The notes under the pieces: generated by a model
What the model was told of the DNA's origin: nothing
Database searches by the model: none
The model's input: only the letters and a program-made list of their open reading frames with translations
Virus record (IMG/VR): IMGVR_UViG_3300036944_001324
Coordinates: 186,001 to 250,000 of that record
Length of the DNA: 64,000 bases
Strand: one strand, 5' to 3'
Translations under genes and position numbers: made by a program
In this document: one piece after another, positions 1 to 64,000 of the stretch
Layout: every line of letters begins with the position of its first letter
How positions within the stretch are numbered: the first letter of the stretch is position 1

Positions 1-2
1 CA

Positions 3-551
3 AAGTACTTCTACATCAAGGACAATGACACTTCCACCAAGAAAGTAACCGGTAGTCTTCACGACTACTACGTGAACAACGGCGGGAGCGATTTGCTTCT
101 TACGTGGTCGTTGTCTGTTGGTGTGGTTGACGACCACACTACGTGGACACTCGCACTGTACGACCTCAGTAACGGTCTTCAGGTTATTCGATGCGATGCA
201 AAGTGTGTCACGGGTAAACCGGATAGTGATGCTCGTGTCATCCATCCCATCACTACTGACGACGACTTGGGTTACAACTTGATCGATGTCGAGATCTTTA
301 TTCGGCGTGTGGGTGTGCTCCTGAAAAACGGTCGCACAGTTATCGTCCGACGTAAAGATAAGACTGCGTTTACGCTCCACCCGTACGCTCTGGAAGCATT
401 GCCTTACGCTGGTGATAAGGGCGAAGTGACTGATGAACGCATCAAAGCCCAAACGTCCGCATGTTTCACTAACGTTATCGAAGTGGAGCTCAAGCAGAAA
501 CCTACCGATGAAAAACGCGGTTACCAGTTCTTGGCTGAACCGCAACGTTAA
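3..551 (+). CDS. hypothetical protein, 5'-partial
   Basis: Frame +3 is open from the window edge (KYFYIKDND...) into the tracked 72..551 ORF. Confidence 0.75.
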   Translation, partial: KYFYIKDNDTSTKKVTGSLHDYYVNNGGSDLLLTWSLSVGVVDDHTTWTLALYDLSNGLQVIRCDAKCVTGKPDSDARVIHPITTDDDLGYNLIDVEIFIRRVGVLLKNGRTVIVRRKDKTAFTLHPYALEALPYAGDKGEVTDERIKAQTSACFTNVIEVELKQKPTDEKRGYQFLAEPQR

Positions 552-562
552 AGGAAACCATC

Positions 563-829
563 ATGAAAAACTCGATCGACATCGTCGCCTTCATCAAGGC
601 GATCTTCGGTGAGAAGTTCACCGGTCACATCACTGTGCTGGTCGACAAGTACGGCACTGAGATCAAGACGGATAAGTACAAGTCTGACGTGTTTCGCGTC
701 ATTCTGCCTCACCGTGAAGTAGTCGTGTTAGTACAGGGTAAACCGATCCTCACACTGACTAGCGGTCACAACGATCTCACGTTCCACAAGAGCGTATGCG
801 TTGCCGTTACCGCTGTGACTACTGAGTAA
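563..829 (+). CDS. hypothetical protein
   Basis: ATG preceded by AAGGA; followed by a hairpin. Confidence 0.75.
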   Translation: MKNSIDIVAFIKAIFGEKFTGHITVLVDKYGTEIKTDKYKSDVFRVILPHREVVVLVQGKPILTLTSGHNDLTFHKSVCVAVTAVTTE

Positions 830-842
830 TTACCGTAACCAC

Positions 843-879
843 CATAAGCAAGGAGGGAAATCCCCTCCTTGCTCTTATG
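843..879 (+). terminator. hairpin flanked by CATAA/TTATG
   Basis: 11-bp stem agcaaggaggg/ccctccttgct. Confidence 0.65.
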
Positions 880-892
880 TCTGAAAGATAAA

Positions 893-1966
893 ATGAGCCA
901 ACAAGACAAACTCTTCCAAGTGCATTGCTTTGTTCAGCACATGGCAAACTTGACCATGGTCGGTTATACGAACGAAGAACGTATCGCGAAGTTACGTTTT
1001 AACTGGGGGTCAGGCGTTATTCGTGCGCTGTATCCCCCGCGCGTTTCAATCATCAAAGACATCAAACCGCGGGAAACCAAGACGTTTATCGAAACGTGGA
1101 AGATCGAAGACGAAGACTTTAACAAACGCCTTACGGAAGTGCTGTACGAGATTGGCGGCTGGCCAAAGTACGACATTTCTGGTGATTTGGTAGTAGATCC
1201 ACTCACTGAAAATGAAAAGGATCTCCTGTCGTGTTACTTGATGTCTTCACTCACATCAAGTAATGCGGAGATAACACTCCAGTACATCGAGGACATTGGG
1301 AAAATCATTAGCAAGACGCCTTTGACGTCTCAACAAATATCCAGCTATTGGGAAACTGGAATCCTCACTAGCGTCGCTGTGACTGTGTCCATCTTCAGCG
1401 ATAATCCATCGAAGCAGGTTGAAGATTTCGAAAAGAAATACAACATCAAAGCCGCTGCTATTGTTAGTCGTTTGGTTGAGATGATTACGAAACTCAATGG
1501 CTGGCCCGTGCGCGTCGATGGTAAGGTTACGGTGTTGAAATTGAGTCCGAAACAACGGCAAGTCTGTTACGAACATGCACGGCGATCGTCTACTATCATG
1601 TTCGATAAGATGATGGAGGGTCTCAACGAACTTTCGCAAACTGAAGTTCTGGACGATATCAGGGCAAACGATCTCTTGCTACGCAGTCGCCGAATTAGTA
1701 GCTGGATTTCAGACATCGGTGAAATGGAAATCCAGAAATACTTCGGTCCTGAAGTTCTGTTCGCAATTAAAGGGTATCAGCGTTCACTGGATGTGATGTA
1801 CAAAGTCATCGACGAAAGCAAAGATGGACCTGATCTCGAACTGATCAAACCCATCGTCAACAACGCGCGAAGTACGATGGCTACCGTCGTTAGTGTGGTG
1901 CTCAGTCGCCCTGCGTCCGCTGCTTTGAAAGTACGGATTAGTCAAGCGGCTGATCTTCTGCGATAA
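893..1966 (+). CDS. hypothetical protein
   Basis: Long ORF; ATG 893 preferred over TTG 869, which lies inside the upstream hairpin. Confidence 0.75.
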   Translation: MSQQDKLFQVHCFVQHMANLTMVGYTNEERIAKLRFNWGSGVIRALYPPRVSIIKDIKPRETKTFIETWKIEDEDFNKRLTEVLYEIGGWPKYDISGDLVVDPLTENEKDLLSCYLMSSLTSSNAEITLQYIEDIGKIISKTPLTSQQISSYWETGILTSVAVTVSIFSDNPSKQVEDFEKKYNIKAAAIVSRLVEMITKLNGWPVRVDGKVTVLKLSPKQRQVCYEHARRSSTIMFDKMMEGLNELSQTEVLDDIRANDLLLRSRRISSWISDIGEMEIQKYFGPEVLFAIKGYQRSLDVMYKVIDESKDGPDLELIKPIVNNARSTMATVVSVVLSRPASAALKVRISQAADLLR

Positions 1967-1967
1967 A

Positions 1968-2008
1968 TAAACGAGGGAAGGCCAAAAACCTTCCCTCGTT
2001 ATGTCGTC
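1968..2008 (+). terminator. hairpin followed by TTATGTCG
   Basis: 12-bp stem aacgagggaagg/ccttccctcgtt. Confidence 0.65.
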
Positions 2009-2038
2009 TTTTTGTTTTTGAAAAATAAGGACAGTCAA

Positions 2039-2260
2039 ATGGTAAAGCGTTACGATGATCAGACGCCTCAATATCGAGACAGAGATCCTCAACAAACGGC
2101 TGAGTTATCGCAGAAGTTCCGTGAAGAACGTATTAAGCGTATCTGCGCTCAGTACAGCTGCTCGCAAGAAGATGCTATTCGTTTCATCGACTTGCGTGAA
2201 GAAGGCTATTCTGTTTACGAAGCATCGGTAAAGGCAGGTCTTGCTGACCCGCACTTTTAG
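2039..2260 (+). CDS. small hypothetical protein
   Basis: ATG 2039 with upstream AAGGA. Confidence 0.65.
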   Translation: MVKRYDDQTPQYRDRDPQQTAELSQKFREERIKRICAQYSCSQEDAIRFIDLREEGYSVYEASVKAGLADPHF

Positions 2261-2482
2261 ACGACTTTGGACGCTACGAGACAATAGTGTCAGTTATGGT
2301 GGTGATTTATGGAGTACTAACAATACTCTGTAGCGTTGCCCTTTGGAAGACGTCTAGTCTGTATCCCTTCACCTCCAAATGAAGCGGGTGCTACATAAAA
2401 GGGATTATGCGTCTTACCCGAAGAAACCAACAACGCCTTATGAATCAATCATCATTTCAACCTCAAGGATAGATAACAGAAA

Positions 2483-4660
2483 ATGGCTGCCTCTATCAAG
2501 CTGACTGTAGCGTCCCACCACTACAAAGTCGAGCCACGAACTCAGGAAGCAAAGGAAATGCTTTTTGAGTTCACTCGCCGTTTCTTGAAAGTGGACTTTC
2601 AAGGTAACGTTAGATCTATTACCACGTTCGCGGCTGCTAACAAATCGCGGTCGTGGTTCAGATTTCACATCAACAGTCTCACTGAGTTTTACATGTTTGC
2701 GAGAAATCGCAACTACCTGAAAGAACAGATGGAGATTGTGGTTCGGCCTTACATCGAACTAGCCAAGGTCGACCTTCCTGTAAAAGAACACTGGGAGGTT
2801 CGTGTTGATCAAGTACCGATTGTCGACTACCTGACCAAACCCATCGCTGTTGACGAACCCAAAGCCAAGCTAGTGGGACTTCAGACAGGCGGCGGTAAAG
2901 CGATACCGAACGATACGCTCGTTAAAACACCTGATGGTTGGGTGGCTAACAAGGACCTCAAGGTAGGTGATACCATCGTTGCATGGGACGGCACGCACTC
3001 CAAAGTCACTGGTTTGTTCCCTCAGGGTCTGGTTGAAGTCTGCACTATGCGCTTTGACGATGGGCGAGAGCGCGTGTGCTCTTGGGATCACCTCTGGCGC
3101 GTTTACGTTAGCGAGTGTCCTATTCCTCAGGTATTGACGTCCAGGCAAATGGAAAGCCTTCTCTACAGCGGTAAAGGCCTGCGCATCGACTTGCACCTTG
3201 CCGCTACAGAAGAAGACAAAGCCGCTTTCGCAGAAGCCATCAAGGGTAAAGAAGACCCTCACTTGAGCTATCGTTATACCTTGAGACCCAAGTCTCAAGA
3301 AGAGCTGGAACGTCTGACCAAACTAGCCTGGGCTTGTGGCGCCAGAGCTAGCAGTGTCAAGCTTACTGACGAGAAGTTCTTGCTCTACGTTTTCACGAAC
3401 GATGACAGCTTCGCAGCCCGGACTATGTCTGTTGTTGCGATACGCCGCGGTGGTGGATCTAGGGAGATGCAGTGTATCTCCATCGATCATCCTGATCGAC
3501 TCTTCATCATCGAAGACTACATCGTCACTCACAACACGTTCACCGCCATCAAGTCGATCAGTGACATCGGGCACAAAGTAGCTGTCGTGCTCAAGCCAAA
3601 GTACATCGATAAATGGGTGGATGACTTCACCGATGAAACCAAGGGTATTTTGGACATCAGTGAAAAAGAGATCATGACGATCCAAGGTAGCGCAGAGCTC
3701 ATGGCTCTGACTAAACTGGTCGAGATCCCTGGGGCTTTGGACAAGTACAAGATCTTCATCTTCTCTAACCGAACGTTCGACAACTACCTCAAAGCTTACG
3801 AGTTGCTGGGCTCTGACATCACCGCCATGGGTTACATGGTCGAGCCTGACTACCTGTTCGAGCGCATGGGTGTGGGTATTCGCTTGATTGATGAGGTGCA
3901 TGAAGAGTTTCACGCCAACTTCCGGCAGGACTTGTACACACACGTTCACATGTCGATCAGCTTGTCTGCAACGCTGATATCGCGTGATCCTACGCTGATG
4001 CGGATGTATGAGACGGCTTATCCACAGGCAACGCGTTACAAAGCACCGCCTTTGGAGAGGTACACAACGAGTTACGGGGTGTATTACAACTCCAATCCGA
4101 ACTACCGCTTGAAAACTTCCGAGCGAGGTCAGTCCTCCTACAGCCACACGGCTTACGAGAGCTGTATCATGAACAATAAAACGTTCATGAAAGGCTACGG
4201 TGATATGATCAAACACTACCTTGATAAAGGGTTTGTTCAGAACTATGAACCTGGGCACAAAGCTATCGTGTTTGCGGCGACCATCGACATGTGTACCCGG
4301 CTTAAGGATCACTTGTCGGATGCTTACCCGCAGTTCTCTGTGCGGCGCTTTGTAACAGGCGATGATTACCATGCTGACTACCAAGCTCCCGATATTCGTG
4401 TAACGACAATCGGCAAGGGTGGTACGGGTTTGGACATCAAGAACCTCACAGATGCACACATGACTAACGCCTTGGATTCCATTCAGCAAAACATCCAAGC
4501 GTTCGGTCGTCTTCGCAACCTCCTTCCCAAAGAGACAAGGTTCTTTTGGTATACCAATCGACGTGTCCCTAAACACGTCAAGTACCATGCGAAGAAGATG
4601 CAATTGATGAAGGAAAGAGCGCTTAGCGTGTCCAACATCGACTACATGCCACAACTATAG
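2483..4660 (+). CDS. SF2 (DExH-box) DNA/RNA helicase, intein-containing; phiKZ gp75-like
   Basis: Walker A QTGGGK|T split by an intein; motif II LIDEVHE; motif III SLSAT; motif VI QAFGRLR. Position upstream of the RNAP beta' gene matches phiKZ-like synteny as I recall it. Confidence 0.9.
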   Translation: MAASIKLTVASHHYKVEPRTQEAKEMLFEFTRRFLKVDFQGNVRSITTFAAANKSRSWFRFHINSLTEFYMFARNRNYLKEQMEIVVRPYIELAKVDLPVKEHWEVRVDQVPIVDYLTKPIAVDEPKAKLVGLQTGGGKAIPNDTLVKTPDGWVANKDLKVGDTIVAWDGTHSKVTGLFPQGLVEVCTMRFDDGRERVCSWDHLWRVYVSECPIPQVLTSRQMESLLYSGKGLRIDLHLAATEEDKAAFAEAIKGKEDPHLSYRYTLRPKSQEELERLTKLAWACGARASSVKLTDEKFLLYVFTNDDSFAARTMSVVAIRRGGGSREMQCISIDHPDRLFIIEDYIVTHNTFTAIKSISDIGHKVAVVLKPKYIDKWVDDFTDETKGILDISEKEIMTIQGSAELMALTKLVEIPGALDKYKIFIFSNRTFDNYLKAYELLGSDITAMGYMVEPDYLFERMGVGIRLIDEVHEEFHANFRQDLYTHVHMSISLSATLISRDPTLMRMYETAYPQATRYKAPPLERYTTSYGVYYNSNPNYRLKTSERGQSSYSHTAYESCIMNNKTFMKGYGDMIKHYLDKGFVQNYEPGHKAIVFAATIDMCTRLKDHLSDAYPQFSVRRFVTGDDYHADYQAPDIRVTTIGKGGTGLDIKNLTDAHMTNALDSIQQNIQAFGRLRNLLPKETRFFWYTNRRVPKHVKYHAKKMQLMKERALSVSNIDYMPQL
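2900..3535 (+). mobile_element. class 3 intein (212 aa) with a degenerate homing-endonuclease remnant
   Basis: Starts AIPNDTLVKTPDGW (Ala1). Block B HLW, block F MQCISID, block G IVTHN followed by +1 Thr give the Trp-Cys-Thr triplet of class 3 inteins. Confidence 0.9.
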
Positions 4661-4717
4661 CACCACAATGCTTCTGTAAGGCATTTTAAGGGCCCTAGAA
4701 GGCCCTAAAATAACATA

Positions 4718-4790
4718 CGGCATAAATGCCCCACCCTATCAACCAAAGGCCCTTAAAAAGGCTTCTGGCGATAGGGTGGGGTATATGCTG
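4718..4790. terminator. bidirectional hairpin between convergent genes
   Basis: gccccaccctatc ... gatagggtggggt, flanked by cggcataaa and tatgctg. Confidence 0.7.
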
Positions 4791-4797
4791 TCTGTTT

Positions 4798-5262
4798 TTA
4801 TTTTGGTCTCGGTAGCTGGATACTGAGGCCATTCTTTCCAAGACCGGCATTTCTCAAGCTGGTTTGCTCATCTTGGAACCGCTCGATCTTTCGAGCTTCA
4901 CTGATCACCAACATGAACTCTCGCATCTCTCGGGGGAGATTCAAGAATTGTTCGACGCTAAGACCAGGATAGAACTCAGCCATGGAACTCTTGGTGTAGA
5001 GATCCAGGGCTGCAAAGAGTGGACCATTTCGACCGTACTCTTCCAGAGGACTCACCGCAATAGAAGACAACGGACGCATGACCATCGCGTTGCCTGCAGT
5101 CTGTAGACCGTAGTAAAGGTCAAAAAGCATATCCACAGCCACTCTCGTGGAATCTTCGTCATCGAACTTGGGCAGAGTGCGAAACGCATGTTCTACGAAA
5201 GCGTAGTCATCGATCGTTTTGCCATCTGCCTTGTACCGGATGCCAAAGTTGGGAGCGGCCAC
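4798..5262 (-). CDS. tail assembly chaperone-like downstream ORF (T4 gp51/lambda T-like); probably expressed as a -1 frameshift extension of 5271..6860
   Basis: C-terminal SVEQFLNLPREMREFML resembles chaperone T-type tails. GTG start has a weak RBS, and the frame is open back to a slippery site at 5316-5322. Confidence 0.6.
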   Translation of the reverse strand: MAAPNFGIRYKADGKTIDDYAFVEHAFRTLPKFDDEDSTRVAVDMLFDLYYGLQTAGNAMVMRPLSSIAVSPLEEYGRNGPLFAALDLYTKSSMAEFYPGLSVEQFLNLPREMREFMLVISEARKIERFQDEQTSLRNAGLGKNGLSIQLPRPK

Positions 5263-5270
5263 GTGGTTGC

Positions 5271-6860
5271 TTAACCCCGTTTTCGGATCAACGCAACTTT
5301 CTGGAAGAGGAGGGCGAAAAAAGTAGAGATGGCCTCCACCGGAATGATGGCGGGTGCATCTTCGTCGTCGCCGGCGCCTTCGGTCTGGTGTTGAACACCG
5401 TTGCAGTTGGGGCAGCGATAGTTCGGGATACCGATCACACTGATCAGCGTGGAGTTGCTAAAGTCAACCACACCTTGTTCGAACTGCTCGCGCAGGTCGT
5501 CGTTGGCAGATACCACCAACTCGAAGATGTCTTCCAGGCCGTCTTGGGTGTTCACGATGTCACCATCGATGATCACTTCCTTGACCCATTGCAGGTATTG
5601 GCGGGATGTGCTGACCTTGGCCAGGTCTTGCATGTAGCTGTTGCGCTTTTCGAGGTCCGCGTCCACACCCAAAGCTTCCACAACCGCCGAGGAGATGCCG
5701 GTAACCCAGCGATCGCCGGTGTTCAGGAAGTCGTGCAGGGTCGGGACCTTGTACACCACAGTCATGCGTTGACCGGTGCGGTTGTCCACGAGAACACGCT
5801 GATGACCGAAGTTGGCTGCAAAGCCTGCTTGGTACTTCTCGATCTGTTCCATAGAAACAGAGCGGTTCTTTTTGTTGCTCATGAAAACCAGCTGTTCTTG
5901 CGACAGACGGTTTTGGTTCACGCGCAACATGCGGGCTACGTTGATGCGTTCTTCCACCACGTGGCGGCACTTGTCGGGCGAGTTAACGCACGAGCGGCGG
6001 TAGTTGAAGCCGTTGGGGTAGATGGCTGCTGCCAAAGCCCAGACGATCGTCATGATGTCATGAACAGAGATGACCTTGGTGAGATCGATCTTCTCGTCAG
6101 CGGTGCCGTTGTATTCGCACTCAGCCAGCAGCTCAGCGAACAACTCGGCCGTGTAGACCATGTGGTTGCTGAACGACATGCCGTAGGTCATGCGACCCAG
6201 GGTGATCTTGTTGGAGACGATCTGGCGAGCAAACTCGATCAACCGTGCGTCGCCAGGGGCCTTGACGGTGATCCAGACGCCGGAGTGCCACAGAGGGGCG
6301 CGAAAGAGCGTACCCATCTTGAAGTGACTGAGTGCAGTCAGAACAGCGCGTTCGCCGGAGAGGTTCTTGCCCTTGCCGCTTTCCAGAGCGAGCGAAGCAC
6401 CCGTGAGGGTAGCTCCGTTTTCAGCACGGGGAGCGTGCGTCCAGTTGGCGTTGTGGTCGTTCAGTGCCGGAATCACTTCTTCACCGCCGAGATAACCCAG
6501 ACGACGGCCACGCTGCAGAACATCAGCCCACAGCGAGTCTTCACCCTGCTTGAGGGTGCTCATCTTGTTGATGGCTTCGTCGATCGCCAGACCGAACGTA
6601 GAAGGCAACGGCACGACTTCAGCAGTGCCGTCGAAGTTGCTGGATGTTGCGTCCGGAACCTGCAAGACGTTCTGGCGTTTGGCCAGGAAGTAGCTCTGCA
6701 GTGGAATGCCTTCGTCTTCCTTGGGCTTTGCGGCTGCTTCGGTGGGGATTTCCACCGGGTCATTGTCAGGCTGAGCTGCAGCGGTATTGTCAGGAACTTG
6801 TTCCTGTTTGAGGTCTTCAGCGCCGATGATTTCGCGGTCGGGTTGTTCAGGAGTGGTCAT
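5271..6860 (-). CDS. T4 gp26-like baseplate-hub/tail assembly chaperone with Zn-ribbon motifs; phiKZ gp77-like
   Basis: ISVHDIMTIVWAL..IYPNGFNYRRSC..PDKC and IPNYRCPNC motifs; acidic N-terminus. Confidence 0.55.
   Translation of the reverse strand: MTTPEQPDREIIGAEDLKQEQVPDNTAAAQPDNDPVEIPTEAAAKPKEDEGIPLQSYFLAKRQNVLQVPDATSSNFDGTAEVVPLPSTFGLAIDEAINKMSTLKQGEDSLWADVLQRGRRLGYLGGEEVIPALNDHNANWTHAPRAENGATLTGASLALESGKGKNLSGERAVLTALSHFKMGTLFRAPLWHSGVWITVKAPGDARLIEFARQIVSNKITLGRMTYGMSFSNHMVYTAELFAELLAECEYNGTADEKIDLTKVISVHDIMTIVWALAAAIYPNGFNYRRSCVNSPDKCRHVVEERINVARMLRVNQNRLSQEQLVFMSNKKNRSVSMEQIEKYQAGFAANFGHQRVLVDNRTGQRMTVVYKVPTLHDFLNTGDRWVTGISSAVVEALGVDADLEKRNSYMQDLAKVSTSRQYLQWVKEVIIDGDIVNTQDGLEDIFELVVSANDDLREQFEQGVVDFSNSTLISVIGIPNYRCPNCNGVQHQTEGAGDDEDAPAIIPVEAISTFFALLFQKVALIRKRG
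5316..5337 (-). promoter_or_regulatory. putative -1 programmed frameshift signal: internal SD GGAGG, 10-nt spacer, T TTT TTC
   Basis: Minus strand reads GGTGGAGG-CCATCTCTAC-T TTT TTC with the heptamer in the zero frame. The -1 frame is stop-free into ORF 4798..5262. Confidence 0.7.
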
Positions 6861-6862
6861 GT

Positions 6863-7336
6863 TCAGACAGGGGCTGGGGTGGTTTCAGGGACTTCGGCTT
6901 TGCTGGCCAGTTCAGAGGACTTGCGTTCCACTTCCGCCATGATGGACAGCAGGTAGTGATACGTAGGGATCACGATGGCGTTGACCTGCATCTCGTGCTT
7001 GATGTACGCCTCGGACAACTCGATCACTTGCATGATGTCTTCTTCGGGCTTGAGCGCACCGGTGCGACCAGCGTGAGTTGCGTGGATCTTGTTCAGGTCT
7101 TCCATGAAAGCCTTGACGTCTTCGCCCAGGGTGCGGATGGCCGAGATGGTCTTTTGGCGTTCTGCTTGCGGGATGAACGAAGCGACGCCTTCGATCGAGA
7201 AGAACTTGCTGACCTGATCGGTGACCGTACCCAGCAACCCACGGTTGGTGACGTACAGTGCTTCGATGTCAGACCAGGAGGTGTCGTTTTTGCGTGCGGC
7301 GTCGCGGGCTTTGCGAGCAGCGCTTTTCTGGGTCAT
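6863..7336 (-). CDS. hypothetical helical protein
   Basis: ATG 7336 (MTQKSAARK) preceded by AAGAGG. Confidence 0.75.
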   Translation of the reverse strand: MTQKSAARKARDAARKNDTSWSDIEALYVTNRGLLGTVTDQVSKFFSIEGVASFIPQAERQKTISAIRTLGEDVKAFMEDLNKIHATHAGRTGALKPEEDIMQVIELSEAYIKHEMQVNAIVIPTYHYLLSIMAEVERKSSELASKAEVPETTPAPV

Positions 7337-7557
7337 AGTGGCCTCTTGAGAAGAAATAGATGATGATGGAGACAGGGTACTCCGCAGATGATGCGATCGA
7401 GCTGAAAACTTGACATGCGTACTGTATAAAACAACCCGCATATGGCTTTTACTAAAGATTCGTAATCCTTTGATTCTTAGAACCTCTCGTGGTGCTCTCT
7501 ATATGAGTGATTACCACCGCAATAAAAACTCCATACTTCTTTTCACAAGGAAAACGA

Positions 7558-8397
7558 ATGACTTCTGAAGTCGTTGATTATTTGAAACTGGTTGCGACAC
7601 CGGAGTACTGCGCGATAGCCGTGGAAACTCTGCGTGTTTTTAGCGACTTTAGCTATTCGGAGCACGAGCAAGAGCTCTTGAACTGCGCGATGGCGCCCGG
7701 GGTCTCCGAAGAGTCGTCGGTGATGCAAGACATTCATTTCACCATGGTGGAGCATTGTCGCAATCTGCTGAGCATGCACCACATCACGCTGGTGGAAGAC
7801 GCAACGCTGGAGTTGATGACTGGTATCTTGCGCGGTATCTACCAGATGCAAGCTTGGGAAGACAAAATGTCTATCAGTCGCATCCTGGAGCAAGATGCGG
7901 ATTGTGAAGAGATCTTTGCAGATCTGATTCATGAAGTGACTGGCATTTCCACAACGCTGGTGATTGACTCGCTGGTGGACTTTGACGACGCGTTCAACAA
8001 ACGCCTCGGACAGATCCTGCAAGGCACCCTTCCCGAAGACAACATCGAGGAAGAAGAAGTCAGTGAAGAACAACTCATTCGGCTTCGCAACTACCACTCG
8101 TTCGCGAACAGTGAAAAGCTGATCGGTTTGCGCCTTGTGCGTTTGGGCTACCGCATCGGTGCTCCGTTTGAGAACTACTACCGCAAAGTCAAGCGCCATT
8201 TCGATACGATGGCGCCTGAGATGTTTGCGCAAGAGATCATTGTGTTGCTGCTGCTCGGCCGCGATACGTGGACGTCTCCAGCCCAAGCCTTCAACGATCA
8301 CAAAGTCATGTTTGAACTGGAGCTGGATGTGGCGAGCCGGATCGATGTCTTGATCCGTGACCAGTGGAATCAGTTCCAGCGTTTCATCCCGTCTTAA
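7558..8397 (+). CDS. conserved jumbo-phage protein (phiKZ gp79-like by position)
   Basis: ATG 7558 preceded by AAGGA; directly upstream of the RNAP beta' gene. Confidence 0.6.
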   Translation: MTSEVVDYLKLVATPEYCAIAVETLRVFSDFSYSEHEQELLNCAMAPGVSEESSVMQDIHFTMVEHCRNLLSMHHITLVEDATLELMTGILRGIYQMQAWEDKMSISRILEQDADCEEIFADLIHEVTGISTTLVIDSLVDFDDAFNKRLGQILQGTLPEDNIEEEEVSEEQLIRLRNYHSFANSEKLIGLRLVRLGYRIGAPFENYYRKVKRHFDTMAPEMFAQEIIVLLLLGRDTWTSPAQAFNDHKVMFELELDVASRIDVLIRDQWNQFQRFIPS

Positions 8398-8406
8398 ACA
8401 GCCATC

Positions 8407-9723
8407 ATGGATAAACTGACCTATTTTCTCAATGCGCTTAACGCGCAAGCGCATCACCAACGCAGCTGGGTGCTCCGCGCCTTCTCGTTGTTCCAAGAAG
8501 ACCCCGAGAGCTGGAAGAGTTCCTTGGAACCTTTTCGGTTAACACTCAGTCCCACGGGCTACGCCTTTGTGGACCCTTCGTCCAAGGACAAGCTCACCCC
8601 TATCGATCTCCCAGAAGGCAGTGTGGACCTCGCTTCCAGGCCTTTGTTCCATGCTTTCGAGACGGTTACTGCACCTGCAGGGTTTCCCTTCTTTCCTGAA
8701 GGCGGTATCACCACTTACGGTAACTTGTTGTTCAACGCTACCGTGTTCTCGGCAGTCGGTAATCGGCTTGGTGTTTTTAACGACTACGTTGACATCGGGA
8801 AGATCGAGAGCAAGCTTCCTGAAATTCTGGTGGATGATCCTGCGCCTGGTGAAACTGTTCCAGAAGGCAAGCTTTCTATTTCTGATCACATCCGTTTCTG
8901 TGATGCGGTCGGTTATCTCCAAGAATTCACGCAGCTGTTCACCCAGGCTTTGACGGAAAAAGCAATAACTCCGCCAACAGGCCTTGAGCAAAAGAAAGCG
9001 GAGATTCTTGAGAAGTACAAGGACAGCTTGAATGATCCACTCACGCAGACCAAGATCTACAGCGAGTTGGTGGCGTTTGACTCTGAATACTTGCGTGGTG
9101 ACCCAAGTGAGTTGTTCCTCATCTCTGCAAAGTCACGCAGCACCGTGCGGCGCAAGTTGTTCTTGATCCAAGGCGCTGAAGCTGGGTTGTCCAACTCTCA
9201 AGAACTTCCCCTCATTACCAACAGTCTGGTAGAAGGTTGGCAAAAGGAAAGCATCCCACAGATCATCGATGTTCTGCGCGCTGGCTCTTTCGACCGTGGC
9301 AGCGAAACAGAACTCGGTGGCGTGGAAGCCAAGTGGCTGATGCGCTCTACGTCCAACATTCGTGTGGTCTATCAGGACTGCGGAACGAAGATGGGGAAAT
9401 ACACCAAGGTGCTCCCTCACAACGTGCACAAAATGGTTGGACGGTATTACACCGCCAACGATCAGGTTGTTCTCATCGAAACTGCTGAGGATGCTAACAA
9501 GCTGGTGGGTCAAAGCGTCTTGTTGCGTGCTCCTCACTACTGCCGGCTTCCCCACACTGACTACTGCCATGTTTGTCTGGGTGTGAAGTTGTCTGCCAAC
9601 AAAGACGGGGTGTCGATGGCCGCTACTGCACGGGGTGGTGGTTTCCTTTCCATCTTCTTGGGTGCTATGCATGCCAAGGTCATGGAAAGTGCTGCGCTTG
9701 ACCTTGAGACGACCTTGACGTAA
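8407..9723 (+). CDS. multisubunit RNA polymerase beta' subunit, C-terminal part (virion RNAP, phiKZ gp80-like)
   Basis: GSFDRG.ET..GG bridge-helix region; QDCGT and LRAPHYC...YCHVCLG Zn site; trigger-loop-like AATARGGGFLSIFLGAMH; 438 aa. Confidence 0.88.
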   Translation: MDKLTYFLNALNAQAHHQRSWVLRAFSLFQEDPESWKSSLEPFRLTLSPTGYAFVDPSSKDKLTPIDLPEGSVDLASRPLFHAFETVTAPAGFPFFPEGGITTYGNLLFNATVFSAVGNRLGVFNDYVDIGKIESKLPEILVDDPAPGETVPEGKLSISDHIRFCDAVGYLQEFTQLFTQALTEKAITPPTGLEQKKAEILEKYKDSLNDPLTQTKIYSELVAFDSEYLRGDPSELFLISAKSRSTVRRKLFLIQGAEAGLSNSQELPLITNSLVEGWQKESIPQIIDVLRAGSFDRGSETELGGVEAKWLMRSTSNIRVVYQDCGTKMGKYTKVLPHNVHKMVGRYYTANDQVVLIETAEDANKLVGQSVLLRAPHYCRLPHTDYCHVCLGVKLSANKDGVSMAATARGGGFLSIFLGAMHAKVMESAALDLETTLT

Positions 9724-9737
9724 AGCATCCTATGCTC

Positions 9738-9766
9738 GAACCACCTATCGTACTGGTAGGTGGTTC
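9738..9766 (+). terminator. intrinsic terminator-like hairpin
   Basis: gaaccaccta/taggtggttc stem followed by ttt. Confidence 0.6.
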
Positions 9767-9808
9767 TTTCCATTCCTAGTTTTTTATTTTACATCAAGGA
9801 CAATTGTC

Positions 9809-10636
9809 ATGGGTAACAACCACCGCAAATCTTCCAAGAAAGCCGAACCAATGAACTCCGCATCGCAAGAAACCACCAAGGTTGACGACAGCGTCAAGAC
9901 CGACGTGCAAGAACAAGCCGTCACTGGTCAACAGCCAGATTCCGGCGCTCAAGGCGCTGGTGACCAAACCGCCCAACAACAACCCGACCAGTCTGGCGAA
10001 GGCACCGGTGACGTGACGACCGACGGCGACAGCGCCAAGGCCGAGCAGACGCCCGAGCCCACTCCTGAACCTACACCCGAGCCGACCCCTGCACCTACGC
10101 CGGCACCTGCTCTCGAACCTACGTCGGCACCGGCTGCCGCTCCCGTGCAAGCCGCTGACGTCCTGCGTCAAAAGACGGACTTCGAGCAGTACATCGACGC
10201 GGTGCGCGCCAATGCATCCCCTATGCTCCTGGGTGTCCTCGACAATCTGATCAACTATCAGAACGTCATGAGCCAGAACACCGTCATGTCCAATGAAGTC
10301 ATCACGCAGCAGCAGGGCGTTCTGTGGCGCTCCATCCGCACCGTGCTGAACTCGGCCGACGACTTCGAGCACGGCTTCCAATTGCTGATCAACTTCGCTC
10401 GCCAGTACCGTGAAACCGGTGCGTTCCAGCACCACCTGCTGTTCCGCGGCTTTGATTACACCAAGATGAACGCCGAGACCAGCAAGGCGTTCCAGAAGGT
10501 ACTGGCCATCATCACGGCCGCCGCCGAGCACAAGAGTCGCTCCACCGTGACCAAGACCATCGACCTGGCCCGCGCCATGGAAGGCTCGGTGTTCACCGAC
10601 GAAGCACGCTCGCGCGTGATCGGCTTCTTCAACTAA
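9809..10636 (+). CDS. hypothetical (probably virion) protein with a disordered N-terminus and a Pro/Thr linker
   Basis: Q/D/G-rich N-terminus, TPEP repeats and a helical C-domain; strongly C-biased codon usage. Confidence 0.7.
   Translation: MGNNHRKSSKKAEPMNSASQETTKVDDSVKTDVQEQAVTGQQPDSGAQGAGDQTAQQQPDQSGEGTGDVTTDGDSAKAEQTPEPTPEPTPEPTPAPTPAPALEPTSAPAAAPVQAADVLRQKTDFEQYIDAVRANASPMLLGVLDNLINYQNVMSQNTVMSNEVITQQQGVLWRSIRTVLNSADDFEHGFQLLINFARQYRETGAFQHHLLFRGFDYTKMNAETSKAFQKVLAIITAAAEHKSRSTVTKTIDLARAMEGSVFTDEARSRVIGFFN
10049..10144 (+). repeat. 12-bp (4-aa) tandem repeat TPEP/TPAP, about 8 units
   Basis: TPEP TPEP TPEP TPAP TPAP ALEP TSAP AAAP. Confidence 0.85.
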
Positions 10637-10646
10637 ACACCACAAC

Positions 10647-10687
10647 CGGCATAAACGAGAGAAGGCTAAGGCCTTCTCTCTATGCTG
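10647..10687 (+). terminator. CATAA/TATG-flanked hairpin
   Basis: gagagaaggc-taag-gccttctctc. Confidence 0.7.
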
Positions 10688-10710
10688 TCGTTATTTACAG
10701 GAGACAATAA

Positions 10711-11037
10711 ATGGATTTCTCTATCACTGATTTCGTGATTCGGTGGCCACAGACTACCAGGGGTTGGGTGGTATTCATCATGCCGTGGTTTATGTCAACG
10801 ATCACGATCTGGATGACCTATCTTACCGGCATCAAACACCGTAGTACATGGACGGTAGGTCTTTTTGGTCAGGTTTTGTGGACGGCATGGATCGTGATTT
10901 CTAAGTCATGGGAACTCACACCTGTGAACTTAACCCTATGGGTTTTGTACTACCGAAACCACCGCCTGTGGAAGCAAGACGTAACAGCTTCTCGGGATCA
11001 ACTTCAGTTTGTTAATTTGCATCCGCCACATCTGTAA
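10711..11037 (+). CDS. small multi-pass membrane protein (PnuC-like repeat); holin candidate
   Basis: About 3 hydrophobic segments with a W..GL.GQ.LW motif; GGAG RBS; immediately upstream of the endolysin. Confidence 0.55.
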   Translation: MDFSITDFVIRWPQTTRGWVVFIMPWFMSTITIWMTYLTGIKHRSTWTVGLFGQVLWTAWIVISKSWELTPVNLTLWVLYYRNHRLWKQDVTASRDQLQFVNLHPPHL

Positions 11038-11085
11038 GAAAATCGGGTGTGAATCTGAAACCATTTTTGATGAAAGATCATCCCC

Positions 11086-11886
11086 ATGCCTGAACTGTCT
11101 AAAAATGACCGCGTCTTAGCCCAACGCGCTCTCAACGAAATCACCAGCTCGCAACTGAACACGGATGGTGTTTTTGGCCCTATGACCAAACGAGCTATCG
11201 CCAAGCTCTGCCAGCAATACGCCATGCCGGTTGTTGAAGAAATCAACGACAATGTCTGGGCTATCTTGAGCGCTCACATTGCTGATCGCTTCATTCGCAA
11301 CGAAGACATCATTGCTGCAGCTCGCGGTGTTGGTGTTTTGCCATCTATCGTGTTTGCCCTGTACCAGGTCGAGAGCATCGGTGTTGGTTCGCTTCCTGAT
11401 GGTCGGCCAGTGATTCTGTTTGAACGTCACAAGTTCTACCAGTTCGTCAAGTCCCGTCTGGGTGAACGCACTGCTGAAGAATGGAAATCCAAATACCCCA
11501 ACCTGTGCCACCCCACTTGGAGCCAAAACGCTTACAAGGGTGAAGAGGGTGAGTGGACGCGCCTGGAGCAAGCTCGTACACTCGATGCAACGTGCGCTCT
11601 CATGAGTGCGTCGTGGGGTTTGTTCCAGATCATGGGTTTCAACTTTGCGCTGGCTGGGTACAAGGACGTGCAGTCTTTCGTGGAAGCCATGATTGCGTCT
11701 GAACGCAACCACTTGAACGCCGTTGTGATGTTCATCAAGAACCAACCTGCGTTCTTCAATGCATTGAAGTCCCGCGACTACAACACGATCGCTCGTTTGT
11801 ACAACGGCCCTGCGTACGCTACGCACGGCTACCACACACGTCTGCGTAACGCCGACCAGCTCAATCTTCAGTTCAATAATCAGTAA
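11086..11886 (+). CDS. modular endolysin: N-terminal peptidoglycan-binding domain plus DUF3380 N-acetylmuramidase
   Basis: DGVFGPMT (PG-binding); VES, ILFERHKFY, SASWGLFQIMGFN and ARLYNGP motifs. Confidence 0.9.
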   Translation: MPELSKNDRVLAQRALNEITSSQLNTDGVFGPMTKRAIAKLCQQYAMPVVEEINDNVWAILSAHIADRFIRNEDIIAAARGVGVLPSIVFALYQVESIGVGSLPDGRPVILFERHKFYQFVKSRLGERTAEEWKSKYPNLCHPTWSQNAYKGEEGEWTRLEQARTLDATCALMSASWGLFQIMGFNFALAGYKDVQSFVEAMIASERNHLNAVVMFIKNQPAFFNALKSRDYNTIARLYNGPAYATHGYHTRLRNADQLNLQFNNQ

Positions 11887-11937
11887 AGGGAATCTTCTGA
11901 TTCCTTTTTAGTCATTCTCCCATAGGAGCTATTTCTC

Positions 11938-14900
11938 GTGAGTACTATTTATCTCGGAACCATCGATGGTGGTGGTGACGGTAAAGCCTTGTTGCTTGCC
12001 GCTATCAATGCGGCGCAAGGCACCAACTACACACTGGTTGATTGGGATTTTGGCATCCCTGAACTGGTGACAGTTCCGCAGCCTACACACAACTCCAAGG
12101 TGGCGTTTGGCCCCAAGGAAGGCACAGGCGCTTACGGTGTCAAGACCATCTACTACAACCGGATTCACGCCAGTGAACTCGGTAACGTCATTGTTCCGTA
12201 CTCCGGTGAGATGTACATCACTGACGTGCTCGCCAAGATCAATGAGAAGTACGGTATCCTCATCAAGCCCGAGGACATCTACGACGCTGTGATCCCGGTG
12301 CCTGGTGGTGGGCAAAACCAAGTGCAAGTGAACTTGGAATTCCGTCCGGAATCCATCATCTTCTACAACGCGGTTCAAATCCAAATCGGACAGAACGACC
12401 CCACTGGCGACACGGTGCCTACCGCTCCTTTTGAAGCGTACCACACCTTCATGTTCAACCAGGCTCAGAACTTCGAGATTGGTGGGACACCGTACGTGAC
12501 GCTGGAGCCTTTCAGCCTTGCGGTTGATCGCGACCGGACGCGCCAACGGGTGGGTTTGATGCGTGACAACACGTTCACCAACAATGCGTCCGCTCACATT
12601 CGTGAGCGCATGACGCTCGCACAGTTCGAAGCTCGCAAGGATTACCTGCCTTTCGTGGGTATGTGGCTTGACGACGTGAGCAAACGTCACTACGCGGTCA
12701 ACCCCGTCGGTGACGTTTACATGAGTGAGTTGAACGTTGATGGTTGGGAGTTCGTTGCCAATGCGCTCGGTTACGACAGCACCGATCCAACGGTTGTGAG
12801 CAACGGGTTCAACAACCCCTACGTCAAAGCTGTGACCACCGACGCTAACGGCGTGACGTGGTTCTTGGCATTGGGATCAGATGGTCTGCCGCGTGTTTAC
12901 AACACGAGCACCAGCCATTCAGTCTGGACACCTATCGCTACGCAGACGCTGCGCATGATCTCGCTCAAAGCTGCGGCGTGGAATAGCGTGAAGGTGCTCG
13001 ACGCACTTCACATCGACAACAAACTGCATTTGCTCATTCGGGCAGGCGAGCAGTACGACATCCACCCGAACAAGAGCCGTGATACTCCTTCTGTGGAAAT
13101 CATCTCCACCAACGGTGGTGGTGTGGACTACTTCCCTCTGGGTGCAACGCTGGCGCAGTACTCCGGTATCGAGCTCGACACGGCTTCTACCGATGGTCAT
13201 TGGACCTTCGTGTCCCCGCGCGCTGGCGCTACGGTGGTGGACATCGCTGCATTGCTTCCGAGCAAGGTGAACAACAACACTTACGCAGTGTTCTACCGGC
13301 ATGTTGCAGGTAGCGAATACGTGGCTTCCATATTGCCTCATTCCTACCTGGGTGATTCGAGCGTTCGCGGCGAGATGAGCCTGCGTGCTTACCAGCTCCC
13401 TCTGGACGACATCCCTGCAGAAGTCGGTGGTGTTCCCGTGACCAACCACTACTTGGACGTGGTGGAGATTGTGGCACCTACCGAAGTAGCTGACTTCAAT
13501 CACTACTTCTTGAAGACCGGTACTCGCACACAGCTGAACTTCCTGTCCTACGGTGTGAAGGTGTTGACGTCGGTGGCTACTCGCACTGCACGCGCTCCTT
13601 GGTTTGAAAGCCAAGTGAACCTGACCTCGTCGCAACAACCCGTACAAGTGGTTGTACAGTGCAAGGGCCTTCGCAACCATCTGTTGTTCCAGAACGCAGA
13701 TGCAGTGCACCGGTTGTTGTTCCGTCAGAACAACAGTCAAACCACTTTCTCTGCCGAGGTGGATAGTTCCATCAAGTTGGCCGGGCATACGGGGTTCTCC
13801 CATGTTTGCACGAATGCAGCTGGCGTGTACGTACCGCCAGCCGTGATTGACTCTCCGCTATTGACAACAGCCTTGACGGTTGATCAGGACTTCGAATCGG
13901 TGTTTGCGGATATCAACTATTCGTTCACCGCCAAGGATGCTACCGACAACTATCGCTGGTACACAGCGACAGCAACCAACCAGCCTTTGGCCTTGCGTAC
14001 CCCAAGTCGCAATTACGCCTTCATGGGTAACGCGCCATGTTTTGTTGGGTCTGAGAACAACGAGCTGATCTACTGGGCGCCTGGCGGTAACGGCGTGTTC
14101 CGCAGCACCAACAAGGGCAAGAGCTGGCAAGAGTTTGCGGCTGCTCCTTCGTTCTACAGCCAAGAGCGTACTCCAACCTCTTTGCTGAACATCATCGGAG
14201 CTGCCAGTCTGCGTTTGCGCCCTGAGCACTTCCTTGAGAGCACCTACGTCAGTGGTGTTCTGATGGTTGAGACGAAGATCAATGAGCCGGTCGAAGTCTA
14301 CGACGTCAACGCTGAGTTGACAAGTCGTGCTACCACCATGGCTGACCACATTCTCTATCGGGTGCAAGCCGGTGACAAGACCTACGTAGCATCAACACCA
14401 CAGACTGGTTACGGTATCAACGCACTGAGCACGTACTCGCCTCGCCGCATTCTGGGCTGGGATACCGATGCGGCTAACAACTTCGAGACCATCGGTCAGT
14501 ACACGACGACGCCAGCCGCGCCGTACGCTACACCGCACAACCTCGACAACTACATGTTCAACATCACTGGAACACTTCGTGATTTCAGTCGTGATGCCAA
14601 GTACTTGGGCTTCCGTCACTGGGTGCTGGTTGACGATGCTGATGTCTGGAGTCTGCACTTCACCAACGCGGTCCAGCCTGAGAAAACGATCGGGATGTTT
14701 GGTTCTGCCAACATCACACTCACTGCGTTCAAACCTGAAGTGAGTTTCCATCTGTGGGACTACTTGGATGCACCTCAGCAGTACATTCCGTATGTCTTCT
14801 ACGGCGGCAAGCGCATTGTCTTGCTTGAGCGTTTGGATGATTTGCTTGACTTCACTGCCACGCAGCACATCCTGAACATTCCGGGTGACAATGGGAACGC

Positions 14901-15312
14901 TTTGGTTCCTGTCCCGATGCACAATGCCAATCGTCGCGATTACTTGCTGGCTCAGAAGGCCAACGGTATCTTCCGTGTGACTTACGTATGGGACGGTATC
15001 AACAAGGTGTCCACGATCGATCTGGAGAAGATCTTTGACCTGGCAGCTGGTGGTCTCAATACCCTTGATATCATCTCCGGTACTCGCACCGGCGTTGCGT
15101 CTCAGAACGCACCGCTTGAAACCATGATCCCTGATCAACTGCCTGAAGGTACTGAGATCGGCTGGTACTGCGTTGGCGTGGATAAACACACCCGCTTTGC
15201 TGATGGTGCTGGTGGTTACACCGAAACTGTTACTGTCGACAGTGCCGACTGCGGCTTCGTGCAGTCGATGGTGGTGGGTGACGGCTCTGGCATCTCCGGA
15301 GGTGAGGGTTGA
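11938..15312 (+). CDS. large tail/baseplate-associated structural protein (tail-fibre-like)
   Basis: N-terminal LAAINAA..DFGIP..YYNRI anchor typical of jumbo-phage tail proteins; Asp-box FRSTNKGKSW; C-terminal C.G.D...ADGAGG...CG motif. Confidence 0.7.
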   Translation: MSTIYLGTIDGGGDGKALLLAAINAAQGTNYTLVDWDFGIPELVTVPQPTHNSKVAFGPKEGTGAYGVKTIYYNRIHASELGNVIVPYSGEMYITDVLAKINEKYGILIKPEDIYDAVIPVPGGGQNQVQVNLEFRPESIIFYNAVQIQIGQNDPTGDTVPTAPFEAYHTFMFNQAQNFEIGGTPYVTLEPFSLAVDRDRTRQRVGLMRDNTFTNNASAHIRERMTLAQFEARKDYLPFVGMWLDDVSKRHYAVNPVGDVYMSELNVDGWEFVANALGYDSTDPTVVSNGFNNPYVKAVTTDANGVTWFLALGSDGLPRVYNTSTSHSVWTPIATQTLRMISLKAAAWNSVKVLDALHIDNKLHLLIRAGEQYDIHPNKSRDTPSVEIISTNGGGVDYFPLGATLAQYSGIELDTASTDGHWTFVSPRAGATVVDIAALLPSKVNNNTYAVFYRHVAGSEYVASILPHSYLGDSSVRGEMSLRAYQLPLDDIPAEVGGVPVTNHYLDVVEIVAPTEVADFNHYFLKTGTRTQLNFLSYGVKVLTSVATRTARAPWFESQVNLTSSQQPVQVVVQCKGLRNHLLFQNADAVHRLLFRQNNSQTTFSAEVDSSIKLAGHTGFSHVCTNAAGVYVPPAVIDSPLLTTALTVDQDFESVFADINYSFTAKDATDNYRWYTATATNQPLALRTPSRNYAFMGNAPCFVGSENNELIYWAPGGNGVFRSTNKGKSWQEFAAAPSFYSQERTPTSLLNIIGAASLRLRPEHFLESTYVSGVLMVETKINEPVEVYDVNAELTSRATTMADHILYRVQAGDKTYVASTPQTGYGINALSTYSPRRILGWDTDAANNFETIGQYTTTPAAPYATPHNLDNYMFNITGTLRDFSRDAKYLGFRHWVLVDDADVWSLHFTNAVQPEKTIGMFGSANITLTAFKPEVSFHLWDYLDAPQQYIPYVFYGGKRIVLLERLDDLLDFTATQHILNIPGDNGNALVPVPMHNANRRDYLLAQKANGIFRVTYVWDGINKVSTIDLEKIFDLAAGGLNTLDIISGTRTGVASQNAPLETMIPDQLPEGTEIGWYCVGVDKHTRFADGAGGYTETVTVDSADCGFVQSMVVGDGSGISGGEG

Positions 15313-16355
15313 GTTGGAACTTAACTCTTGGTGATTACATCGGGGTGGAACTTCCGTTTACGGAGCCCCCCGAGATCGTGATCCCACTGGATGTACAAGT
15401 AGACTTCCCTGACGCTTCGCCGATGGGGGTCTACGTGTTTCCAGCCCTTTACTATGAACTCTACGGTCCCAGTATTGATCCAGCTCCACGGTTGGTGAAT
15501 CAAAACGGGGCCCTAGGAGGGACCATCAACATCGAGCCAGGTGCGTTGAAGACCCGCATTTATTTGCGGTATTCTGCGCAGCCGGGAGCACTCGGTACGC
15601 TACCGCACGGTGATATTCGAAAGTCACTGTTGACGGTGCGACCTGGTAGTGGTGCTTCCATTCCTTCTCTTGGTGAACGTGTTCACCAATTGATACTGGA
15701 TGTTGGATCTACACGCATCACGTGTATTGATGGTACTGGACTGAGTGTGCCGCACATGACCAATTACACGGAGTTGGAACCAGTTGTTTCTTTAGAGAGT
15801 TTCGTCTATAGGGGGTTCAACGCCAACTATTGGGCTAAATTCGTTCTGACTGAACCACCGGTTACTGATTTGGCTTTGCGAGTGGTGGCGTACACAGCCG
15901 CTAGCACACTCACCCCACAGATATCTACTAACAGCACTAATGCCGCTACAAATGCGGGTACTTTTCATCACGCACATCTTTCATTAGGCGGTAGTAATGG
16001 AACGATAGCGGCGGGTGGTTGGACGTTCACACAAGACGCTAACGGTGTGATTACTCCTTCTGTTACTGTTCCTGGAATGACAATTGTGAACCGGTTGGTA
16101 CCTGCTGGAACTGTGGCAATCTTCCACAAAGGCGTGGCCTCAACTGCTTCGCTGGATACATTCCTTGCAGGTATGGGTACTAACCCAGTCGGTTACAACT
16201 ACTTTCGGTATAATCTGGAATCGGTTAACCAACCGCAAGCCTACCGTGGTAAGAACTGGAGAATTCCAGTTTACACGTTCATGCATTCTTTCTTTGCTGG
16301 ACGTGAGGTGACTGAAGCGCCATGGTTCTCTGAGATCACGGACTACGGTCTTTAA
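15309..16355 (+). CDS. putative tail-associated protein
   Basis: TTG start overlaps the upstream TGA; Thr/Gly/Pro-rich with a beta-type pattern. Confidence 0.55.
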   Translation: MSWNLTLGDYIGVELPFTEPPEIVIPLDVQVDFPDASPMGVYVFPALYYELYGPSIDPAPRLVNQNGALGGTINIEPGALKTRIYLRYSAQPGALGTLPHGDIRKSLLTVRPGSGASIPSLGERVHQLILDVGSTRITCIDGTGLSVPHMTNYTELEPVVSLESFVYRGFNANYWAKFVLTEPPVTDLALRVVAYTAASTLTPQISTNSTNAATNAGTFHHAHLSLGGSNGTIAAGGWTFTQDANGVITPSVTVPGMTIVNRLVPAGTVAIFHKGVASTASLDTFLAGMGTNPVGYNYFRYNLESVNQPQAYRGKNWRIPVYTFMHSFFAGREVTEAPWFSEITDYGL

Positions 16356-16360
16356 AGTGT

Positions 16361-16431
16361 AAAGGTCCTGTTCGAGAGAGCAGGACCTTTATGCCGCCTA
16401 AACGGCATAAAAGCAGGCCGTAGCCTGCCTT
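16361..16431. terminator. back-to-back hairpins terminating convergent genes
   Basis: aaaggtcctg/caggaccttt, then ttatgccg...cggcataa, then gcaggc/gcctgc. Confidence 0.7.
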
Positions 16432-16435
16432 GAGC

Positions 16436-16825
16436 TTATTCAGTCCCTGGTAGGTCTGGAAGTGGCACAGATTGCCCTGCGAGACTGTGAGTGCAATCGG
16501 TGAGGAATTGGATAATTCCATCAGTTACATACGAGTGACAATGGATGCACTCGAATCCATCCTCGGCTTCTTCCGGATGTTCTTTGTTGTACGTGCACCA
16601 GCATGAAGAGCCTGGTTTGTGAGAACTCATGTAATGCCCGGACTTCACATCCACGCTAGGGAAGAACGTAGGTGCGTCTACGTTTTGATTCCATTTCCAG
16701 CTGTCTTTGGTACCTGATTCGATAGGCACAACGTGGAAGTCCTTGCAACCTGGACAGAAGAATGCAAGTGATCTTTGTCCTGAAGGCGACTGTAGGTTTC
16801 TAAGTTTGCTCGAAAGTCTTCCCAT
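16436..16825 (-). CDS. DUF6527-like putative metal-binding protein
   Basis: CPGC..H, W.WN...PTFFPSV, CHSYVTDG.IQF..DC.H.LAG motifs; GGAG RBS. Confidence 0.65.
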   Translation of the reverse strand: MGRLSSKLRNLQSPSGQRSLAFFCPGCKDFHVVPIESGTKDSWKWNQNVDAPTFFPSVDVKSGHYMSSHKPGSSCWCTYNKEHPEEAEDGFECIHCHSYVTDGIIQFLTDCTHSLAGQSVPLPDLPGTE

Positions 16826-16874
16826 GTGTAACTCCTAAAAAGTGAAATCTATTCAGAAGATTCAAAACTTTTGA

Positions 16875-16887
16875 AGTGATACATTAT
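16875..16887 (+). promoter_or_regulatory. putative phage early promoter motif (RGYVAYAYAT)
   Basis: One of 7 similar copies upstream of accessory gene blocks (others at 26495, 30203, 31742, 33585, 38705, 53686). Confidence 0.45.
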
Positions 16888-16957
16888 ATCTTGGTACGGG
16901 TGATGAATCACATGAGGCAAGTTCGTTTTTATACCAACCAAAGACAAGGTGCAAACC

Positions 16958-17521
16958 ATGGGAATGAAAAGAGTTACGGTAGCCAATGTACGCAAGTTCT
17001 CTATCGCAGGTCACATTGTGGATGTACCGATGTACGTCCATCGCAACGTGTCCCAAAGCGGTTGGACAGTCAGTATTGCTGGCATCAAGAAGTACTTTGG
17101 TGATAAGGCATACGGCGGCATGATGCGTGCGCTTGGTGCTGCGAAAGTGTTTCTCGCTGAAGTGGTGCGACAAGACCGTGATACCTTGCTGCAGTACGCT
17201 CAGATCAACGTGATCGCCTACTCGCCCAAGGATGGTAAAAGTGTCGTCCATGCTTCCTTCAAAGACGCCACAACCGGCAAGGATATTATGTATCAACTTG
17301 GTTCAGTAGAACCAGGTATTGATTTCTGGCCGCAGGTGAGCTTTGCTATTCAGGATGTCCCGGTGTGGTTGTCCTGTATCCACGTCAACTATAGCGAAGT
17401 ACTTGATGCATGGTTTTCCATGCATCGCAACCAGATGAACCATATCTACCATCGGGATGACTTCAAGAAATTCCTTGATGAAATTCTCTCTAAGGAACAG
17501 CAAGCTGAGCTTGCGTTCTAA
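16958..17521 (+). CDS. hypothetical protein
   Basis: ATG with AAGG RBS; the W.V.I...KYF.D...G pattern is reminiscent of AP2-like domains. Confidence 0.7.
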   Translation: MGMKRVTVANVRKFSIAGHIVDVPMYVHRNVSQSGWTVSIAGIKKYFGDKAYGGMMRALGAAKVFLAEVVRQDRDTLLQYAQINVIAYSPKDGKSVVHASFKDATTGKDIMYQLGSVEPGIDFWPQVSFAIQDVPVWLSCIHVNYSEVLDAWFSMHRNQMNHIYHRDDFKKFLDEILSKEQQAELAF

Positions 17522-17543
17522 CAACCGCTGAAAGGCAACGATT

Positions 17544-17993
17544 GTGACTGTTACCCGTGCAGACCTCGGACAAAAAGTCTACGAGGTCATGAGCTTGATC
17601 TTTACGCGCTTTACTGCGCCAACAGCGAAGGCTCCTTTGGATCAAGTTGTTGATTCACAAAAACGCTACGATGAGGCTGTGCTCGCTCTGCAGGAACTGT
17701 CGGGCTTTCGCGCTGGTACTCCTCCCTCCATTTCGTCTGAGGATTCGTCGCGTCGCATCAGTGCGCTGAACATGTTGACCAAAGACATCAAGGGCATGCT
17801 GACGCCTTTGATGAAGGGCAAACCCTACGTGATCGGTATTCGCTCTGAACCCGTGAAGATGCGCAACTCCGTGACGTACAAGGAATACGACATCCTTGCC
17901 ACTGTCACGGCCGAGAACAAAACCTTCATGTTCGCGATCAACGATCAAGGTCAGTACATCCTTTCGGACAAGATGTACTGGACAGCTGTTTAA
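17544..17993 (+). CDS. hypothetical protein
   Basis: Packed ORF with AAAGG upstream. Confidence 0.7.
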   Translation: MTVTRADLGQKVYEVMSLIFTRFTAPTAKAPLDQVVDSQKRYDEAVLALQELSGFRAGTPPSISSEDSSRRISALNMLTKDIKGMLTPLMKGKPYVIGIRSEPVKMRNSVTYKEYDILATVTAENKTFMFAINDQGQYILSDKMYWTAV

Positions 17994-18016
17994 CCAACCT
18001 ACTTACAGAAAAAGAA

Positions 18017-18349
18017 ATGACCATCAAGATCACTCTGTCTCTTACCAAGGCTGTTGATAGCGTACCCATCATTGCGCCGTCGGTATTCAAGATGCCTACT
18101 CAGATCGCCAGGCTCAAGCATGGCGAGAGTCGGGCCAATGATTACCACAAGTACTTTTGGGCTCGGCTTGGTCATAAGGACACAGATCTGGAGAGAGGGC
18201 TGAATGAGTTGGCTGACAAAGCCGCTGCAGCTGGTCAGCTGAAGCTCTACTGCGAATGCGGAGAGCTGGAAACCTGTCACGGAAACGTCATCCGCGACTA
18301 CTTGGTCTGGGAACTCGGCAAACGAGGTTTCTCGATCAAGGCAAAATAA
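18017..18349 (+). CDS. DUF4326-like protein
   Basis: C-terminal LYCECGELETCHGNVI matches the L.C.C....CH..v motif. Confidence 0.5.
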   Translation: MTIKITLSLTKAVDSVPIIAPSVFKMPTQIARLKHGESRANDYHKYFWARLGHKDTDLERGLNELADKAAAAGQLKLYCECGELETCHGNVIRDYLVWELGKRGFSIKAK

Positions 18350-18439
18350 GCAATCATAAATCCCCTTCTTGACCGTAATGGTGAGAAGGGGATTTATGTC
18401 GTCAACGTATAGCACCCCATCTAAAGAAAGACATCTGTC

Positions 18440-18859
18440 ATGAAACGCATCCATCGCAAAATCATCGCCCTGCAGGCTCGTGTAGCACGCCGTGCCGCCA
18501 AGGATCTCGTACGCAACGTCAGCAAAGATCGTTTTCGCTACCAGGCGGCCCGTGGTAAGAACTTCGATCTGTTTAAAGCCAGTTATCGTGCCGGTGGCGC
18601 TAAGCCTACGACTTTGGCCAAGATCATCCGCGCAATTGTGAGTGCTGATCGTAAGTTTGGCGCCTTGGCCTGCAGGCGCGGCGAGTCAGGCAGTCACACC
18701 TACAACCGTATTTACGGTTTTGATTTCAACAATCGTTCTGCGTTCATTCGCATTCTTGTAGGACCTTTCAACGAAGGCCTCATAGAAGAGGATGAAAACG
18801 GTGTCATGTACATCCGTGACGAAAGTTATTTCTCTACCATCGCCCAACTCATCTCTTAA
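18440..18859 (+). CDS. basic hypothetical protein
   Basis: Arg/Lys-rich ORF following a hairpin. Confidence 0.7.
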   Translation: MKRIHRKIIALQARVARRAAKDLVRNVSKDRFRYQAARGKNFDLFKASYRAGGAKPTTLAKIIRAIVSADRKFGALACRRGESGSHTYNRIYGFDFNNRSAFIRILVGPFNEGLIEEDENGVMYIRDESYFSTIAQLIS

Positions 18860-18870
18860 GGAGTATTTCC

Positions 18871-19482
18871 ATGTCCACTTCCATGATTGTTATCGATTCT
18901 GACAGCCTGCTCGTCGAACGCAAAGAAGGTGCTGATTGCGCCATCTTCCGTCCATTGCGTGTTGCCTCGGAACACGCTGTTACTCAACCGGTTAATGAAG
19001 AACCCCAAGATCCCGACGCTGAACAGCAAGAGGAAGAAGTGGTTCCACACACCGTCGCGATGACTTTGTACAACAGCGATAAGATGCTCACCCCTAAGCA
19101 GATCGCCGACTGGCTTCAGCACATGAAAGTTTCTGAGGTCGATATCGGGCTGCTCCCGGACATTTGCGATGATCTCTTGATTAGCAAACTCACCGCTGTG
19201 TGCTTGTTGTCTGACAACGCTGGCTTTGTGATCCATTCTGTTGTTCGCACTGCCTCTGGTGACTGGGAGTGTGTGACAAAGAAAGGCAGCGTCGACAAGT
19301 ACGCTGTGATCACCAGCGACGGTGTCGTCAATATGAACGACCGTACCCATCAAGCGGATTCTCCAGAAGAACACGCCATCGTGAGCTACGCAACGTATGC
19401 GCGTTACAACGACGAGCTGTCCAACAACTTCGACCACTACGTCGCGATGATCGATGAGATCATCGAAAACGCCCACATCTGA
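18871..19482 (+). CDS. acidic hypothetical protein
   Basis: AAGGAG RBS. Confidence 0.75.
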   Translation: MSTSMIVIDSDSLLVERKEGADCAIFRPLRVASEHAVTQPVNEEPQDPDAEQQEEEVVPHTVAMTLYNSDKMLTPKQIADWLQHMKVSEVDIGLLPDICDDLLISKLTAVCLLSDNAGFVIHSVVRTASGDWECVTKKGSVDKYAVITSDGVVNMNDRTHQADSPEEHAIVSYATYARYNDELSNNFDHYVAMIDEIIENAHI

Positions 19483-19499
19483 AGAAAGACTTCGCAACT

Positions 19500-19970
19500 A
19501 TGTCACTCCAACGCGACACTAAGCCGATGCGTCCTTACGACGAGCAGTACGAAACCAAGGCTTGCAACGACAAGGAAATCAAGTCTCTGAAGTTCATCAA
19601 TCCACGTGACATGGACTTCAAGTTTGCCGAAGACGAAGACATTCGTGGCGTGGCTTTCGTGATCCATGCCAATGAAGGCCCTCACGAAGGCCTCAAAGGC
19701 GTCTATTTCGGCAAGGGCCCCGTCACCCATGAACTCATGCGACAGTGGGCTTCTGGGCAGGGCAAATACGTGCCAGGACCCAAGCGCATGGAAGACCCGA
19801 ACTACACGTTCGGCTTCTACACGAACAAGGGCCATTTCTTCACACGGCGGGATACCATCTGGCTCGTGGAAGAAAACGGTATCAAGCTGGCCATCCCAAT
19901 GAGCCAAGTGAACTATCGCGACGGCTTGTTGTCTACGGACATCTGGGAAAACGCTAACTCCAGACGCTAA
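19500..19970 (+). CDS. hypothetical protein
   Basis: Packed ORF; GF.T.KG.F.TR motif common in phage proteins. Confidence 0.7.
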   Translation: MSLQRDTKPMRPYDEQYETKACNDKEIKSLKFINPRDMDFKFAEDEDIRGVAFVIHANEGPHEGLKGVYFGKGPVTHELMRQWASGQGKYVPGPKRMEDPNYTFGFYTNKGHFFTRRDTIWLVEENGIKLAIPMSQVNYRDGLLSTDIWENANSRR

Positions 19971-20176
19971 TGTCTCAACGACAAACTGCCAAGGAGAAGT
20001 TCATCGAAGTCTCGACTGACTCTTACGTCGGTCCTGACTCGATGACCATGACGCGAGAGCGCTACCGCGGTAGCGCTCTTTATGGCCTCTGGGTTCTCAG
20101 AGATGCCGATAACGAAGTCCTGGACCAGGACAGCAATCGCCACGATTTAATGGAACGCAACAACTTCCGCATTTGA
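19970..20176 (+). CDS. hypothetical protein
   Basis: TAATG translational coupling. Confidence 0.7.
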   Translation: MSQRQTAKEKFIEVSTDSYVGPDSMTMTRERYRGSALYGLWVLRDADNEVLDQDSNRHDLMERNNFRI

Positions 20177-20187
20177 AGGTAACCGCC

Positions 20188-20511
20188 ATGACAACCGAAA
20201 GCCTGAAGTCGATCGTAAAGACCGGCTGCAACGCATTTGCAGTGGGGGCCTTCGTCGTATTTTCAGATGTAACCAGTGGTCGTCTGACTATCCGAGAAGA
20301 TCAGATGGGTAAGTCCATTATCCTGAACGATACCATGCATCGTCTTTTGAACTCGGCGCTGAGGATGTGCGCCATCCTCAATCCCGGTGAGCGTTTTAAT
20401 ACCGATGATCTTCCCGATGGTTTTGTGGAAGCACTCGCATCTAAAGATCTGATTTTTGATGAAGCTCAAAGTCAAAACGGCTTGATAGTCGTAACCAAAA
20501 AAAGGGTGTGA
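20188..20511 (+). CDS. hypothetical protein
   Basis: ATG with GAAGG upstream. Confidence 0.65.
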   Translation: MTTESLKSIVKTGCNAFAVGAFVVFSDVTSGRLTIREDQMGKSIILNDTMHRLLNSALRMCAILNPGERFNTDDLPDGFVEALASKDLIFDEAQSQNGLIVVTKKRV

Positions 20512-20570
20512 CTACCGCCTTGAGTTCTGGTATGGAAAATACCTGCAATAATTCAACTGAAAGAAAAACA

Positions 20571-20912
20571 ATGGCAACGAAAGCAAGTGATCCTGCAATG
20601 GCGGCGTTTGTTCAGACGCTCAAAGCCATGTTCCAAGAAGCGGCTGCTGGTAAACGTCTCGTCTTTAATCCGCTGGGTACTCAGCAAGGCAGCATCTTCA
20701 TCGGTAAGGACTACAAGGTGCTGACGCAGATGTCTCACCCGCACCTGACTGCCGGCATGGGACAGAACTATTACCCCAAGCCAGGGCTGGTGGACGCCCT
20801 CAAAGCAGCGGGTCTTACACTGCAAGAAGAGTTCCTAAAACAACGTTTCTTCTGTGTGACCAAAGCTGGTTGCGAATACCGTCTCATTTTCTGGATTAAC
20901 TCTGACAACTAA
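20571..20912 (+). CDS. hypothetical protein
   Basis: Packed ORF. Confidence 0.65.
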   Translation: MATKASDPAMAAFVQTLKAMFQEAAAGKRLVFNPLGTQQGSIFIGKDYKVLTQMSHPHLTAGMGQNYYPKPGLVDALKAAGLTLQEEFLKQRFFCVTKAGCEYRLIFWINSDN

Positions 20913-20922
20913 GGAGTCTGTC

Positions 20923-21669
20923 ATGCGAGTTCTTGTTTCTAACACCCCTGTTCAAAAACCATTGTTGGCTGACATCGCTCTGCACAGCTTCATCAACGGT
21001 TCCCTGTTCCTCACGACAGGGATTCAAGTGGAGCACGGAAAGATTCACTTGAGTGACCGCACCATCGTTGAAGACGGCGTTGGCGGCTGGATCAAAAACT
21101 ACAGCCCTGATTCGTGGTGTGCTGTGCTCGGTTACAAGAGCACCAACATCATCCTCGGCGTAGGGATATTCGACAGCTGGTATCTCGATCGCTTGAAAGA
21201 TCAACTCGAGTCCATCCTTGGAAACGAGACCGTCACTATTGAGACGGAGCGGATCTTCTACACCGAAGACGACAAGCTGGAAGCAAGCTTGAAGACATCG
21301 ATCGTCGTTCCCAGCAAACGACTCACGGTTTTGTTGTCCCCGTACAACTACGACCATTCTGAAGGTCAGGACATCGCCGAAGTCGGTGAAGTGGTGACCC
21401 ATCTGGATGGAGTGGAAGATCCTCGTGACAAAAAGGTTTCTGACACTCGCCTGATTATGAAACTTGCTCAGCCTCTTGATCCAGAAGCCGTCAAGAAGGT
21501 GATCGAGGAAAACCCGCACCGGATCTCGCTCGATCCTGATAACGAGAACTTCCATATCCGTCACAGTCCCGGCGGTAAGAAGGAGCGCGGAGTTCTGGAT
21601 GCAGACGGGCAGTTCATTCCACTCCCTGACGATCAACAACCCTGGAAGGATCAAGATGGAACTGTTTAA
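20923..21669 (+). CDS. hypothetical protein
   Basis: AAGGAG RBS. Confidence 0.75.
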   Translation: MRVLVSNTPVQKPLLADIALHSFINGSLFLTTGIQVEHGKIHLSDRTIVEDGVGGWIKNYSPDSWCAVLGYKSTNIILGVGIFDSWYLDRLKDQLESILGNETVTIETERIFYTEDDKLEASLKTSIVVPSKRLTVLLSPYNYDHSEGQDIAEVGEVVTHLDGVEDPRDKKVSDTRLIMKLAQPLDPEAVKKVIEENPHRISLDPDNENFHIRHSPGGKKERGVLDADGQFIPLPDDQQPWKDQDGTV

Positions 21670-23215
21670 ACCAAGGGATCTTGGTAACTGGTCAGCTATG
21701 CGATTCGCTCATCTTTCTTGTGGGGCTCAATTTGCTTTGGCTGAGTGGCTCTGGTGTTTTTCAGTTTTAAGACACTATCGTGAAAAAAGAGTTGCAGAAC
21801 TCTACGAATCTCCAACTCTACGCTATTTCTTCGAAGATGGTTTTTACAGGCCAGCTGATCCCGTTAGCGTCGATATCGCTACGCCTCGTGAGTACGGATT
21901 TTCTAACAGATTTACTAGACGATCCCGAGAAATGCGCACGGAGTTTGTAGGGCAACATTTTTCCATCGTGCCGAAACTGCGAAATCCAGATTTTGATAAA
22001 GGATGGGCATCGTCTACTGAAGACGATACCGAAACCTACGCCACGTACGCATACAGAACTGAAATATTTCACAACGCCATAAAGAAAATGACAAATCAAG
22101 CACCTCAAGCGCAAAACAACAACCTGACGACCGACGAACTTTACGTTCTGGCCATCATCCGACCTAACATCATGACGTCGGAAAACTACGCTTCGACGTT
22201 CATCCGTGACAACGATGTGTTTTTCACGTATGAACACATGGACCCTTCCAAAAAGGTCATGTTATCCAATGTGGACGGCTGGAAGGCTTTCTATGCCGAT
22301 CGTTTCCCAGGTTGCACAGTCAGCGTAGAGAAAGGCGTTCACAAGGGCGATGAAGTGCATTCACTGCGGTTTGTAGTGATGACGTCAGAACGAAAAATGG
22401 TATTGGTCTGGCTGGTGGCTGGGGATACCTATTCCCTCCACTACAAAAATCTGAAAGACGTCGAGGACCTGGTTAAATACATGCAAGGTATGCATGTGCC
22501 TAAAAAGCGAACCATCGTCCGCTGCTACTCAGGTGGCGACAAACTGATCACCAGCTCGGTGACTGTTGATGGTAAGTACCAAATTCATGATGAGTTCTAC
22601 CCGATGGTGGAACATATCGGCGGTATGAACGCTGTTCTGGACGGGTTCAAGAAGTCTTCCAGCAACCTGATGATCTTGGCGGGTCAATGGGGTGGTGGTA
22701 AGAGCGCTTTGTTCCAAGCATTGTGCTACAGCGACGAAAACGAAGCCAACAAGTACTACCTCATAGACGACCCCGCGGTGTATTCCGACTCTGCTTTGTT
22801 TTCTTCATTGATCGGTAAGATCGAAACTAACACCCGTGAGGGCGTTACGTCGTATCTGTTCCTGGAGGAAGCAGACGACTACATCCGCAGCAAGAAGAAC
22901 AACCCCTTCTTGTCTCGTCTGGCCGCCTTGACGGCCGGTGCGGCGCCTCTCAAGCTCAAGATCATGACCGCCACTAACGACAGCAGCGAAAGCGAGATCG
23001 ACAGCGCTCTCACGCGCGGCGGGCGCCTCTACGCGATGATCAAGTTCGGTCTGTTGACGCCCGAGCAAGCCAACACTTCTCGTGCAGTTTTGGATCTGAA
23101 ACCACGTGAGTTCGACAAGAACGTTACGTTGGCTGAGGCGCTGACAGAAGCTCCGATCATCACCGGCGCTGGAACCACCAAGTCCAACCGCATTGCTGTG
23201 GGTTTCACATCGTGA
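21656..23215 (+). CDS. AAA+ ATPase
   Basis: Walker A GQWGGGKS, Walker B LFLEEAD, sensor TATN and arginine-finger region DSALTRGGR. Confidence 0.85.
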   Translation: MELFKPRDLGNWSAMRFAHLSCGAQFALAEWLWCFSVLRHYREKRVAELYESPTLRYFFEDGFYRPADPVSVDIATPREYGFSNRFTRRSREMRTEFVGQHFSIVPKLRNPDFDKGWASSTEDDTETYATYAYRTEIFHNAIKKMTNQAPQAQNNNLTTDELYVLAIIRPNIMTSENYASTFIRDNDVFFTYEHMDPSKKVMLSNVDGWKAFYADRFPGCTVSVEKGVHKGDEVHSLRFVVMTSERKMVLVWLVAGDTYSLHYKNLKDVEDLVKYMQGMHVPKKRTIVRCYSGGDKLITSSVTVDGKYQIHDEFYPMVEHIGGMNAVLDGFKKSSSNLMILAGQWGGGKSALFQALCYSDENEANKYYLIDDPAVYSDSALFSSLIGKIETNTREGVTSYLFLEEADDYIRSKKNNPFLSRLAALTAGAAPLKLKIMTATNDSSESEIDSALTRGGRLYAMIKFGLLTPEQANTSRAVLDLKPREFDKNVTLAEALTEAPIITGAGTTKSNRIAVGFTS

Positions 23216-23520
23216 AAACATACCATCGAGAAAAACTGACTGGTAAAACTTCTTACCGGGAAGGTATTTTCGGTGGTTTGGTACTGACTGTGGAAGTAAA
23301 AGAGCAGACTGCAACAGGTACGCTCTTTTACGGCCTCGTGCCAGCCCCGCCGCCGTTTCATTACACCAATGAGCAAAAAGCTCAATGGAATCGAGAACAG
23401 TACGTCAAGACAGAAGACTCCTGGACTACTGTTCGAACTTTCTATCGGGATGCCAAGAAATCCGACATGGTTTTCTTGGAGCAACTAAAGAACCAAGGGC
23501 AAGAAAATGCAGATCAATAA
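23212..23520 (+). CDS. hypothetical protein
   Basis: GTGA overlap with the ATPase stop codon. Confidence 0.65.
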   Translation: MKTYHREKLTGKTSYREGIFGGLVLTVEVKEQTATGTLFYGLVPAPPPFHYTNEQKAQWNREQYVKTEDSWTTVRTFYRDAKKSDMVFLEQLKNQGQENADQ

Positions 23521-24238
23521 AGTGGCTCAGCGCCGTAAGCGACACCTGGCAGCTCGTCAAGTATCGCTGTTCAAACATTCGTATGTTTTGTACGATAACG
23601 CTCCTGAGGTGAAGTACGACACAAAACGCGGACCCGTCATCATTGCTGGTGAACGCCAAACAGGTAAAACAGTAGCACTGATGCAGATGGCTATCGATCT
23701 CGTGCGAAACACACCGCATCCAGTAAGGGGAAAACGAAACCTGATTGTTATCTCTGTTAGTAACGAGGTCGTTGATAGCATTTGGTGTTTGCTCTACTCG
23801 CTGATGCTCACAGGTGTTCCTGGCAAACAGATCACAGGACCACGTACTTCTGAAATGCTGTTGAAACAATGGCTCAAGAGTTTCAAGATTGACGTTGTGA
23901 TTGGGTCAGAGCGCGCACTCAACATAGAGCCAACTAATTACGAAGTCATCCACAGACTCAACGACGCGCCAGAGCAGCACGGCACGATGTGGCCCGGGAT
24001 GGGGTATTTCGTTCCGGGTGTACGCTGTACGACTATAGCGAAATACAAGCGCGAACAAGCGTTCTCTTACGAATGTTCGATGAGATTCTTGTTCGCTTCT
24101 CAAATCGTAATCGAGACTTCAATAATCGGTAACGATGAAATCGGACACATGGTCAGAGGCACGCTTGCACGCGCGCAGACTATGCCGACTGGTCATAGTT
24201 TCACCATTGGCTTCCTTCCCAAGAAGACCAATGGCTGA
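23507..24238 (+). CDS. P-loop NTPase-like protein
   Basis: VIIAGERQTGKT Walker A after a beta strand; no clear Walker B. Confidence 0.55.
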   Translation: MQINKVAQRRKRHLAARQVSLFKHSYVLYDNAPEVKYDTKRGPVIIAGERQTGKTVALMQMAIDLVRNTPHPVRGKRNLIVISVSNEVVDSIWCLLYSLMLTGVPGKQITGPRTSEMLLKQWLKSFKIDVVIGSERALNIEPTNYEVIHRLNDAPEQHGTMWPGMGYFVPGVRCTTIAKYKREQAFSYECSMRFLFASQIVIETSIIGNDEIGHMVRGTLARAQTMPTGHSFTIGFLPKKTNG

Positions 24239-24318
24239 TCCCTCCACATGGGTATACAGACCCCGTTACGGCGGGCTCTTAGATGACATCACACATCAAC
24301 TCAAGCAAAGGAATGAAG

Positions 24319-24621
24319 ATGCCCATACGCGATCACGAATCGAATCGTCAACGCCAACCACGGCGTTTCAGTCGCAAGGTCCGCAAGACGCTGCAAAACG
24401 CTTACCGGAAGTACCTCAATGATTCCCGGGCAAAGATCCGTGAAGATATCCGACGACTGATGCAGTTGAACCGTACCATCGTCCTGAAGAATCGCAAGCG
24501 TTCCAACAAGATCGGCATAGCCGCACAACCTTGCTCTTCTTATCGCGAGAAGAATCCCGAGTTTGGTAACATCGTCATCATTGACTGTCACGGCAGTCAC
24601 ATGATCAGCAAAGCGGGATAA
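24319..24621 (+). CDS. basic hypothetical protein
   Basis: AAGGA 6 nt upstream of the ATG; Arg/Lys-rich. Confidence 0.55.
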   Translation: MPIRDHESNRQRQPRRFSRKVRKTLQNAYRKYLNDSRAKIREDIRRLMQLNRTIVLKNRKRSNKIGIAAQPCSSYREKNPEFGNIVIIDCHGSHMISKAG

Positions 24622-24679
24622 CCATGTCAAAATGACCATCAATGAACTGTTGGTCCAAGAAATAAACGGGTAAAAATCA

Positions 24680-25066
24680 ATGACATCAAATTTACTGATT
24701 GTTTGGGTATTCCTAGTATCGATTACAGCCGTCGTTGCTGCTGTCAGTGCGGTGAAGTTCAAGCTGGACGTTGCAGAGTTTTTTGCCGTGGGGTTTGTCG
24801 CTCTGATTTTGATGCCTGCTCTTTACTTACAACTAATGGCGCTGTATCAGTCACTGACTGTTCAAGAATACAGGATGTTTATCGATGCTTCCATATTCCC
24901 TGCACAGGCCGTGTGGTTCGGGTTCATGCTGGGGGTCATGGCGGTTTGGATGCTCTGGATATTCACCGGTAAACATTCACAAAAAGCCCTCTTCATCTCA
25001 CTTGCCATCGTTACGGTGATTGGTGTCGTTTCGGCGTCAATTATTCATTTTGTTCTCACTAAGTAA
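24680..25066 (+). CDS. membrane protein (about 4 TM)
   Basis: Four hydrophobic segments. Confidence 0.7.
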   Translation: MTSNLLIVWVFLVSITAVVAAVSAVKFKLDVAEFFAVGFVALILMPALYLQLMALYQSLTVQEYRMFIDASIFPAQAVWFGFMLGVMAVWMLWIFTGKHSQKALFISLAIVTVIGVVSASIIHFVLTK

Positions 25067-25071
25067 CTCCC

Positions 25072-25281
25072 ATGGAAAAACATATCAAATTCCTGCGCTT
25101 CATCGCCTTTATCCTGTTCATGGGGTTTCTTTACTTCGTGTTCAGAGCCTATGACACCGGATGGATTTTCAACGTGAGTATTGGAACGTTCTTCCTGCTC
25201 GCTTTGGCGATCTCTACCGTTGTTTACTTCTTCATCGGGCCTGCACTCAAGTGGCTCTTCCCAACCAAGGACAAAAAGTGA
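25072..25281 (+). CDS. small membrane protein (2 TM)
   Basis: Two hydrophobic segments. Confidence 0.7.
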   Translation: MEKHIKFLRFIAFILFMGFLYFVFRAYDTGWIFNVSIGTFFLLALAISTVVYFFIGPALKWLFPTKDKK

Positions 25282-25994
25282 TCAAAACTTTGAAACTGTT
25301 TTCTCTGCTGCTGGTTGCAGCTTTTCTGGTGGCTTGTAACAAGGCGCCCAGCAACGTACACGTGATCAACACCACGGACTGTGGGGTCACTTGGAAGCAG
25401 ATCCCTACGGGGTCTGCGGTGCCCAAGACCCCGATGCATTGCGAGTACAACGTCGCGTTGCCTAACTGGCCGATGGCCGGTGATGCCGAGTTCCGAACAC
25501 AGTTCCAAAAGAACGTGATGGCCAAGGTACGCATCAGCTACACGTACGAGATCGATGATCCTGTTATGTACGTGAAGGAAGCACGCTACCTCGGCAAAAT
25601 GGGCGGGTCTCTCGAACTGTCGGCCAGCAGCGTTGGTGATCAGTACGAGCTGGCCGAGAACATCATCATCGACAAACGCTTTCGTGAGATCATGACCGAG
25701 ATCACACGCAACATCGATGTGATCACGTTTGACTCAGCCAAGCTCGAAGCCCAGGTGGAAAAAGAAATCACCGATCACCTGAAGAAGAACGGCATCAGTA
25801 TGGGTGACATCGCTATGGTGATCGAGCTCGATGAGTTGACGCGTCTTTCCATCGATACGGTGACGGCCATTCGTTTGTTCGAATCGGCTGGTGCTGCGGA
25901 AGTGGGGCGTGAAGTTCTCAAAGGTCGCGCTAGCGCTACCCGCATCATCGTCAGCAACGATCAACCGTCCAAACAAGCTAGTTCCAAAGACTAG
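25278..25994 (+). CDS. SPFH/band-7-like lipoprotein
   Basis: GTG overlapping the upstream stop; lipobox FLVA-C; SPFH-like core (ISYTYEI.DP ... FDSAKLE ... GISMGDI). Confidence 0.6.
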   Translation: MIKTLKLFSLLLVAAFLVACNKAPSNVHVINTTDCGVTWKQIPTGSAVPKTPMHCEYNVALPNWPMAGDAEFRTQFQKNVMAKVRISYTYEIDDPVMYVKEARYLGKMGGSLELSASSVGDQYELAENIIIDKRFREIMTEITRNIDVITFDSAKLEAQVEKEITDHLKKNGISMGDIAMVIELDELTRLSIDTVTAIRLFESAGAAEVGREVLKGRASATRIIVSNDQPSKQASSKD

Positions 25995-26146
25995 CGTTTC
26001 CCGAAAGAAGTTTCGCATGAATCCTCAAGGAATGCCATTCGCTTCGTACATGATCGAAAGACTCATGAACGCGGTGTACAACAGCAAAGGTGCCGTGATG
26101 GCGCAGAAGGGGTCCACCGGACCTCCTGCAGCCCAGGAGAAGCATC

Positions 26147-26416
26147 TTGCAAAAACATCATCGCGGCGAACGCCGCTTCCAAACTGAACGCCTGAAAAAG
26201 AAGCGTCAGTTCTATTGGGGTTATAGTCCAGATAGCCCTTTTGAAGAAACGCGAGTTATGTCTATTATCCAATTGTCACGAGTGGTACAGAATCCTGCTA
26301 TCTGCTCGTGTGGTCTTTGTGGTCACGCAGCCCGTGGTTACTATGGAAATGGTTGGGAAGGCAAAACTGTGCAAGAACTGTCAGATCTGGAAGTGATTCG
26401 TAAACATCTGGTCTGA
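26147..26416 (+). CDS. small basic protein with a CSCxxC motif
   Basis: R...RLKKKR..YWG and CSCGLCG...KT.QE pattern seen in many phages. Confidence 0.65.
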   Translation: MQKHHRGERRFQTERLKKKRQFYWGYSPDSPFEETRVMSIIQLSRVVQNPAICSCGLCGHAARGYYGNGWEGKTVQELSDLEVIRKHLV

Positions 26417-26426
26417 TTACACTAGC

Positions 26427-26466
26427 AGCATAAAACGAGGTGGGGAAACCCACCTCGTATGCCGTC
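26427..26466 (+). terminator. CATAA/TATGCCG-flanked hairpin
   Basis: acgaggtggg/cccacctcgt stem. Confidence 0.7.
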
Positions 26467-26552
26467 TGTAAATGCTTGCTAATAAATAAATCTTGGTCAT
26501 ATATGATCGCTGTGCGTTAAGTCGCCATTCACTATTTTTAAAGGAAGTCGTT

Positions 26553-27839
26553 ATGACAAAAGTAGGACAAAAGAAAGCCGATAAGACTGAAGCGGTAACC
26601 AGTGCAGCAACTGGTCCAGAACTGACCACAGCAGCAACGCTGGGCAGTGAATTCAAAATGAGTGGTGCGAGCGTTACCAAGCATCTCGAAAATGCCAAGG
26701 TGCCAGTCGCATCTACCATGGTGTCCGGCAAGCGTAACTTTGTCTTCTACGACAAGGCCAAAGCCACAGCCGCTATCAAAGCACAGATCGCTGAGAAGGC
26801 CAGGATCGAAGCTGAGAAGGCACGGGCTAAGGAAGCTGCAAAACAGCGTACAGCTGAAAAGTCCGAGTCGAAGCCTGCAGAACAAACAGCAATAGCTGTT
26901 CCGGGTGACGTCAGCAGAATTGCGGCCAACGTTGGCGCTCTGCAGGATCTGGTAATGCTGCATCAGGACATCGCGACCAAGCAGTTCGATCTCCTGAACA
27001 TGAAGGCGGACCGCCTGGAAAAGAAGCAAGTCAACCTCGACAAGGACGTGTTGGCCGCTGCTGTGAAAACGGCAATGGGTGACGGTCTGGCAACTGTGAC
27101 TTCTGCTATTCGCCGTCAGCGCGAAGATGCTGACAAGGAGTTCAATGCTCAGCGTTTGGCTGTCGAGGCGCAGTTTGTGAAAGTCACCAGCCAGCTCGAT
27201 AACTTGCTTCAGCGGGTTTCGGCCTTGACAGATGTTGTTGGTGCGTTGGAAAACACCATCCTCGCCATTCACACAGCTCCGGAGCCACAAGCTCCTATTG
27301 CTGAGTCCAACAAGAGCGGGGAGGCGAATCAGGAACAACATTTTTTTCAAAGCGGCCAGGGCGACAAGCCAGAAGTACCAAAGGATCAAAACTCCTCGCA
27401 TAAAGACGCGGACGTTGTTCCTGCAGGTTCTGGTAAAGCTCGGCGCCAACTTGAACAGGTCCTACGTGATGGACAGTTCGGCAAAGGCACAGACGCGATT
27501 AGTGGCGATTATCAAAAATCACCAAGCGATGAAAAAGCTGTTACGGATGCCGGACCAAAGCCTCGAGTCCTGATCTTGGGTCTGCACGACAATAAGGTCC
27601 GTCATATCGCTAGCTTTAAAAGCAAGCTCGATATGACGATTTTCAACCCTGATGAAGCAACCACTCGGATGGGTAAGACACCTCCAAAGGCGGACTACAT
27701 TATCCAGATGATCGATTACATCTCTCACACCGTCAGCAACAAAGTTGACGCTGGATTGGAGAGCATTCTGATCAGTGGTGGATTGTCGACGCTGCGTCGT
27801 GAGCTCAACAAGATCGTGAAAAAGCACCAGCCGGCATAA
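26553..27839 (+). CDS. coiled-coil protein with a C-terminal DUF2325-like alpha/beta domain
   Basis: AAGGA RBS; Ala/Glu/Lys-rich coiled coil; C-terminal RVLILG...ADYII...YISH...GGLS.L motif. Confidence 0.6.
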   Translation: MTKVGQKKADKTEAVTSAATGPELTTAATLGSEFKMSGASVTKHLENAKVPVASTMVSGKRNFVFYDKAKATAAIKAQIAEKARIEAEKARAKEAAKQRTAEKSESKPAEQTAIAVPGDVSRIAANVGALQDLVMLHQDIATKQFDLLNMKADRLEKKQVNLDKDVLAAAVKTAMGDGLATVTSAIRRQREDADKEFNAQRLAVEAQFVKVTSQLDNLLQRVSALTDVVGALENTILAIHTAPEPQAPIAESNKSGEANQEQHFFQSGQGDKPEVPKDQNSSHKDADVVPAGSGKARRQLEQVLRDGQFGKGTDAISGDYQKSPSDEKAVTDAGPKPRVLILGLHDNKVRHIASFKSKLDMTIFNPDEATTRMGKTPPKADYIIQMIDYISHTVSNKVDAGLESILISGGLSTLRRELNKIVKKHQPA

Positions 27840-27874
27840 AAGGTAGCTAGGGAAGCTTTTGCTTCCCTAGCCTT
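27832..27874 (+). terminator. hairpin after CGGCATAA
   Basis: gctagggaagc/gcttccctagc stem. Confidence 0.7.
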
Positions 27875-27912
27875 CTATTCAATTTTTTGTTTCAAAGATA
27901 GTGAGAATCGCA

Positions 27913-28746
27913 ATGAATCAAGAAGTTAAAATTACTGTTCTCAAAGCAGTACGTCAGCCTAAGCCACTTACCGCAAGAGCACCCGCATCTTCTCTACAAG
28001 AACACCGACTGGCTTTCTTGGCAGCGAATAACAAGAGTGGCTTTGCACTAGATGAACTAGGTTCAGATGTACAGAAAGTTGACAGTCTCTTCGACGTCTT
28101 CTTTTTGGTGCGAAGCGTTCAGACGTTAGACAAACCTTTTATAGATCTCTTGATAAAAAGAATCAAGTGTATTTTGAACAGCAACAGTTTAGACTGCGGA
28201 AGAAACGACGCTCGGACGATTATCTACAGGACGCTTGGTTTTCCATCTAAAAAAGCGTTTGACGCCGCCTGCGTCAAGAAAAACTACCAAGAGTTCTGGG
28301 TAAACCCCAAGTACATGGCACCAATGTCTGACTTCAACCTGGAAAAGGAAATCGTTAGATCAGATCCAAATACAGAGGCTTTCCTTGGTCGTATAAATGA
28401 CGGCTTTAAGAAGTCTGGAGAGAGGGCCTTTTACCCGGATCTGCCTTGGAAACAAGTTCTATCATTAATCGAGCTGTTATTGGAACACCAGGGTAAGGTG
28501 CCGCAGCAGAAAGTTCGAAACGTGAGTCGGGTGATTACTCAACAGAGTAAAAATGTAATTCACCACACTGAGGCGCTGACGATTCTTGCGAGGCTTTTAG
28601 GCTACGAAACGTGGCCCAAAGCGTTCAATTCGACTGCAGGCGGTTTCATCAAGTGTCGCCGGTATCCTCACTTCTATACCAAGCTTCTTGAGGAGTTTGG
28701 TCATCTAAGCATGAAAAATCAGTACAAAGAAAATGACAGCAAATAA
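27913..28746 (+). CDS. hypothetical protein
   Basis: Long ORF; C-terminal H.EAL.ILARLLGYETW motif. Confidence 0.65.
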   Translation: MNQEVKITVLKAVRQPKPLTARAPASSLQEHRLAFLAANNKSGFALDELGSDVQKVDSLFDVFFLVRSVQTLDKPFIDLLIKRIKCILNSNSLDCGRNDARTIIYRTLGFPSKKAFDAACVKKNYQEFWVNPKYMAPMSDFNLEKEIVRSDPNTEAFLGRINDGFKKSGERAFYPDLPWKQVLSLIELLLEHQGKVPQQKVRNVSRVITQQSKNVIHHTEALTILARLLGYETWPKAFNSTAGGFIKCRRYPHFYTKLLEEFGHLSMKNQYKENDSK

Positions 28747-28999
28747 AACTGTTAAAGCACTAGTCATTGTTCGTCACTGGATCACCGACCATGTTGTTCG
28801 AGACACCGTCGAATTCGATACAGAGATTGACACGACAGACGAGACCCTGGCGGTTGCCAAGGTTATCGATAATTACACAGCTTTCTTGTGTAATGAGACC
28901 AAGGTCAAGAAGAACCCCGAGTACGACTGGGCGCAAGCCTACGTCAAGGCCAAGACAGATGAGTTGACCCGCTGCTACCTTGAAGTGGTCATTGTTTAG
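28733..28999 (+). CDS. hypothetical protein
   Basis: Packed ORF. Confidence 0.7.
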   Translation: MTANKTVKALVIVRHWITDHVVRDTVEFDTEIDTTDETLAVAKVIDNYTAFLCNETKVKKNPEYDWAQAYVKAKTDELTRCYLEVVIV

Positions 29000-29017
29000 T
29001 TAAAGGAAGAATGAGTT

Positions 29018-29632
29018 ATGAAAAACGCTGTAAAAATATATCCTGTCTTCAAAGACACCGGATCGTCTCCTACTGCTGATGCGTTTGTAGACGCATCTGT
29101 GCTGTGCCCTTGGCCGTTCCTGCTCCCTGATGGAAGCAGCGGGCTTACCAGCGCCCTGAAGGTTAACAAGGCTGTCGATCTGATTGGCATTTCACAAAGT
29201 GAAGACATGCTGAAGTCAGGTCTGACGAGGATTAGTGACTGTATTGCTCCTGATATCTACATCGGGAGCATTGTCGCGAACCTTCGCACCATCGACGCCT
29301 TCGGGGTGTACATCATCGACACGTCCGAAAACCCTCAAAGGAACTTTGTTGCCCATCCCGACAGCAACGACAAAATACGGCATCTCAAGATGCGCGCTAA
29401 CCACATTGTCAACTTGAAAGGACATCTTGTTGAATTTGCTGTCTTGTTGTCCGGGCAGGTTAAGTTGGACACGGGTGAGTTCGAAGTTACACCCCTTGGT
29501 ATCGAATTAGTGGGTGTTACCAATAGCGACGGAGATGGCGTTAGTGACGCCACCAAAGCCAATTTCGAACAGCTCGTAAAACGAATCCAAATTCTGGGCG
29601 TCGTACCCGTTTTCTCGTTGGTCGACGCCTAG
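29018..29632 (+). CDS. stand-alone paralog of an internal domain of the phiKZ-type major capsid protein
   Basis: F...SV..P....G....TSAL.V.K.VDLIGISQ ... D.I...I.I..I ... LSG....G.....P..IE....N.DG ... ILG..P matches, collinearly, my recollection of the mid-region of phiKZ gp120. Confidence 0.55.
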   Translation: MKNAVKIYPVFKDTGSSPTADAFVDASVLCPWPFLLPDGSSGLTSALKVNKAVDLIGISQSEDMLKSGLTRISDCIAPDIYIGSIVANLRTIDAFGVYIIDTSENPQRNFVAHPDSNDKIRHLKMRANHIVNLKGHLVEFAVLLSGQVKLDTGEFEVTPLGIELVGVTNSDGDGVSDATKANFEQLVKRIQILGVVPVFSLVDA

Positions 29633-29655
29633 CCTTACGTTTGTGAAAGGTTAAA

Positions 29656-30132
29656 ATGTCTAATCAAACTAAGACGGGTCGAACGTTTAATGACCTTGAC
29701 ATCGGTTCCATGTATGCTTACGCGGCGCCTTCTCCAGAAATAGCTGCGCGTGATAAGGAAAACAAAACACGCAAGACGTGTGACATTCACCTTAAACGCA
29801 TCGCAGATGAACGCAAGGAATACTTCAGTCAAAACGGCCTGGAGGAAACTTATACCCACTCTGACGCCCCTGAGGTCACGATCATTTCTTGGAGCGCATA
29901 CGCCGGTCGCTACCAAGAGATGCTGCTGACAGAGTGCCTGAAGGCTGGCATAACACTGTCTTGGGACGAATCTATCGCCATCATCGACGAGCTAGTGGCT
30001 AATACCAGCGATATCCCCGGAATGGATGCCGATCCGAAGGAATGGGTAGCTAACGCCATGAAGCTCAACAAACTCATGAAGGCAGGCGTTGAGCTTGTTG
30101 TTAACTTTCTTTCACCACGCGCCGCAAAATAA
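29656..30132 (+). CDS. hypothetical protein
   Basis: AAAGG RBS. Confidence 0.7.
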   Translation: MSNQTKTGRTFNDLDIGSMYAYAAPSPEIAARDKENKTRKTCDIHLKRIADERKEYFSQNGLEETYTHSDAPEVTIISWSAYAGRYQEMLLTECLKAGITLSWDESIAIIDELVANTSDIPGMDADPKEWVANAMKLNKLMKAGVELVVNFLSPRAAK

Positions 30133-30133
30133 T

Positions 30134-30204
30134 GGGTCAGCTTTGACGCCATACAGGAGGACCTTTCGGGGTCCTCCTTTTATGTCGATTCTATTTTTTC
30201 TTGG
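30134..30204 (+). repeat. 71-bp direct repeat, copy 1 (hairpin plus TTATGTCG plus T-tract)
   Basis: 67/71 identical to 31673..31743. Confidence 0.9.
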
Positions 30205-30307
30205 TCACATATGCTTTCTGGGAGATAGAGAGAAAAAATCTTTAAAGCATAGTTGAGTGTTGGTCGCATCAACTGTGTTCCCCTTTCACAGACTACAGGA
30301 GACAGTC

Positions 30308-30595
30308 ATGGCTACAATCGCATCCCTTATCGATACCGTGGGTAATGGTATCGGCGCCTTGAATAAGGATCTCGCATGGCGAGACTCTATTCATACGCGT
30401 GTATATGCAGCTGTCAAGGCTGACTTATACTTCCCCATCTTTAGCCACCCTAATTCCAAGGGTGCTATGGATTGTGCTGACTTCGTTCTGCGCGGTCAGG
30501 GCGGTATCGTGGAAATCGACCATAATCGCAAGATGGCCGAACACCACGTCCAAGTGCTGGAATGCGAAATGGCTGTCAGAGCCGTCGCAGCATAA
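30308..30595 (+). CDS. hypothetical protein
   Basis: CAGGAG RBS. Confidence 0.7.
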   Translation: MATIASLIDTVGNGIGALNKDLAWRDSIHTRVYAAVKADLYFPIFSHPNSKGAMDCADFVLRGQGGIVEIDHNRKMAEHHVQVLECEMAVRAVAA

Positions 30596-30676
30596 CCAGT
30601 ACAGCTCACACCACTAGAGCATATTAGTGGTATAAACTTCATTCATTTTTAACTGTCCACTTTAAGGAGTATCCTC

Positions 30677-31003
30677 ATGTTCGAATCTTTCAATGCCGAT
30701 TTCTTCGGCATGTGTCTTTTGTTCGGCTTGGCTTGTCAGCTGAGTATCGAAGTCCTGGTCTTTGGTTGGGAACGAGGTTCGCGGCGGCTGAATAAGGAAA
30801 TCTGGGTGGACTTGCTCAAAACCCAGAAAAACAAACGCCGCATTAGTTGCGCGTTTGTTTTGTCGTTTGCAGCTGTGTGGGTGTTTGGGTTCTTCATGTT
30901 CCCATTGGAAATAGCAGTAGCGACCTTGATTTGTAGTTTGTCTTGGGTTGTCAGCTTGTACTTCACCTACTGCGGCGGTGCTGAGTCATTCGCCGAACGC
31001 TAA
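30677..31003 (+). CDS. membrane protein (about 3 TM)
   Basis: AAGGAG RBS; hydrophobic segments. Confidence 0.7.
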   Translation: MFESFNADFFGMCLLFGLACQLSIEVLVFGWERGSRRLNKEIWVDLLKTQKNKRRISCAFVLSFAAVWVFGFFMFPLEIAVATLICSLSWVVSLYFTYCGGAESFAER

Positions 31004-31093
31004 CTTCAGCGTTCATTCACAGCTTTTTTCCTGCCCTGCTATTAAAGGGATTAGGCATGGAATACCTCCAGCCATTTTCTAAAGGAAAAATAT

Positions 31094-31654
31094 ATGCTCG
31101 ACTCTAAGACCATCGCCCGCGCCGCCGCCGAAGGGTACACACTCAGAGACGTCATCGCAGCGGGTCGCGTTCAAGCCAAGCGTAATGTCTCGGACGGTTG
31201 CTGCCCGGGTTTTGGCAACCGCATAAACGTCAACCACCAAGAACTCGCTGAAGAAATTTACGGACACTGCCAATACGTAGGTGGCTACATCTACTCAGGC
31301 ACTACTTGGCGCCTGGACAAGCAGAGGCTTGATGTTTACGGCTATAGAAACTCTAGCCGAGTGGGCGAGAGTGTCGACCCACTCCGCACACTGGAAGAAC
31401 TTGTAAGAGTTCTTCAATCCGCTCCTGTCGGAGCACGTATTGAAAGTAGTCATAGCTCCATCAATAACCGTTCGTCTGAAACGCTGGTAAAAACGGCGAC
31501 TGGGTGGAAATCCATTCATGCTCACGACAGCGGGTGGGAATGCGGGGAAGAATTGCACTGGCACAACTTCCACGAAGTGGCGGCCATCATGGGTGTGGCT
31601 CCATCGAACACCTTTATCGCAGTATTCGACGAAGCGCGGAAGAGGTGCTACTGA
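31094..31654 (+). CDS. hypothetical protein
   Basis: AAGGA RBS. Confidence 0.7.
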   Translation: MLDSKTIARAAAEGYTLRDVIAAGRVQAKRNVSDGCCPGFGNRINVNHQELAEEIYGHCQYVGGYIYSGTTWRLDKQRLDVYGYRNSSRVGESVDPLRTLEELVRVLQSAPVGARIESSHSSINNRSSETLVKTATGWKSIHAHDSGWECGEELHWHNFHEVAAIMGVAPSNTFIAVFDEARKRCY

Positions 31655-31672
31655 ATAAGAGGCTCCCGTGCG

Positions 31673-31743
31673 GGGTCAGCTTTGACATCATATAGGAGGA
31701 CCCTTCGGGGTCCTCCTTTTATGTCGATTCTATTTTTTCTTGG
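31673..31743 (+). repeat. 71-bp direct repeat, copy 2
   Basis: 67/71 identical to 30134..30204. Confidence 0.9.
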
Positions 31744-31823
31744 CGATATATACCAGTTGTGAGATACAGGAAGAGTGGTTCTTCCTGGTCTCTTTGTTCA
31801 AACCCTTAAGGAGTATCCTCATC

Positions 31824-32309
31824 ATGACTACAGTAAACAAATTCTCGTTCGAGAACCAAAACCGCGCAAACAACTTGCGTGATAATATGATTGACGCCAT
31901 CATTGATGCTGTCGATTTCTCTCCTTTCGCTACGGCTGGGGAGATTGTTGCTGAGTACCTGGGCAACAAGGGCTTGCGCGATTACGCGCATTCTCAAGTA
32001 GGTGGTATTGCGTATTTTGAAGGTGGTAATGCGCTGGAGCGTCTGAGTAAACTGGTGGACCCAGAACTCGTGACACAAAACTTGGCAATGTTCGCCAGTG
32101 CTCTTCGTGACGCCGACAATGCAACAGTCGCTAAAGTTGCCGCCGAAATGTCTGATGACAATCATGACAGTTCGGAAGGTGTGTTTGGTGGGTATTTGTC
32201 GGTGAAAGGCTTCGAGGCCGAGTTGCTGGAAGTGCTGAGCACTGATGTCATCGGATCGATTCGTAACGGTTTGATCACCAAGCAACACCAAGAAGAATTC
32301 GCCAAGTAA
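31824..32309 (+). CDS. hypothetical protein
   Basis: AAGGAG RBS. Confidence 0.75.
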   Translation: MTTVNKFSFENQNRANNLRDNMIDAIIDAVDFSPFATAGEIVAEYLGNKGLRDYAHSQVGGIAYFEGGNALERLSKLVDPELVTQNLAMFASALRDADNATVAKVAAEMSDDNHDSSEGVFGGYLSVKGFEAELLEVLSTDVIGSIRNGLITKQHQEEFAK

Positions 32310-32319
32310 TTCCATCTAG

Positions 32320-32347
32320 GGGATCAGGCATCTGCCTGATCCTTTTT
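32320..32347 (+). terminator. intrinsic terminator
   Basis: ggatcaggc/gcctgatcc stem plus T-tract. Confidence 0.75.
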
Positions 32348-32368
32348 CTATTTCAATAAGGGTTTTCC

Positions 32369-33121
32369 ATGTTTTCCAAAATGAAAGTTTTGTTGGTTGT
32401 GTTGTTTGCTTCTGTTATGACTGCTTGCGGTGGTGGCGGAAGTCCTGAGGTGGAAGCTGAACTCAGTAGCTCCAAGTCGTATTCTTACGTAACTGCTTCT
32501 GTGGATGTCGTTGGTGATTCCATCTCCATTGGTGTGAATACGGAAGTGTCACCCATCATGCGTTTGACTGAATACCGTCCTAACTGGGCGGTTGTTCACC
32601 ATTCAGCTGGTGGGTTGCAACTCGACACCATGATTGCTGGTTACTCGGAACCAACACCTGGCGCTCATCCGATCTATTTCCCGATGGGTCCTCAACTGCC
32701 ATTCCCGCAAGTGCAGCGCAGCAGCCGCTATGTTGTGATTGCTTTGGGTGTGAATGATGCTTTGAACAACAGCACGATGCAAGAGGCTGTGCGGTTTGAA
32801 CACAACATGCGTTACGTTATCCGTACGTTGGTTGCAGAAAACCGTGTGCCTGTTCTCACTGGTGTTCCCAATCTGGCTGTGAACCCTGTGTTTCTGAAGC
32901 ATTACAACAACGTCACGTTGATGCTGGCTCAGGAATACGGTTTGGTGCACGCTGGCTGGGGTGAAGCTTACGGGATCGAAGGCGTAGGTAGTGACGGCAT
33001 CCACCCCCACCAAGGTGGCTCTGACATGCTCGCTGGTCGCCTCATCCGCGCTATCGACCAAGCTATCGAGCTTGACAACGCTGGTGTCTACGCCAACATC
33101 CAAATGTTGGCCATGAAGTAA
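32369..33121 (+). CDS. SGNH/GDSL-family esterase lipoprotein
   Basis: Lipobox MTA-C; blocks VVGDSIS, AGG, LGVND and DGIHP. Confidence 0.85.
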   Translation: MFSKMKVLLVVLFASVMTACGGGGSPEVEAELSSSKSYSYVTASVDVVGDSISIGVNTEVSPIMRLTEYRPNWAVVHHSAGGLQLDTMIAGYSEPTPGAHPIYFPMGPQLPFPQVQRSSRYVVIALGVNDALNNSTMQEAVRFEHNMRYVIRTLVAENRVPVLTGVPNLAVNPVFLKHYNNVTLMLAQEYGLVHAGWGEAYGIEGVGSDGIHPHQGGSDMLAGRLIRAIDQAIELDNAGVYANIQMLAMK

Positions 33122-33196
33122 ATGATGATGGCTCTGAACACATCCAGTCTTAGGACTGGGTGTGGGCAGCTATCTTCTTTTTCTTTTGAGGTGACT

Positions 33197-33481
33197 ATGC
33201 ATGGATTTGACTTGACACCGCTTTGGTGGTGGTTTGGTTTCTTGGGGATCTACATCGTTCTTTTTGTGATGCGGAAACTACCACCTCTCAAAGACAAGCC
33301 TTTGTTGTACTACTTCTTGCTGCTCGGTAGCTACGGCTTCATTACCTTGGCGTTCTACGTAAAGTTCAACTACAACTTCACAGTGATCGCCGTGTCGTTT
33401 TTGGCGTGGTTCATCATCACTGGCTTTAAGCTCGCACTACGCGCTTATGTGAACCATCAGGCACGGAACTATCGTCGCTAG
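33197..33481 (+). CDS. membrane protein (3 TM)
   Basis: GAGG RBS; three hydrophobic segments. Confidence 0.65.
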   Translation: MHGFDLTPLWWWFGFLGIYIVLFVMRKLPPLKDKPLLYYFLLLGSYGFITLAFYVKFNYNFTVIAVSFLAWFIITGFKLALRAYVNHQARNYRR

Positions 33482-33633
33482 TAAAAGAATATCACCAAGA
33501 GGGTAGCACCTCTTGGTTTTATGCCGTCTATTTCTTTTTTGGTTTGCTATCAGCATCCAAGCCCTATTTAGATCAAGTTTTTTCAGTGATATATCATCGT
33601 TAGGATAGGTACCCACTATTGAAAGATCAATCA

Positions 33634-34008
33634 ATGTCTACATTTACTCTTCACGGCTACCAAGTGGCCGTTGCTTCTTGGCTTCGCAAATGCTTCGGTG
33701 TACAACTGGCCGCCGATAAAGAAGAACGCAACCAGCGCTTCTTCGAAGAGGCCTGTGAGCTGGTCCAAGCCAACGGAATGAGTCAGAGTGCAGCGCACCG
33801 GCTCGTCGATTACGTCTACGGTCGTGAAGTTGGCGAAGTCTCTCAGGAGATTGCGGGCGTGATGGTTTCGTTGTCGGCTTTGGCCGAGACAGCCGGCGTT
33901 AGCGTCAGTGAGGCAGCCAATACAGAACTGGAACGCATCAATCGTCCCGAGATGATCGTGAAGATCAACGAAAAGCAAAAGCTCAAACCGCGTTTCTTGA
34001 ATCAGTAA
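33634..34008 (+). CDS. MazG-like nucleoside triphosphate pyrophosphohydrolase
   Basis: RFFEEACELVQA and EVSQEIAGVMVSL (EExxE ... ExxD-like) helices; the usual Asp is replaced by Gly/Ala. Confidence 0.65.
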   Translation: MSTFTLHGYQVAVASWLRKCFGVQLAADKEERNQRFFEEACELVQANGMSQSAAHRLVDYVYGREVGEVSQEIAGVMVSLSALAETAGVSVSEAANTELERINRPEMIVKINEKQKLKPRFLNQ

Positions 34009-34030
34009 TAAACAAAACTAAGGAGGTCCG

Positions 34031-34909
34031 ATGAATATATCTTTAGACTGGGATGGGACAGTTACAGCGGAATCGACTGGTTTCGCCAACTTTGTCAACG
34101 ACATGAGGGCACTTGGTCACAAGGTCTATATCGTGACCATGCGGTACCCTTCGGAATGTGTTCGTGACCCCATGATGCGCAGATGGGCCCACGGTGTGGA
34201 TGGAATCATCCCCACTTCGCGACGTGCGAAAAAAGAAGTTCTGGACGAGCTGAATATTAAAGCTCATATTTACATCGACGACCATCCCGAAGCTGTGAAT
34301 AAGAGCGCTGCAGAGCTTTGGGATAAGCCAAGTCCTGAAGGTACTGTTTTCATCGTTGACCAAGTCACTGGTGAGAACGTCCTGATGGAACTGGATGACC
34401 CTGAAGATGAAAGCTTGATCGATGCGATGGAAAAAGTCCGGGAAAAGCTGCTGCTTCCTCCACCCCCCAAGCTCTCGCCGGCTATTGCGGTGAACAACAC
34501 CAGTTCCGTCCCATCAAGCCTGGATGGAAAGGGCTACCGTGTCAAGCTGGGTGTGTTTGGCGTCACTGGTTCCCAGGGTAACTTCATACCGCCGTTGACT
34601 GAAGAAACGTTGCAGAATAAAAAGCAATGGCCAGTTGTAGAGTCTGGCGTGTGTAGCTTGCGCGCTATGAAGGATTTCTCTATTCCGTTTGACCTGGTTG
34701 TTGGTCGCGTCAGTAACCTTACTGCAACGATGGTTGAAGGTGTGCAAGAGGTCTACGGCGATCTGGTTGTTTTCAACAACGACAGCTTCTTGAATAAGGC
34801 GCTGCAAGAAGAAAATCTGGAGTTGCAGTTCGGACCTTACTACCTTAAGGATGCTAACGGCGTTTTCCACAGTTTGATCGGTTGGGGCGTTAGCGTCGTT
34901 ACCCCTTAA
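34031..34909 (+). CDS. HAD-superfamily phosphatase domain fused to an unknown C-terminal domain
   Basis: N-terminal ISLDWDGT (motif I), IVTMR (motif II), K and YIDD (motif IV). Confidence 0.8.
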   Translation: MNISLDWDGTVTAESTGFANFVNDMRALGHKVYIVTMRYPSECVRDPMMRRWAHGVDGIIPTSRRAKKEVLDELNIKAHIYIDDHPEAVNKSAAELWDKPSPEGTVFIVDQVTGENVLMELDDPEDESLIDAMEKVREKLLLPPPPKLSPAIAVNNTSSVPSSLDGKGYRVKLGVFGVTGSQGNFIPPLTEETLQNKKQWPVVESGVCSLRAMKDFSIPFDLVVGRVSNLTATMVEGVQEVYGDLVVFNNDSFLNKALQEENLELQFGPYYLKDANGVFHSLIGWGVSVVTP

Positions 34910-34917
34910 ACTTTAAC

Positions 34918-34950
34918 CGGCATAAGAGCCTTGCACGACGCAAGGCTCTG
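34918..34950 (+). terminator. hairpin after CGGCATAA
   Basis: agagccttgc/gcaaggctct stem. Confidence 0.7.
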
Positions 34951-34984
34951 TGTATTTTTCATTGACAAGTAAAGGAAATTCATC

Positions 34985-35386
34985 ATGTTGATCATTCAAA
35001 ACATCTCGATCAAAGACAAGGTTCTGATCGTCGGTGCCAGCAGCCGTGAGATCATCTCCAGCAAAGCAGACTTTGTCTCTGCTCAGCCAGAACCTATCTT
35101 GGTTTTGCAACTTGACTTCGGTAACGGTGACCCACTGACGTCAATGGGCATCACCAAGGAGTTGGTGGAAAAGCTTGATACTCCTTGCCAGGTATTTCTG
35201 GGCATCGCGCAGAACACGTGGAGTGATCTGCCGGTCACCATCAATGAGTTGAACGTAATGATCAGCGAACTTGTCGTTAACGACGACAAAGTGGTTTTCA
35301 ATAAGTACACTGGTATTCTGGCGGAAGCCAATCCATTCCACAAGTACCGTGTTGCTACGCCTGAATTCATTTCTGAACCAAATTAG
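34985..35386 (+). CDS. hypothetical protein
   Basis: AAGGA RBS. Confidence 0.7.
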   Translation: MLIIQNISIKDKVLIVGASSREIISSKADFVSAQPEPILVLQLDFGNGDPLTSMGITKELVEKLDTPCQVFLGIAQNTWSDLPVTINELNVMISELVVNDDKVVFNKYTGILAEANPFHKYRVATPEFISEPN

Positions 35387-35394
35387 GAGTAGTC

Positions 35395-35619
35395 ATGGAA
35401 GCGTTTGTTTTGGTCTGGATGATTGCGGTTGGTAACTCAACGAACACCAACACCTACAAGGTGGACTCAGGCACTGCCCCCTTCCCATCCGAGGTAGCTT
35501 GCCTGACAGCCCAAAAGAACATACTGACTGACATGGATAAATACAACAAAATGACTGAACGCAAATTCAGTATCCACGTCATTTCCATGGACTGTTACGG
35601 AAATAAGAGGACCAAGTAA
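35395..35619 (+). CDS. small exported protein with a Cys pair
   Basis: AGGAG RBS; hydrophobic N-terminus; C..A and C-terminal C. Confidence 0.65.
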   Translation: MEAFVLVWMIAVGNSTNTNTYKVDSGTAPFPSEVACLTAQKNILTDMDKYNKMTERKFSIHVISMDCYGNKRTK

Positions 35620-36002
35620 TGAGCACGCAAAATTCTGTCACTTTGTCTGCTGAAGAAGCCAGGGTTGTCTTTGTGCAACACGTAGCTGGTGTTGTCGAAT
35701 ACTGGGAAAACGAAAAGGGTTCACTCACCAACCGTGAAAGACTCGAAGGTGTAGCATTCAGTATTCTCACTGCCTTGGATGGTAGTGGATTAACGATGCC
35801 GCCTTTTACCGTACGACCCATTCCTGACGAAAAAGGCGGTTTTGATTTCTTTGGAACTGTCTGGCCGGATAAAGACCTCGGTGGAGGTCTGCACGATATC
35901 TTTGATCGGGAGCTTAAAAAGAAACCGGAAGAAAGAACCGAGCTGCAGGGTGTTCTGAAAAGATTCCGGGCCGAGATGGATAACTTTCGCGAAACGCTGT
36001 AA
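35619..36002 (+). CDS. hypothetical protein
   Basis: TAATG coupling; YW ... RLEG.AFSIL.ALDG motif common in phage proteins. Confidence 0.7.
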   Translation: MSTQNSVTLSAEEARVVFVQHVAGVVEYWENEKGSLTNRERLEGVAFSILTALDGSGLTMPPFTVRPIPDEKGGFDFFGTVWPDKDLGGGLHDIFDRELKKKPEERTELQGVLKRFRAEMDNFRETL

Positions 36003-36017
36003 CTAGGAAAAGTCAAA

Positions 36018-36500
36018 ATGAACATAGCCAAACTGCACCGCGTCTACCCTCTGACGAACGTTTTTATCAACGACGGTTGTCTTACGCTGGAGTCAACCTA
36101 TCGGATGCGTTTCAATCGTACTTCGGGAAGTCTGGATCTTCCCGATTACGACGTAACACCGTCCACAAAACAGTTGCGTCTGAACCTGGAGCCCATCGGT
36201 GACAACGAAGTACTGGTTGTTGTTGACACCTCTAACAGACAGCTGGCGGGTATTGAGGGTTTCTACGGGTTTTGCTTTTCGGTTGATCTTTCTGCAATCA
36301 CTGAAGAACAATGCAAAATCTTGTTCAGTATCTCTCATGGCGGGAAATACCCCTCAGTTCTTGCAAAGTTCGGATACAAAAGTGTCCAACTGGTCGTGCA
36401 CGAAATCCATGAAAAGGATTCTGGTGTTGATTACAACAGCCGGATCTGCACAATCAGCAACAACGCATATATCGCATTCATAGGTGCTTCAAATGGCTGA
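36018..36500 (+). CDS. hypothetical protein
   Basis: AGGA RBS. Confidence 0.7.
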   Translation: MNIAKLHRVYPLTNVFINDGCLTLESTYRMRFNRTSGSLDLPDYDVTPSTKQLRLNLEPIGDNEVLVVVDTSNRQLAGIEGFYGFCFSVDLSAITEEQCKILFSISHGGKYPSVLAKFGYKSVQLVVHEIHEKDSGVDYNSRICTISNNAYIAFIGASNG

Positions 36501-36714
36501 AAAGAATAAGGCTGATATGCCGCAAATTCAACCAGTCGAACGCAATGAATTGCTCGAAGCTCTTAGCGAGATGGTTCGCAAGGGTGAGCCGGTTAATATT
36601 CACGAGGCCATTGCAGTGGCTGAATACCAATCACGGTTTCAGCAAGCACGTGAAGCCAAGAAGACCCAGACCCTCTGGGGTCGTTTCTTGGCGTTCTTCA
36701 ATCACCAGAAATAA
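36493..36714 (+). CDS. hypothetical protein
   Basis: Overlapping start. Confidence 0.6.
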   Translation: MAEKNKADMPQIQPVERNELLEALSEMVRKGEPVNIHEAIAVAEYQSRFQQAREAKKTQTLWGRFLAFFNHQK

Positions 36715-36726
36715 CAAGGACAAGAC

Positions 36727-37140
36727 ATGAGAAACGTTGTAATGAGAAGGCTTGGTAAAGAAGGTATGTCCAACTTGCGGACATACTGGAACCATTCTGA
36801 CTTCCCTTCTGTATTGAAACAAGTGCAAAAGGACTTTCTGGACATGACAGCCATGAAGTCCGTGAGCGGCAAACCGTACGTTGTACTGTGTCTGTTGTTC
36901 ATCCATGCCATTCAAAAACTGATCGCGTTTGAGGCTGGCAAAGACGTCGATGAGTGTTTGCTGCATGAAGCAGTGGCTATCGCTGTTTACGTCACGTCTG
37001 TAAAACCAAGATCCGTTACACCTAATCGGTACTACACGTTGGTAACGACAATGATGGATCTGCAACGACACGATGAAACTTTCAACAAACTCATCGATGC
37101 TTTTCTAACCTGGGATGAAACTGAAGGAAGAAGACCGTGA
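36727..37140 (+). CDS. hypothetical protein, paralog of 37476..37880
   Basis: YW...F..VL..V.KDFL..T.....SG.PYVV.CLL shared with the paralog. Confidence 0.75.
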   Translation: MRNVVMRRLGKEGMSNLRTYWNHSDFPSVLKQVQKDFLDMTAMKSVSGKPYVVLCLLFIHAIQKLIAFEAGKDVDECLLHEAVAIAVYVTSVKPRSVTPNRYYTLVTTMMDLQRHDETFNKLIDAFLTWDETEGRRP

Positions 37141-37207
37141 AACACAAGGGCTGAACGCGAATAAGTCGTTCTATTCCATATACAACATCTGTTTCAACTA
37201 CTGAACA

Positions 37208-37453
37208 ATGTCGACTGAAAACAAAGAAAAGCGTTTTATCGCTGGAAGCAGATCTGAGTTTTTTAACGGTCTTCAAGGACCGTCAGTATTTTATCCGTTA
37301 AAGCAACACATCGTGAGAGAGAATCTCACGATCGTTGAGCAGGAGAACAGACTAATACTCAGAGCAAGAGATGCTACTGGCGGTTACTACAGTGGGGACG
37401 ACTTCACGATGTACGTCGGAAAGCCGTATAAAGGTACCGTTGGCGATAGCTAA
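37208..37453 (+). CDS. hypothetical protein
   Basis: Packed ORF. Confidence 0.6.
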   Translation: MSTENKEKRFIAGSRSEFFNGLQGPSVFYPLKQHIVRENLTIVEQENRLILRARDATGGYYSGDDFTMYVGKPYKGTVGDS

Positions 37454-37475
37454 ACAAACACGAGGAAAACAAAAC

Positions 37476-37880
37476 ATGAGAAAAGAAGCAGTTGATAAAA
37501 ACTTTGGCTCGGCCCTGGAGGCATATTGGACCAGGCCTGTATTCCAGTCTTTACTTCGAGATGTTCGCAAAGACTTCCTCGAAGCGACAGGTCTATCTAC
37601 CCTTGCCGGCGTACCTTTCGTAGTTGCGTGCCTTTTGTTGGCTTCAACCATGGATCGTCTGGCCGCCGGGTACAGTGGATCATCAACCCGTGATGATAGC
37701 CTGCTGTACGAAGCTATCGGCATTGGTGGTTTCTACTGGGGCGGTAACCCACGGCACCCACAAGGGACACGCTATGGTTCGTTGGTATATGCTGTCAGCT
37801 CTGCGCAGTCTGCTAACAAGGATTTCCGGGCGTTTTGTGACTCTTTCATTGCTGAAGTCTTTCAGGACATAAAACCATGA
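37476..37880 (+). CDS. hypothetical protein, paralog of 36727..37140
   Basis: GAGGA RBS; shared motif. Confidence 0.75.
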   Translation: MRKEAVDKNFGSALEAYWTRPVFQSLLRDVRKDFLEATGLSTLAGVPFVVACLLLASTMDRLAAGYSGSSTRDDSLLYEAIGIGGFYWGGNPRHPQGTRYGSLVYAVSSAQSANKDFRAFCDSFIAEVFQDIKP

Positions 37881-38254
37881 CGTTCACCTGGTCCCGTAAA
37901 GGCGGTTACGAGTGCTCTAGCACTGGTGACAAACGCTTCTCTGCTTTCCATGCCAAAATGCCAGATGGTCGCACGATCGAGCATCACTACCAATGTGATG
38001 TAAAAGGATACCAACCTGGCGGTCGTGACTGGAAACTTGGTAAAGGCAAGCCACCACTGACACCAATGACTCCTGAAGCCCTCTACGAGGCCTACAAGGC
38101 CTTGTGGGTGACGTGGGCTAAGGCTAACCCTCACCTGATGATGGAACTGCGTTCTAAGGCCTTAGAGCACAACTGCCTTCTCAGCGACATGTACGCTACT
38201 ACATCGGTCAATCAGGCTCATGCCTTGGCCGACTTACTCAACGAAGGATACTGA
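37877..38254 (+). CDS. conserved phage protein, possibly NADAR-like
   Basis: YE.SS.GDKRFSAF.A...DGRTIE..YQ..KG...KGK.P motif widespread in large phages; fold assignment is tentative. Confidence 0.5.
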   Translation: MTFTWSRKGGYECSSTGDKRFSAFHAKMPDGRTIEHHYQCDVKGYQPGGRDWKLGKGKPPLTPMTPEALYEAYKALWVTWAKANPHLMMELRSKALEHNCLLSDMYATTSVNQAHALADLLNEGY

Positions 38255-38255
38255 C

Positions 38256-38681
38256 ATGCCTCAAGAAAAAGAAATAGAAGAAGCCAACGCACGTTTGTCC
38301 GTTAATGTTAGCGTACTTCTCGCAAAGAGAATACTGGTCACGCGTGACAACACGTCGTTCAATCCCGAAATAACCCACGACAGTGTGTACGACTTTCTGG
38401 ACGACATTCTTACCGTATTCAACTTCATACCTAATCTTGGTACCTCCGGCATCAAGAAAATGCAGGTCGGTGTGCTCGAAGGTAACACCGGATTTGAATG
38501 GATCTTCCTTTTAAACAACGGGGAAAAGTGCGGCACTGTCATGAAAGCTGATCCGGAGTTCTTTGTGAGTGTGCTGGAAAATTGGTGTAACTGGGGTAAC
38601 TGGGGAAAACCAGAAGACAAAGATTACCTCATCTCTGAACTCGGTAACTTCCATAAGCAGTTGCTTAGAGTTGATTTCTGA
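38256..38681 (+). CDS. hypothetical protein
   Basis: AAGGA RBS. Confidence 0.7.
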   Translation: MPQEKEIEEANARLSVNVSVLLAKRILVTRDNTSFNPEITHDSVYDFLDDILTVFNFIPNLGTSGIKKMQVGVLEGNTGFEWIFLLNNGEKCGTVMKADPEFFVSVLENWCNWGNWGKPEDKDYLISELGNFHKQLLRVDF

Positions 38682-38770
38682 GATTGGTGATTTAAAGAAA
38701 GCCTGGCGACATATCATCGTTTGGAGGAACAGCACATCCTCCAAACATCCTCAACTTCCAACTTCCTCAG

Positions 38771-39409
38771 ATGAACGCTAAACGTCAACGTCACAACACG
38801 AAATCCAAGGAAAGCGCCTCGCAAGAGCGAATGGCGCATTTCGCTTTCCTCTATGGTGACATCCGAGAGCAGGTGAACTCGGTGGGTTACGAGAGTAACC
38901 TTGCAGGTAAGGAGCTTGCACGTTTTTGCGTGCGTGCTGGGTTAGGTGGTCATGAGCGCGATCAGGCAGTGTTCCTGTACACCACGTTGTGCCACGTGGG
39001 CGTCTGGGTCAAGCAAGCTATTGAATCCGCCGAGATCAATGCCAATAGCAAGGTGCGGCATCTGAAGGCTTTGCGGCACAACTTGTCAGTGGTAACGATT
39101 CCGTATCCACCCATGCTGAACATGGAGCCCTACATCGCGAATCTGCGTGGGTTCTACGAGGCAGCGGATTTTTACGGGCGTGAGAAGTTAAAGCGGATCT
39201 ATCTGATCCAGCATCCGAAAGAAATCAAGACGCGTGTAGTGTTCGACGAGCATCGCACGTTTCAAACGGACGAGTTGATCCAGGGTGTTATTACCCTGGA
39301 GATGGCTCGTCACGCCGGTCACCGCATCAAACTCGGTGACTTCGATGACAAGGTGCAATGGTTCAACGCATTGCTCGAATCTATCAAACCTAAGGAAAGA
39401 AAGAACTAA
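38771..39409 (+). CDS. hypothetical protein
   Basis: Long packed ORF. Confidence 0.7.
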   Translation: MNAKRQRHNTKSKESASQERMAHFAFLYGDIREQVNSVGYESNLAGKELARFCVRAGLGGHERDQAVFLYTTLCHVGVWVKQAIESAEINANSKVRHLKALRHNLSVVTIPYPPMLNMEPYIANLRGFYEAADFYGREKLKRIYLIQHPKEIKTRVVFDEHRTFQTDELIQGVITLEMARHAGHRIKLGDFDDKVQWFNALLESIKPKERKN

Positions 39410-39456
39410 TGCTCGTACTCCTGTTGTGGTTCGGGTTGGTTCCTAAGGGACAAGCT

Positions 39457-40065
39457 ATGAAAATGAATCCAGTTAAATTGGTGATCGGAACCATGATAGG
39501 AGTTTTGCTCTTCGTGATGGTGTTTCCGTTCATCTTGATGTTTGAGTTGTTCTGGAGAATGACGCCACACGTCAAGACGTCTAAGCGTGTTATTGCTTTG
39601 GCTGCTCAGTTTGAGTCAGAGGTAACCAAGATCAATCTGAGCACGACAAGCAACACGGCAGCGTTTGAAGCTGTGACTGCTTTGGCTAGACAGCCGCATT
39701 ACAAAGAACTGGTGCAGCGTAGATCGTTGTACCTAGGCATCATGACTATTGCAAGCTACCTTCTTCCTCCCGAGAAGTTCAAGAAGGATGAGTTTGTAGT
39801 AGGTTATTTTGCGCAGATGGGTGCAGGGTTACTTACTGGCAAACCCAAAGAGCTACACATCGCGAACATGTTCGCCAGGGCTCGCAGCGCCAGTGATGTG
39901 GCGGTAGCTTTGATCTACTCTGGATCGCTTGTGGAAGAAGACTTCCGTAGGCATTTTGCAGGCACAAATCCGCAGCATGTGTGTGACTTCCTTGCAGCCA
40001 GCATCGATGAAGTTCTCGCGATGCCTAACGTGGAAAAATACAAAGAGCCGGGACCATGTGGTTGA
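39457..40065 (+). CDS. membrane-anchored hypothetical protein
   Basis: AAGGGA RBS; N-terminal TM helix. Confidence 0.7.
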   Translation: MKMNPVKLVIGTMIGVLLFVMVFPFILMFELFWRMTPHVKTSKRVIALAAQFESEVTKINLSTTSNTAAFEAVTALARQPHYKELVQRRSLYLGIMTIASYLLPPEKFKKDEFVVGYFAQMGAGLLTGKPKELHIANMFARARSASDVAVALIYSGSLVEEDFRRHFAGTNPQHVCDFLAASIDEVLAMPNVEKYKEPGPCG

Positions 40066-40496
40066 AGTTTGTTGACTGGTTGAAGACCAGCGTACTGCGT
40101 GTCGAAGAGCTCCATTGGATCGAGCGACCTAACTCGTTCGCCAAAACGCTCAAGAAAATCATCACGGAACAAGCCAGTGGTTACATGCGTGATGTTCACT
40201 TCCAGGTGAACCACGTGAACAACCGGACACTGATCAAGGGTTCGGCAACCATGACGCTCTTCGACGGTGAATACACTTTCGAGGACATCGTCTATTTTGA
40301 TGGTGTGCTCGGTAGGACGAGCTTACACATGACCATCAAATGCGAAGCCATTTACCACGGAGTGATACCGTCGATGAATGTGAAGCTTCGTGTGAACGAC
40401 AAGGTTTTCAGTGGTGTAGTGGGTCTTACCATGCGTTTCAAACGCGGGCTTGATGTACTGCATTTGAAACATTCTCGAAATAGCACTTCCCACTAA
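40056..40496 (+). CDS. hypothetical protein
   Basis: Overlapping start. Confidence 0.65.
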   Translation: MWLKFVDWLKTSVLRVEELHWIERPNSFAKTLKKIITEQASGYMRDVHFQVNHVNNRTLIKGSATMTLFDGEYTFEDIVYFDGVLGRTSLHMTIKCEAIYHGVIPSMNVKLRVNDKVFSGVVGLTMRFKRGLDVLHLKHSRNSTSH

Positions 40497-40565
40497 CCTA
40501 AAGCAATCAGGAGAGGCTATCTGCGGCCTCTCCTTTTATGCCGACTACAAAGAAAGGCTAACGCC

Positions 40566-41072
40566 ATGCACAACTTCCTGAACTTTCCTCGTCTGGTTTT
40601 CGACGCTGTTTTCAGCAACAACCTTAAAGACGACAAACCAGGTTACTGGACAACCACCAAGATGGGTGTAGTGACGATGGATGTCACTAACGAGGATTTC
40701 TTGGCATCTCTGAAAAAACAGTTGATCCAAAAAGAGCTCATCGACCATGAACAATCGGTTAACGTCGAATACTCATTCCTCAGTAGTGAACAAGCGGTTG
40801 TCAAGCCAGACGTCGGGCCTGAAAACTTCAGATGGTCAGGCTTCATTCGACTGGACATTCGGGCCGGCGGTAAGTACGCTACTATCACGTTCTTACCGGG
40901 ATTAGATGTAGCGGTGAACGTTCCGTTCTATTATCACTGGTTCCACGAGGGGGTAGTCACTGGTGACACATGTCTTTACTTCGGACAAGAGGACATGGAT
41001 GATCCAGAAGAGCTGCGGGCTTTACTGGCAGAACACATCGCCCATTACATCGCGCAATCTCACGACGTATAA
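40566..41072 (+). CDS. hypothetical protein, paralog family A copy 1
   Basis: G...LDIRAGGKY.T..F motif. Confidence 0.75.
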   Translation: MHNFLNFPRLVFDAVFSNNLKDDKPGYWTTTKMGVVTMDVTNEDFLASLKKQLIQKELIDHEQSVNVEYSFLSSEQAVVKPDVGPENFRWSGFIRLDIRAGGKYATITFLPGLDVAVNVPFYYHWFHEGVVTGDTCLYFGQEDMDDPEELRALLAEHIAHYIAQSHDV

Positions 41073-41077
41073 AAATC

Positions 41078-41560
41078 ATGAATCAAGAAGCATTGAATAA
41101 ACTCACTCCTGGTTTCTTCTTCCAGCGTTTTCTTCAGGACATCGATCCTGATAAACAAACTCCCACAACTCGGCACTGCACGAGACTGATGACTGCTCAA
41201 GTCACCGAACCGTTTTTTCTGAACGAACTCAGGACCAAGATTAACGCCAGAAGTAAGACGCCAGTAGGTGCACTGGAAGTCGGGTTTACTTTCTACGATG
41301 TTCCTACGGAAACTCCGTTTTGTGAAAACGGTGGATTTGTCATTTCTGTAAGAGTGAATAACAAGTACGCCATGCTTAGTTTTTCTTCAAACATGGACTG
41401 GTACGATCATTCGTTAGGGAATTTGAAATCTGAACCTAGTTTCGCAATTATGCGATATGACTTAGTTACTGACGACCCTAACAGGCTTCGTTCCAAGCTA
41501 GCTGAATACATTGCTACTCATTTGGTGGAGTATGTCTTTATTGATTGGGTGCAATCATGA
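41078..41560 (+). CDS. hypothetical protein, paralog family A copy 2
   Basis: GGFVISVRVNNKYAMLSF ... LAEYIA.H. Confidence 0.7.
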   Translation: MNQEALNKLTPGFFFQRFLQDIDPDKQTPTTRHCTRLMTAQVTEPFFLNELRTKINARSKTPVGALEVGFTFYDVPTETPFCENGGFVISVRVNNKYAMLSFSSNMDWYDHSLGNLKSEPSFAIMRYDLVTDDPNRLRSKLAEYIATHLVEYVFIDWVQS

Positions 41561-41772
41561 CTTTTCACTACACCTACAACGAGATCAATGTCCAACGTCA
41601 CGACGTTGGTTTCATCGTCAAACAAGTCAAGTCTGTTTTGGCCAGTAAACGTGTCCGATCCATCTGTCTGAACCAGCTGCCGGACGACAACGGCCAGTTG
41701 TACACCACTGAGCAAGCTTCGAGAATCATTGACGCCGTCGTTAACGATTCACTTTACTACCACTACCCGTAA
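41557..41772 (+). CDS. hypothetical protein
   Basis: ATGA overlap. Confidence 0.65.
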   Translation: MTFHYTYNEINVQRHDVGFIVKQVKSVLASKRVRSICLNQLPDDNGQLYTTEQASRIIDAVVNDSLYYHYP

Positions 41773-41782
41773 AAGACAAATC

Positions 41783-42250
41783 ATGAACAACGAATTCAAC
41801 TACGCTGCGCAATTTCACAGGCTGTTTCTGCATGATCCTGATGTTGCTCTGGTCGGTCACACTTCAGTGATGGGTGTGCGGTCTGTTCCCGTGACCAGTG
41901 AAATGATCGTCTCGAAACTCCAAAAGAAACTGGTTGATCTGAAAGTGATCAAACCTGAAGACACAGTCCAAATGGAGCTGTCCTACTTCGACCATCGCTA
42001 CACCGCTGTCACGCCCGAGAAATTCGAAGAAGGTGGTGGAATGGTGCTGGATATTCGTGCCGGTGGTATTTATCACACTTTCAAGTTTAACCCACGTCAA
42101 GAGCATGATCGTGATTTTGTGTTCTGGTGTTTGCGCAGGCGGCTGGACGCTGATCCAATGGAGATCGAACTCAACAAAATGCACAACGCCGATCGCGAAT
42201 CAATGCACGAAAGCATTGTCAATTTGATCGTCGAGTATTTCACCGATTGA
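41783..42250 (+). CDS. hypothetical protein, paralog family A copy 3
   Basis: GGGMVLDIRAGGIYHTFKF. Confidence 0.75.
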   Translation: MNNEFNYAAQFHRLFLHDPDVALVGHTSVMGVRSVPVTSEMIVSKLQKKLVDLKVIKPEDTVQMELSYFDHRYTAVTPEKFEEGGGMVLDIRAGGIYHTFKFNPRQEHDRDFVFWCLRRRLDADPMEIELNKMHNADRESMHESIVNLIVEYFTD

Positions 42251-42257
42251 AAAACAA

Positions 42258-44330
42258 ATGACAAACGAAGAACAAGAGTATCTCAAGATCAACGAGAAGC
42301 TGCGTGAGGCCGCGCCAGCGTACTACGTTGAAGACAAGCCCATCATGACCGATGCCGAATACGATCAATTGATCGTTCGTGCTCGCGAATTGGAAAAGCG
42401 TGTTGATAAAGCGATCGTCGATGCTGAACGCCTGAAGGGTACGCCACTGTACGACGTGGTTGGATCTGTTGCCAAGGGTCTTAAGCCTGCTAAGCATGAG
42501 ACACCTATGCTCAGTTTGCGTACTGAGACGAATACTTCCGATGAACCCATCCGTAATTTCCTGCTGAAAGTGGGAAAGCGGCTGGACGAACTTGGTTTTC
42601 CACCGAATTGTACCAGTTACTGTGCTGAGTACAAATTTGACGGACTGGCTTTGAGCCTCAAGTACAGGGATGGAAAACTTCTCCGTGCAGTTACCCGTGG
42701 CGACGGTTACGAAGGTGAAAACGTTACGCATAACGCTCTCGTCGTTAAAGGCATACCTACGACTATCGGTCTGAAGCGGGATCTGGAAGTTCGTGGTGAA
42801 GTGATGATGACTAAAGAGATGTTTGCTAGTTTGAATAAGCAAGCATTGATAAGCGGAAGTCGTGTCTTTGTAAACCCGCGTAACGCTGCCGCTGGTTCCA
42901 TGCGACTTCTCGATTCGAATGAATGCAAACGACGCGGACTAATCTTTGTTGCTTACAGCGCCATAGGGCCTGCGGTTGATATGGAAACCGACAGCCATCT
43001 CTATCGCATATTGACCTTGGAAAACCTGGGTTTTGAAATCGGGCTTACACCTCTACGTACTAAAACACCAGAGCGACTAGCGGAGTTCTACCAAAAGACT
43101 CTCAATGAACGGACCACAATACCGTTTGAAATCGATGGGGTAGTCTACAAAGTCGACTCTATCGAGCAACAAGAAAAGCTTGGTGTCATCGGTAAAGAAC
43201 CTGTCTGGGCAATTGCTCACAAGTTCCCACCGGAGGAAGCCACCACCAGACTCGAGAGCATCGACATCCAAGTCGGGCGCACTGGCAAGTTCACTCCCGT
43301 CGCCAAGTTGAAGCCTATCTTCGTGGGTGGCGTTACTGTATCGAGCGTGACGCTCAGTAACATCTTCGACGTGCGTCGCAAGGACATCCGTCCAGGCGAT
43401 ACGGTGTTCGTTCGTCGTGCTGGTGACGTGATCCCTGAGATCACGACACGAGCCAACCGTAAGCGTGATGGTTACGTTCCTAACTTCCAGATGCCTCCCC
43501 AGTGTCCGGTTTGCGGCGGACTTGCTATCCGTTTCAAAGGCGAAAGCAACTACCAATGCACCAACAAGTACGAGTGTCCGGCGCAACTCTCTGGCTCCAT
43601 CTTGCATTACGTCAGTCGTGCCTGTATGGACATCGAGGGTTTTGGTGAAGAGACGGTTGACCTGTTGACGAAAGAAGGCTACGTGCGTTCATTCGTTGAC
43701 TTGTACCGCTTGACACCACAGATCCTTACAGAAGTAGGATTGGGTCCGAAGAAAGGACAGAACCTGCTCGACGCCATCGATGGTTCTCGTGTGAACTCTC
43801 TAGCTCGTTTCATCTACGGGCTGGGTATTCGCTATGTGGGTGCCAACACTTCCAAGATTCTTGCTAATCGTTTCAAGACGATCGGTGCGCTCTTTGAAGC
43901 CAAGCGGGAAGAACTCATCAACCTGCCTGACATGGGGCCCGTTACAACGGACTCCGTGGTTTCCTACATCGGCAACGCGCACAGGCGAGCGTTGGTGTTT
44001 GAGACCATTGCGGTGGGTAAGTTGATTCTGACCACCGTAGAGCAACCTCCAAAGCCCGTAGGACCGCTCACAGGCCAATCTTTCGTGGTGTCTGGACGGT
44101 TGACACACTACGAAGCGATAGAGCCTTCTAAGACCCGTGAAGCCTTCATTGATGTTTTGGAGGATCTGGGTGCTTCTGTCACCGATAAGGTGAATAAAGA
44201 TACAACGGCACTTATCATAGGTGAGAAACCTTCGAGCAAGTTAGCCAAAGCGAAAGCTCTGGGCATCCGTGTTATGACAGACAAGGAAGCCATGGAACAG
44301 TTCATGAACCTGGAAGTCTCCACGTTCTAA
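42258..44330 (+). CDS. ligA: NAD-dependent DNA ligase
   Basis: TDAEYD, HETPMLSL, motif I EYKFDG, EVRGEV, NPRNAAAGS, WAIAHKF, OB fold, C4 Zn finger (CPVC...C...C), HhH repeats and C-terminal BRCT. Confidence 0.97.
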   Translation: MTNEEQEYLKINEKLREAAPAYYVEDKPIMTDAEYDQLIVRARELEKRVDKAIVDAERLKGTPLYDVVGSVAKGLKPAKHETPMLSLRTETNTSDEPIRNFLLKVGKRLDELGFPPNCTSYCAEYKFDGLALSLKYRDGKLLRAVTRGDGYEGENVTHNALVVKGIPTTIGLKRDLEVRGEVMMTKEMFASLNKQALISGSRVFVNPRNAAAGSMRLLDSNECKRRGLIFVAYSAIGPAVDMETDSHLYRILTLENLGFEIGLTPLRTKTPERLAEFYQKTLNERTTIPFEIDGVVYKVDSIEQQEKLGVIGKEPVWAIAHKFPPEEATTRLESIDIQVGRTGKFTPVAKLKPIFVGGVTVSSVTLSNIFDVRRKDIRPGDTVFVRRAGDVIPEITTRANRKRDGYVPNFQMPPQCPVCGGLAIRFKGESNYQCTNKYECPAQLSGSILHYVSRACMDIEGFGEETVDLLTKEGYVRSFVDLYRLTPQILTEVGLGPKKGQNLLDAIDGSRVNSLARFIYGLGIRYVGANTSKILANRFKTIGALFEAKREELINLPDMGPVTTDSVVSYIGNAHRRALVFETIAVGKLILTTVEQPPKPVGPLTGQSFVVSGRLTHYEAIEPSKTREAFIDVLEDLGASVTDKVNKDTTALIIGEKPSSKLAKAKALGIRVMTDKEAMEQFMNLEVSTF

Positions 44331-44340
44331 ACGTCATATC

Positions 44341-44370
44341 GCCAGCAGCTTATCGGGCTGCTGGCTTTTT
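44341..44370 (+). terminator. intrinsic terminator
   Basis: gccagcagc/gctgctggc stem plus T-tract. Confidence 0.75.
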
Positions 44371-44407
44371 CTATCTCTCTCCAACCAAAGCAAAGGAAAC
44401 TATCATC

Positions 44408-45514
44408 ATGGAAACCAACATCATCACCACCGCAGGACATATGGCTCTGGATGCAGCCATGGAGCATGTTGCGGAACACCACCCAGTTCGCACCGGTCCT
44501 GTCACGGACGCAACCATTAAGTCTGAGACCATCATCAAAAAGGCAACGCCCCACGTGGCGATTGCTTACAACCCCTATTCGCTCGACAGCCTGATGGGTG
44601 CGGCGCAAGCCATTTTCCATCCAGACTACCACAAGGCAAGGCTGGTTCCTTACAACCAGTTCGCATCGACCGACACGCTGATGAACTACACCAAGATCCT
44701 GTTCGTTGGTGTGGAAATCACGCAACTGGATTTCGCCGCCCTGATGTCTGGTACGCAGATGAGTGTGCAGTTGGTCGCTTACCGTGACAGCTATTCCTGG
44801 ATGGACGAGAAGTCCCTCAAGAAACTGGGCGACCGTGTAACGTTCTTGCGTCCCAGTGACGAGTTTGTCAACGAACTGTTGGCCCGTACTGATAACACGG
44901 CGACAAAGATCGTTCAGTTCTGGGTGGACAAGTCCGGTGAAGGCCGGGTGCCGGGCGTTCTGTACAACCTGACGTCGTTGGTATCACGGATGGTGAGCCA
45001 AAGCTATCCTATCCTTTCGTTCCATGTGGACCTCAATGAAGGTACGATGGAATCCGAAGAAGAGATGTCCAACAAGGCACGCATTCACGATGCGGTTGCC
45101 AAGCTGCGCACAGCTCTGGGATCGGTAGAGCCCATGAACGAAGTCCTCGGCCTGACTTTCAAGGCCGATGTCGACGCTTACCTGTCGCACTTTCGCCATG
45201 TCCGCTACACGCTCACGCGTTCACTGCGGATGATGGCGTTTCGTCAGGCTACTGGTGCGTTGTCGTCTACCGTGATCGAGTTGCCAGTCGTCCCAGCCAG
45301 TGAGATGACGCACAGCGACATTTTGCACGCTGCTTTGCAACACTATAAGGAAGTGGTGACTTATGAAGATGTTCGTGAGTATCGCATCTGGCGCATTTAT
45401 TCGGAGAAAGCGCAAGACCGTCAAAAGCTCGTGCACATCTTCAAGCCTGTGATGGTGTGGAGTGAAGGCGCTGTGCTTTGTGCGCTGACACACACCACTA
45501 CGTCAACTGCGTGA
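44408..45514 (+). CDS. hypothetical protein, possibly a degenerate DHH-phosphoesterase fold
   Basis: AAGGA RBS; the order of strands and helices loosely resembles DHH proteins, but the DHH motif is absent. Confidence 0.55.
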   Translation: METNIITTAGHMALDAAMEHVAEHHPVRTGPVTDATIKSETIIKKATPHVAIAYNPYSLDSLMGAAQAIFHPDYHKARLVPYNQFASTDTLMNYTKILFVGVEITQLDFAALMSGTQMSVQLVAYRDSYSWMDEKSLKKLGDRVTFLRPSDEFVNELLARTDNTATKIVQFWVDKSGEGRVPGVLYNLTSLVSRMVSQSYPILSFHVDLNEGTMESEEEMSNKARIHDAVAKLRTALGSVEPMNEVLGLTFKADVDAYLSHFRHVRYTLTRSLRMMAFRQATGALSSTVIELPVVPASEMTHSDILHAALQHYKEVVTYEDVREYRIWRIYSEKAQDRQKLVHIFKPVMVWSEGAVLCALTHTTTSTA

Positions 45515-45569
45515 TTGTTGCAAGGGGGTTACTCCCCTTGCACGTTACGACTTACTTGGATAAAATAAA

Positions 45570-46154
45570 ATGCAACCTAATTTGATGAATCTGAGTAACG
45601 ATCAAACGTGCCGACTCTTCACCGGCATTATGAGTGAAGGCGCTGCTCAAGACCCCGGCTTGGTTCATTCCATGGCTGACTTCTTCTGGAAGACCACCGA
45701 TAACTACCAAATGTTCTCAGGTGGGGTGTACTTTCGGGATGTGGTTGGTAATGCGTTGTGCTCCAGCTTTGCTATCAGTGTTCTCAAGAACACCATGCTG
45801 ATCACCAATTGTCACTTTGTTGATCCCTTAGAGCTCCCAACTCCCACCGGCGTGGTGACCATTGACCATCGGATGGTGCCTTGCTTTTTGGAAAAGCGAC
45901 ATGAAGAAGATCCCCGCACTGCAACGCGGATTTACTTCAACCCAGAAAGCAAGCATTTCGTATCGGTGAACATTGTCTACGAAGGTGATGCTGCACCAGG
46001 GCCTTTTTCAGACACTGCTAAATTCAAGTTCTATCGGGTCTATCCAGCGTGCATCCATGCACCTTACGAGATCTTCGAGGTCCTGTCTACGTTACTGTGT
46101 CCCGATATTGAACCACCTGAAATCTTGCAGTCCATGTATCGACCCCTTCACTGA
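45570..46154 (+). CDS. hypothetical protein
   Basis: Follows a hairpin at 45519-45542. Confidence 0.7.
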   Translation: MQPNLMNLSNDQTCRLFTGIMSEGAAQDPGLVHSMADFFWKTTDNYQMFSGGVYFRDVVGNALCSSFAISVLKNTMLITNCHFVDPLELPTPTGVVTIDHRMVPCFLEKRHEEDPRTATRIYFNPESKHFVSVNIVYEGDAAPGPFSDTAKFKFYRVYPACIHAPYEIFEVLSTLLCPDIEPPEILQSMYRPLH

Positions 46155-46279
46155 TGTTATTTGAGTAGTCATGCACGGCGAAACAGGAAGAATCCTTTGA
46201 CTCTTTCATACCCAACTACTTGCTCCTTCAATGGGGTGAGTAGTTGGGTTATTCCCTGTTTCTTTTTTGGTCCTCAATA

Positions 46280-47482
46280 ATGCCTTATCCAACCCCCAAC
46301 TATAGCTTGGCCGTTATGGCTAAGACGGCGATTCAGTTCTTTGAACAGAATACCGTACTGGCCGATTTGCAAATTGGTCAAGAGACTGACACCAAACGTT
46401 TCAAAATTGGTGATGGTGTCACTGCGTGGAATACGCTCCCCTACGCTGTACAGGGCAACGAGAACAGCATCTGGGTAGGGTTGTCTCCTGATGTAGGCAA
46501 CCTGCTGGAGCTCACGCTCGCTCGCAATGGCTTCTACCTGAACCCAGTTACGTTCGACGGCACGACGGTGCTCAACCAATCCATCGATGGAACGCTGACA
46601 GACATCACGCCGTACTTGACGGCTAACCAACAGCTGGCTGGCTTCGTAGCGGCTGGTTTGATGATTCGCAAAGTCGTCCTGGCTCTGGGTGCTGACTGGA
46701 ATCTGAATACCACTGACCCCATTCCCGCAACAACCGTCACGCAAGCCATTGACTCCGTCTCTGATGCTTTGACTTCGCTTGCGGGAACTGTTAGTGGTTT
46801 GATCAACGACTCTGCTGTTAGCGCTTCGACCACCTACTCTTCGACCAAGATCGGTACGCTGGTAAATGATGCCATCGCTGCGATCATTGGTGCCGCACCT
46901 GAAGCTCTGAACACAGTCTACGAACTAGCTGCCGCTCTCGGTAACAATCCCGATCTGGTGACGAACATCGTTACTGAGTTGGGACAGACTGTGAAGATCA
47001 CAGCGCAAACCCTGACGGCCCCGCAACAAGCCCAGGCTCGAACCAATATCGGCGCAGCTTCTGCAGCTGATCTGGGTAGCCCGGATGAGAACACTTTGAC
47101 TCTGGAAGCAAAGTACCTGTACGAAAAGTCAATCGCTACAGGCGGTATCGAGATCACAATCGAACCCAATCCATTGGTCATTGTGAAGACCGCTCCATTT
47201 GTGGCTAAAGTCATCTCTGATGGAAGTGTTCATCGAGAAGGTATTTACGCACTGGATACTTCTGGCGGGTCCTTCATCACACAAATGCCTGCAAACCCAC
47301 TGCCGGGTGATGAGGTGGAATACCTCGACTACAACGGGACTTTCGATACGGGACCTGCTGAGCTCTCTCCTAACGGGAAGAAGTTCATGGGACTTAACGA
47401 GAGTTACATTCTCAATCAAAAGAACCGAGGCCGCCGCTTCAAGTTCGTTGATGAGGACAAAGGTTGGATGCCAATGGCCTAA
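46280..47482 (+). CDS. tail fibre/adaptor protein
   Basis: N-terminal GQETDT.RFKIGDG...WN.LPY (hyaluronidase/Mtd-type N-domain); GAAPEALNT..ELAAALGNNP; C-terminal DTSGG...MPANP..GD.V...D..G...GW, a T4 gp34-type domain. Confidence 0.8.
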   Translation: MPYPTPNYSLAVMAKTAIQFFEQNTVLADLQIGQETDTKRFKIGDGVTAWNTLPYAVQGNENSIWVGLSPDVGNLLELTLARNGFYLNPVTFDGTTVLNQSIDGTLTDITPYLTANQQLAGFVAAGLMIRKVVLALGADWNLNTTDPIPATTVTQAIDSVSDALTSLAGTVSGLINDSAVSASTTYSSTKIGTLVNDAIAAIIGAAPEALNTVYELAAALGNNPDLVTNIVTELGQTVKITAQTLTAPQQAQARTNIGAASAADLGSPDENTLTLEAKYLYEKSIATGGIEITIEPNPLVIVKTAPFVAKVISDGSVHREGIYALDTSGGSFITQMPANPLPGDEVEYLDYNGTFDTGPAELSPNGKKFMGLNESYILNQKNRGRRFKFVDEDKGWMPMA

Positions 47483-47521
47483 CGACATAAAGAGCCTCCC
47501 TTTTGGGAGGCTCTTATGCTG
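47483..47521. terminator. bidirectional hairpin flanked by CATAA/TTATG
   Basis: agagcctccc-tttt-gggaggctct between convergent genes. Confidence 0.8.
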
Positions 47522-47522
47522 C

Positions 47523-48869
47523 TTATCCACCAAACCGCATTCCGATGGGTGCTTTCATACGGACGTACTCATCGAATTGCTTCTGAAGCTTTTCATGCTT
47601 CTCTGTCAGTTCTTGGAGAGCTTTCACCAAGACAGGAACAATAGAAGATTCGTTGATCTTCAATTTCTCCAATTGACTGGTGTCAACGATCACTGGTTTG
47701 TCGCCTTCGAGTTCCAGGATGTCTTGGGCAAGCCATCCGTAACGAACTACCCCGACACCAATGTCTGAATCACGGTTCTCGCGATAACGATAAGCGACAG
47801 GCTTGAGCTTCATCACAAAGTCAAGGCCGTGTTGAACGTCAGTGATGTCTGTCTTGTCGCGTTTGTCAGACACAATGGTCCAGGAGACCTTGACGTAAGC
47901 GTGCTCCACCGAAGAGGAACCAACCACGACACGGTTGTTCTCACTGGTCACGTCCATGACAGGGGAGTAAACACCCGCGTTGTTGACACCACCGAGGATG
48001 ATGTTGCCACTACCTGTCGACAAACGAGCACCCGCAGACGAGCCCAGACCGATGTTGTTGTTGCCGCCAATCAAAGAACGAAGTGCTTGGGCACCGACAG
48101 CTGTGTTGCCGTTACCAGTACCGCTAGCGAGTAGAGCTTCGAAGCCGAAGGCTACGTTGTAACTACCCATGTAGTTAAACCGCATGGAATGGTAACCGGA
48201 CGCAACGTTACCAACACCTTGCAGGTTGTTGTGCATGGACTCTTTACCAACCGCTACGTTAAAGCGACCAGTGCTGTTGTCCCGCAATGCAAGAGAGCCA
48301 ATGGCTGTGTTGTCGGAACCCGTGGTGTTGCGACCAAGGGACAAATTACCAATAGCGGTATTGTCATCACCCGTAGTCAGTTTGCCAAGAGCACCATTTC
48401 CAACAGCTGTAGTGTTGGAGGCTTCGGATGAAGATCCGATAGCGCGGGCACCAACGGCGGTGTTGTTGTTACCGGTGGTGTTGAGTGTGAGAGCACGTGC
48501 ACCCAATGCCGTATTGTTGTTCCCGGTGACGTTCAGAGTCAAACTGGAGTAGCCGAGCGAAGTGTTGTAACTGCCGGTGGTATTCTCACGAAGAGAAGCA
48601 AAACCAACCGCAGAGTTCTCTTTGCCGACGGTGGATTCTTTGAGCGCTGCGAAACCAATAGCCGTTTGGCCATGAATGTTTATTGCCGACGACAAAGTAA
48701 AATGACCCACGGCAACGTTGCCGTCACCGAATGAGTTATTCATCAGGGCGCAGCGCCCGATAGCCGTGTTGTTGTTCCCGGTAGTCAGAGCTGCAAGGGA
48801 TGCATAACCGAAGGTTGTATTTGTTCCTGCAGTTGGCGTGCTACTCGTTTGTTGATTGCTATCAGCCAT
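47523..48869 (-). CDS. tail fibre/spike with 17-aa beta-helix repeats and a C-terminal peptidase S74 chaperone
   Basis: About 17 copies of G..NTA.G..AL..NTT; SDKRDKTDI autocleavage motif; C-terminal coiled coil. Confidence 0.85.
   Translation of the reverse strand: MADSNQQTSSTPTAGTNTTFGYASLAALTTGNNNTAIGRCALMNNSFGDGNVAVGHFTLSSAINIHGQTAIGFAALKESTVGKENSAVGFASLRENTTGSYNTSLGYSSLTLNVTGNNNTALGARALTLNTTGNNNTAVGARAIGSSSEASNTTAVGNGALGKLTTGDDNTAIGNLSLGRNTTGSDNTAIGSLALRDNSTGRFNVAVGKESMHNNLQGVGNVASGYHSMRFNYMGSYNVAFGFEALLASGTGNGNTAVGAQALRSLIGGNNNIGLGSSAGARLSTGSGNIILGGVNNAGVYSPVMDVTSENNRVVVGSSSVEHAYVKVSWTIVSDKRDKTDITDVQHGLDFVMKLKPVAYRYRENRDSDIGVGVVRYGWLAQDILELEGDKPVIVDTSQLEKLKINESSIVPVLVKALQELTEKHEKLQKQFDEYVRMKAPIGMRFGG
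47990..48830 (-). repeat. 17-aa tandem repeat array
   Basis: Periodic NTAxG motif every 17 residues. Confidence 0.85.
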
Positions 48870-48888
48870 TGATATTTCTCTTAATGGG

Positions 48889-49233
48889 TTAGATCAGCAC
48901 TTCATCAACCAACTGGTCGAAACCGTTGTAGGTCAAGGTGAATGTGCGTTGAACCAGCATGGTAGTTCCATCCACGTCGTAGATGGTGTCAGTGCGACGC
49001 GTGTAACGGTTGCTACCGTCTGGCAGAGAAAACACTGCTGTTTTCGCAGTGGTTCCATCAGTACGTTTCCACGTCGTGGTAACAAAGATACCATTGGCAT
49101 CACGACCGGTACGGTAGACCGACAAACCATCAGTTACAACACCCAGCGAAAGGGCGTTGACTTTCTTACTGACAAGACCAACGTCTCGCCCGACGGAACC
49201 AATGCGATTCGAAAGTTCAGTCCAAAGAGACAT
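48889..49233 (-). CDS. tail-fibre-associated protein
   Basis: DANGIF......DGT...S...Y..RT.T.Y..DGT motif seen in tail-fibre loci. Confidence 0.6.
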   Translation of the reverse strand: MSLWTELSNRIGSVGRDVGLVSKKVNALSLGVVTDGLSVYRTGRDANGIFVTTTWKRTDGTTAKTAVFSLPDGSNRYTRRTDTIYDVDGTTMLVQRTFTLTYNGFDQLVDEVLI

Positions 49234-49247
49234 GATTTATTTTTCCT

Positions 49248-49931
49248 TTACCAGACGATGGCACGAATAGCCTCAATGGTGGCTGCTTGTGCGATTTGTT
49301 GTTTGAGGGTTTGGGCCTTGGAGAAGTTGTACAAGCCCTGCATATACATGGCACTGTAGAACTCTGTCCAGTCCGCAAGGGTTGCTACTTGAACGTAGCT
49401 GTCATCCATGGCCTTCCAACCACCAGGCCAGCCAGGTGGAAGGGCGTTGCGCAGCAAGATGCTTCCGTTAGTTCCATCGATGTCCGAACGAGACAAAGGA
49501 TCGCATGCGATCTTCTTGCCTTTGAACATGAAGAACGAATTGTTGGCAGCAAGGCGCTGCGCGTTGATTTCTTTGTCTTTGGTATTGCGAAGATCGGTCA
49601 GGTACGCATCGAGTTCTTCGAGGGTAGGTTGTCGGTTACCCCACGGATACTCAGAGGGCATCTCTGGTGGGGTTGCGATGTCTTCAACGGGTGGCAGTTC
49701 AAGAGCCAGCCAAGCGAGACCTTGTTCAATGGCATTGTTAAGGGGAGTCAAATCTTCGTTTGTCCAGATGGGGCGTGCTACCACGTTTTGCAAGTGGGTC
49801 ACGTTGTTCTTGAGAGATGCAATGTCTGCTTCTGACTTGGTCTCATCCGCAAGAATGCGGTTGATGGTCGAGACACTAAAGAGTGCCGATGTCAGTTCTT
49901 GAGCAGCACTGCGTTGAATATTGGGCAACAT
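49248..49931 (-). CDS. DUF4376-containing tail fibre assembly protein
   Basis: GAGGA RBS before ATG 49931; K..EINA.RL.AN...F...G....D..SR.DI ... W...D..Y ... F.KAQ.LK..I..A.T...I.AI.W. Confidence 0.75.
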   Translation of the reverse strand: MLPNIQRSAAQELTSALFSVSTINRILADETKSEADIASLKNNVTHLQNVVARPIWTNEDLTPLNNAIEQGLAWLALELPPVEDIATPPEMPSEYPWGNRQPTLEELDAYLTDLRNTKDKEINAQRLAANNSFFMFKGKKIACDPLSRSDIDGTNGSILLRNALPPGWPGGWKAMDDSYVQVATLADWTEFYSAMYMQGLYNFSKAQTLKQQIAQAATIEAIRAIVW

Positions 49932-50218
49932 AACAGGGGATTCCTCGTATGCGGTTAAAGGTTGGAACGCTTGAAGCAAATAGGTCGAACTATAGCAGTG
50001 CGTTCGCTGCAGCACATAAAACGCTTGGGCTGAACATTCTAGAGATGCAGGTGGTGATGTGAGTTCGGGAGAAGGTGTGTGGCGTCTATGACTGAAGTCA
50101 TAAAATACAAGAACAAATGGAGTGCTTGGTCTAAAATTATATCTGGCTTCTAATGGTTGTTATCATTGGAACTTTTATGAGATCAATCTTAACCAAACAC
50201 TAATTAGAGGTTTTTCAA

Positions 50219-50809
50219 GTGAAACTCTTGTCCTACAAAGTCATTCGCCCTGGCTTTCAAGCGCTCGGAAGCATCAGCGTACGCATTCGTCTTCGCAGCC
50301 CATTGTCGCACACTGAAGTGATGTATGAGCCTGGTGATGGCGTGGACCATCTGATGCCGGACGGTACCTGTGATCCTGATGAAAACGGTGCTTACTGGTG
50401 CGCGTCTTCGACGGCAGCTGAAAAGCTGCCTCACTATGACAATCTGAAGTTCACCAATCGCCGCGCTGGTAAGTTCGGCGGTGTGCGCTTCAAGCGTATC
50501 GTTCCAAAGCCAGACCACTGGCTGATCCAAGACGTGTTGGGATTTGATCCTGTCAAATCCGCTCAATGGTTCTTCAACAACCTCGGCATGGCCTACGACT
50601 GGAAACACATTCTGTCGTTCATCGCTGTGGGTTGGAACTGGGTGTTCCGTCAAAGTCACGACAAGGTTACCTGTACAGAAGCGTGCGCTGCATCTTTCGG
50701 GTTTCCCGAGGCAGACAACTTCGATCCCAAGAATCTGCCGCCGGTTGTTGAGCGTGTCAATCGCTTGATGGCGGAGTTGTTCAACCAAATGAAAAAGTCT
50801 GGTGAGTAA
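50219..50809 (+). CDS. permuted papain-like NlpC/P60 (YiiX/YebB-like) protein
   Basis: SHTE (His) precedes G.AYDW and CTEAC (Cys), the permuted catalytic order. Confidence 0.7.
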   Translation: MKLLSYKVIRPGFQALGSISVRIRLRSPLSHTEVMYEPGDGVDHLMPDGTCDPDENGAYWCASSTAAEKLPHYDNLKFTNRRAGKFGGVRFKRIVPKPDHWLIQDVLGFDPVKSAQWFFNNLGMAYDWKHILSFIAVGWNWVFRQSHDKVTCTEACAASFGFPEADNFDPKNLPPVVERVNRLMAELFNQMKKSGE

Positions 50810-50841
50810 GAACTGGACGTTCAATCTAAACGGAACAAGCA

Positions 50842-51702
50842 ATGTTCGATAATTTGATTTTTCGTTACGGCACTGTAACAGGTCCCGGTACGTCCACCAA
50901 CAATGCGCTTGTACTGTGGGATGGGACCAGTGGAACGCTGATCAAAAACAGTACCGTGACGGTCCCGACCAGTGGCTTTCTGGGTGACGTCGTTGGGCCG
51001 GCGAGTACTACCAACAACGCGGTGGCACTCTGGGACGGTACCAGCGGTAGGCTGTTGAAGAACGGGACGCTAACTCTTCCAACCAGCGCTATCGTCGGTA
51101 TCAGCGACACACAAGCACTCACTAACAAAACGGTAAGAGTCGCCGACAATACTAGCGCATGGTCTGGTGCAGCTTTTCTAGAGGTAAAGTCAACACCAGC
51201 GACGGAAGCAGCAGGCGGCACCGGCGGGGCTTTCATGAGCTTTCACCGGTCAAGTGCTCATGCTGTTAACCTTGGTCTGGACGCTAACAACGTCTTTAAG
51301 ATCTCCGGATGGTCACTTGGTAGTCTAGTCCCGTGGTCAGTTACGCACTCAGGTGTCATGCAAGTGTACCGGGCAGTTTATTTCGGTATGTATAATAGCG
51401 TGATTGCAAATACTGCTGCAACTACTGTTGACTTTTCACTGGGTCAAAAAGCTCACTTGACTTTGCAAGCTAGTACCACTATATCGTGCACTTTCCCAGG
51501 CATAGGTAATTACCAGATCCTGATGATTCAAGACGGTACTGGAAACCGAACGATAACATGGGGTGCCGGTCTCGCACCTTTGTACGTTGGTAGTGCCTCA
51601 GCACCGGCTATAAATCTAGCCGCAAACACTATTACGCTGGTGTCAATTTATTGGTCATCCGCTAATGCATTTATCGCTGTCAGCAAAGTGAATGCTGCGT
51701 AA
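50842..51702 (+). CDS. tail fibre protein
   Basis: N-terminal 2x38-aa GP.STNNA..WDGTSG.L.KN repeat; FMSFHR...A..LGLD.NN.F..GWS fibre motif; C-terminal QDGTG.RTITW domain. Confidence 0.75.
   Translation: MFDNLIFRYGTVTGPGTSTNNALVLWDGTSGTLIKNSTVTVPTSGFLGDVVGPASTTNNAVALWDGTSGRLLKNGTLTLPTSAIVGISDTQALTNKTVRVADNTSAWSGAAFLEVKSTPATEAAGGTGGAFMSFHRSSAHAVNLGLDANNVFKISGWSLGSLVPWSVTHSGVMQVYRAVYFGMYNSVIANTAATTVDFSLGQKAHLTLQASTTISCTFPGIGNYQILMIQDGTGNRTITWGAGLAPLYVGSASAPAINLAANTITLVSIYWSSANAFIAVSKVNAA
50872..51099 (+). repeat. 2 x 38-aa tandem repeat
   Basis: TVTGPGTSTNNALVLWDGTSGTLIKNS... / DVVGPASTTNNAVALWDGTSGRLLKNG... Confidence 0.8.
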
Positions 51703-52193
51703 TGGCTTCCGCAACTCTTACCTTAACAGTTAGTTCTTCCACTGGTTGGGTCAATCCCACCAATGCGTTTGTATCTAACAACGCTTACGCCTCGTACAGC
51801 AGCGTTACTACATCAGGTACTAATTTTTATTTTCGGTTCACCACGAACGCCGCTACTCTTTTACCGGCGAATGCAGTTATAACTGGTGTTCGGATGGATG
51901 TCGAGTACAGGACAAATAACGCGACGCCTCAACCTCGTTTCTGTGCAGGTCCCGGTGATTTTGGCGGTACTGCAAACCCAGTCGTGGTGACAACCACCGA
52001 TGTTGTGTATGTTTTTGGCGGACCAGGTAATACTCTTGGTGCTGTAACGCGTGACGACGTCTCCACCGCTAGTATTCAATTCGGAAACAACGCTGCGGGC
52101 ACCTCTGTTCACTACATCGACAACGTTGTCATGTACGTGGACTGGGAACTACCTAAAGCCGGCAACACTCTTTTTCATGGAGAGAACTTTTGA
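51702..52193 (+). CDS. putative tail-fibre-associated beta-sandwich protein
   Basis: TAATG coupling; Thr/Asn-rich beta pattern ending in YIDNVVMYVDW. Confidence 0.6.
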   Translation: MASATLTLTVSSSTGWVNPTNAFVSNNAYASYSSVTTSGTNFYFRFTTNAATLLPANAVITGVRMDVEYRTNNATPQPRFCAGPGDFGGTANPVVVTTTDVVYVFGGPGNTLGAVTRDDVSTASIQFGNNAAGTSVHYIDNVVMYVDWELPKAGNTLFHGENF

Positions 52194-52723
52194 TGTTCTA
52201 CGAACCATCCTCTAAAAAGACCTATGCAAGTATCCAGGACTTCAAACTGGAATACAGGAACACTTCGTTCGGTGAACTCGACACAGAAGAAGAACGCAAT
52301 GTCTTCGGTCTGTTCACCCTTCACGACGTTCGCCCGACTTACGACAGCAAGCTTCAAGTCATTGAAGAAGGCGGTATTGTTAACCGGTCGGGTCTGTGGT
52401 ATAAAAACTACACGGTTAAAGACAAGCAGCTCAGTCACGAAGATCGAGCTCGTATTTTCAACCAGCGTTTTAATGGCGCGTTGATTGCTTTGTTCGATGA
52501 AACTGCAAATGAGCGTGACTACGACACACATACGACCTGTTTGATGCGAGCCGGTTATCCCAACCCGTGGCAAAAGGAAGCTCAAGCCTTCGGTACATGG
52601 ATGGACGGCTGTAACGAAGCTGCGTACAAGATCATGAATCAGATCACTGTTGGTGAAAAGGCAATCCCCAAGGATGTCAAAGAACTGATCAGTAGTTTTC
52701 CCAAGATGGTCTGGCCTGACTAA
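52193..52723 (+). CDS. tail fibre assembly/chaperone protein
   Basis: TGATG coupling; L.D.TA.ER.YD....C..RAGYPNPWQ.EA.AF..W.D...and P..VWP motifs. Confidence 0.7.
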   Translation: MFYEPSSKKTYASIQDFKLEYRNTSFGELDTEEERNVFGLFTLHDVRPTYDSKLQVIEEGGIVNRSGLWYKNYTVKDKQLSHEDRARIFNQRFNGALIALFDETANERDYDTHTTCLMRAGYPNPWQKEAQAFGTWMDGCNEAAYKIMNQITVGEKAIPKDVKELISSFPKMVWPD

Positions 52724-52732
52724 GACAGCACT

Positions 52733-53680
52733 GTGTTCATTCTCAGTGGAAGGCAACGCATCTTTGTCTCGATAGCGGCTTATCGAGATAGTGAAGCGCC
52801 TGCCACGGTACGTGATTTACTGGAGAAGGCCGACAGACCTCATCTGGTCAAGATCGGCATTCTCAATCAGATTTGTCCCAAAGAAGACATCCGCTGCAAA
52901 GTAGGTGGCTGGACAAATGTTCAAGAGCGTATCGTTGACTACACGGAGTCCAAAGGAGCGTGCTGGGCACGCTCCTACATATGGACGAATCTCCTTGAAG
53001 ACGAAGACTTCGTTCTTCAGATAGACAGCCATAGTCGCTTTGACCATGGCTGGGACACAACGCTGCTTAAAACTTTCGAGAAGCTTCAAGACGCTTCAGC
53101 GGTACTTACCCATTACCCGATGCGGTACGACCCCTTGACGAACGTTAAGAGCGCTCAGATGTACACTCGCTTTGACATCCAGAGTTTCAACCAATACGGG
53201 TTCCCTGTTATTAGCTCGGCGGCGTTGGCACTGAAAGACGCACCGGTAACACCTGCTAAAACAGCTTTCATAGCTGGTGGTTGTTTGTTCACACGGGCAA
53301 GAACCATCAAGAACGTTCCGTACGATCCCCATCTATACTTCCAAGGTGAGGAGATCAACTACGCAATCCGGTTGTGGACACATGGTCACAACCTGTACTT
53401 GCCTAACAAGCCCTTCATGTACCATGACTACGGTAATGGTCGTGCAAGGCGTATGCATTGGCAGGATGTACAGCGATGGAAGCAGATGAACGATCTGTCC
53501 ATCATGCGAAACAAGCATGTTCTTGATCTTGGTATTGCTACTGACCCAGCTTCGTTGATTGATATCGACAAGTACAGTCTTGGTAAACACCGCACCCTGT
53601 CAGATTGGGAGCGATTCTCTGGCGTCTATTTGAGAGCCCAGACCTTGACTGAAAAAGCCAAGACTGGTTCATTCCAGTGA
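52733..53680 (+). CDS. GT60/Gnt1-like alpha-GlcNAc transferase (Pfam 'GlcNAc' family)
   Basis: IFVSIAAYRD.E, GACWAR, LQIDSHSRF (DxH), FIAGGCLF, YDP.LYF.GEEI...RLWTHG. Confidence 0.85.
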   Translation: MFILSGRQRIFVSIAAYRDSEAPATVRDLLEKADRPHLVKIGILNQICPKEDIRCKVGGWTNVQERIVDYTESKGACWARSYIWTNLLEDEDFVLQIDSHSRFDHGWDTTLLKTFEKLQDASAVLTHYPMRYDPLTNVKSAQMYTRFDIQSFNQYGFPVISSAALALKDAPVTPAKTAFIAGGCLFTRARTIKNVPYDPHLYFQGEEINYAIRLWTHGHNLYLPNKPFMYHDYGNGRARRMHWQDVQRWKQMNDLSIMRNKHVLDLGIATDPASLIDIDKYSLGKHRTLSDWERFSGVYLRAQTLTEKAKTGSFQ

Positions 53681-53710
53681 TTTTCAGCAATACATTATCT
53701 ATAGGACGAA

Positions 53711-53753
53711 AGCATAAGAAGCCCAGGCTTTGCGGCCTGGGCTCTATGCCGTC
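53711..53753 (+). terminator. CATAA/TATGCCG-flanked hairpin
   Basis: agcccaggc/gcctgggct stem; no U-tract. Confidence 0.55.
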
Positions 53754-53780
53754 TTGTCAATCAAAGCGAAAGAAAGTAAC

Positions 53781-54308
53781 ATGAAAGATAAATTTCAACC
53801 CCTGTCAACTGCCGGATATTTGCTAGCAGTTGTTGTTCATAACTGGCACATTCTCTTCGGGAAAATGCAGCTGATGTTTTATAAGCTCTTCGACCAAATG
53901 GAGTGCTTTTGGTACGTTCGGGTTCGGCGGTTTGGTAGTAAGAGTGATTACCATCTCGGCAAGATGGCTTCCAACATAAAGAACGACCCTCAGGCAAGTA
54001 AAGAGCTTCAGCGTCAGTCTATGATCTTCTCGTTGGTCTCGTTGCTTTACGCACATCCTCACGACATTCACAAAGTAATGCGGGTTTTCTATCCACTGAT
54101 GTACATGCGTTTTGCATGGCGGAAATGGTTCTTCCAACGAATGGAGATCGTGTTTGCTGTTGAAGATGAGAAAGATTTGTTGCGGGCTGGTGATCTTTTG
54201 GGATTTGGCTTCCGTGCCAAAATCCAAAGCCGTTATGGTCTTGACATCCTCAACGAATACGAATCCAAAGGAAACCTTCATGAACTTCTCAGTCAAAAAA
54301 CTCAATGA
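53781..54308 (+). CDS. hypothetical protein
   Basis: Packed ORF. Confidence 0.65.
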   Translation: MKDKFQPLSTAGYLLAVVVHNWHILFGKMQLMFYKLFDQMECFWYVRVRRFGSKSDYHLGKMASNIKNDPQASKELQRQSMIFSLVSLLYAHPHDIHKVMRVFYPLMYMRFAWRKWFFQRMEIVFAVEDEKDLLRAGDLLGFGFRAKIQSRYGLDILNEYESKGNLHELLSQKTQ

Positions 54309-54720
54309 TGCCTCCGTTCTCGTTCTGATGGAGTGCGACACTCCACACTTCAAAGGACTGATGCTCTATCCGTTGCCGTTCCTCGGTGAGAACGATGATG
54401 ATGACGTCTGTAAGTTGGTAGCTGAACATCCAACTAAAAAAGTAGATGATTCACATAAAGGCGATCTCGACTATCACGTTATATTTAACCTGACGCCGTA
54501 TAGCGAGTCTGTTGCTCAACTGTTTATGGTGTTTGGTATTCGAACATCTACTGGATTGCTGGCCTTGGCCTGCAATAGCAACGTTCACGATTACATCGTT
54601 CAAAACGCCGGTATTGCAGATTACAAAGTCCTGCCAGCTACTGACCAAATTCACGGTATATTCGATACCATCGATCCGCTGAAGATCGCCAAGTTCGCGT
54701 CGATAATCCGAACAGTCTGA
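54280..54720 (+). CDS. hypothetical protein
   Basis: AAGGA RBS before ATG 54280. Confidence 0.7.
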   Translation: MNFSVKKLNDASVLVLMECDTPHFKGLMLYPLPFLGENDDDDVCKLVAEHPTKKVDDSHKGDLDYHVIFNLTPYSESVAQLFMVFGIRTSTGLLALACNSNVHDYIVQNAGIADYKVLPATDQIHGIFDTIDPLKIAKFASIIRTV

Positions 54721-54754
54721 TCATCCGCATAACCAATGAAAAAGAGAGATTAAC

Positions 54755-55411
54755 ATGCCCTTCGAATTGACTTTCGTGTTGCCAAAGATCGCTTTGTTTT
54801 ACAGTGGGGTCACGGTGTATCATACCTACATTGGGAACATGTTGCGAGGTGGGGAATCTTCCCGGATGTTCACTCTGCACCCCAAAAACCATAAGCACAA
54901 GTTCTCTGCCGTGGTGAATTCCAGCCAGATAGGTAAAGACCCCATCACTTGCATCAAGGAGATGATCGATTACGGTATCGAGACCTATACCACATTCGAT
55001 ACCGAAAGCGGTGAGTACCTCATCTATCGCACTTACGAAGTGCTGGTGGCTAACGATCAGTTGCTCGGCAAATTCTTCTCGAGTATGCATCGCAATTTCT
55101 ACCATCGAAAAGACTCCAACATCTCTAACATGGCTCAGGAAATCATGGATGACAATGAAATGTCGGACATGCTGCGCCAGCTCGGCGGCTTGTACGGCCT
55201 GAAGGACAAAAGCATCGAGGAGATCCTGCAGTTCCTCGCAAGGAACCGAATTGTGCATTTGCTGTTGCTGATGTATTACGACAGCGGAGCCAGCGTTGTC
55301 GACATTTGCGCTAAGTTCGACTTGGAGCATTACGACAAAGCGCAAACCGTTATCGACGCATGGCGAGTTCTTATGCAGGTTCTCGAAAAGCTTGCTGGGA
55401 GTACCGAATGA
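54755..55411 (+). CDS. hypothetical protein
   Basis: Packed ORF. Confidence 0.7.
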   Translation: MPFELTFVLPKIALFYSGVTVYHTYIGNMLRGGESSRMFTLHPKNHKHKFSAVVNSSQIGKDPITCIKEMIDYGIETYTTFDTESGEYLIYRTYEVLVANDQLLGKFFSSMHRNFYHRKDSNISNMAQEIMDDNEMSDMLRQLGGLYGLKDKSIEEILQFLARNRIVHLLLLMYYDSGASVVDICAKFDLEHYDKAQTVIDAWRVLMQVLEKLAGSTE

Positions 55412-55983
55412 CCACACAGTCGAAGATGCTGCAAGCCGGCAAGAACATGGCTTTCCTGTGTAAGAAAGACCTTGTACGCATCTACTTGCCGTTGATGGTT
55501 AACATCCATTCCTGGAAAGTAGGTGAGTCTTGGAAAAGGACCGCCCTTACCACATGCACGAGCCAACTCATTGATGAGTTTGGAATGGAGTTGATGATGA
55601 TTGCTGAGCAGTGTGGATGGAAGAATTGGCATCAAGCCGATTTTGTCCATTATCTGACAAGTGGTGATCTCGGTTGGTACATCGCTAGTTGGATACTGGA
55701 AACCTCTCCAGCGGTCAGTCGTTTTGATTACGAAGATAACCAGCTCGTATGCTACAGCAAACATTATCAGATAGATACACGGTCTGAGGAGTATGGTCTT
55801 GGATCATTTCAGTTTGCCTGTGCCGTCTACGCAGGCATGTTTGCTGACAACCTCAAAAACAAGGAGGCTCAAAAAGCCAAGTTGTTCGGCGGTGGTCACA
55901 CACACTACATGAAGCTTTGGCCGGGTATGTCACAGCGCAACATTTTGGAAGAAATGACTAACGCTACTCCAACGCTGATTTGA
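55408..55983 (+). CDS. hypothetical protein
   Basis: GGGAG RBS; ATGA overlap. Confidence 0.7.
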   Translation: MTTQSKMLQAGKNMAFLCKKDLVRIYLPLMVNIHSWKVGESWKRTALTTCTSQLIDEFGMELMMIAEQCGWKNWHQADFVHYLTSGDLGWYIASWILETSPAVSRFDYEDNQLVCYSKHYQIDTRSEEYGLGSFQFACAVYAGMFADNLKNKEAQKAKLFGGGHTHYMKLWPGMSQRNILEEMTNATPTLI

Positions 55984-56057
55984 CATTCATTCATCATAAA
56001 AGGCAAGGGTTCATTCCCTTGCCTTATGTCGTTTAATCTACCATCGAAAGAATTACC

Positions 56058-56921
56058 ATGTCCACGTTACACGCCGAAATGAGTTACGCACTCACAACAG
56101 CTTCAGTAGCTCTTGATGATTTTACCGGTGCCGGAGGTAATTATCAAAACTACATATCGGCTCTTAAAGAAGTAGAGCGTCTGATTCGGCTTGAGATGCA
56201 AACATCAAGGTTTATTTCAGAAAACGCTACTCTGAAAAATACAGAATCTCTTTGTAGTGAGTTGGAACTCACTACAGAACAAAAGGGGATTTTGTGGACA
56301 GCCATGAAATCCAATTACGTTCAATTGGAAAAGGATGGTGTCTTTTGGAACATCGACGGTGTTGATGTTGTTATGGGAACGTTGACGCTGACACCTTTGT
56401 ACGGCGTCGGTGGCGATGTGGTGAAACCATTCACGTTCAGTGTTGCGAGCATGAGCGTTCCAAACATGACTTTCTGCGCCATTGTTAAGTTTGAAGTGGG
56501 TGGAACTCCCAACGGACTGATACACCTGGTAGATCGGCTCGAGATGCTTGATAACAATCTGAAGAAGATCTACGAGCACGCGCGCGTTGTGCAAAACGAC
56601 CCCGTCAATACGGAAGTCTGTGAACTTTTCAAAGAAACTCTTGCGGCTATTCCTCGTGTGTTGACCGGGCCGACTGACGGTACCAACCACGCCATTCGTA
56701 TCTGGTACAACGAGCAAGGTTGGAACGATAATTTCGTCATGCAACTTTTTAACTATTGCGGGAAATGCAGTGGCTGGAGCAGCATGATTGAAGATCACAT
56801 GCGGGGAGGGCGTGTTTACAACATGGCAGAATTGTGTCGTCAAGAGCTCCGGCAAATCCTGAGCATGATGAAAGAACGAGTTGAACAACTGGCAAAGGAA
56901 CACAACCATGACCACCTCTGA
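56058..56921 (+). CDS. hypothetical protein with the shared W.xI..VD beta module
   Basis: SNYVQL...FWNIDGVD....LTL.P. Confidence 0.7.
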   Translation: MSTLHAEMSYALTTASVALDDFTGAGGNYQNYISALKEVERLIRLEMQTSRFISENATLKNTESLCSELELTTEQKGILWTAMKSNYVQLEKDGVFWNIDGVDVVMGTLTLTPLYGVGGDVVKPFTFSVASMSVPNMTFCAIVKFEVGGTPNGLIHLVDRLEMLDNNLKKIYEHARVVQNDPVNTEVCELFKETLAAIPRVLTGPTDGTNHAIRIWYNEQGWNDNFVMQLFNYCGKCSGWSSMIEDHMRGGRVYNMAELCRQELRQILSMMKERVEQLAKEHNHDHL

Positions 56922-57351
56922 AACCAAACAAAACCCGATCACCACTCTGGCCGCAGCCTGCACTGCATTCAAAAATGCAGTTCTTACATATGACCTCTCT
57001 ATGGTAGACGGCGGTAACGTCCAAGGTGCCATCAGTGGCGTTATTGGACATGCTGAGAATGTTCGTCATGCTGCTGATACTCTTTGCGCTGAATTCGAGC
57101 GTAATGACAATCCGACGACAGATGACGTCTTTCAGGCAGCCAACAATGCTGCGTTCATTCGTACCAAAGACGGTGAACCTTGGTTGCGCATTGACGCCGT
57201 TGACGGTGGTGTGGATGGTGATGTGGTGTATCCACTCACCATCTTGGCCCACGATGAGAACACCGAAGCAGGAGGTGCGCAGCGCTTGTTGATCGACGAG
57301 ATCGATCCCAAGGCGGTGAGCTTCCAGCGCCTCGTGGAATTCAAACTCTAA
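56908..57351 (+). CDS. hypothetical protein with the shared beta module
   Basis: AAFIRT...PWLRIDAVD...LTILAHD. Confidence 0.7.
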   Translation: MTTSETKQNPITTLAAACTAFKNAVLTYDLSMVDGGNVQGAISGVIGHAENVRHAADTLCAEFERNDNPTTDDVFQAANNAAFIRTKDGEPWLRIDAVDGGVDGDVVYPLTILAHDENTEAGGAQRLLIDEIDPKAVSFQRLVEFKL

Positions 57352-57366
57352 CAACTGGGTAAAACA

Positions 57367-57768
57367 ATGAGTGAACAAACAGCGCAAATGAGAGCTTTTA
57401 GTGAGCTTCTGCCGGTTGTGAATGAAACGATAGAACAGTTTCGCTACCGCGGTGTGATTGCACCCAAATACAAGGTTGTTATTAACGACCTTATTGTCTT
57501 CATGGAAGCAGCAGTTGTCCTGGATGAAACTGGGCTCGGGCTGAACACCCATGCAAGCTCTAAACGTTTCACAGAACTGGGACTGAAAGAGTCATTCTTG
57601 CGGTTCTACTGGGAGGCATTGCAGTTCTTCACCAACTGGAAGTACTCTCGCGAGCGCGGTGTGTTGGTGACTGAAGAAGAAACTGAATCGCAAATGCGAC
57701 TGGCTTTCGTCTACCTGAACCACATCGTCAGTGTGTTGGGTGAAATCCCATCTATCCGTCCTGCTTAA
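57367..57768 (+). CDS. hypothetical protein
   Basis: Packed ORF. Confidence 0.7.
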   Translation: MSEQTAQMRAFSELLPVVNETIEQFRYRGVIAPKYKVVINDLIVFMEAAVVLDETGLGLNTHASSKRFTELGLKESFLRFYWEALQFFTNWKYSRERGVLVTEEETESQMRLAFVYLNHIVSVLGEIPSIRPA

Positions 57769-57846
57769 AAGCAGAAAATCATTCATCATTACTTACGCAT
57801 GCAATTGTTTCAATTGCATGCGTTTATAATCAACGTAAAGAAAATC

Positions 57847-58500
57847 ATGGCACAAATTCGCATGTCTCCTGAAAATGTTAAACGTGTTCTAGCTACGGCC
57901 AAACTCGCCACGCATTGCCGATTGAGTAATGACCCGATGTGGTACAAAATCGTTTCTGTGGATGACAAAGTTCACGGTGACATCCATCTGGCTCATCCTC
58001 TTGATCCCTCCAACCAAGCCACAAACATAATTTACGTGAAGATGAACACAGACCCGTCTCAGATCCTCTTTTGCAACATTGCAGAAGTTCCTCTGGTTGG
58101 TCCAGCACTTACACCAGCGCAAGAGCTTTTCCAAAAGCTCTTCGATCTCAAACAAGAGATGTTGGGAATTACCAAAAGCATTTCATCCATTAAACACCTC
58201 GACAAAGAGTCTTACAAAGAGTGCCTTTTTGGGATGTACCAGGCGTTGGCTGTGCCAACTAAGCGGATTGGTGTTACCGATAACAAGGCAGCCTACGACT
58301 GGTTTGTTTCTCAGGGTTGTTCTCTAACCACCACCGCTGTGGCCATTGCTTTGTGTGATGAAATCTATTCACACTGGCGAGCCATGGTTACAAAGACAAT
58401 GCTATTCCAAGTAAAACAATCTGGTTACGACGATTGGGAACGTCGATTCAAGCTGATAGACCTCATTATGGAAGATCTGAATAAGCCTCACACAGCATAA
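57847..58500 (+). CDS. hypothetical protein, tandem paralog of 58555..59208
   Basis: SP..VKRVLATAK.ATHC...W.KIVSVD...W..RFKLIDLIMEDL.K shared over the full length. Confidence 0.8.
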   Translation: MAQIRMSPENVKRVLATAKLATHCRLSNDPMWYKIVSVDDKVHGDIHLAHPLDPSNQATNIIYVKMNTDPSQILFCNIAEVPLVGPALTPAQELFQKLFDLKQEMLGITKSISSIKHLDKESYKECLFGMYQALAVPTKRIGVTDNKAAYDWFVSQGCSLTTTAVAIALCDEIYSHWRAMVTKTMLFQVKQSGYDDWERRFKLIDLIMEDLNKPHTA

Positions 58501-58554
58501 GAGCAGAGGGCGCAACGCCCTCTGCTTTACTGCGCAACTTATCCAAATAAAGTC

Positions 58555-59208
58555 ATGAATCAAACTGCCATCTCCCCCAAAGACGTAAAGCGTGTGCTGG
58601 CTACTGCTAAAGTAGCGACCCATTGCAAACCGGCCAACACTACTGTCTGGAACAAGATCGTTAGTGTTGATGAAGAGGACTACTTCATCTACCTTGCTGA
58701 CCCACTCGATCGGTCGAATCAAATCACTTCGTCTATTGAAGTGCGTTTGTTGTATGGTCCAGACCAGTTGGTGTTTGCAAACATTCAAGAAGTTGAATTA
58801 GTGACCCCGGACACCAAGCCCGGCGAAGTGTTGCTTTTTCAATTGCATGAAATCAAACGTGATATGAGCGCCATCATTACCAACGTGACTCGTTTCGATA
58901 AAGTGAAGCGCAAAGATTACCACGAATGTATTGATCGCTTGTACTACGCGTTGATGTCGACGGTAAAGGTCGGTGTTTTTGAGAAAGAGACTTACAGCTG
59001 GTTTCGAAGTCAGCGTTGCTCTTTCACGACTGCAAGTCTGGCTGTCTTGCTTTATAAAGAGACGAACACTCACCGAAATACGCTCTATAACAAGAACGTG
59101 AGCAATTACTCACTGCAGGAAGGGTTCAGCAACTGGGGCCGCTGGTTCAAGTTGATCGACCTAATCATGGAAGACTTGAAAAAGGCTTTCCCACTCACAC
59201 AACTGTAA
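58555..59208 (+). CDS. hypothetical protein, tandem paralog of 57847..58500
   Basis: Same shared motifs as 57847..58500. Confidence 0.8.
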   Translation: MNQTAISPKDVKRVLATAKVATHCKPANTTVWNKIVSVDEEDYFIYLADPLDRSNQITSSIEVRLLYGPDQLVFANIQEVELVTPDTKPGEVLLFQLHEIKRDMSAIITNVTRFDKVKRKDYHECIDRLYYALMSTVKVGVFEKETYSWFRSQRCSFTTASLAVLLYKETNTHRNTLYNKNVSNYSLQEGFSNWGRWFKLIDLIMEDLKKAFPLTQL

Positions 59209-59269
59209 GCATAAAAGCAAGGGGCGTAAAGCTCCTTGCTATGCCGTTAATCCATCGAAAGACTGTCAA

Positions 59270-59818
59270 ATGAAAATACCTGGACTCAAACACTACCAGT
59301 TCGACCCTGAGGTCGTCTGTGCGTATTACTTCTCGGCAGCCGCTCACGCTTCCGTCAAGCAAAAGCGCAACTACACAGGCGAGCCTTACATCGTCCATCC
59401 AGCCGGCGTGCTGGAGATACTGATGCAGGCATGCCCTGACAAGGTCACTAACGCGGTCGCTAAGGCCGCTTTGTTGCACGATACAACAGAAGATACCGGG
59501 GTGACTCCTGAATTGATTCTGCAGCTGTTTGGTCAACAGGTGCATGGTTTCGTGAAGTACCTGAGCAAGGCTACTACTTCCAGCTTCGGCAATCGTGCCG
59601 AACGCCAAGCTGTTGAAGTGGCACGTATGCATAAGGCGCCTGAAGAAGTGCAGAACGTCAAAGCCTCTGACCTCATCCACAACCGCCGCAGTATTGCGCT
59701 GCATGATCCAGGCTTCTTGCAAGTGTTCGACTACGAAGCTCACCAGTTGTTTGCTGCTATGCAGTTGGTGGATCGACGCTTGGTTGCACTGTGGGAGAAG
59801 GAAACATCCACCGAATAA
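59270..59818 (+). CDS. HD-domain small alarmone hydrolase-like protein (RelA/SpoT/Mesh1 family)
   Basis: AH..Q.R.YTGEPYI.HP, AALLHDT.EDT, VK.SD..HN. Confidence 0.88.
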   Translation: MKIPGLKHYQFDPEVVCAYYFSAAAHASVKQKRNYTGEPYIVHPAGVLEILMQACPDKVTNAVAKAALLHDTTEDTGVTPELILQLFGQQVHGFVKYLSKATTSSFGNRAERQAVEVARMHKAPEEVQNVKASDLIHNRRSIALHDPGFLQVFDYEAHQLFAAMQLVDRRLVALWEKETSTE

Positions 59819-59833
59819 CGGAGATACAAAACA

Positions 59834-60574
59834 ATGACTCATTCCCTCAAAGTACGTTGGGCTATTGCTGCGGCTATCGCTAAGGCGACTCACATTCGCA
59901 TAGACGACCAAAAGGAGTTGCGCATTACAAGCAACAGTTCCGACGGCACGAGCGTTACTGTCCAAGACCCCAATTACCCGGACAAGATCATCAAGATCGA
60001 TCTGGATAATCGCAGTCTTGACAGTCTGAAGTTCTGGACTATGACTCCTGTCGTCATTCCTAATAACGAGCCGCTGGTGGCCTACTACGAGCTCCTATGT
60101 TTTAATCTGGCCGTCGGGTTCTCCGACAAGCAAGGTATCGTGGAGCTTAAGGAATCTGTGTTTCAGGTTTGGGAAGACGACATCGAACTGCGCGGCATGC
60201 CCAAGAACGGTGCCAAGATACAGATGGCTTATCACGGCTTACCAGACAGTGTCTACTCCGCCAGCCACCAGATGCGCGACATCTTGGATGATCCCAACTT
60301 CTTGAAGCACAACCAAGCCTACGTGCTGACCATCTGCGTGTTCACAGTAGCCCGTGCATTGCGTGAGCTGCTGCGTAACAAGGGCTTTAATCTTTCCAAC
60401 CTCCATCCCGAGATGCCGCTCATCCTGGACATCCCCGCCGATTGGGAAGCCTGTCGCATCCACAACCTGTGGTGTGGGATCTCTGGTGCTGAGGAGAAAG
60501 TGGTCGAACGTGGTCAACTGTTCGAATCCAAAATGGAAAAAGTCGTGGAGGGGGTTGGGGGGAGGACTCTCTAA
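59834..60574 (+). CDS. hypothetical protein; N-terminus related to the 57847/58555 module
   Basis: AKATHIRI...RI......V.V.DP. Confidence 0.65.
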   Translation: MTHSLKVRWAIAAAIAKATHIRIDDQKELRITSNSSDGTSVTVQDPNYPDKIIKIDLDNRSLDSLKFWTMTPVVIPNNEPLVAYYELLCFNLAVGFSDKQGIVELKESVFQVWEDDIELRGMPKNGAKIQMAYHGLPDSVYSASHQMRDILDDPNFLKHNQAYVLTICVFTVARALRELLRNKGFNLSNLHPEMPLILDIPADWEACRIHNLWCGISGAEEKVVERGQLFESKMEKVVEGVGGRTL

Positions 60575-61328
60575 CGCTTCGCTAGTAACTGTCGCTTTTA
60601 CGTTACCACGTAAAAGCTCTTTCAATCTCTTAGATTTCTAATTGAGTTATGAACGTTAGTTCATGATTCTCTTAGGAACTTTGAGGTATCTACTCAGGGG
60701 TTCCTATACCCCTGAGAGTTCGTATAAGGCCTTATAAAGCCGACATAAAAGCAGGAGGGTACACTGACCCTCCTGCTGTAGGTAATAACGCCTTATACGA
60801 GCTTTACAGTAGAGACTCGTAGACGAAGTCTACAGTCTCATATCCAGCATGGACAAAAATGTCCATGCTCTCTTTATATCTTATGCGCAAGTCGTCGAGC
60901 TTTTTCGGCGACTGAGAGAGTACACGGAACATGGACAGCCCGCAGGGATGGACAGTGGAGAGTACGAACGAAGGAGCATACCAGGGAGAGAGCGTAAGCG
61001 ATCACACTGAGATACTTCGCCGGGTAGCTACGTATCTCAGATAAGGGGCGTTAGCCCCTTTTTTATTCTTATTCTTATTCTCCATATGATTGTTTACTTA
61101 GTAAACCTAATTAGACATTCGGTGGAGAATAATATCTATCCAGCGTTGGAGAGCTTATAAACGCTGTTACAATGACCCTTGTTTACAAGAGAATGACTAT
61201 TGGATCGACATTAAGTCGACAGATCGAGCAGGTGTGCTACGTTACACCTGCGCTGTAACCCTAGCCTAAGAGCTTGGAGAGCAGTAGATCAAAAAAGTTC
61301 TTATGTTCAACAAACGAGAGAGTCAAAC
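60575..61328. other. ORF-free, hairpin-dense non-coding region (structured RNA or DNA cis-element)
   Basis: At least 12 inverted repeats of 5-14 bp in about 750 bp, with a terminator-like hairpin plus T-tract at 61043-61064. Confidence 0.7.
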
Positions 61329-62003
61329 ATGACAAACAACCAACACGCCAACGCTGAGAAGATTGAAGTTCAAATTCAAGGTATTTATTTCATAGCGGGC
61401 TTGATCAAAGATCAGTGCCAGAAGCTGTACATGCAAGACCCTCAGGTGTTCTTGGATGACATGCCCACTACGTTCAGCGTATTGGATCTCCTGCAGACCG
61501 CTATGGATTCAGTGAGTAACAACCTGGATAGGTACTTCGGTCCTTATGCGGCGTTTAACGAGCCTCAGCTGACTGATATCGTTTTGGAAACAACTGAAGC
61601 GGTTAACCGCTGCCGCGCTGCGTTCATTGTGGACGAATACCCTGTGGACATGCTGGAGTACCGTGAAACGATGTTGTACAAGCTGCCGCACGTGTACGCT
61701 GGTTTGATAGGGTATGCTGAGCAGCTCAAGTACATGCTCGAAGCTGGTAAGGATCGGGGTCGTATTAGTCCTCGCAGTGTTTCTCGTGTAGTGTTCGATT
61801 TTTATCTGGATGCTATCTTCGAGAAGATCAAGACCAACACCCATGTGTTCATGCATGGTCGTTGGTGGAAGATTGAGAAGTGCGAGATCGATCCTACCGA
61901 TCGTAGCTTGTTTGAGTTGCATCTGGACTTCGATCCTTTGAAGAAGGTTGTGAGTTCTGCTCATAGCTTGCCTTTGATCTATAAGGCTGCTTTCAAGCGT
62001 TAA
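61329..62003 (+). CDS. hypothetical protein with a C-terminal shared beta module
   Basis: NTHVF..GRWWKIEKCE...LHL.FDP. Confidence 0.7.
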   Translation: MTNNQHANAEKIEVQIQGIYFIAGLIKDQCQKLYMQDPQVFLDDMPTTFSVLDLLQTAMDSVSNNLDRYFGPYAAFNEPQLTDIVLETTEAVNRCRAAFIVDEYPVDMLEYRETMLYKLPHVYAGLIGYAEQLKYMLEAGKDRGRISPRSVSRVVFDFYLDAIFEKIKTNTHVFMHGRWWKIEKCEIDPTDRSLFELHLDFDPLKKVVSSAHSLPLIYKAAFKR

Positions 62004-62009
62004 ACTGGT

Positions 62010-62050
62010 AGCCCTAGGGAGTTGGCGCTCCCTAGGGCTTTTATGCCGTC
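62010..62050 (+). terminator. hairpin followed by TTATGCCG
   Basis: agccctagggag/ctccctagggct stem. Confidence 0.75.
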
Positions 62051-62122
62051 TACGGGGCTTTTAGAGGCCTTGTAGGTATGTATGTGAGTGTTATTTTTAA
62101 ATTGTAAAAAGGAAATGAAATC

Positions 62123-63334
62123 ATGAGCGCACATATGCAAATCGCTGAACTTCATATGCTGGGTCTTTACCTGAAGGTAGTGCGAGACCGGATTGATGCT
62201 TCTGCGTCTTCAGATCAACTCTTCCATCCTAAAGCGGAGCTGTATATCCGTAACACGATGATCTTGCTTCACGAGGTTGGTTACAAGAGACTGTTTGACT
62301 GGATGAACGACGACGATAAACAGATCGTTGTTCAAACAGCAAAAGAGTTGGAGTTGTGGTTCGATCCATCAACGGATAAGAAACTCAGGCACGTTTGGTT
62401 CAAACTCACGATGACTGCATGCTTGACTTACATAAAGGACAAAATCGAGACTTACCTGGAAGATCTGATACGTTCAACTGTGTTCTTCGGTAATCGACAC
62501 GTTGCTGAAGAAGCACAAGAAGTGAAAGAACCTTCTATCGAAGAAAAGGTAGCTGAGTTCCTCGAACAAGCTCAGGACCACAAGTACCTTGTTCTGAAAC
62601 ACAACAACTCCACACAGGTCTATGAAATCGACCATGTGTGTAGAACCATGGACGGCGGCCAACCCAGTGTTATAGCTGTGCGTAGTGTTGAAAGTGATGG
62701 GAAAACAGCTAACGCAATTACTTTCTTTATAGCGGCTGTGTTGCTTGGCTCTTATGAGATCAGCTTTTTGGACTCACTACCGTCAGGCAAGATCGATGGT
62801 GAAGCATTGAGCAAATCAATCACTTCACTGGGTAAAACGTGGGATGATGCAAAAACGACATCTTTCATGGAGGAACTCAAACACGCCATGTACGTTGAGA
62901 TGCCGAGTTCGGACGGGCTTCGTTTGGTCTGGAAGAAAATACGCCAAATTGAAGGTATTGAGAAAGGCGTTCGTGCGACTGTTATTCACCTGTCGTCATT
63001 TGACCCGTTGGATACACACGTGGATGCTTATCCACTGATTAGTCTTCCTGTTCCAAAGCTGCGGTTAAAAAGGCACGCACCTGTTGACGAAGACATTCTC
63101 AAAAAGTGGAGTGAGTTTATTGGCGACATTACACGAACCAGCGATAACAACGCGTTGGTGAGCGTGTACAAACCTACCGCTCAGCGCTTTCTGCATATAG
63201 TGGATGTATCGCATCCTGACGCGGTAAACGAGCGTTCTCTTGGAATACTTGATCCAATCACCAAAACATCACTTGTGTGTAGTTTGTCTGATCTCATCTT
63301 GTCTGGGTGGGTCTTACCAGTGGAGCCCAAGTAA
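62123..63334 (+). CDS. hypothetical protein with about 3 tandem copies of the shared beta module
   Basis: VYEIDHV / VWKKIRQIE...IHL..FDP / FLHIVDVS...LGILDP. Confidence 0.7.
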   Translation: MSAHMQIAELHMLGLYLKVVRDRIDASASSDQLFHPKAELYIRNTMILLHEVGYKRLFDWMNDDDKQIVVQTAKELELWFDPSTDKKLRHVWFKLTMTACLTYIKDKIETYLEDLIRSTVFFGNRHVAEEAQEVKEPSIEEKVAEFLEQAQDHKYLVLKHNNSTQVYEIDHVCRTMDGGQPSVIAVRSVESDGKTANAITFFIAAVLLGSYEISFLDSLPSGKIDGEALSKSITSLGKTWDDAKTTSFMEELKHAMYVEMPSSDGLRLVWKKIRQIEGIEKGVRATVIHLSSFDPLDTHVDAYPLISLPVPKLRLKRHAPVDEDILKKWSEFIGDITRTSDNNALVSVYKPTAQRFLHIVDVSHPDAVNERSLGILDPITKTSLVCSLSDLILSGWVLPVEPK

Positions 63335-63441
63335 ATGAAAGCTAGTCACATGCGTAGAGTTCTTTTATGTACGTGACTAGCTTATTTCACAGTTCAAAAA
63401 CAATCGTTTGCTATCCCAAACAATCCGTTAAGGAATCCATC

Positions 63442-64000
63442 ATGGAAAACATCAACTTCCCCGCTCTTCGTTCTTTTCTGCTAGCTCTCATCGAGTTGAC
63501 GTTTTTGCCTTCCAAACGTACAGACTTGATTTTTGAAGCACGCCGGATGCGTGAAATGCTCGGTGACATGATCAACAAGCTGACGCCACAACCCACACAA
63601 CAAGAGCTGGACAAACGCATCGATGCATTGCGTAAAGTCGCTAAAGACTCATCGCATTACAGTACCGACGGAAACCTGGTACTGAAAATCATGTTGGTCA
63701 CCGAAACCGGCATTACGGTGCGTGCTAACCCAGTTAGCACAGAACAGACCATCGACTACAAAGACATGGACATCGCAACTACCAAGTTCTACAAGACCAA
63801 CATGGTGGAAGTAACGTTCAACGACATGACCATCCAACCTAACCAGGAAGGTCCTTCAGCGATTGATCAATTGCGCGGACTTGCTGAAACGCAGTTCGAT
63901 CCTGTCCAAGCCAGGAAAGTTGAGTTGCCTCAGGCATGCGAACTTCTCACAGACAAAAAGCTAGCCATGCTCGACCAGTTGTCTGCTACCGTGTCGGACT
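63442..64000 (+). CDS. hypothetical protein, 3'-partial
   Basis: ATG 63442 with AAGGA RBS (MENINFPALR...); the frame stays open to the window end, so it is absent from the ORF track. Confidence 0.75.
   Translation, partial: MENINFPALRSFLLALIELTFLPSKRTDLIFEARRMREMLGDMINKLTPQPTQQELDKRIDALRKVAKDSSHYSTDGNLVLKIMLVTETGITVRANPVSTEQTIDYKDMDIATTKFYKTNMVEVTFNDMTIQPNQEGPSAIDQLRGLAETQFDPVQARKVELPQACELLTDKKLAMLDQLSATVSD

What the first reader, a model, noticed from the sequence alone, without database searches (positions are those of the whole stretch)
50842..53680. Eukaryote-type GT60 O-GlcNAc transferase as the last gene of a tail-fibre operon: possible virion glycosylation system
Seen: ORF 52733..53680 carries the GlcNAc-family motifs (IFVSIAAYRD, QIDSH, FIAGGCLF, F.GEE, RLWTHG). 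It lies 9 nt downstream of a tail-fibre chaperone, in a tightly packed run of fibre, beta-sandwich and chaperone genes. The fibre proteins are very Ser/Thr-rich. Known: GT60 enzymes (Dictyostelium Gnt1, trypanosome mucin GlcNAc transferases) add alpha-GlcNAc to protein hydroxyls, and some mycobacteriophages glycosylate their virions. Inferred: this jumbo phage may glycosylate its receptor-binding fibres, affecting folding, host range or shielding.
Basis: partly seen in the sequence, partly recalled or inferred. Interest (0 to 1): 0.75.

Follow-up and report, generated by a model that had tools for sequence, protein, structure and literature searches.

The report
Glycosyltransferase ending a phage fibre operon
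A 272-kb phage carries, as the last gene of its tail-fibre gene block, a soluble enzyme of the family that attaches the sugar GlcNAc to proteins; comparison with other phages and bacteria suggests, without proving, that it sugar-coats phage surface proteins.

Summary
ORF 52733-53680 (+, 315 aa) is a full-length PF11397/GT60 glycosyltransferase (E 6e-69). All the quoted motifs are present, and the Asp-x-His and Gly-Glu-Glu motifs are invariant among relatives. It has no membrane segment. It is the last of five tightly packed + strand genes (50219-53680), and a stable hairpin follows it.

"Eukaryote-type" is not supported. The nearest relatives are phage and proteobacterial genes: at least 588 IMG/VR contigs and 541 bacterial species genomes.

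The order fibre, DUF4376 protein, papain-like 196-aa protein, GT60 recurs in seven other contigs (GT identity 43-80%). In this phage a three-gene cassette (fibre, beta-sandwich, chaperone-like) sits between the last two genes. A relative and a metagenome strain carry a different cassette in that slot.

In unrelated phages, GT60 genes often lie just downstream of Thr/Pro-repeat "mucin-like" proteins, the classic GT60 acceptor type, or inside a crAss-like tail module. In some bacteria they lie next to giant adhesins.

Virion or fibre O-glycosylation is therefore the best reading (about 0.5), but it rests on gene context only. Donor, acceptor and transcription are untested. I found no paper on GT60 in phages.

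The parts
46244..47482 (+). Tail-fibre protein (412 aa as listed; the real start is probably near 46283)
   Evidence: 32 PHROG hits, many of them tail fibre/tail. Homologous fibres stand upstream of GT60 in relatives, 29-71% identity.
47523..48869 (-). Tail fibre/spike with a C-terminal Peptidase_S74 intramolecular chaperone domain (448 aa)
   Evidence: PF13884 at 4.5e-10. phrog_4636 tail spike at 1.4e-59.
48889..49233 (-). Small Thr-rich fibre-associated protein (114 aa)
   Evidence: Similar to the C-terminal parts of fibre proteins of relatives. S+T 22.8%, rank 2 of 253.
49248..50015 (-). DUF4376 protein (255 aa), the tail-fibre-assembly-like gene of the module
   Evidence: PF14301 at 4.3e-14. 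Homologues lie directly upstream of the 196-aa gene in relatives. It is inverted here and in L181.
50219..50809 (+). First gene of the + strand run: 196-aa permuted papain-like (YiiX/C92, NlpC/P60-LRAT fold) protein, the conserved upstream neighbour of GT60 in relatives
   Evidence: AF2 model with alignment, pLDDT 93.8. Foldseek hits to 3kw0 and YiiX 2if6 and to C92/NlpC-P60/LRAT AFDB clusters. H31 and C152 are invariant. 40-88% identical homologues stand next to GT60 in L010, L011, L013, L181, L183, L184 and L212.
50842..51702 (+). Fibre-like protein (286 aa) with two N-terminal 'LWDGTSG...T-x-P-T-S' repeats; first gene of the inserted cassette
   Evidence: phrog_28473 tail fibre at 2e-06 and phrog_4900 tail at 1.1e-05. 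Repeats at residues 25 and 63, TVPT/TLPT at 40 and 78. S+T 22.4%. No homologue in this slot in L010, L011 or L013.
51702..52193 (+). 163-aa beta-sandwich protein, a possible receptor-binding or adaptor module of the cassette
   Evidence: Atlas model with pTM 0.78. Structural neighbours are beta-sandwich accessory domains and viral proteins, TM up to 0.88. No Pfam or PHROG hit.
52190..52723 (+). 177-aa tail-fibre-chaperone-like protein; last gene of the cassette
   Evidence: Atlas structure neighbours PF16778 Phage_tail_APC (TM 0.57/0.63) and DUF4376 (TM 0.59). Only 6 sequence homologues. hhalign against the local DUF4376 proteins was negative.
52733..53680 (+). GT60 / PF11397 glycosyltransferase, 315 aa, soluble; last gene of the run
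   Evidence: PF11397 at 6e-69. Invariant D98-x-H100 and G205-E-E207. No membrane segment, maximum 19-residue hydropathy 0.94. Only one such gene in the genome.
53719..53744 (.). G+C-rich 10-bp stem-loop 39 nt after the GT60 stop; a putative terminator or RNA end marking the end of the unit
   Evidence: Pattern scan. Sequence read directly. Folding of 53681-53781 gives -34 kcal/mol, z -4.2, 0 of 200 shuffles as stable. There is no clean U-tract on the + strand.
51165..52728 (+). Variable host-range cassette segment: C-terminal two thirds of the 286-aa fibre, the 163-aa gene and the 177-aa gene
   Evidence: In run X11 one contig matches 50100-51164 and another starts at 52729, while the stretch between is unlike the window. 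L181 has genes of 177, 505 and 502 aa in this slot. L010, L011 and L013 have nothing there.

Best explanation
ORF 52733-53680 encodes a soluble, cytoplasmic GT-A glycosyltransferase of the GT60/PF11397 family. I propose that it is made late, together with the fibre genes. I propose that it transfers a HexNAc, most likely GlcNAc from host UDP-GlcNAc, onto hydroxyl groups of phage structural proteins before or during assembly. The most likely acceptors are the Ser/Thr-rich fibre proteins encoded in the same block.

Because the receptor-binding cassette upstream is exchanged between strains while the enzyme stays, the acceptor sites would lie in conserved fibre parts, or the enzyme would be tolerant of sequence.

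Shown: family membership, conserved catalytic-type motifs, solubility, gene order and its conservation.

Inferred: donor, acceptor, timing of expression and biological effect (folding, stability, shielding or host range).
For: 1. Family: PF11397 at 6e-69. All characterised GT60 enzymes are polypeptide alpha-GlcNAc transferases, acting on mucin-type Ser/Thr (PMC8724618) or on Skp1 hydroxyproline (PMC6939170).

2. The enzyme looks active. D98-x-H100, G-E-E and several His/Arg residues are invariant across 25 relatives down to 38% identity.

3. It is the 3' gene of a packed five-gene + strand run and is followed by a stable hairpin.

4. The order fibre, DUF4376, papain-like protein, GT60 is kept in L181, L011/L012, L010, L013, L183, L184 and L212, with GT identity 80-43%. 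Downstream genes are not conserved. A more distant 259-kb phage contig (L037) has fibre, a 124-aa gene, then GT60.

5. In unrelated phages GT60 neighbours point to protein acceptors. In 16 of 64 loci with a same-strand upstream gene, that gene is a Thr/Pro-repeat mucin-like protein, against 18 of about 794 other ORFs. After collapsing loci with GT at least 90% identical, the counts are 6 of 41 against 13 of 506 (Fisher p 0.0016). One crAss-like contig has GT60 between two parts of the muzzle/virion structural protein.

6. Bacterial homologues in Tepidimonas and other Proteobacteria lie directly after giant LapA-like RTX adhesins with a methyltransferase, and often with LapD/LapG.

7. A DNA route is unlikely. 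The genome has one thymidylate-synthase-family gene, and it passes the NCBIfam equivalog cut-off for ThyA.
Against: - All the evidence is contextual. No glycan, donor or acceptor has been observed.
- This genome has no mucin-like repeat protein. The only patch is 30 residues in a 2614-aa protein, so the strongest cross-phage argument does not transfer directly.
- The 3' end of a fibre module is a classic site for unrelated accessory genes.
- In XacN1-type phages the GT60 gene lies among replication genes next to a carbamoyltransferase. In L004 it lies by a UvsX-like gene.
- Of three Vitreoscilla-type chromosomal contexts, only one has a surface protein (an autotransporter) upstream.
- The fibre cassette is swapped while GT60 stays, which fits a mere boundary gene equally well.
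- Co-transcription is not shown.
Confidence: 0.5

Rival explanations
1. Accessory ('moron'-like) gene directed at the host. The enzyme would glycosylate a host envelope precursor, a surface structure or a host protein during infection. This could mask receptors and block superinfection, or retune the cell. It would sit at the fibre-module boundary only because that site tolerates insertions.
For: - The gene lies exactly at the border between the conserved fibre module and a non-conserved downstream region.
- The preceding slot is recombinogenic.
- The papain-like 196-aa gene, which also ends fibre modules, occurs without GT60 in 64 of 65 IMG/VR loci and in Acidovorax phage AP1, so GT60 is an addition in this lineage.
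- The closest cellular homologues are lone chromosomal genes in Vitreoscilla-type bacteria.
Against: - The enzyme has no membrane segment or signal sequence, unlike typical envelope-modifying phage enzymes.
- The gene is retained through GT divergence to 43% identity in a lineage that shows no sign of lysogeny in these loci.
- Characterised family members act on proteins, not on lipid-linked glycans.
Confidence: 0.2
2. A glycosyltransferase with an acceptor unrelated to fibres, such as another virion protein (capsid, or the giant 2614-aa protein) or a small molecule or glycan. Its position after the fibre genes would then be inherited synteny without functional meaning.
For: - Distant phage GT60 genes head clusters with GT7, GT25, GT34, GT2, carbamoyltransferase and FkbM methyltransferase genes, and some of these clusters lie beside replication genes.
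- The only Ser/Thr/Pro-rich patch in this genome is in a 2614-aa protein far from the fibre block.
Against: - The tight linkage to the fibre block is conserved while flanking genes turn over.
- In L183 and L184 the GT60 start overlaps the end of the preceding gene, which suggests coupled expression.
Confidence: 0.15
3. DNA-modifying glycosyltransferase. The enzyme would glycosylate hydroxymethylated bases of phage DNA to escape restriction, as T-even phages do.
For: - Phage glycosyltransferases are best known for DNA glucosylation (reviewed in PMC12619734).
- In XacN1 the homologue lies near DNA polymerase and RNase H.
Against: - The genome has only one thymidylate-synthase-family gene. It scores above the ThyA equivalog cut-off and keeps the Asn of dUMP-specific enzymes.
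- No second hydroxymethylase candidate was found.
- I know of no GT60/PF11397 enzyme that acts on DNA.
- The gene sits in the late structural block.
Confidence: 0.05

Closest known systems
GT60 polypeptide alpha-GlcNAc transferases of protists (Dictyostelium and Trypanosoma cruzi mucin-type O-GlcNAc initiation)
   Same: Same Pfam family over its whole length. A GT-A type Asp-x-His motif is conserved. In other phages the GT60 gene stands directly after Thr/Pro-repeat proteins that look like the mucin domains these enzymes modify (PMC8724618).
   Different: The protist enzymes are Golgi membrane proteins. This one is a 315-aa soluble protein. Its nearest relatives are phage and proteobacterial, not eukaryotic. 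This genome has no mucin-like acceptor. Donor and linkage are untested.
Gnt1, the cytoplasmic UDP-GlcNAc:hydroxyproline-Skp1 GlcNAc transferase (works after prolyl hydroxylase PhyA)
   Same: Same family, soluble and cytoplasmic, modifying a folded protein (PMC6939170). The phage genome also encodes a prolyl-4-hydroxylase-like 2OG oxygenase, as does the related contig behind L037. Eukaryotic fusions of the two domains exist.
   Different: The two phage genes are about 36 kb apart. Two other complete GT60-bearing jumbo phages, and XacN1, lack the oxygenase. There is no Skp1-like target, and hydroxyproline dependence is pure conjecture.
Mycobacteriophage virion glycosylation (Freeman et al. 2023, cited in PMC12619734)
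   Same: Phage-encoded glycosyltransferase genes adjacent to structural genes. The proposed outcome, glycans on virion proteins, is the same.
   Different: There the glycans were shown by mass spectrometry on capsid and tail-tube C-termini, and, from my own knowledge of that work, several transferases of other families are involved. Here there is one GT60 gene, fibre context and no biochemical evidence.
Cytoplasmic adhesin-glycosylating transferases of bacteria (HMW1C for HMW1; Aah/TibC for AIDA-I/TibA). This comparison is from my own knowledge, not tested here.
   Same: A soluble transferase encoded next to a long beta-rich surface fibre that it modifies before export. Bacterial GT60 homologues stand next to LapA-like adhesins, and in one case an autotransporter.
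   Different: Different enzyme families (GT41 and heptosyltransferases). The bacterial GT60/adhesin link is itself only a gene-neighbourhood observation.
T4 alpha- and beta-glucosyltransferases (DNA glucosylation)
   Same: Phage-encoded soluble sugar-nucleotide transferases.
   Different: Different folds and families. They need hydroxymethylcytosine, for which this genome shows no enzyme.

Membership tests
Pfam PF11397 / CAZy GT60 | Full-length match to the family profile above the curated cut-off | tested here: met
   233.6 bits against a cut-off of 21, E 6e-69; profile positions 2-43 and 97-348 of 352 are covered.
Pfam PF11397 / CAZy GT60 | Conserved GT-A type acidic metal/nucleotide-binding motif (DxD/DxH) and other catalytic-core residues | tested here: met
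   D98-S-H100, D19, G205-E-E207, H231 and H242 are invariant in 25 relatives. Assigning roles to these residues is an inference from general GT-A knowledge. No solved structure was found by sequence.
Pfam PF11397 / CAZy GT60 | UDP-GlcNAc donor with retaining alpha-transfer | not testable with these tools
   Known for characterised members only.
Pfam PF11397 / CAZy GT60 | Polypeptide hydroxyl (Ser/Thr or hydroxyproline) as acceptor | tested here: inconclusive
   Context favours protein acceptors, but this genome has no mucin-like protein and no biochemistry exists.
'Eukaryote-type' GT60 (recent eukaryotic origin) | Nearest relatives are eukaryotic | tested here: not met
   814 hits, the nearest being metagenomic phage and proteobacterial. 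541 bacterial species genomes, best Vitreoscilla at 51%. At least 588 IMG/VR contigs. 59 of the 100 nearest Atlas clusters are PF11397 and mostly viral; eukaryotic clusters appear only as fused, more distant structural neighbours.
Phage virion glycosylation system (mycobacteriophage type) | Glycosyltransferase gene(s) linked to structural genes | tested here: met
   Last gene of the fibre block, conserved in seven other contigs.
Phage virion glycosylation system (mycobacteriophage type) | Glycan demonstrated on virion proteins | not testable with these tools
   Needs purified virions and mass spectrometry.
Phage virion glycosylation system (mycobacteriophage type) | Several transferases or sugar-modifying enzymes acting together | tested here: not met
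   One PF11397 gene and no GT2 gene in the genome. Other phages do have such clusters.
Tail-fibre assembly chaperone (for the 177-aa ORF 52190-52723) | Sequence or profile match to PF16778, PF14301 or related families | tested here: not met
   No Pfam hit. hhalign against the local DUF4376 proteins gave probability 0.2%.
Tail-fibre assembly chaperone (for the 177-aa ORF 52190-52723) | Same fold, and a position directly after a fibre gene | tested here: met
   Atlas structure neighbours PF16778 (TM 0.57/0.63) and DUF4376 (TM 0.59/0.53). It follows the fibre-like and beta-sandwich genes.
DNA-glycosylating phage transferase | A base hydroxymethylase in the same genome to supply the acceptor | tested here: not met
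   The only thymidylate-synthase-family gene passes the ThyA equivalog cut-off, 205.7 bits against 108.
Permuted papain-like YiiX/C92 (NlpC/P60-LRAT) fold (for the 196-aa ORF 50219-50809) | Fold match plus His-before-Cys catalytic pair | tested here: met
   Model pLDDT 93.8. Foldseek: 3kw0 and 2if6 with probability 0.72-0.90 and TM about 0.4; AFDB clusters named C92, NlpC/P60 and LRAT at E 2e-3 to 1e-2; nearer unnamed clusters at E 7e-8. H31 and C152 invariant. No Pfam or NCBIfam hit, so this is fold-level membership only.

The most novel reading that the evidence does not exclude
Tailed phages widely run a GT60-initiated, protist-like 'mucin-type' O-GlcNAc glycosylation of their own surface proteins. 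In many uncultivated phages the enzyme would act on giant Thr/Pro-repeat proteins encoded just upstream, and further transferases would extend the glycan. In this jumbo-phage lineage a minimal one-enzyme version would be tied to the exchangeable receptor-binding fibre module. It might be coupled to the phage's own prolyl-4-hydroxylase-like enzyme, giving hydroxyproline-linked GlcNAc as on Skp1. Related bacterial enzymes would do the same to giant adhesins.
Probability: 0.3. Interest if true: 0.8.

Novelty: new variant of a known kind. Interest (0 to 1): 0.6.

Why it matters
Glycans on phage particles have been shown in very few cases, mainly mycobacteriophages, where they alter immune recognition. 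If a single soluble GT60 enzyme decorates receptor-binding fibres, three things follow.

- Host range, particle stability and antibody recognition would depend on a modification that fibre sequence alone does not reveal. That matters for host prediction and for phage engineering.
- The survey done here shows this enzyme family in at least 588 viral contigs, often next to mucin-like proteins, and in 541 bacterial species, sometimes next to giant adhesins. I found no paper on either.
- The finding therefore opens a testable route to a possibly widespread protein O-glycosylation system outside eukaryotes, with a small, soluble and easily expressed enzyme.

Tried and rejected
- Near-identity DNA search of GenBank phages found no match. 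Only four phages have a 27-29% identical protein. The phage has no described relative.
- Sequence and profile searches of the PDB with the GT found nothing, so no catalytic-residue mapping onto a solved structure was possible.
- Single-sequence AF2 of the 196-aa protein was useless (pLDDT 37.6). The run with an alignment worked.
- hhalign of the 177-aa family against the local DUF4376 proteins was negative.
- Complex prediction of GT60 with the 196-aa protein gave 'no answer'. It is not evidence either way.
- Idea: the papain-like protein is an obligate partner of GT60. Rejected, because 64 of 65 IMG/VR loci with that protein lack GT60.
- Idea: the prolyl-hydroxylase-like gene generally co-occurs with phage GT60. 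Not supported. It is present in this genome and in the related contig behind L037, but absent from XacN1 and from two other complete jumbo phages.
- Idea: the Vitreoscilla homologue is an autotransporter partner. Weak, because only 1 of 3 such chromosomal contexts has the autotransporter.
- PHROG annotation of the genes upstream of distant GT60 genes did not show tail annotations. Most are of unknown function, and phrog_15511 matches the Thr/Pro repeat itself. These mucin-like proteins are therefore not shown to be virion components.
- A sigma-70 promoter scan gave no more sites than shuffled sequence.
- Literature searches for GT60 or PF11397 in phages found nothing relevant. The two key papers on phage glycosylation are not held.
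- RNA evidence: only short contigs in one metatranscriptome library, which may be DNA.


Full report
**Where the window lies.** The window is bases 186001-250000 of a 271,654-bp IMG/VR virus record judged 99% complete. It has no near relative in GenBank phages. Near-identical DNA occurs in shale-gas, aquifer, wastewater, biofilm, river, soil and freshwater metagenomes.

**The observation.**
- ORF 52733-53680 (+, GTG start, 315 aa) matches Pfam PF11397 'GlcNAc' at E 6e-69, 233.6 bits against a cut-off of 21. It also matches phrog_24687 'glycosyltransferase'. It is the only such gene in the genome.
- In an alignment of 25 relatives down to 38% identity, D19, Q96-I-D98, H100, G205-E-E207, R213, T216, G218, H231 and H242 are invariant. 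This is what an active GT-A enzyme with an Asp-x-His metal/nucleotide motif would show. The assignment of roles is my inference.
- No 19-residue window exceeds a hydropathy of 0.94, so the protein is soluble.
- No solved structure is detectable by sequence or profile.

**The gene run.** On the + strand the genes are 50219-50809 (196 aa), 50842-51702 (286 aa), 51702-52193 (163 aa), 52190-52723 (177 aa) and 52733-53680 (GT60). They are separated by 32, -1, -4 and 9 nt.
- Upstream lies a 203-nt A+T-rich divergent intergenic region.
- Thirty-nine nt downstream lies a 10-bp G+C-rich stem-loop at 53719-53744. Folding of 53681-53781 gives -34 kcal/mol and z -4.2, with 0 of 200 shuffles as stable.
- This fits one transcription unit that ends with GT60, but no transcript data exist. 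A metatranscriptome library holds only a few 150-240-nt contigs on the 196-aa, 177-aa and GT60 genes, and these may be DNA.
- The sigma-70 scan is uninformative.

**What the neighbours are.**
- The 286-aa protein hits tail-fibre PHROGs weakly. It carries two N-terminal 'LWDGTSG...T-x-P-T-S' repeats.
- The 163-aa protein is a beta-sandwich by its Atlas model.
- The 177-aa protein has no family hit and only six homologues. Its model resembles PF16778 tail-assembly chaperones and DUF4376 proteins (TM 0.57-0.63), so 'chaperone' holds at fold level only. A profile comparison with the local DUF4376 proteins failed.
- Upstream on both strands lie a 412-aa fibre, an S74-chaperone fibre/spike, a 114-aa Thr-rich protein and a DUF4376 protein.
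- These proteins rank 2, 3, 4 and 14 of 253 genome proteins for Ser+Thr content. That is true but typical of fibres.

**The conserved partner is not the chaperone.** I fetched the contexts of GT60 relatives.
- L010 (a 255-kb contig, GT 55% identical), L011/L012 (66%) and L013 (49%) all show fibre(s), a DUF4376 protein, a 192-198-aa protein, then GT60.
- BLAST shows that the 192-198-aa protein is the homologue of window ORF 50219-50809, not of the 177-aa ORF.
- The same order recurs in L183 (46%), L184 (43%) and L212 (44%). In L183 and L184 the GT60 start overlaps the previous gene.
- L181, a 256-kb contig with GT 80% identical, has the window's overall layout, including the inverted S74-fibre/DUF4376 segment. 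Between the 196-aa homologue and GT60 it carries genes of 177, 505 and 502 aa.
- In wastewater run X11 one contig matches 50100-51164 and another starts at 52729, exactly at the GT60 start. The stretch between is unlike the window.
- So 50842-52723 is an exchangeable fibre / beta-sandwich / chaperone cassette. It is inserted between two constant genes, and GT60 is the constant 3' end of the module.
- Genes downstream of GT60 are not conserved among these contigs.
- A more distant 259-kb phage contig, binned into an 'Aurantimicrobium' MAG, shares 40-48% identical proteins with this genome. It has a 270-aa fibre, a 124-aa gene and then GT60 at 42%.

**The 196-aa protein.** With an alignment of 42 homologues AF2 gives pLDDT 93.8.
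- Foldseek finds the permuted papain-like proteins 3kw0 and YiiX (probability 0.72-0.90, TM about 0.4). It also finds AFDB clusters named C92/YiiX, NlpC/P60 and LRAT.
- His31 and Cys152 are invariant.
- The family has no Pfam model.
- In Acidovorax phage AP1 it follows the 'tail fiber assembly protein' and precedes the holin.
- Of 65 IMG/VR loci with this protein, seven have a detectable DUF4376 gene just upstream and only one has GT60. It is a common terminal gene of fibre modules, and GT60 is an addition in the jumbo lineage.
- A complex prediction of the two proteins gave no answer.

**Is it 'eukaryote-type'? No.**
- The large protein search returned 814 hits. The closest (50-80% identity) are unnamed metagenomic proteins. 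At about 40% come many proteobacterial proteins (Magnetococcales, Tepidimonas, Telmatospirillum), often fused to a C-terminal SAM methyltransferase.
- 541 bacterial species genomes encode a relative. The best are Vitreoscilla stercoraria (51%) and V. massiliensis (48%).
- At least 588 IMG/VR contigs do as well.
- 59 of the 100 nearest Atlas clusters are PF11397 and mostly viral. Eukaryotic clusters appear only as more distant structural neighbours with fused domains.

**What acceptor do relatives suggest?** The characterised GT60 enzymes start mucin-type O-glycans on Ser/Thr-rich domains (PMC8724618) or modify hydroxyproline of Skp1 (PMC6939170).
- Among 79 distant viral loci, most GT60 proteins are about 405-435 aa.
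- In 16 loci the gene immediately upstream on the same strand is a protein with long Thr/Pro repeats. These run up to 1428 aa, with up to 45% Ser+Thr and 13% Pro.
- That is 16 of 64 such upstream genes, against 18 of about 794 other ORFs. After collapsing loci whose GT is at least 90% identical, the counts are 6 of 41 against 13 of 506, Fisher p 0.0016.
- The genes downstream are often further transferases (GT7, GT25, GT34, GT2-like), carbamoyltransferases and FkbM methyltransferases. GT60 therefore heads glycan-building clusters there.
- In a crAss-like contig GT60 sits between the N-terminal and C-terminal parts of the muzzle/virion structural protein.
- In Tepidimonas and other Proteobacteria the homologue directly follows a 2,200-2,400-aa LapA-like RTX adhesin and a methyltransferase, often with LapD/LapG nearby.
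- In V. stercoraria it follows an S8 autotransporter. Two related chromosomal contexts lack this.
- Counter-examples exist. In XacN1 it lies by DNA polymerase, RNase H and a carbamoyltransferase. In L004 it lies by a UvsX-like gene.
- The mucin-like proteins are not shown to be virion parts.
- This genome and its close relatives have no mucin-like protein.

**Other routes checked in the genome.**
- There is no GT2 gene.
- The one thymidylate-synthase-family gene passes the ThyA equivalog cut-off, so a hydroxymethyl-base acceptor for DNA glycosylation is unlikely.
- There is a prolyl-4-hydroxylase-like 2OG oxygenase at genome 3418-4266. It is also present on the related contig behind L037. It is absent from XacN1 and from two other complete GT60-bearing jumbo phages.
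- Eukaryotic fusions of this oxygenase domain with GT60 exist. The Skp1-like hydroxyproline route is an attractive but weak idea.

**Verdict.**
- The best explanation is a late, soluble polypeptide HexNAc (probably GlcNAc) transferase that modifies phage structural proteins, most likely fibres (confidence 0.5).
- The rivals are a host-directed accessory enzyme (0.2), a transferase with an unrelated acceptor (0.15) and DNA glycosylation (0.05).
- Virion glycosylation is known in mycobacteriophages (cited in PMC12619734). I found no paper on GT60/PF11397 in phages.
- I class it as a new variant of a known kind, with an interest of 0.6. The broader pattern seen in other phages and bacteria is the most valuable lead.

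Noticed in passing
L104:3249-5954, L124:1652-5938, L158:469-2088, L127:1372-5940, L007:2454-5450 (other phages): Giant phage proteins made largely of Thr/Pro repeats (TPTLTPT..., up to 1428 aa, Ser+Thr up to 45%) stand directly upstream of GT60 genes in many uncultivated phages. One also carries RCC1-like repeats. phrog_15511 appears to model the repeat itself.
   Followed up: partly
window 50219-50809: An uncharacterised family with no Pfam model and more than 120 homologues. It has a permuted papain-like (YiiX/C92, NlpC/P60-LRAT) fold and invariant His31/Cys152. It commonly closes phage tail-fibre modules, for example before the holin in Acidovorax phage AP1.
   Followed up: yes
window 51165-52728; L181:8001-11578: An exchangeable receptor-binding cassette. 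A wastewater strain replaces this stretch, with breakpoints inside the 286-aa fibre gene and exactly at the GT60 start. A relative carries genes of 177, 505 and 502 aa in the same slot.
   Followed up: partly
G000:C1:3418-4266 (outside the window); L100: A prolyl-4-hydroxylase-like 2OG-Fe(II) oxygenase (PF13640, 282 aa, with His-x-Asp and distal His motifs) is encoded about 36 kb from GT60 across the record ends. A related 259-kb phage contig has one about 30 kb from its GT60.
   Followed up: partly
L037 (NZ_JAVWTF010000001.1, 259,245 bp): A contig filed as an 'Aurantimicrobium sp.' MAG shares several 40-48% identical proteins with this phage. It looks like a jumbo-phage genome binned into a bacterial MAG.
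   Followed up: partly
L015, L018, L021, L027, L035, L039, L071, L092 (bacterial genomes): Bacterial GT60 homologues lie directly after giant LapA-like RTX adhesins together with a methyltransferase (PF10119 regulator-type domain), often next to LapD/LapG. Many other bacterial homologues are GT60-methyltransferase fusions of about 520 aa. This may be an undescribed adhesin-modification pair.
   Followed up: partly
L006:191-10097 (crAss-like contig): A GT60 gene sits between a 1892-aa protein matching the N-terminal part of phrog_14478 (virion structural protein) and a 264-aa protein with the crAss muzzle C-terminal domain. It looks as if it was inserted into a split muzzle gene.
   Followed up: no
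window 47523-48869 (-): A 448-aa fibre/spike built of many short 'NTA-G' type repeats, ending in a Peptidase_S74 intramolecular chaperone domain. Together with the 114-aa and DUF4376 genes it is inverted relative to most relatives.
   Followed up: no
window 53730-54308: The listed TTG start overlaps the hairpin. The real start is probably the ATG at 53782 (MKDKFQ...). This protein and the following genes have no family hits and no homologues in the related loci.
   Followed up: no
window 42258-44330: A 690-aa NAD-dependent DNA ligase. Its best phage relatives are only 35-39% identical (Acinetobacter and Aeromonas phages, Goslar), which underlines how isolated this phage lineage is.
   Followed up: no
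L128, L121, L124, L144 and others (IMG/VR): GT60 proteins that are at least 90% identical occur in loci with different neighbours; some have a mucin-like gene upstream and some do not. This suggests the GT60 gene moves between phage genomes or that its neighbourhood recombines quickly.
   Followed up: no

Follow-up and report, generated by a model that had tools for sequence, protein, structure and literature searches.

A lineage-restricted module with a predicted small-barrel fold in neighbouring orphan genes of an uncultured chimallivirus

Jumbo phages carry hundreds of genes without known relatives, and a run of such orphans raises the question of whether its members are variants of one domain family. 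We asked this of a gene array in the 64,000-nucleotide stretch of DNA analysed here (the window; positions 186,001 to 250,000 of IMG/VR record IMGVR_UViG_3300036944_001324), in which the original prediction, made by eye from the letters, had placed a roughly 65-aa beta-rich module in seven neighbouring genes, each copy joined to a different helical partner, as a targeting tag on early effectors. The genes proposed all exist on the plus strand at their predicted coordinates (Table 1). The genome is that of a nucleus-forming, phiKZ-like jumbo phage, an uncultured chimallivirus (Chimalliviridae): homology matches were found to both phiKZ gp54, the chimallin shell protein (two segments, E 1e-6, within a 689-aa frame), and the PhuZ tubulin (E 1e-23), and its RNAP beta matches phrog_3148 over the full length, so that the phage-nucleus setting assumed at the outset was correct. 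Scanned against Pfam and PHROG, the ten proteins (P0001-P0010) gave a single family, HD_4 in P0006 (PF13328 at 3.8e-12; PHROG phosphohydrolase at 3.9e-26); this alarmone-hydrolase-type HD gene sits within the array of module genes. An Rfam scan of the gap at 60400-61400 gave no match.

Table 1. Genes, module segments and hairpin-TATG elements of the array (nt, position in the window)
Feature	Position	Strand	Description
Similar hairpin-TATG element	~53720-53753		
GC-rich hairpin, then TTATGTCG	56000..56033	+	Upstream of P0001
P0001	56058..56921	+	287 aa; N-terminal extension, module-like barrel aa 71-147 (nt 56268-56498), then helical domain
P0002	56908..57351	+	147 aa; N-terminal half helical, C-terminal module aa 71-147 (nt 57118-57348)
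P0003	57367..57768	+	133 aa; module-free, used as negative control
P0004	57847..58500	+	217 aa; N-terminal module aa 6-83 (nt 57862-58095), C-terminal helical bundle aa 90-211
P0005	58555..59208	+	217 aa; tandem paralog of P0004, module aa 6-82 (nt 58570-58800)
Similar hairpin-TATG element	~59216-59248		Before HD gene P0006
P0006	59270..59818	+	RelA/SpoT-type HD phosphohydrolase (HD_4); module-free
P0007	59834..60574	+	246 aa; probable divergent N-terminal module aa 3-75 (nt 59840-60058)
Similar hairpin-TATG element	60741-60777	-	
P0008	61329..62003	+	224 aa; copy proposed at the C-terminus, aa ~146-216 (nt 61764-61976), not established
Similar hairpin-TATG element	~62010-62050		Before P0009
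P0009	62123..63334	+	403 aa; best module-like segment aa 61-136 (nt 62303-62530)
P0009, second segment	62834-63085	+	aa 238-321; marginal, PSSM peak
P0010	63367..64000	+	344 aa, extends beyond the window to 64401; module-like segment aa 72-151 (nt 63580-63819)

Membership of the module family

P0004 and P0005 are full-length tandem paralogs, as had been proposed (44% identity, E 8e-58), and their N-terminal ~80 aa have a homologous counterpart in the last 77 aa of P0002. The check originally suggested, an HMM built from these two paralogs and run against the genome, failed to recover the other copies (E 1.5 to 7.8, none <1); homologues from related contigs were required to link the members. 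A module-only iterated HMM was then run against 2,021 sequences, about 1,900-1,940 of which were six-frame genome ORFs, mostly non-genes, serving as decoys. This search recruited the P0002 family, first via a relative (E 3.9e-5) and then at 1e-11 to 1e-21, and hhalign joined that family to the P0004/P0005 family at P 1.3e-4. On these profile comparisons, P0002, P0004 and P0005 count as firm members, in agreement with the predicted C-terminal copy in P0002. The internal copy in P0001 is strongly supported, with an HMM score of 16.4 bits (0/2000 shuffles; shuffle maximum 7.3), hhalign P 4e-4 across 70 columns, a PSSM score of 60.4, where the null reaches at most 31.7, and hhalign P 1.4e-4 to the P0002 family. 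When HMM inclusion was relaxed to E 0.05, only the P0001 family was gained, and P0007, P0008 and P0009 stayed out.

It may be asked whether the array holds no more than an ordinary four-member family of tandem paralogs (P0001, P0002, P0004 and P0005), the likeness of P0007 to P0010 arising by chance or from a common helix-then-strand pattern in neighbours of similar composition. This was assessed with a home-made glocal PSSM (the whole profile aligned to part of a sequence), for which 5,748 windows from rest-of-genome proteins served as the null. The best seven of the 254 genome proteins were those of the gene run between 56058 and 64401, minus P0003, P0006 and P0008; ranks 4 to 7 all fell within these seven neighbouring genes, scored above every null window and were matched by at most 1 in 3000 composition-preserving shuffles, and hhalign placed the same genes immediately behind the module family, which makes a four-gene family an improbable account of the data. 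It is favoured by the pairwise Smith-Waterman comparisons (z ~0 for P0007, the P0009 segments and P0010), by the absence of P0008 and P0009 from the iterated HMM hit lists, and by details of the single genes. P0007 reached 13.0 bits (0/2000 shuffles) and a PSSM score of 37.7, above all null windows, whereas its database-search HMMER E of 0.05-0.3 is level with that of one decoy ORF (0.13), its hhalign P of 8e-4 covers just 27 aligned columns, and a Leu replaces the Trp that is invariant in the family. The divergent N-terminal copy proposed for this gene is thus supported, albeit more weakly. In P0009, aa 61-136 scored 39.7, above all null windows, at a place other than the copies claimed, and the second half of the alignment is gappy and helical-looking. 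Its PSSM peaks of 39.7 and 30.5 are accompanied by peaks of 44.5 and 26.2 in the ortholog. P0010, a module-like gene that the original list lacked, scored 35.4 at aa 72-151, above all null windows, with 1/3000 shuffles reaching that score. We therefore take P0007, P0009 and P0010 as probable members at a weaker grade (HMMER E 0.05 or worse), on the basis of the home-made PSSM and of rank arguments.

Support for two further claims was marginal or absent. The C-terminus of P0008 ranked 20 of 254 by PSSM (20.8), its HMM score of 4.0 bits was matched by 13/2000 shuffles, its Smith-Waterman z to P0004 was 4.2, and inclusion of a 50%-identical ortholog made the match no better (hhalign P 0.03). Of about three copies proposed in P0009, those at aa 135-220 and aa 232-318 are marginal and that at aa 316-403 gave no signal, nor was an internal repeat found by self-comparison with hhalign or Smith-Waterman. 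The negative control, P0003, gave neither HMM nor PSSM signal. The list of seven genes as first drawn up thus exceeds what the statistics carry; judged by sequence, the module family is real but smaller and less freely shuffled than first proposed.

Predicted fold, module pairing and helical partners

AlphaFold2 models were made of full-length P0004 and of the module, and they predict for the shared module ~78 aa, one helix and five strands (pLDDT 85-86), so that the beta-rich module exists but is larger than the ~65 aa first estimated. In full-length P0004 (pLDDT 86.5), DSSP assigned H8-20, E23-26, E33-39, E45-49, E60-63 and E73-76, followed by helices; two runs returned identical secondary structure, with the five strands forming a strongly bent antiparallel sheet after the N-terminal helix. 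By topology this would be a generic Sm/SH3-like small barrel, with scores against solved structures in the chance range (best Z 5.7; Foldseek best E 0.28). The guess of an SH3/KOW-like barrel is accordingly supported as to the class of small beta barrels; neither a KOW motif nor an SH3 family profile gave a Pfam match. Searches of PDB, BFVD and Atlas with the module-only model gave no significant structural match, a feature search in ESM-Atlas was uninformative (top score 0.81), and generic helical bundles swamped the match list of the full-length P0004 model. The module is well supported as a previously undescribed domain, that is, a new orphan family with a generic fold. Its T-H-x-R motif is conserved, and Trp, Phe and Leu residues within it are invariant.

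The sole functional hint comes from a complex prediction, which supports module-to-module pairing. With the same alignment for both chains, the modules of P0004 and P0005 gave an ipSAE of 0.72, a signal that could reflect a homodimer or within-chain covariation misread as between-chain; the best of three controls gave 0.00, and the 0.72 mark is reached by 58/80 solved complexes and 2/110 mismatched pairs. Runs agree on at least 97% of contacts, with a partner pLDDT of at least 85. The model is a two-fold dimer via the last strand, with a symmetric interface that takes in W32, F75 and L83, although interface positions overall are no more conserved than the rest (Mann-Whitney p 0.51). The T-H-x-R motif lies outside this predicted interface, which suggests that the module has another function as well, perhaps in binding a ligand or a partner.

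The module may stand at the N-terminus (P0004, P0005, probably P0007), internally (P0001, probably P0009 and P0010) or at the C-terminus (P0002). A different helical partner for each copy had been envisaged. This does not hold for P0001, P0004 and P0005, which have one helical domain in common (hhalign, 164 aligned columns, P 5e-4), whereas the other genes do differ. Among paralogs, identity is 35% in the module versus 26% in the helical domain, where T162, F201, L206, L211 and K213 are the only conserved positions in the family alignment (A1). HepT/HEPN toxins are among the top structural matches of the C-terminal up-down bundle of P0004 and P0005, at Z 9.4-9.5, short of the ~13 at which a match between helical bundles becomes meaningful; the HEPN reading was rejected because the catalytic R-x(4-6)-H (RxxxxH) motif is not conserved in the alignment.

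Gene turnover, flanking signals and possible roles

A profile search of 1.84 billion protein representatives recovered 8 clusters, all from related phage contigs, while INPHARED phages (megablast and tblastn) gave no match and scans of IMG/VR and JGI metagenomes with P0006 or the family alignment as query found no relatives. The module is therefore lineage-specific, as had been supposed. Gene content varies among the relatives: their P0004-like paralogs, which fall into six subfamilies, number from 0 to at least 3, and they also carry the P0002 fusion and additional 410-483-aa genes; in one of them (L001), blastp showed P0002 fused into a 287-aa protein. Strain breakpoints in metagenome contigs lie at or near gene boundaries. 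One back-joint shows tandem P0004-like copies, and a joint from 62068 to 63272 omits P0009, so that some strains are without this gene. The breakpoints at 57837, 62068 and 62100, few and derived from contigs only, adjoin hairpin-TATG elements (Table 1). The window contains 16 copies of TTATGYCG where 2.7 are expected, and hairpin-linked copies are spread genome-wide. TATG is the core of the phiKZ late promoter (PMC4666361), and by this analogy the signals 5' of the array genes resemble late rather than early promoters; a PHROG scan of the genes that follow the strongest of these sites was uninformative on expression timing.

With about even confidence, we read the array as a lineage-restricted, fast-evolving multigene family in a variable accessory region, whose members share the barrel for self-association or anchoring. 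The barrel would be the constant part, pairing with itself or with paralogs via its last strand and helix, and the helical domains the diversifying part that bears the function. The locus would change as genes are duplicated in tandem, lost, fused or split, and as cassettes are replaced at the intergenic hairpin-TATG signals, a pattern expected of genes for host interaction, whether takeover or counter-defence.

An unlikely alternative, closer to the original proposal, is that the barrel is a shared address tag for a single third-party factor, which might be the machinery for import into the phage nucleus, a partner in capsid packaging or one host protein; different effector domains would by this tag be delivered to one place. 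The conserved module with varying partner domains, the polar T-H-x-R patch outside the predicted dimer interface and the chimallin and PhuZ genes of this phage are all consistent with such a tag, and the phiKZ inner-body proteins, co-packaged paralogs with a domain in common, set a precedent (10.1101/2024.03.24.586471). The best, though weak, structural match is also suggestive, being the translocation-signal domain of TraI (Z 5.4-5.7), but a Z of 5.7 is within the range of chance small-barrel matches and PF12699 is unmatched. N-terminal, internal and C-terminal positions are moreover unusual for a processed packaging signal, and the resemblance to late promoters argues against a tag on early effectors.

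Rather more doubtfully still, the barrel might provide a pairing code, with homo- and heterodimers of paralogs giving combinatorial two-headed proteins, and/or its T-H-x-R face an address for nucleus import or packaging. To our knowledge, no cargo signal has so far been defined in nucleus-forming phages, and either version, if true, would amount to a folded-domain tag that sorts proteins in such a phage. About seven neighbouring orphans can meanwhile be treated as one domain family and hence a single testable problem. If the barrel turns out to serve in dimerisation or as an address, it would offer a handle on how accessory proteins are organised or sorted in nucleus-forming phages, and would exemplify domain shuffling and gene turnover in one phage lineage.

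Likeness to known systems

The inner-body paralogs of phiKZ (gp92-gp97, gp162 and gp163; PF12699, phiKZ_IP) share a common domain and are co-packaged (10.1101/2024.03.24.586471), and they resemble the present array in being neighbouring paralogs with one common domain and otherwise different sequences. However, there is no sequence relation, the IP domain spanning ~390 positions against the 78-aa barrel here; PF12699 had no match at E up to 1 in P0001-P0010, while another gene of the genome (34986-36701) matches it at 5.7e-8.

Sm/LSm and SH3-like small barrels (2e12, Pelota/Dom34, WYL, KOW, Tudor, Hfq) likewise have a helix followed by five short strands, and they are the commonest structural neighbours of the module (Z 3.6-5.4). 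The best Sm-like match, 2e12 (XC5848), has Z 5.4 and rmsd 3.0 A over 70 residues, in the tool's chance range, as are Pelota (Z 4.3-5.2) and Hfq (Z 3.6); the WYL domains of PafBC, DriD, CapW and BrxR gave Z 3.7-5.1, and Spt5 and NusG KOW Z 3.6-4.4. The module differs from the Sm/LSm family in having no Sm1/Sm2, WYL or KOW motifs and in the two-fold dimer, not a ring, that the two-chain prediction gave. That the barrel is an Sm/WYL-like ligand-binding sensor or sponge, whose ligand would be RNA, single-stranded DNA or a nucleotide signal and which would work with the nearby HD hydrolase to counter host signalling or defence, would suit the Sm topology, the weak Sm-like, Pelota and WYL matches (Z 3.7-5.4), the conserved T-H-x-R and Trp and the HD_4 gene within the array, but is very unlikely given chance-range structural scores throughout and no match to LSM/Hfq, WYL, KOW or SH3 Pfam families at E up to 1 in the ten proteins.

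The translocation-signal domain of TraI (TSA; 4l0j, 9f0x), the top structural match of the module, is a folded domain that acts as a recognition signal; it aligns over 73-74 residues, with rmsd 4.4-4.9 A, 11-12% identity, a chance-range score and no conjugation link.

For the locus as a whole, a likeness may be seen to the PeSL promoter-terminator cassettes that occur in the hyperplastic regions of T4-type phages (PMC2839356, PMC4122927). Those belong to another phage family and use another motif, the elements here consisting of a GC hairpin and TTTATG(C/T)CG, the core of which equals the phiKZ late TATG. The resemblance would lie in variable genes flanked by a repeated stem-loop with a promoter-like motif, and in strain differences that begin and end beside such elements; from the few contig breakpoints, we surmise that recombination may take place at the hairpin-TATG elements.

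A barrel module shared by neighbouring genes

P0004 and P0005, the genes starting at 57847 and 58555, are evidently paralogous (44% identity, E 8e-58), and both carry an N-terminal module of about 78 aa, a helix with five strands, beside a helical domain. The original prediction had placed a module of about 65 aa in seven neighbouring genes, but the HMM it proposed, built from these two N-termini, failed to pick up the rest (E 1.5 to 7.8). A word search yielded four P0004 relatives with 54-94% identity, and when 1.84 billion representatives were searched exhaustively with a profile, only eight clusters were returned in total, from whose contigs the related loci L001-L006, L017-L019, L030, and L031 were taken. 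An HMM of the module only was iterated, with E 1e-3 as the cut-off for inclusion, against 2,021 targets, about 1,940 of which were decoys in the form of six-frame genome ORFs, mostly non-genes. This HMM pulled in six P0004-like subfamilies, followed by members of the P0002 family through their last 77 residues (first match 3.9e-5, remainder 1e-11 to 1e-21), and none of the decoy ORFs was recruited. Profile-profile comparison agrees with the link to P0002 (P 1.3e-4 over 69 columns). In the module alignment of 23 sequences, W32, F75, and L83 are invariant, A18 and V38 are near-invariant, and a T-H-x-R motif is conserved. On these sequence comparisons, we regard P0002, P0004, and P0005 as certain module carriers.

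P0001 was the best sub-threshold match of the iterated HMM (E about 0.01; 16.4 bits, with shuffles reaching at most 7.3), and its alignment with the P0004/P0005 family spans 164 columns, so that it has the helical domain of that family in addition to the barrel. For a stricter test, a PSSM from the family was aligned in glocal mode, global for the profile and local for the sequence; the nulls were 3,000 shuffles together with 5,748 real windows of 95 aa drawn from every other protein of the genome (maximum 31.7). The seven top-scoring proteins of the genome are contiguous genes, which is very unlikely to have arisen by chance, and hhalign against every genome gene gave the same order. HMMER E values for P0007 were 0.05-0.3, on a level with one decoy ORF, and pairwise Smith-Waterman z was about 0 for P0007, the P0009 segments, and P0010. 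Thus, beyond the three certain carriers, the predicted copy in P0001 is strongly supported by HMM and PSSM, and P0007, P0010, and one segment of P0009 (aa 61-136) are probable carriers. Roughly three copies had been proposed for P0009, in which self-comparison found no internal repeat; its other segments are unproven, as is the copy proposed for P0008.

Genes, non-coding features and module PSSM scores of the array (window positions; every gene from 56058 to 64401 lies on the + strand; genetic code 11 was the only code used)
Feature	Position	Strand	Length	Module PSSM or other match
P0001	56058-56921	+	287 aa	60.4
P0002	56908-57351	+	147 aa	
P0003	57367-57768	+	133 aa	
P0004	57847-58500	+	217 aa	
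P0005	58555-59208	+	217 aa	
P0006	59270-59818	+	182 aa	RelA/SpoT-type HD_4 phosphohydrolase, Pfam 3.8e-12
P0007	59834-60574	+	246 aa	37.7 (aa 3-75)
Gap without genes	60575-61328		754 bp	
ORF in gap	60849-61010		53 aa	
Intrinsic terminator in gap	61043-61066			
P0008	61329-62003	+	224 aa	20.8 (rank 20/254)
P0009	62123-63334	+	403 aa	39.7 (aa 61-136); 30.5 (aa 238-321); 21.1 (aa 130-225); -1.6 (aa 312-403)
P0010	63367-64401	+	344 aa	35.4 (aa 72-151)
Hairpin + TTTATG(C/T)CG(T) sites (whole window)	1999, 4718, 10647, 16389, 16403, 18394, 27832, 30180, 31719, 33519, 34918, 40536, 47483, 56024, 60741, 62041			

P0006 alone among the ten genes belongs to a known family. This HD_4 gene lies inside the paralog array, is retained in most relatives, and may encode an alarmone or nucleotide-signal hydrolase. 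The start of P0010 is uncertain, as the gene call in L006 begins 25 codons 3' of the corresponding ORF start, at an in-frame ATG that lies at 63442 in the window (MENINF...).

Fold and predicted pairing of the module

The AlphaFold2 model of P0004, computed from the family alignment (mean pLDDT 86.5), comprises a helix (8-20), five strands (23-26, 33-39, 45-49, 60-63, and 73-76), and a helical bundle (90-211). Modelled alone from the module alignment, the module shows identical secondary structure (pLDDT 85.4, pTM 0.73). No significant match to this model was obtained in the PDB with Foldseek (best E 0.28), in BFVD (best E 0.09), or in the Atlas (TM at most 0.58, unnamed clusters). An exhaustive aligner ranked the TraI translocation-signal domain first (Z 5.7) and the Sm-like XC5848 second (Z 5.4), followed by Pelota N-domain, WYL, KOW, Tudor, and Hfq, all within the chance range of the tool. 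The structural neighbours are small Sm/SH3-class barrels throughout; the SH3/KOW-like barrel suggested earlier stands as a fold class in the AlphaFold2 model, but the module cannot be assigned to any family. For the helical domain, matches are limited to generic bundles, including HEPN (Z 9.4-9.5), and the HEPN reading was rejected, as the conserved RxxxxH motif is absent from the family alignment.

Complex prediction for the P0004 and P0005 modules gave an ipSAE of 0.72 (best of three controls, 0.00), a mark that solved complexes attained in 58 of 80 cases and mismatched pairs in 2 of 110, with the caveat that both chains were given the same self-made alignments and that near relatives of a genuine partner can reach it too. 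Contacts agree to at least 97% between runs, with partner pLDDT of at least 85. The predicted interface is symmetric, is formed by the helix (9-21), the W32 loop, and the last strand with its tail (74-86) paired antiparallel, and includes all three invariant residues. Overall, interface positions are not more conserved than other positions (p 0.51), and the conserved T-H-x-R residues are not part of the interface.

We consider it about an even call that the barrel would serve as a common self-association or anchor domain, with the helical domains as the diversifying part, in an accessory locus with fast turnover. One rival is that the barrel would act as a targeting tag for a third party, as originally proposed. 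Another is an Sm/WYL-like ligand-binding domain, and the last is a minimal family of four genes.

Turnover and putative regulatory signals of the locus

The gene order of the window is kept in the close relatives L002, L004, and L030, while L006 is without P0003 to P0006 and has an additional 469-aa gene. Three P0004-like genes occur at new positions in L017, and L005 and L018 have three and at least three, respectively. In L001, a 258-kb relative, the P0002 homologue makes up aa 149-287, the C-terminal half, of a protein of 287 aa (L001:8421-9284), and aa 71-154 of this protein match the gene upstream of the P0002 homologue in L019; the protein represents a gene fusion or fission inside the family. 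Genes of 410-483 aa occupy the place of P0009 in relatives (L001:12208-13659, L006:4106-5515, L017:4878-6107) with no detectable similarity to it; roughly aa 226-320 of the one in L001 resemble the module (PSSM 39.2; hhalign against the P0002 family, P 1e-3).

Natural strain variants were read from contigs of four metagenomes mapped onto the window. One variant skips P0009 entirely (joint 62068 to 63272), and contig breaks at 57837 and 62100/62101 lie just 5' of the P0004 and P0009 start codons. In one contig, 58511 is joined back to 57837, linking the end of a P0004-like gene to the start of another and implying tandem P0004-like copies. Between paralog pairs, identity is 35% in the module versus 26% in the helical domain.

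Conservation of the gap between P0007 and P0008 far exceeds that of the proteins on either side, and this holds even for the distant L001, with a mean column identity of 79% and long invariant blocks. The ORF in the gap is interrupted by a stop in L001, and the gap is therefore non-coding. Conserved hairpins, a compensatory stem change in the terminator, and folding z-scores of -5.9 and -9.7 were found, and no Rfam match, making the gap a candidate for a structured RNA or a regulatory hub.

Upstream of P0001, P0006, and P0009 alike, a GC-rich hairpin is directly followed by (T)TATG(C/T)CG. The window has 16 copies of TTATGYCG where 2.7 would be expected, and about 50 strong hairpin-linked copies are present genome-wide on both strands; the sites lie mostly 30-190 nt upstream of genes. 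The TATG core equals the phiKZ late-promoter consensus, in which G is the transcription start and which is read by the non-virion polymerase (PMC4666361). The unit is probably a terminator combined with a phage-polymerase promoter, and this likeness argues weakly against the array genes being "early", as first supposed.

The phage and comparison with known systems

The window covers bases 186,001-250,000 of a single virus record of 271,654 bp (CheckV completeness 99%). The genome encodes a full-length RNA polymerase beta subunit of the phage multisubunit type (phrog_3148), a terminase, an internal head protein of phiKZ type, a PhuZ tubulin homologue (E 1e-23), and a distant chimallin homologue (689-aa frame, two matching segments, E about 1e-6), a gene content that identifies a nucleus-forming, phiKZ-like jumbo phage. 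Among cultured phages, Ralstonia RP12 and Burkholderia FLC9 are the nearest, with RNAP beta identities of only about 40%. The locus occurs in metagenomes of 11 studies, from shale-gas, aquifer, groundwater, freshwater, and wastewater sources.

Neither Pfam nor PHROGs nor the structure libraries that were searched describe the array family, the barrel, or the domain arrangements. The hairpin-TATG signals beside the array genes recall the PeSL cassettes, through which genes are shuffled in T4-type phages (PMC2839356, PMC4122927). The nearest precedent for the array is the phiKZ inner-body cluster of neighbouring paralogs that have PF12699 in common (10.1101/2024.03.24.586471), although, unlike those paralogs, the array proteins do not match the PF12699 profile. 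As a kind, lineage-specific multigene families in variable regions of large viruses are already known.

What the first reader, a model, noticed from the sequence alone, without database searches (positions are those of the whole stretch)
60575..61328. 750-bp ORF-free region packed with nested hairpins: candidate large structured RNA or replication/packaging element
Seen: in a genome otherwise almost fully coding, this gap holds at least 12 inverted repeats. They include 60594-60617 (perfect 10 bp), 60649-60664, 60693-60716, the 14-bp palindrome 60723-60736, 60750-60777, 60812-60839, 60846-60869, 60890-60913, 61007-61040, 61043-61060 plus T-tract, 61141-61166 and 61228-61251. A long-range 14-bp helix (60717-60730 with 60790-60803) encloses another hairpin. 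Two stems contain G-T pairs only on the + strand, favouring a + strand RNA ending at the 61043-61064 terminator. However, several loops are c-GAA-g, c-GTTA-g or c-GTAA-g (and GCGAAGC on the minus strand at 60576-60582), the extra-stable DNA mini-hairpin type known from ssDNA origins and N4 promoters. A purine-rich stretch (about 60915-61000) repeats GAGAGTAC and ATGGACAG. Function is inferred either way.
Basis: partly seen in the sequence, partly recalled or inferred. Interest (0 to 1): 0.75.

Follow-up and report, generated by a model that had tools for sequence, protein, structure and literature searches.

The report
New large structured RNA in jumbo phages
The largest gene-free gap of this 272-kb phiKZ-like jumbo phage most likely encodes a roughly 520-600-nt, hairpin-rich non-coding RNA that matches no known RNA family; related uncultured phages keep it even where the neighbouring proteins have diverged almost beyond recognition, and its function is unknown.

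Summary
Window 60575-61328 is the largest ORF-free gap of a 271,654-bp phiKZ-like jumbo phage genome, and it contains the genome's most strongly folded stretch. RNAfold z is -14.2 on the + strand and -8.9 on the - strand.

The conserved unit is 60543-61065, with a conserved extension to about 61140. It starts inside the last 10 codons of the upstream ORF. Positions 61141-61328 are variable spacer.

Rfam, tRNA/tmRNA, isolated-phage and IMG/VR searches found nothing. I recovered homologues from Logan, JGI and NCBI metagenome contigs.
- A close group is 94-99% identical.
- A deep lineage (L023-L026) has flanking proteins only 16-25% identical. Its element still shares 68-78% identity, with perfect blocks of 16-21 nt. 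Its middle hairpins have entirely different sequences but the same hairpin layout.

Evidence for a + strand RNA:
- Compensatory pair changes: 8 pairs, reached by 0 of 500 shuffles.
- G·U-only substitutions.
- An 11:1 excess of G·T over A·C mismatches in the repeat arms.
- An intrinsic terminator at 61043-61064.

There is no GC-skew signal for an origin, and the internal 53-codon ORF is broken in one lineage.

Best reading: a new family of large structured phage non-coding RNA. A trans-acting role is inferred, not shown. Transcription is supported only weakly, by one lake metatranscriptome.

The parts
60543..61065 (+). Core of the conserved structured RNA element, about 523 nt.
   Evidence: Conservation begins at TCGTGGAGGGGG in every relative, whatever gene lies upstream. 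Homologues are L001-L011 and L023-L026.
60554..60575 (+). P0, a 5' G-rich hairpin with an AGGA loop. It has 9 pairs, 4 of them G·U. It overlaps the stop codon (60572-60574) of ORF 59834-60574.
   Evidence: RNAalifold. A G·U pair becomes A-U in three relatives. The deep lineage keeps 8 of 9 pairs, with G-C changed to G·U. This hairpin can pair only on the + strand.
60576..60583 (+). P1, 5' strand of the closing helix. It pairs with 60991-60999 and encloses a multi-branch domain of about 420 nt.
   Evidence: Both strands are sequence-identical in the deep lineage except for the bulged base. There is therefore no covariation to test this helix. An alternative local GNRA-capped hairpin is possible.
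60594..60617 (+). H1, a perfect 10-bp hairpin.
   Evidence: I5. The stem is identical in all lineages, while the loop varies (UACC, UACU, AUGC, AUUC).
60625..60687 (+). H2, a long hairpin with internal loops and a GUUA apical loop.
   Evidence: Four pairs changed on both sides against the deep lineage, with some pairs broken.
60693..60716 (+). H3, a 9-bp hairpin.
   Evidence: I9. In L024 the stem sequence is replaced but all 9 pairs are kept, 4 of them by changes on both sides. The 5' part of the loop (UUCC) is retained.
60717..60803 (+). H4, a 14-bp long-range helix enclosing the inner hairpin 60750-60777.
   Evidence: (I1, I4). The deep lineage has a 12-bp long-range helix of unrelated sequence at the same place. 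Its two variants differ by a C-G to A-U double change.
60740..60777 (-). Read on the - strand, this is a GC hairpin followed by TTTATGTCGG. It matches the genome's recurrent hairpin + TTTATG(C/T)CG unit. It is present only in the close group. In L008 the 6-nt loop is inverted.
   Evidence: It is absent from the deep lineage, so it is not part of the conserved core.
60812..60839 (+). H5, a 6+6-bp hairpin with a GAA loop.
   Evidence: An A-U pair becomes G·U in three relatives. The deep lineage has two different hairpins here, and one extra hairpin just before H6.
60846..60869 (+). H6, a 10-bp hairpin with an A-rich loop.
   Evidence: I7. The inner 7 bp and the loop are identical in the deep lineage.
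60880..60913 (+). A conserved single-stranded block (ATCTTATGCGCA) followed by hairpin H9 (60890-60913, U-rich loop).
   Evidence: 21 of 21 nt and 16 of 16 nt are identical between lineages. A G·U pair becomes A-U in H9.
60914..60990 (+). Purine-rich domain (GAGAGTAC twice, ATGGACAG twice, GAAGGAGCATACCAGG). Its sequence is conserved, but its predicted pairing is not.
   Evidence: D7, D10. Local fold z is only about -0.7. Long-range pairs predicted here are broken in the deep lineage. The GAAGGAGCAT block is shared with L022 and L023.
60991..60999 (+). P1, 3' strand (AGCG-U-AAGC).
   Evidence: The bulged U is G in the deep lineage.
61007..61040 (+). H11, a 9-bp hairpin with a structured apical part.
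   Evidence: I3. In L022 the second pair is C-G where the window has U-A, a compensatory change. L006 keeps the base of the stem with a shortened top.
61043..61064 (+). Intrinsic terminator: a 7-bp GC hairpin followed by T6.
   Evidence: The hairpin is kept in all lineages. The U-tract is weaker in L022 and L023 and absent in L006.
61063..61140 (+). Conserved 3' extension: (TTATTC)x3 at 61063-81080 read as 61063-61080, a small hairpin, and AATAATATCTATC at 61128-61140. It is either part of read-through transcripts or a control region for the downstream gene.
   Evidence: It is invariant in the close group up to about 61120. The deep lineage has (TTAGTC)x3 and the same 13-mer. The 13-mer occurs only once in the window. 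A lake metatranscriptome contig runs to 61120.
61141..61328 (+). Variable spacer before the 224-aa gene, with hairpins at 61146-61166 and 61228-61251. The second hairpin is followed by a decayed version of the TTTATGCCG unit.
   Evidence: It diverges in L001 and L002. L006, L022 and L023 carry an intact hairpin + TTTATGCCG unit at this place.

Best explanation
The gap holds a gene for a previously undescribed, large, highly structured non-coding RNA on the + strand. The core is about 523 nt (60543-61065), and read-through forms may reach about 61140.

**Anatomy.**
- A 5' G-rich hairpin.
- A closing helix that encloses a fan of eight or more hairpins.
- Conserved 5' and 3' parts, with peripheral hairpins whose sequences are free to change.
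- A purine-rich 3' domain that is conserved in sequence but weakly paired.
- A final hairpin, then an intrinsic terminator.

**Likely synthesis (inferred).** No terminator separates the element from the upstream gene. It is probably transcribed with the upstream operon and ends at the terminator at 61043-61064. Its many stable stems would then protect it as a discrete RNA.

**Likely action (inferred, not shown).** It acts in trans as a folded RNA. The invariant hairpins and the exposed purine-rich blocks would offer fixed sequences to a partner. That partner could be a phage or host protein, another RNA, or further copies of itself. This resembles the large ornate phage RNAs GOLLD and ROOL more than a gene-specific regulator.
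For: **Structure beyond chance, and stronger on the + strand.** z is -14.2 (+) against -8.9 (-) in the window. In the deep homologue L023, z is -10.7 for the sense strand against -6.6 for the antisense strand. The element holds the most structured window of the genome.

**Strand-symmetric test.** Mismatches in the inverted-repeat arms are G·T on the + strand 11 times and A·C once.

**Close relatives.** Nine of ten stem substitutions keep pairing through G·U or A-U.

**Deep lineage.**
- Flanking proteins are 16-25% identical.
- The element is 68% identical overall, 73% in the 5' 150 nt and 78% in the 3' domain. It has perfect blocks of 16-21 nt.
- H3, H4 and H5 have unrelated sequences but are still hairpins in the same order.

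**Covariance model.** A model built only from the close group finds the deep lineage at E of about 3e-5. On that alignment 95.4% of cells pair. Eight pairs changed on both sides, which 0 of 500 shuffles reached, and slid controls gave 0-1. Further compensatory changes occur in H11 (L022), H4' and H5b'.

**Independence from neighbouring genes.**
- The gene directly upstream differs between lineages.
- In three lineages a terminator-promoter unit separates the element from the downstream gene.

**Terminator.**

**Not coding.** The internal 53-codon ORF has an in-frame stop at codon 9 in L024 and L026.

**Transcription.** In one true lake metatranscriptome, two 100%-identical contigs (depth about 10) lie only on 60795-60942 and 60971-61120. 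Nothing lies on the 5 kb of flanks.
Against: - Transcription is barely documented. It rests on two 151-nt contigs from one run, with no direction information. One contig runs 55 nt past the terminator.
- The wastewater 'RNA-Seq' runs hold the phage as long DNA-like contigs. They hold the capsid gene equally well, so they say nothing about RNA abundance.
- No promoter or 5' end is identified.
- Within the close group the element (97.9-99.3% identical) is only about three times better conserved than third codon positions of the downstream gene (93-98%).
- Covariation rests on few independent lineages, and the alignment was fitted to the structure. Some stem changes are disruptive.
- The predicted long-range pairs of the 3' domain fail in the deep lineage.
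- No partner is known. The downstream protein has no recognisable fold relative.
- GGA motifs are not significantly enriched.
Confidence: 0.6

Rival explanations
1. A cis-acting RNA: a long structured 3' untranslated region or insulator. It would stabilise the upstream operon's mRNA against 3' exonucleases. Or it would set how much transcription reads through the terminator into the 224-aa gene, which in this lineage has lost its own canonical hairpin + TTTATGCCG unit.
For: - No terminator or recognisable promoter lies between the upstream gene and the element.
- The element ends in a terminator.
- Conservation continues 75 nt past the terminator.
- The element always sits before the 224-aa gene family.
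- The promoter-like unit upstream of that gene is decayed in the window lineage.
Against: - The upstream gene differs between lineages: a 246/226-aa gene in some, a 217-219-aa paralogue in others.
- In L006, L022 and L023 an intact terminator-promoter unit separates the element from the downstream gene.
- Elsewhere in this genome a single hairpin serves as a terminator.
- Sequence blocks 16-21 nt long, conserved across lineages with 16-25% protein identity, go beyond what a stabilising 3' end would need.
Confidence: 0.2
2. A DNA-level element: a replication origin, packaging site or recombination hotspot whose hairpins form in single-stranded or cruciform DNA.
For: - Many perfect 9-11-bp inverted repeats.
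- Loops of the GAA and GTTA type, and GCGAAGC on the - strand.
- An inverted hairpin loop in L008, which is a DNA-level event.
- An AT-rich tract with three hexamer repeats resembling iterons.
- G·T wobble pairs are also tolerated in single-stranded DNA.
Against: - No GC- or AT-skew inflection at the element.
- Strong strand asymmetry of folding in two lineages.
- G-rich hairpin P0 pairs only through G·U.
- The long purine-rich blocks are conserved without any inverted symmetry.
- A canonical + strand terminator closes the unit.
- The element does not lie at the ends of either near-complete assembly, although those ends may be arbitrary.
Confidence: 0.07
3. No single function: an accumulation of this genome's ordinary terminator and promoter hairpins, together with remnants of a lost gene.
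For: - The genome carries about 60 hairpin + TTTATG(C/T)CG units.
- One such unit sits inside the element on the - strand (60740-77), and a decayed one lies at 61228-61265.
- A 217-219-aa paralogue present upstream of the element in relatives is missing in the window.
- Peripheral hairpins differ in number between lineages.
Against: - Only one of more than twelve hairpins matches the unit.
- The order of hairpins and the long non-palindromic blocks are kept across lineages whose proteins are 16-25% identical.
- Stems show compensatory changes.
- No translated remnant of a gene was seen. The only shared ORF is broken in L024.
Confidence: 0.08
4. A small protein gene: the 53-codon ORF 60849-61010, or the 37-codon ORF 60931-61044.
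For: The first 23 codons of the 53-codon ORF are similar in the window and in L025 (MDKNVH..SYAQVVELFRRL). Two of the differences among the lineages are synonymous.
Against: - In-frame stop at codon 9 in L024 and L026.
- No Shine-Dalgarno sequence precedes the ATG, and the ATG lies inside the H6 stem.
- The C-terminal halves are unrelated and differ in length.
- The conservation is explained by H6, H9 and the block between them.
Confidence: 0.02

Closest known systems
GOLLD and ROOL, large ornate RNAs of phages and prophages (function unknown; RNA-only nanocages by cryo-EM, PMC12286853)
   Same: - Phage-encoded and 0.5-0.8 kb long.
- Many helices radiating from multi-way junctions.
- Function unknown.
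[quoted passage not shown]
   Different: - No match to the Rfam models, even at E up to 10, in either lineage.
- Not next to tRNA genes; the whole genome has none.
- The hairpins are unusually regular perfect stems, and no pseudoknot or kissing loop has been shown.
- Oligomerisation is untested.
- The host is a phiKZ-like jumbo phage clade.
Small RNAs of phiKZ-like phages found by ONT-cappable-seq (201phi2-1 sRNA005 and the phiKZ gp182 leader; PMC11512511)
   Same: They are non-coding RNAs of phiKZ-like jumbo phages, conserved between genera by position.
   Different: - Those RNAs are under 250 nt, and eight of the eleven in 201phi2-1 arise from premature termination in 5' untranslated regions.
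- This element is 0.5-0.6 kb, lies at the 3' end of an operon, and has no sequence match in any isolated phage.
Protein-sponge RNAs of the CsrB/RsmZ type
   Same: A multi-hairpin RNA ending in a terminator, with a purine-rich part that contains several GGA and AAGGAG motifs.
   Different: GGA is not significantly enriched (P about 0.1-0.15), and most copies are not in hairpin loops. This is a resemblance only.
Single-stranded-DNA origin hairpins and phage N4 hairpin promoters
   Same: GC-closed mini-hairpin loops (GAA, GTTA) and a GCGAAGC motif on the - strand.
   Different: - The phage uses multisubunit phiKZ-type RNA polymerases.
- There is no skew signal.
- The motif lies within a predicted long-range helix that is conserved in sequence.

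Membership tests
GOLLD / ROOL / OLE / raiA and every other Rfam 15 family (including group I and II introns, RNase P, tmRNA, 6S, HEARO) | A match to the family covariance model at its gathering score. | tested here: not met
   There were no gathering-score hits in the 64-kb window. At E up to 10, only chance-level hits of 19 bits or less against thresholds of 39.9-80 appeared in 60400-61500. The deep homologue gave one such hit. No weak hit is shared by the two lineages.
GOLLD / ROOL | Frequent (not obligatory) location beside tRNA islands of phages. | tested here: not met
   ARAGORN finds no tRNA or tmRNA in the window or in the whole genome.
GOLLD / ROOL | Homo-oligomeric RNA-only assembly through kissing loops and A-minor contacts. 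| not testable with these tools
   There are only leads. A self-complementary UGCGCA lies in a conserved single-stranded block. The A-rich H6 loop and the U-rich H9 loop are complementary and are conserved in both lineages.
Structured non-coding RNA (generic) | Folding energy beyond shuffled controls, stronger on one strand. | tested here: met
Structured non-coding RNA (generic) | Base pairs kept by compensatory changes in homologues. | tested here: met
   Eight pairs changed on both sides, reached by 0 of 500 shuffles, and slid controls gave 0-1. The evidence rests on few lineages and on an alignment fitted to the model.
Structured non-coding RNA (generic) | A discrete transcript. | tested here: inconclusive
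   One lake metatranscriptome covers only the element. The other 'RNA' runs carry phage DNA.
Intrinsic (Rho-independent) terminator | A GC-rich hairpin followed directly by a U-tract. | tested here: met
   61043-61060 followed by T6. The form is the same as many other terminators in this genome.
CsrA/RsmA sponge RNA | Many GGA motifs, mostly in hairpin loops. | tested here: not met
   There are 13 GGA against 9.0 +/- 2.7 expected (P = 0.10). The deep lineage gives P of about 0.14-0.15. Few copies are in loops.
Replication origin / packaging site | A strand-composition switch or genome terminus at the site. | tested here: not met
   Cumulative GC and AT skew pass through 246.5 kb without inflection. 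The element is internal in two near-complete assemblies. Read-end analysis was not possible.
This genome's hairpin + TTTATG(C/T)CG units (terminator/promoter-like, TATG type) | A GC hairpin followed at once by T-rich TTATG(C/T)CG. | tested here: met
   This is met only for the inner hairpin of H4 read on the - strand (60777 to 60740). It is not met for the other hairpins.

The most novel reading that the evidence does not exclude
This is the founding member of a new class of large ornate RNA specific to a clade of phiKZ-like jumbo phages. The class is comparable in size and complexity to ROOL and GOLLD. It would work as an autonomous RNA machine or assembly: a self-assembling scaffold, a decoy for a host RNA-binding or defence factor, or a ribozyme.
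Probability: 0.3. Interest if true: 0.85.

Novelty: new variant of a known kind. Interest (0 to 1): 0.66.

Why it matters
Large structured RNAs of unknown function are rare, and several have turned out to do unexpected things. For example, ROOL and GOLLD form RNA-only cages. None of this size has been described for phiKZ-like jumbo phages in the papers consulted.

In this clade the RNA is kept better than its neighbouring proteins, which implies a function that depends on both its fold and its exact sequence.

The phages appear to be common in wastewater and also occur in a lake and in biofilters. More sequences for covariation analysis, and RNA for in-vitro structure work, should therefore be obtainable without a cultured host.

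Tried and rejected
- **Rfam.** Gathering and E-value modes on both lineages gave nothing.
- **tRNA/tmRNA.** None found.
- **Isolated phages.** BLAST of the element, of the deep homologue and of a neighbouring protein found no match.
- **IMG/VR.** Flanking proteins and three DNA patterns found nothing. The genome-contig scan also found nothing.
- **Relatives.** The genome search does not draw relatives for a virus record.
- **GC/AT skew.** No inflection for an origin.
- **Repeated motifs.** Motifs of the 3' extension were tested as a possible genome-wide promoter. They are unique to this locus.
- **CsrA-sponge idea.** GGA is not significantly enriched.
- **Downstream 224-aa protein.**
  - The AlphaFold model has pLDDT 85: a helical bundle plus a small sheet.
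  - Foldseek found no match at E of 0.001 or better in the PDB or viral libraries.
  - The Atlas search gave no lead.
- **RNA abundance.**
  - The element is present in 20-60-Mb 'RNA-Seq' libraries, which first suggested high abundance.
  - Laid contigs span the flanks, so they look like DNA.
  - The capsid gene is held just as well.
- **'Ultraconserved' within the close group.** The downstream gene is nearly as conserved there, so I withdrew this claim.
- **Long-range pairing of the purine-rich domain.** The pairs P7 and P8, and a pairing with the hexamer repeats, were tested. They are broken or unsupported in the deep lineage.
- **TTATGCG as an internal promoter.** This variant is not a recurrent hairpin-linked unit in the genome.
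- **53-codon ORF.** Broken in L024.
Full report
**Where the window lies.** The window is bases 186001-250000 of a single-contig virus record of 271,654 bp with 51% G+C. The genome encodes a phiKZ-type multisubunit RNA polymerase beta subunit (phrog_3148), a large terminase and a major head protein. The head protein's best match among isolated phages is only 41% identical (Burkholderia phage FLC9), followed by Ralstonia, Xanthomonas, Erwinia and Pseudomonas jumbo phages. It is therefore an uncultured, deeply branching phiKZ-like jumbo phage. It has no tRNA genes at all.

**Checking the observation.**
- 60575-61328 is ORF-free apart from a few ORFs of at most 53 codons.
- It is the largest such gap in the genome.
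- All but one of the listed inverted repeats are there; within 61141-61166 the tools recover a 6-bp stem at 61146-61151/61161-61166. The long-range helix, the 14-bp palindrome and the two 8-nt direct repeats are also present.
- Folded as RNA, 60575-61070 reaches -214 kcal/mol, against -136 +/- 5.6 for dinucleotide shuffles. That is z = -14.2 on the + strand and z = -8.9 on the - strand.
- In 150-nt windows the excess structure switches on at about 60550 and off at about 61200. The flanking genes sit near z = 0.
- In a composition-corrected scan of all 200-nt windows of the genome, the element holds the top-ranked window and also the third.
- Among 14 ORF-free gaps it is the extreme, at z = -11.7. 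The next gaps score -8.2 and -6.8.

**Known families.** Rfam 15 gives nothing at gathering scores. It gives only chance-level hits at E up to 10, both for the window and for the deep homologue, and the two share no hit. The element has no similarity to any isolated phage genome or to IMG/VR. It has no second copy in its own genome.

**Relatives.**
- The upstream and downstream proteins have homologues in Logan, ENA and NCBI assemblies.
- The contigs behind them give seven distinct close versions of the locus: L001-L005, L007-L009 and L011.
- Two more distant contigs, L006 and L022, hold only the last 100-150 nt of the element.
- A pattern conserved between the window and L022 then found a full-length, strongly diverged copy in a JGI/NCBI metagenome contig (L023). 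Its protein neighbour led to two further contigs, L024 and L026.

**Boundaries.** Conservation starts at TCGTGGAGGGGG (60543) in every relative.
- In the window this lies inside the last ten codons of ORF 59834-60574.
- In L003 and L004 that ORF ends earlier.
- In L005, L007, L008, L011 and the deep lineage a different gene precedes the element. It is a 209-219-aa paralogue of window gene 58555-59208.
- On the 3' side the close group is essentially invariant to about 61120 and diverges after about 61190.
- The deep lineage still shares a triple hexamer repeat and the 13-mer AATAATATCTATC (61128-61140).
- The ancestral arrangement is [217-aa family gene] - [element] - [224-aa family gene].

**How conserved it is.** Within the close group the element is 97.9-99.3% identical. 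At first this looked extreme beside the upstream genes: the HD gene is 85-97% identical, and the 246-aa protein is 65-89% identical. However, the downstream gene is 95.6-99.0% identical, with third codon positions at 93-98%. So in that comparison the element evolves only about three times more slowly than near-neutral sites.

The telling comparison is with the deep lineage.
- Its flanking proteins are 16-25% identical to those of the window.
- The element is nevertheless 68% identical overall, 73% over the first 150 nt and 78% over the 3' domain.
- It has uninterrupted identical blocks of 16-21 nt.

**Structure and its conservation.** RNAalifold on the close group gives the following layout.
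- P0: a 5' G-rich hairpin held largely by G·U pairs.
- P1: a closing helix, 60576-60583 with 60991-60999.
- H1-H6 and H9: a fan of hairpins inside P1.
- A purine-rich domain.
- H11: a final hairpin.
- A terminator.

Of ten stem substitutions among close relatives, nine keep the pair by switching between G·U and A-U or G-C on the + strand, and one breaks a pair. A test that does not depend on the folding program gives the same direction. In ungapped inverted-repeat arms, the mismatches are G·T on the + strand eleven times and A·C once.

The deep lineage folds equally well, with z = -10.7 for the sense strand and -6.6 for the antisense strand. It shows the same succession of hairpins.
- H1, H6, H9, H11 and the terminator hairpin are kept in sequence. 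Their changes fall in loops or are G·U to A-U switches.
- H2-H5 are rebuilt from different sequences, and there are two extra hairpins.

A covariance model built from the close group alone (H1-H3) finds the deep copies at E of about 3e-5. For L024 it aligns H3 with all nine pairs intact, four of them changed on both sides. On that alignment:
- 95.4% of cells pair.
- Eight pairs carry double changes.
- No shuffle out of 500 reaches this.
- Slid controls give 0-1.

The caveat is that the alignment was fitted to the model. Further compensatory changes are U-A to C-G in H11 of L022, and C-G to A-U (H4') and U-A to A-U (H5b') between the two deep variants.

Against this, a few stem changes are disruptive. 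The long-range pairs predicted inside the purine-rich domain are not kept. That domain is therefore conserved as sequence, not as secondary structure.

**Coding potential.** The 53-codon ORF 60849-61010 shares its first 23 codons with L025. In L024 and L026 it has a stop at codon 9. It has no ribosome-binding site, and its ATG lies inside the H6 stem. The conservation is that of H6, H9 and the block between them.

**Transcription context.** This genome has about 60 copies of a unit made of a GC hairpin followed immediately by TTTATG(C/T)CG(TCT). The unit is strongly enriched upstream of genes. By analogy with the TATG-type promoters of phiKZ-like phages, I read it as a terminator fused to a promoter. 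That analogy is from my own knowledge; PMC11512511 describes the three promoter classes but does not give this motif.
- No + strand copy lies between window 40536 and 62041.
- Nothing resembling a terminator separates the upstream gene from the element. I therefore infer co-transcription with the upstream operon and termination at 61043-61064.
- In L006, L022 and L023 an intact unit lies between the element and the downstream gene. There the element is not that gene's leader.
- In the window lineage this unit has decayed.
- The inner hairpin of H4, read on the - strand, is itself a good copy of the unit (60777 to 60740). It is absent from the deep lineage, so it is an addition to the periphery, not part of the core.

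**Expression data.** Many wastewater runs labelled RNA-Seq hold the element. When laid on the window, however, they give contigs of 7-34 kb that span the flanking genes, which is DNA-like. A control search with the capsid gene finds the same kind of libraries, including very small ones. These runs show that the phages are common in wastewater and nothing more.

One true lake metatranscriptome has two contigs, 100% identical to the window, at depth about 10. They cover 60795-60942 and 60971-61120 only, with nothing on 5 kb of flanks at an 80% identity threshold. This fits an RNA that outlasts its neighbouring mRNAs and sometimes reads through the terminator. It is thin evidence without strand information.

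**DNA-level readings.** Cumulative GC and AT skew show no turn at 246.5 kb. The element is internal in both near-complete assemblies. The asymmetries described above are not expected of a duplex or cruciform signal. The inverted loop of the 60750-60777 hairpin in L008 is a DNA-level event, but such loop flips happen at any long inverted repeat.

**Function.** Nothing in the neighbourhood helps.
- The flanking genes are an HD-domain phosphohydrolase and proteins of unknown function.
- The constant downstream protein models confidently as a helical bundle with a small sheet. It has no fold relative.
- A CsrA-sponge reading is not supported.

Four points favour an RNA that works as a folded molecule in its own right over a gene-specific regulator.
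- It is independent of the identity of the upstream gene.
- In three lineages it is separated from the downstream gene by a terminator-promoter unit.
- It has invariant single-stranded blocks.
- Its stems are protective and its periphery is free to vary.

I put this reading at 0.6. Of its parts, 'functional + strand structured RNA' is well supported and 'acts in trans' is inferred. The main rival is a cis-acting 3' end or read-through controller (0.2).

**Comparison and novelty.** The closest known kind is the group of large ornate phage RNAs, GOLLD and ROOL (PMC12286853). They share the size, the phage origin, the many-helix architecture and, for GOLLD, a conserved 3' part with a variable 5' part. 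Membership is excluded by the covariance models, and there is no tRNA neighbourhood. The sRNAs known from phiKZ-like phages are under 250 nt, and most are 5' leader fragments (PMC11512511). I therefore class this as a new family within a known kind. It is of clear interest to RNA biologists, but direct transcript evidence and a function are still missing.

Noticed in passing
whole genome; e.g. window 62014-62053, 40510-40550, 16360-16420, 56000-56035: About 60 copies of a unit made of a GC-rich hairpin followed directly by TTTATG(C/T)CG(TCT). They occur on both strands and are strongly enriched upstream of genes. They are probably fused terminator-promoter signals of this phage's own RNA polymerase (TATG type).
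   Followed up: partly
L008:4430-4450 against window 60761-60766: The 6-nt loop of the 11-bp hairpin 60750-60777 is ACACTG in the window and its reverse complement CAGTGT in L008 and L009. This is a clean loop inversion between otherwise identical stems.
   Followed up: no
window 52724-53119, 1967-2482, 4601-4900; genome 127098-127483 and 60501-60800: Other ORF-free or intergenic stretches fold better than shuffles, with gap z-scores from -5.4 to -8.2 and scan scores from about -4 to -6. Some may be back-to-back terminators, and others may be further RNAs.
   Followed up: no
window 57799-59208; L008:814-2175 and 3548-4207; L024:3830-5154: A family of paralogous proteins of about 209-233 aa and unknown function surrounds the element. 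The copy directly upstream of the element in most relatives (25-28% identical to window 58555-59208) is missing in the window, L001, L003 and L004.
   Followed up: partly
whole genome: ARAGORN finds no tRNA or tmRNA gene in a 272-kb jumbo phage genome.
   Followed up: yes
window 60543-60574: The last ten codons of ORF 59834-60574 (VEGVGGRTL-stop) are the conserved 5' block of the RNA element. In L003 and L004 the orthologous ORF stops earlier (226 aa), so this tail looks like read-in rather than conserved protein sequence.
   Followed up: partly
window 61063-61080; L023 and L022 equivalents: The triple hexamer repeat (TTATTC)x3 is (TTAGTC)x3 in the deep lineages. The same base changed in all three copies. 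A 5-nt complement occurs twice in each lineage's purine-rich domain (GAGTA in the window, GACTG in the deep lineage), but these copies are not at homologous positions, so this may be chance.
   Followed up: partly
window 62004-62122 against L004, L007, L008: Relatives carry an extra 389-469-aa gene between the 224-aa gene and the 403-aa gene. The window lacks it.
   Followed up: no
window 59195-59965 (- strand): A 215-256-codon ORF on the - strand overlaps the + strand HD-domain gene (59270-59818), which has the Pfam HD_4 match. The - strand ORF is probably spurious.
   Followed up: no
public runs: This phage group turns up in many wastewater libraries from several studies. It also occurs in biofilter and lake samples and in one run labelled with an organism name (coded 'organism A'), which may point to the host.
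   Followed up: no
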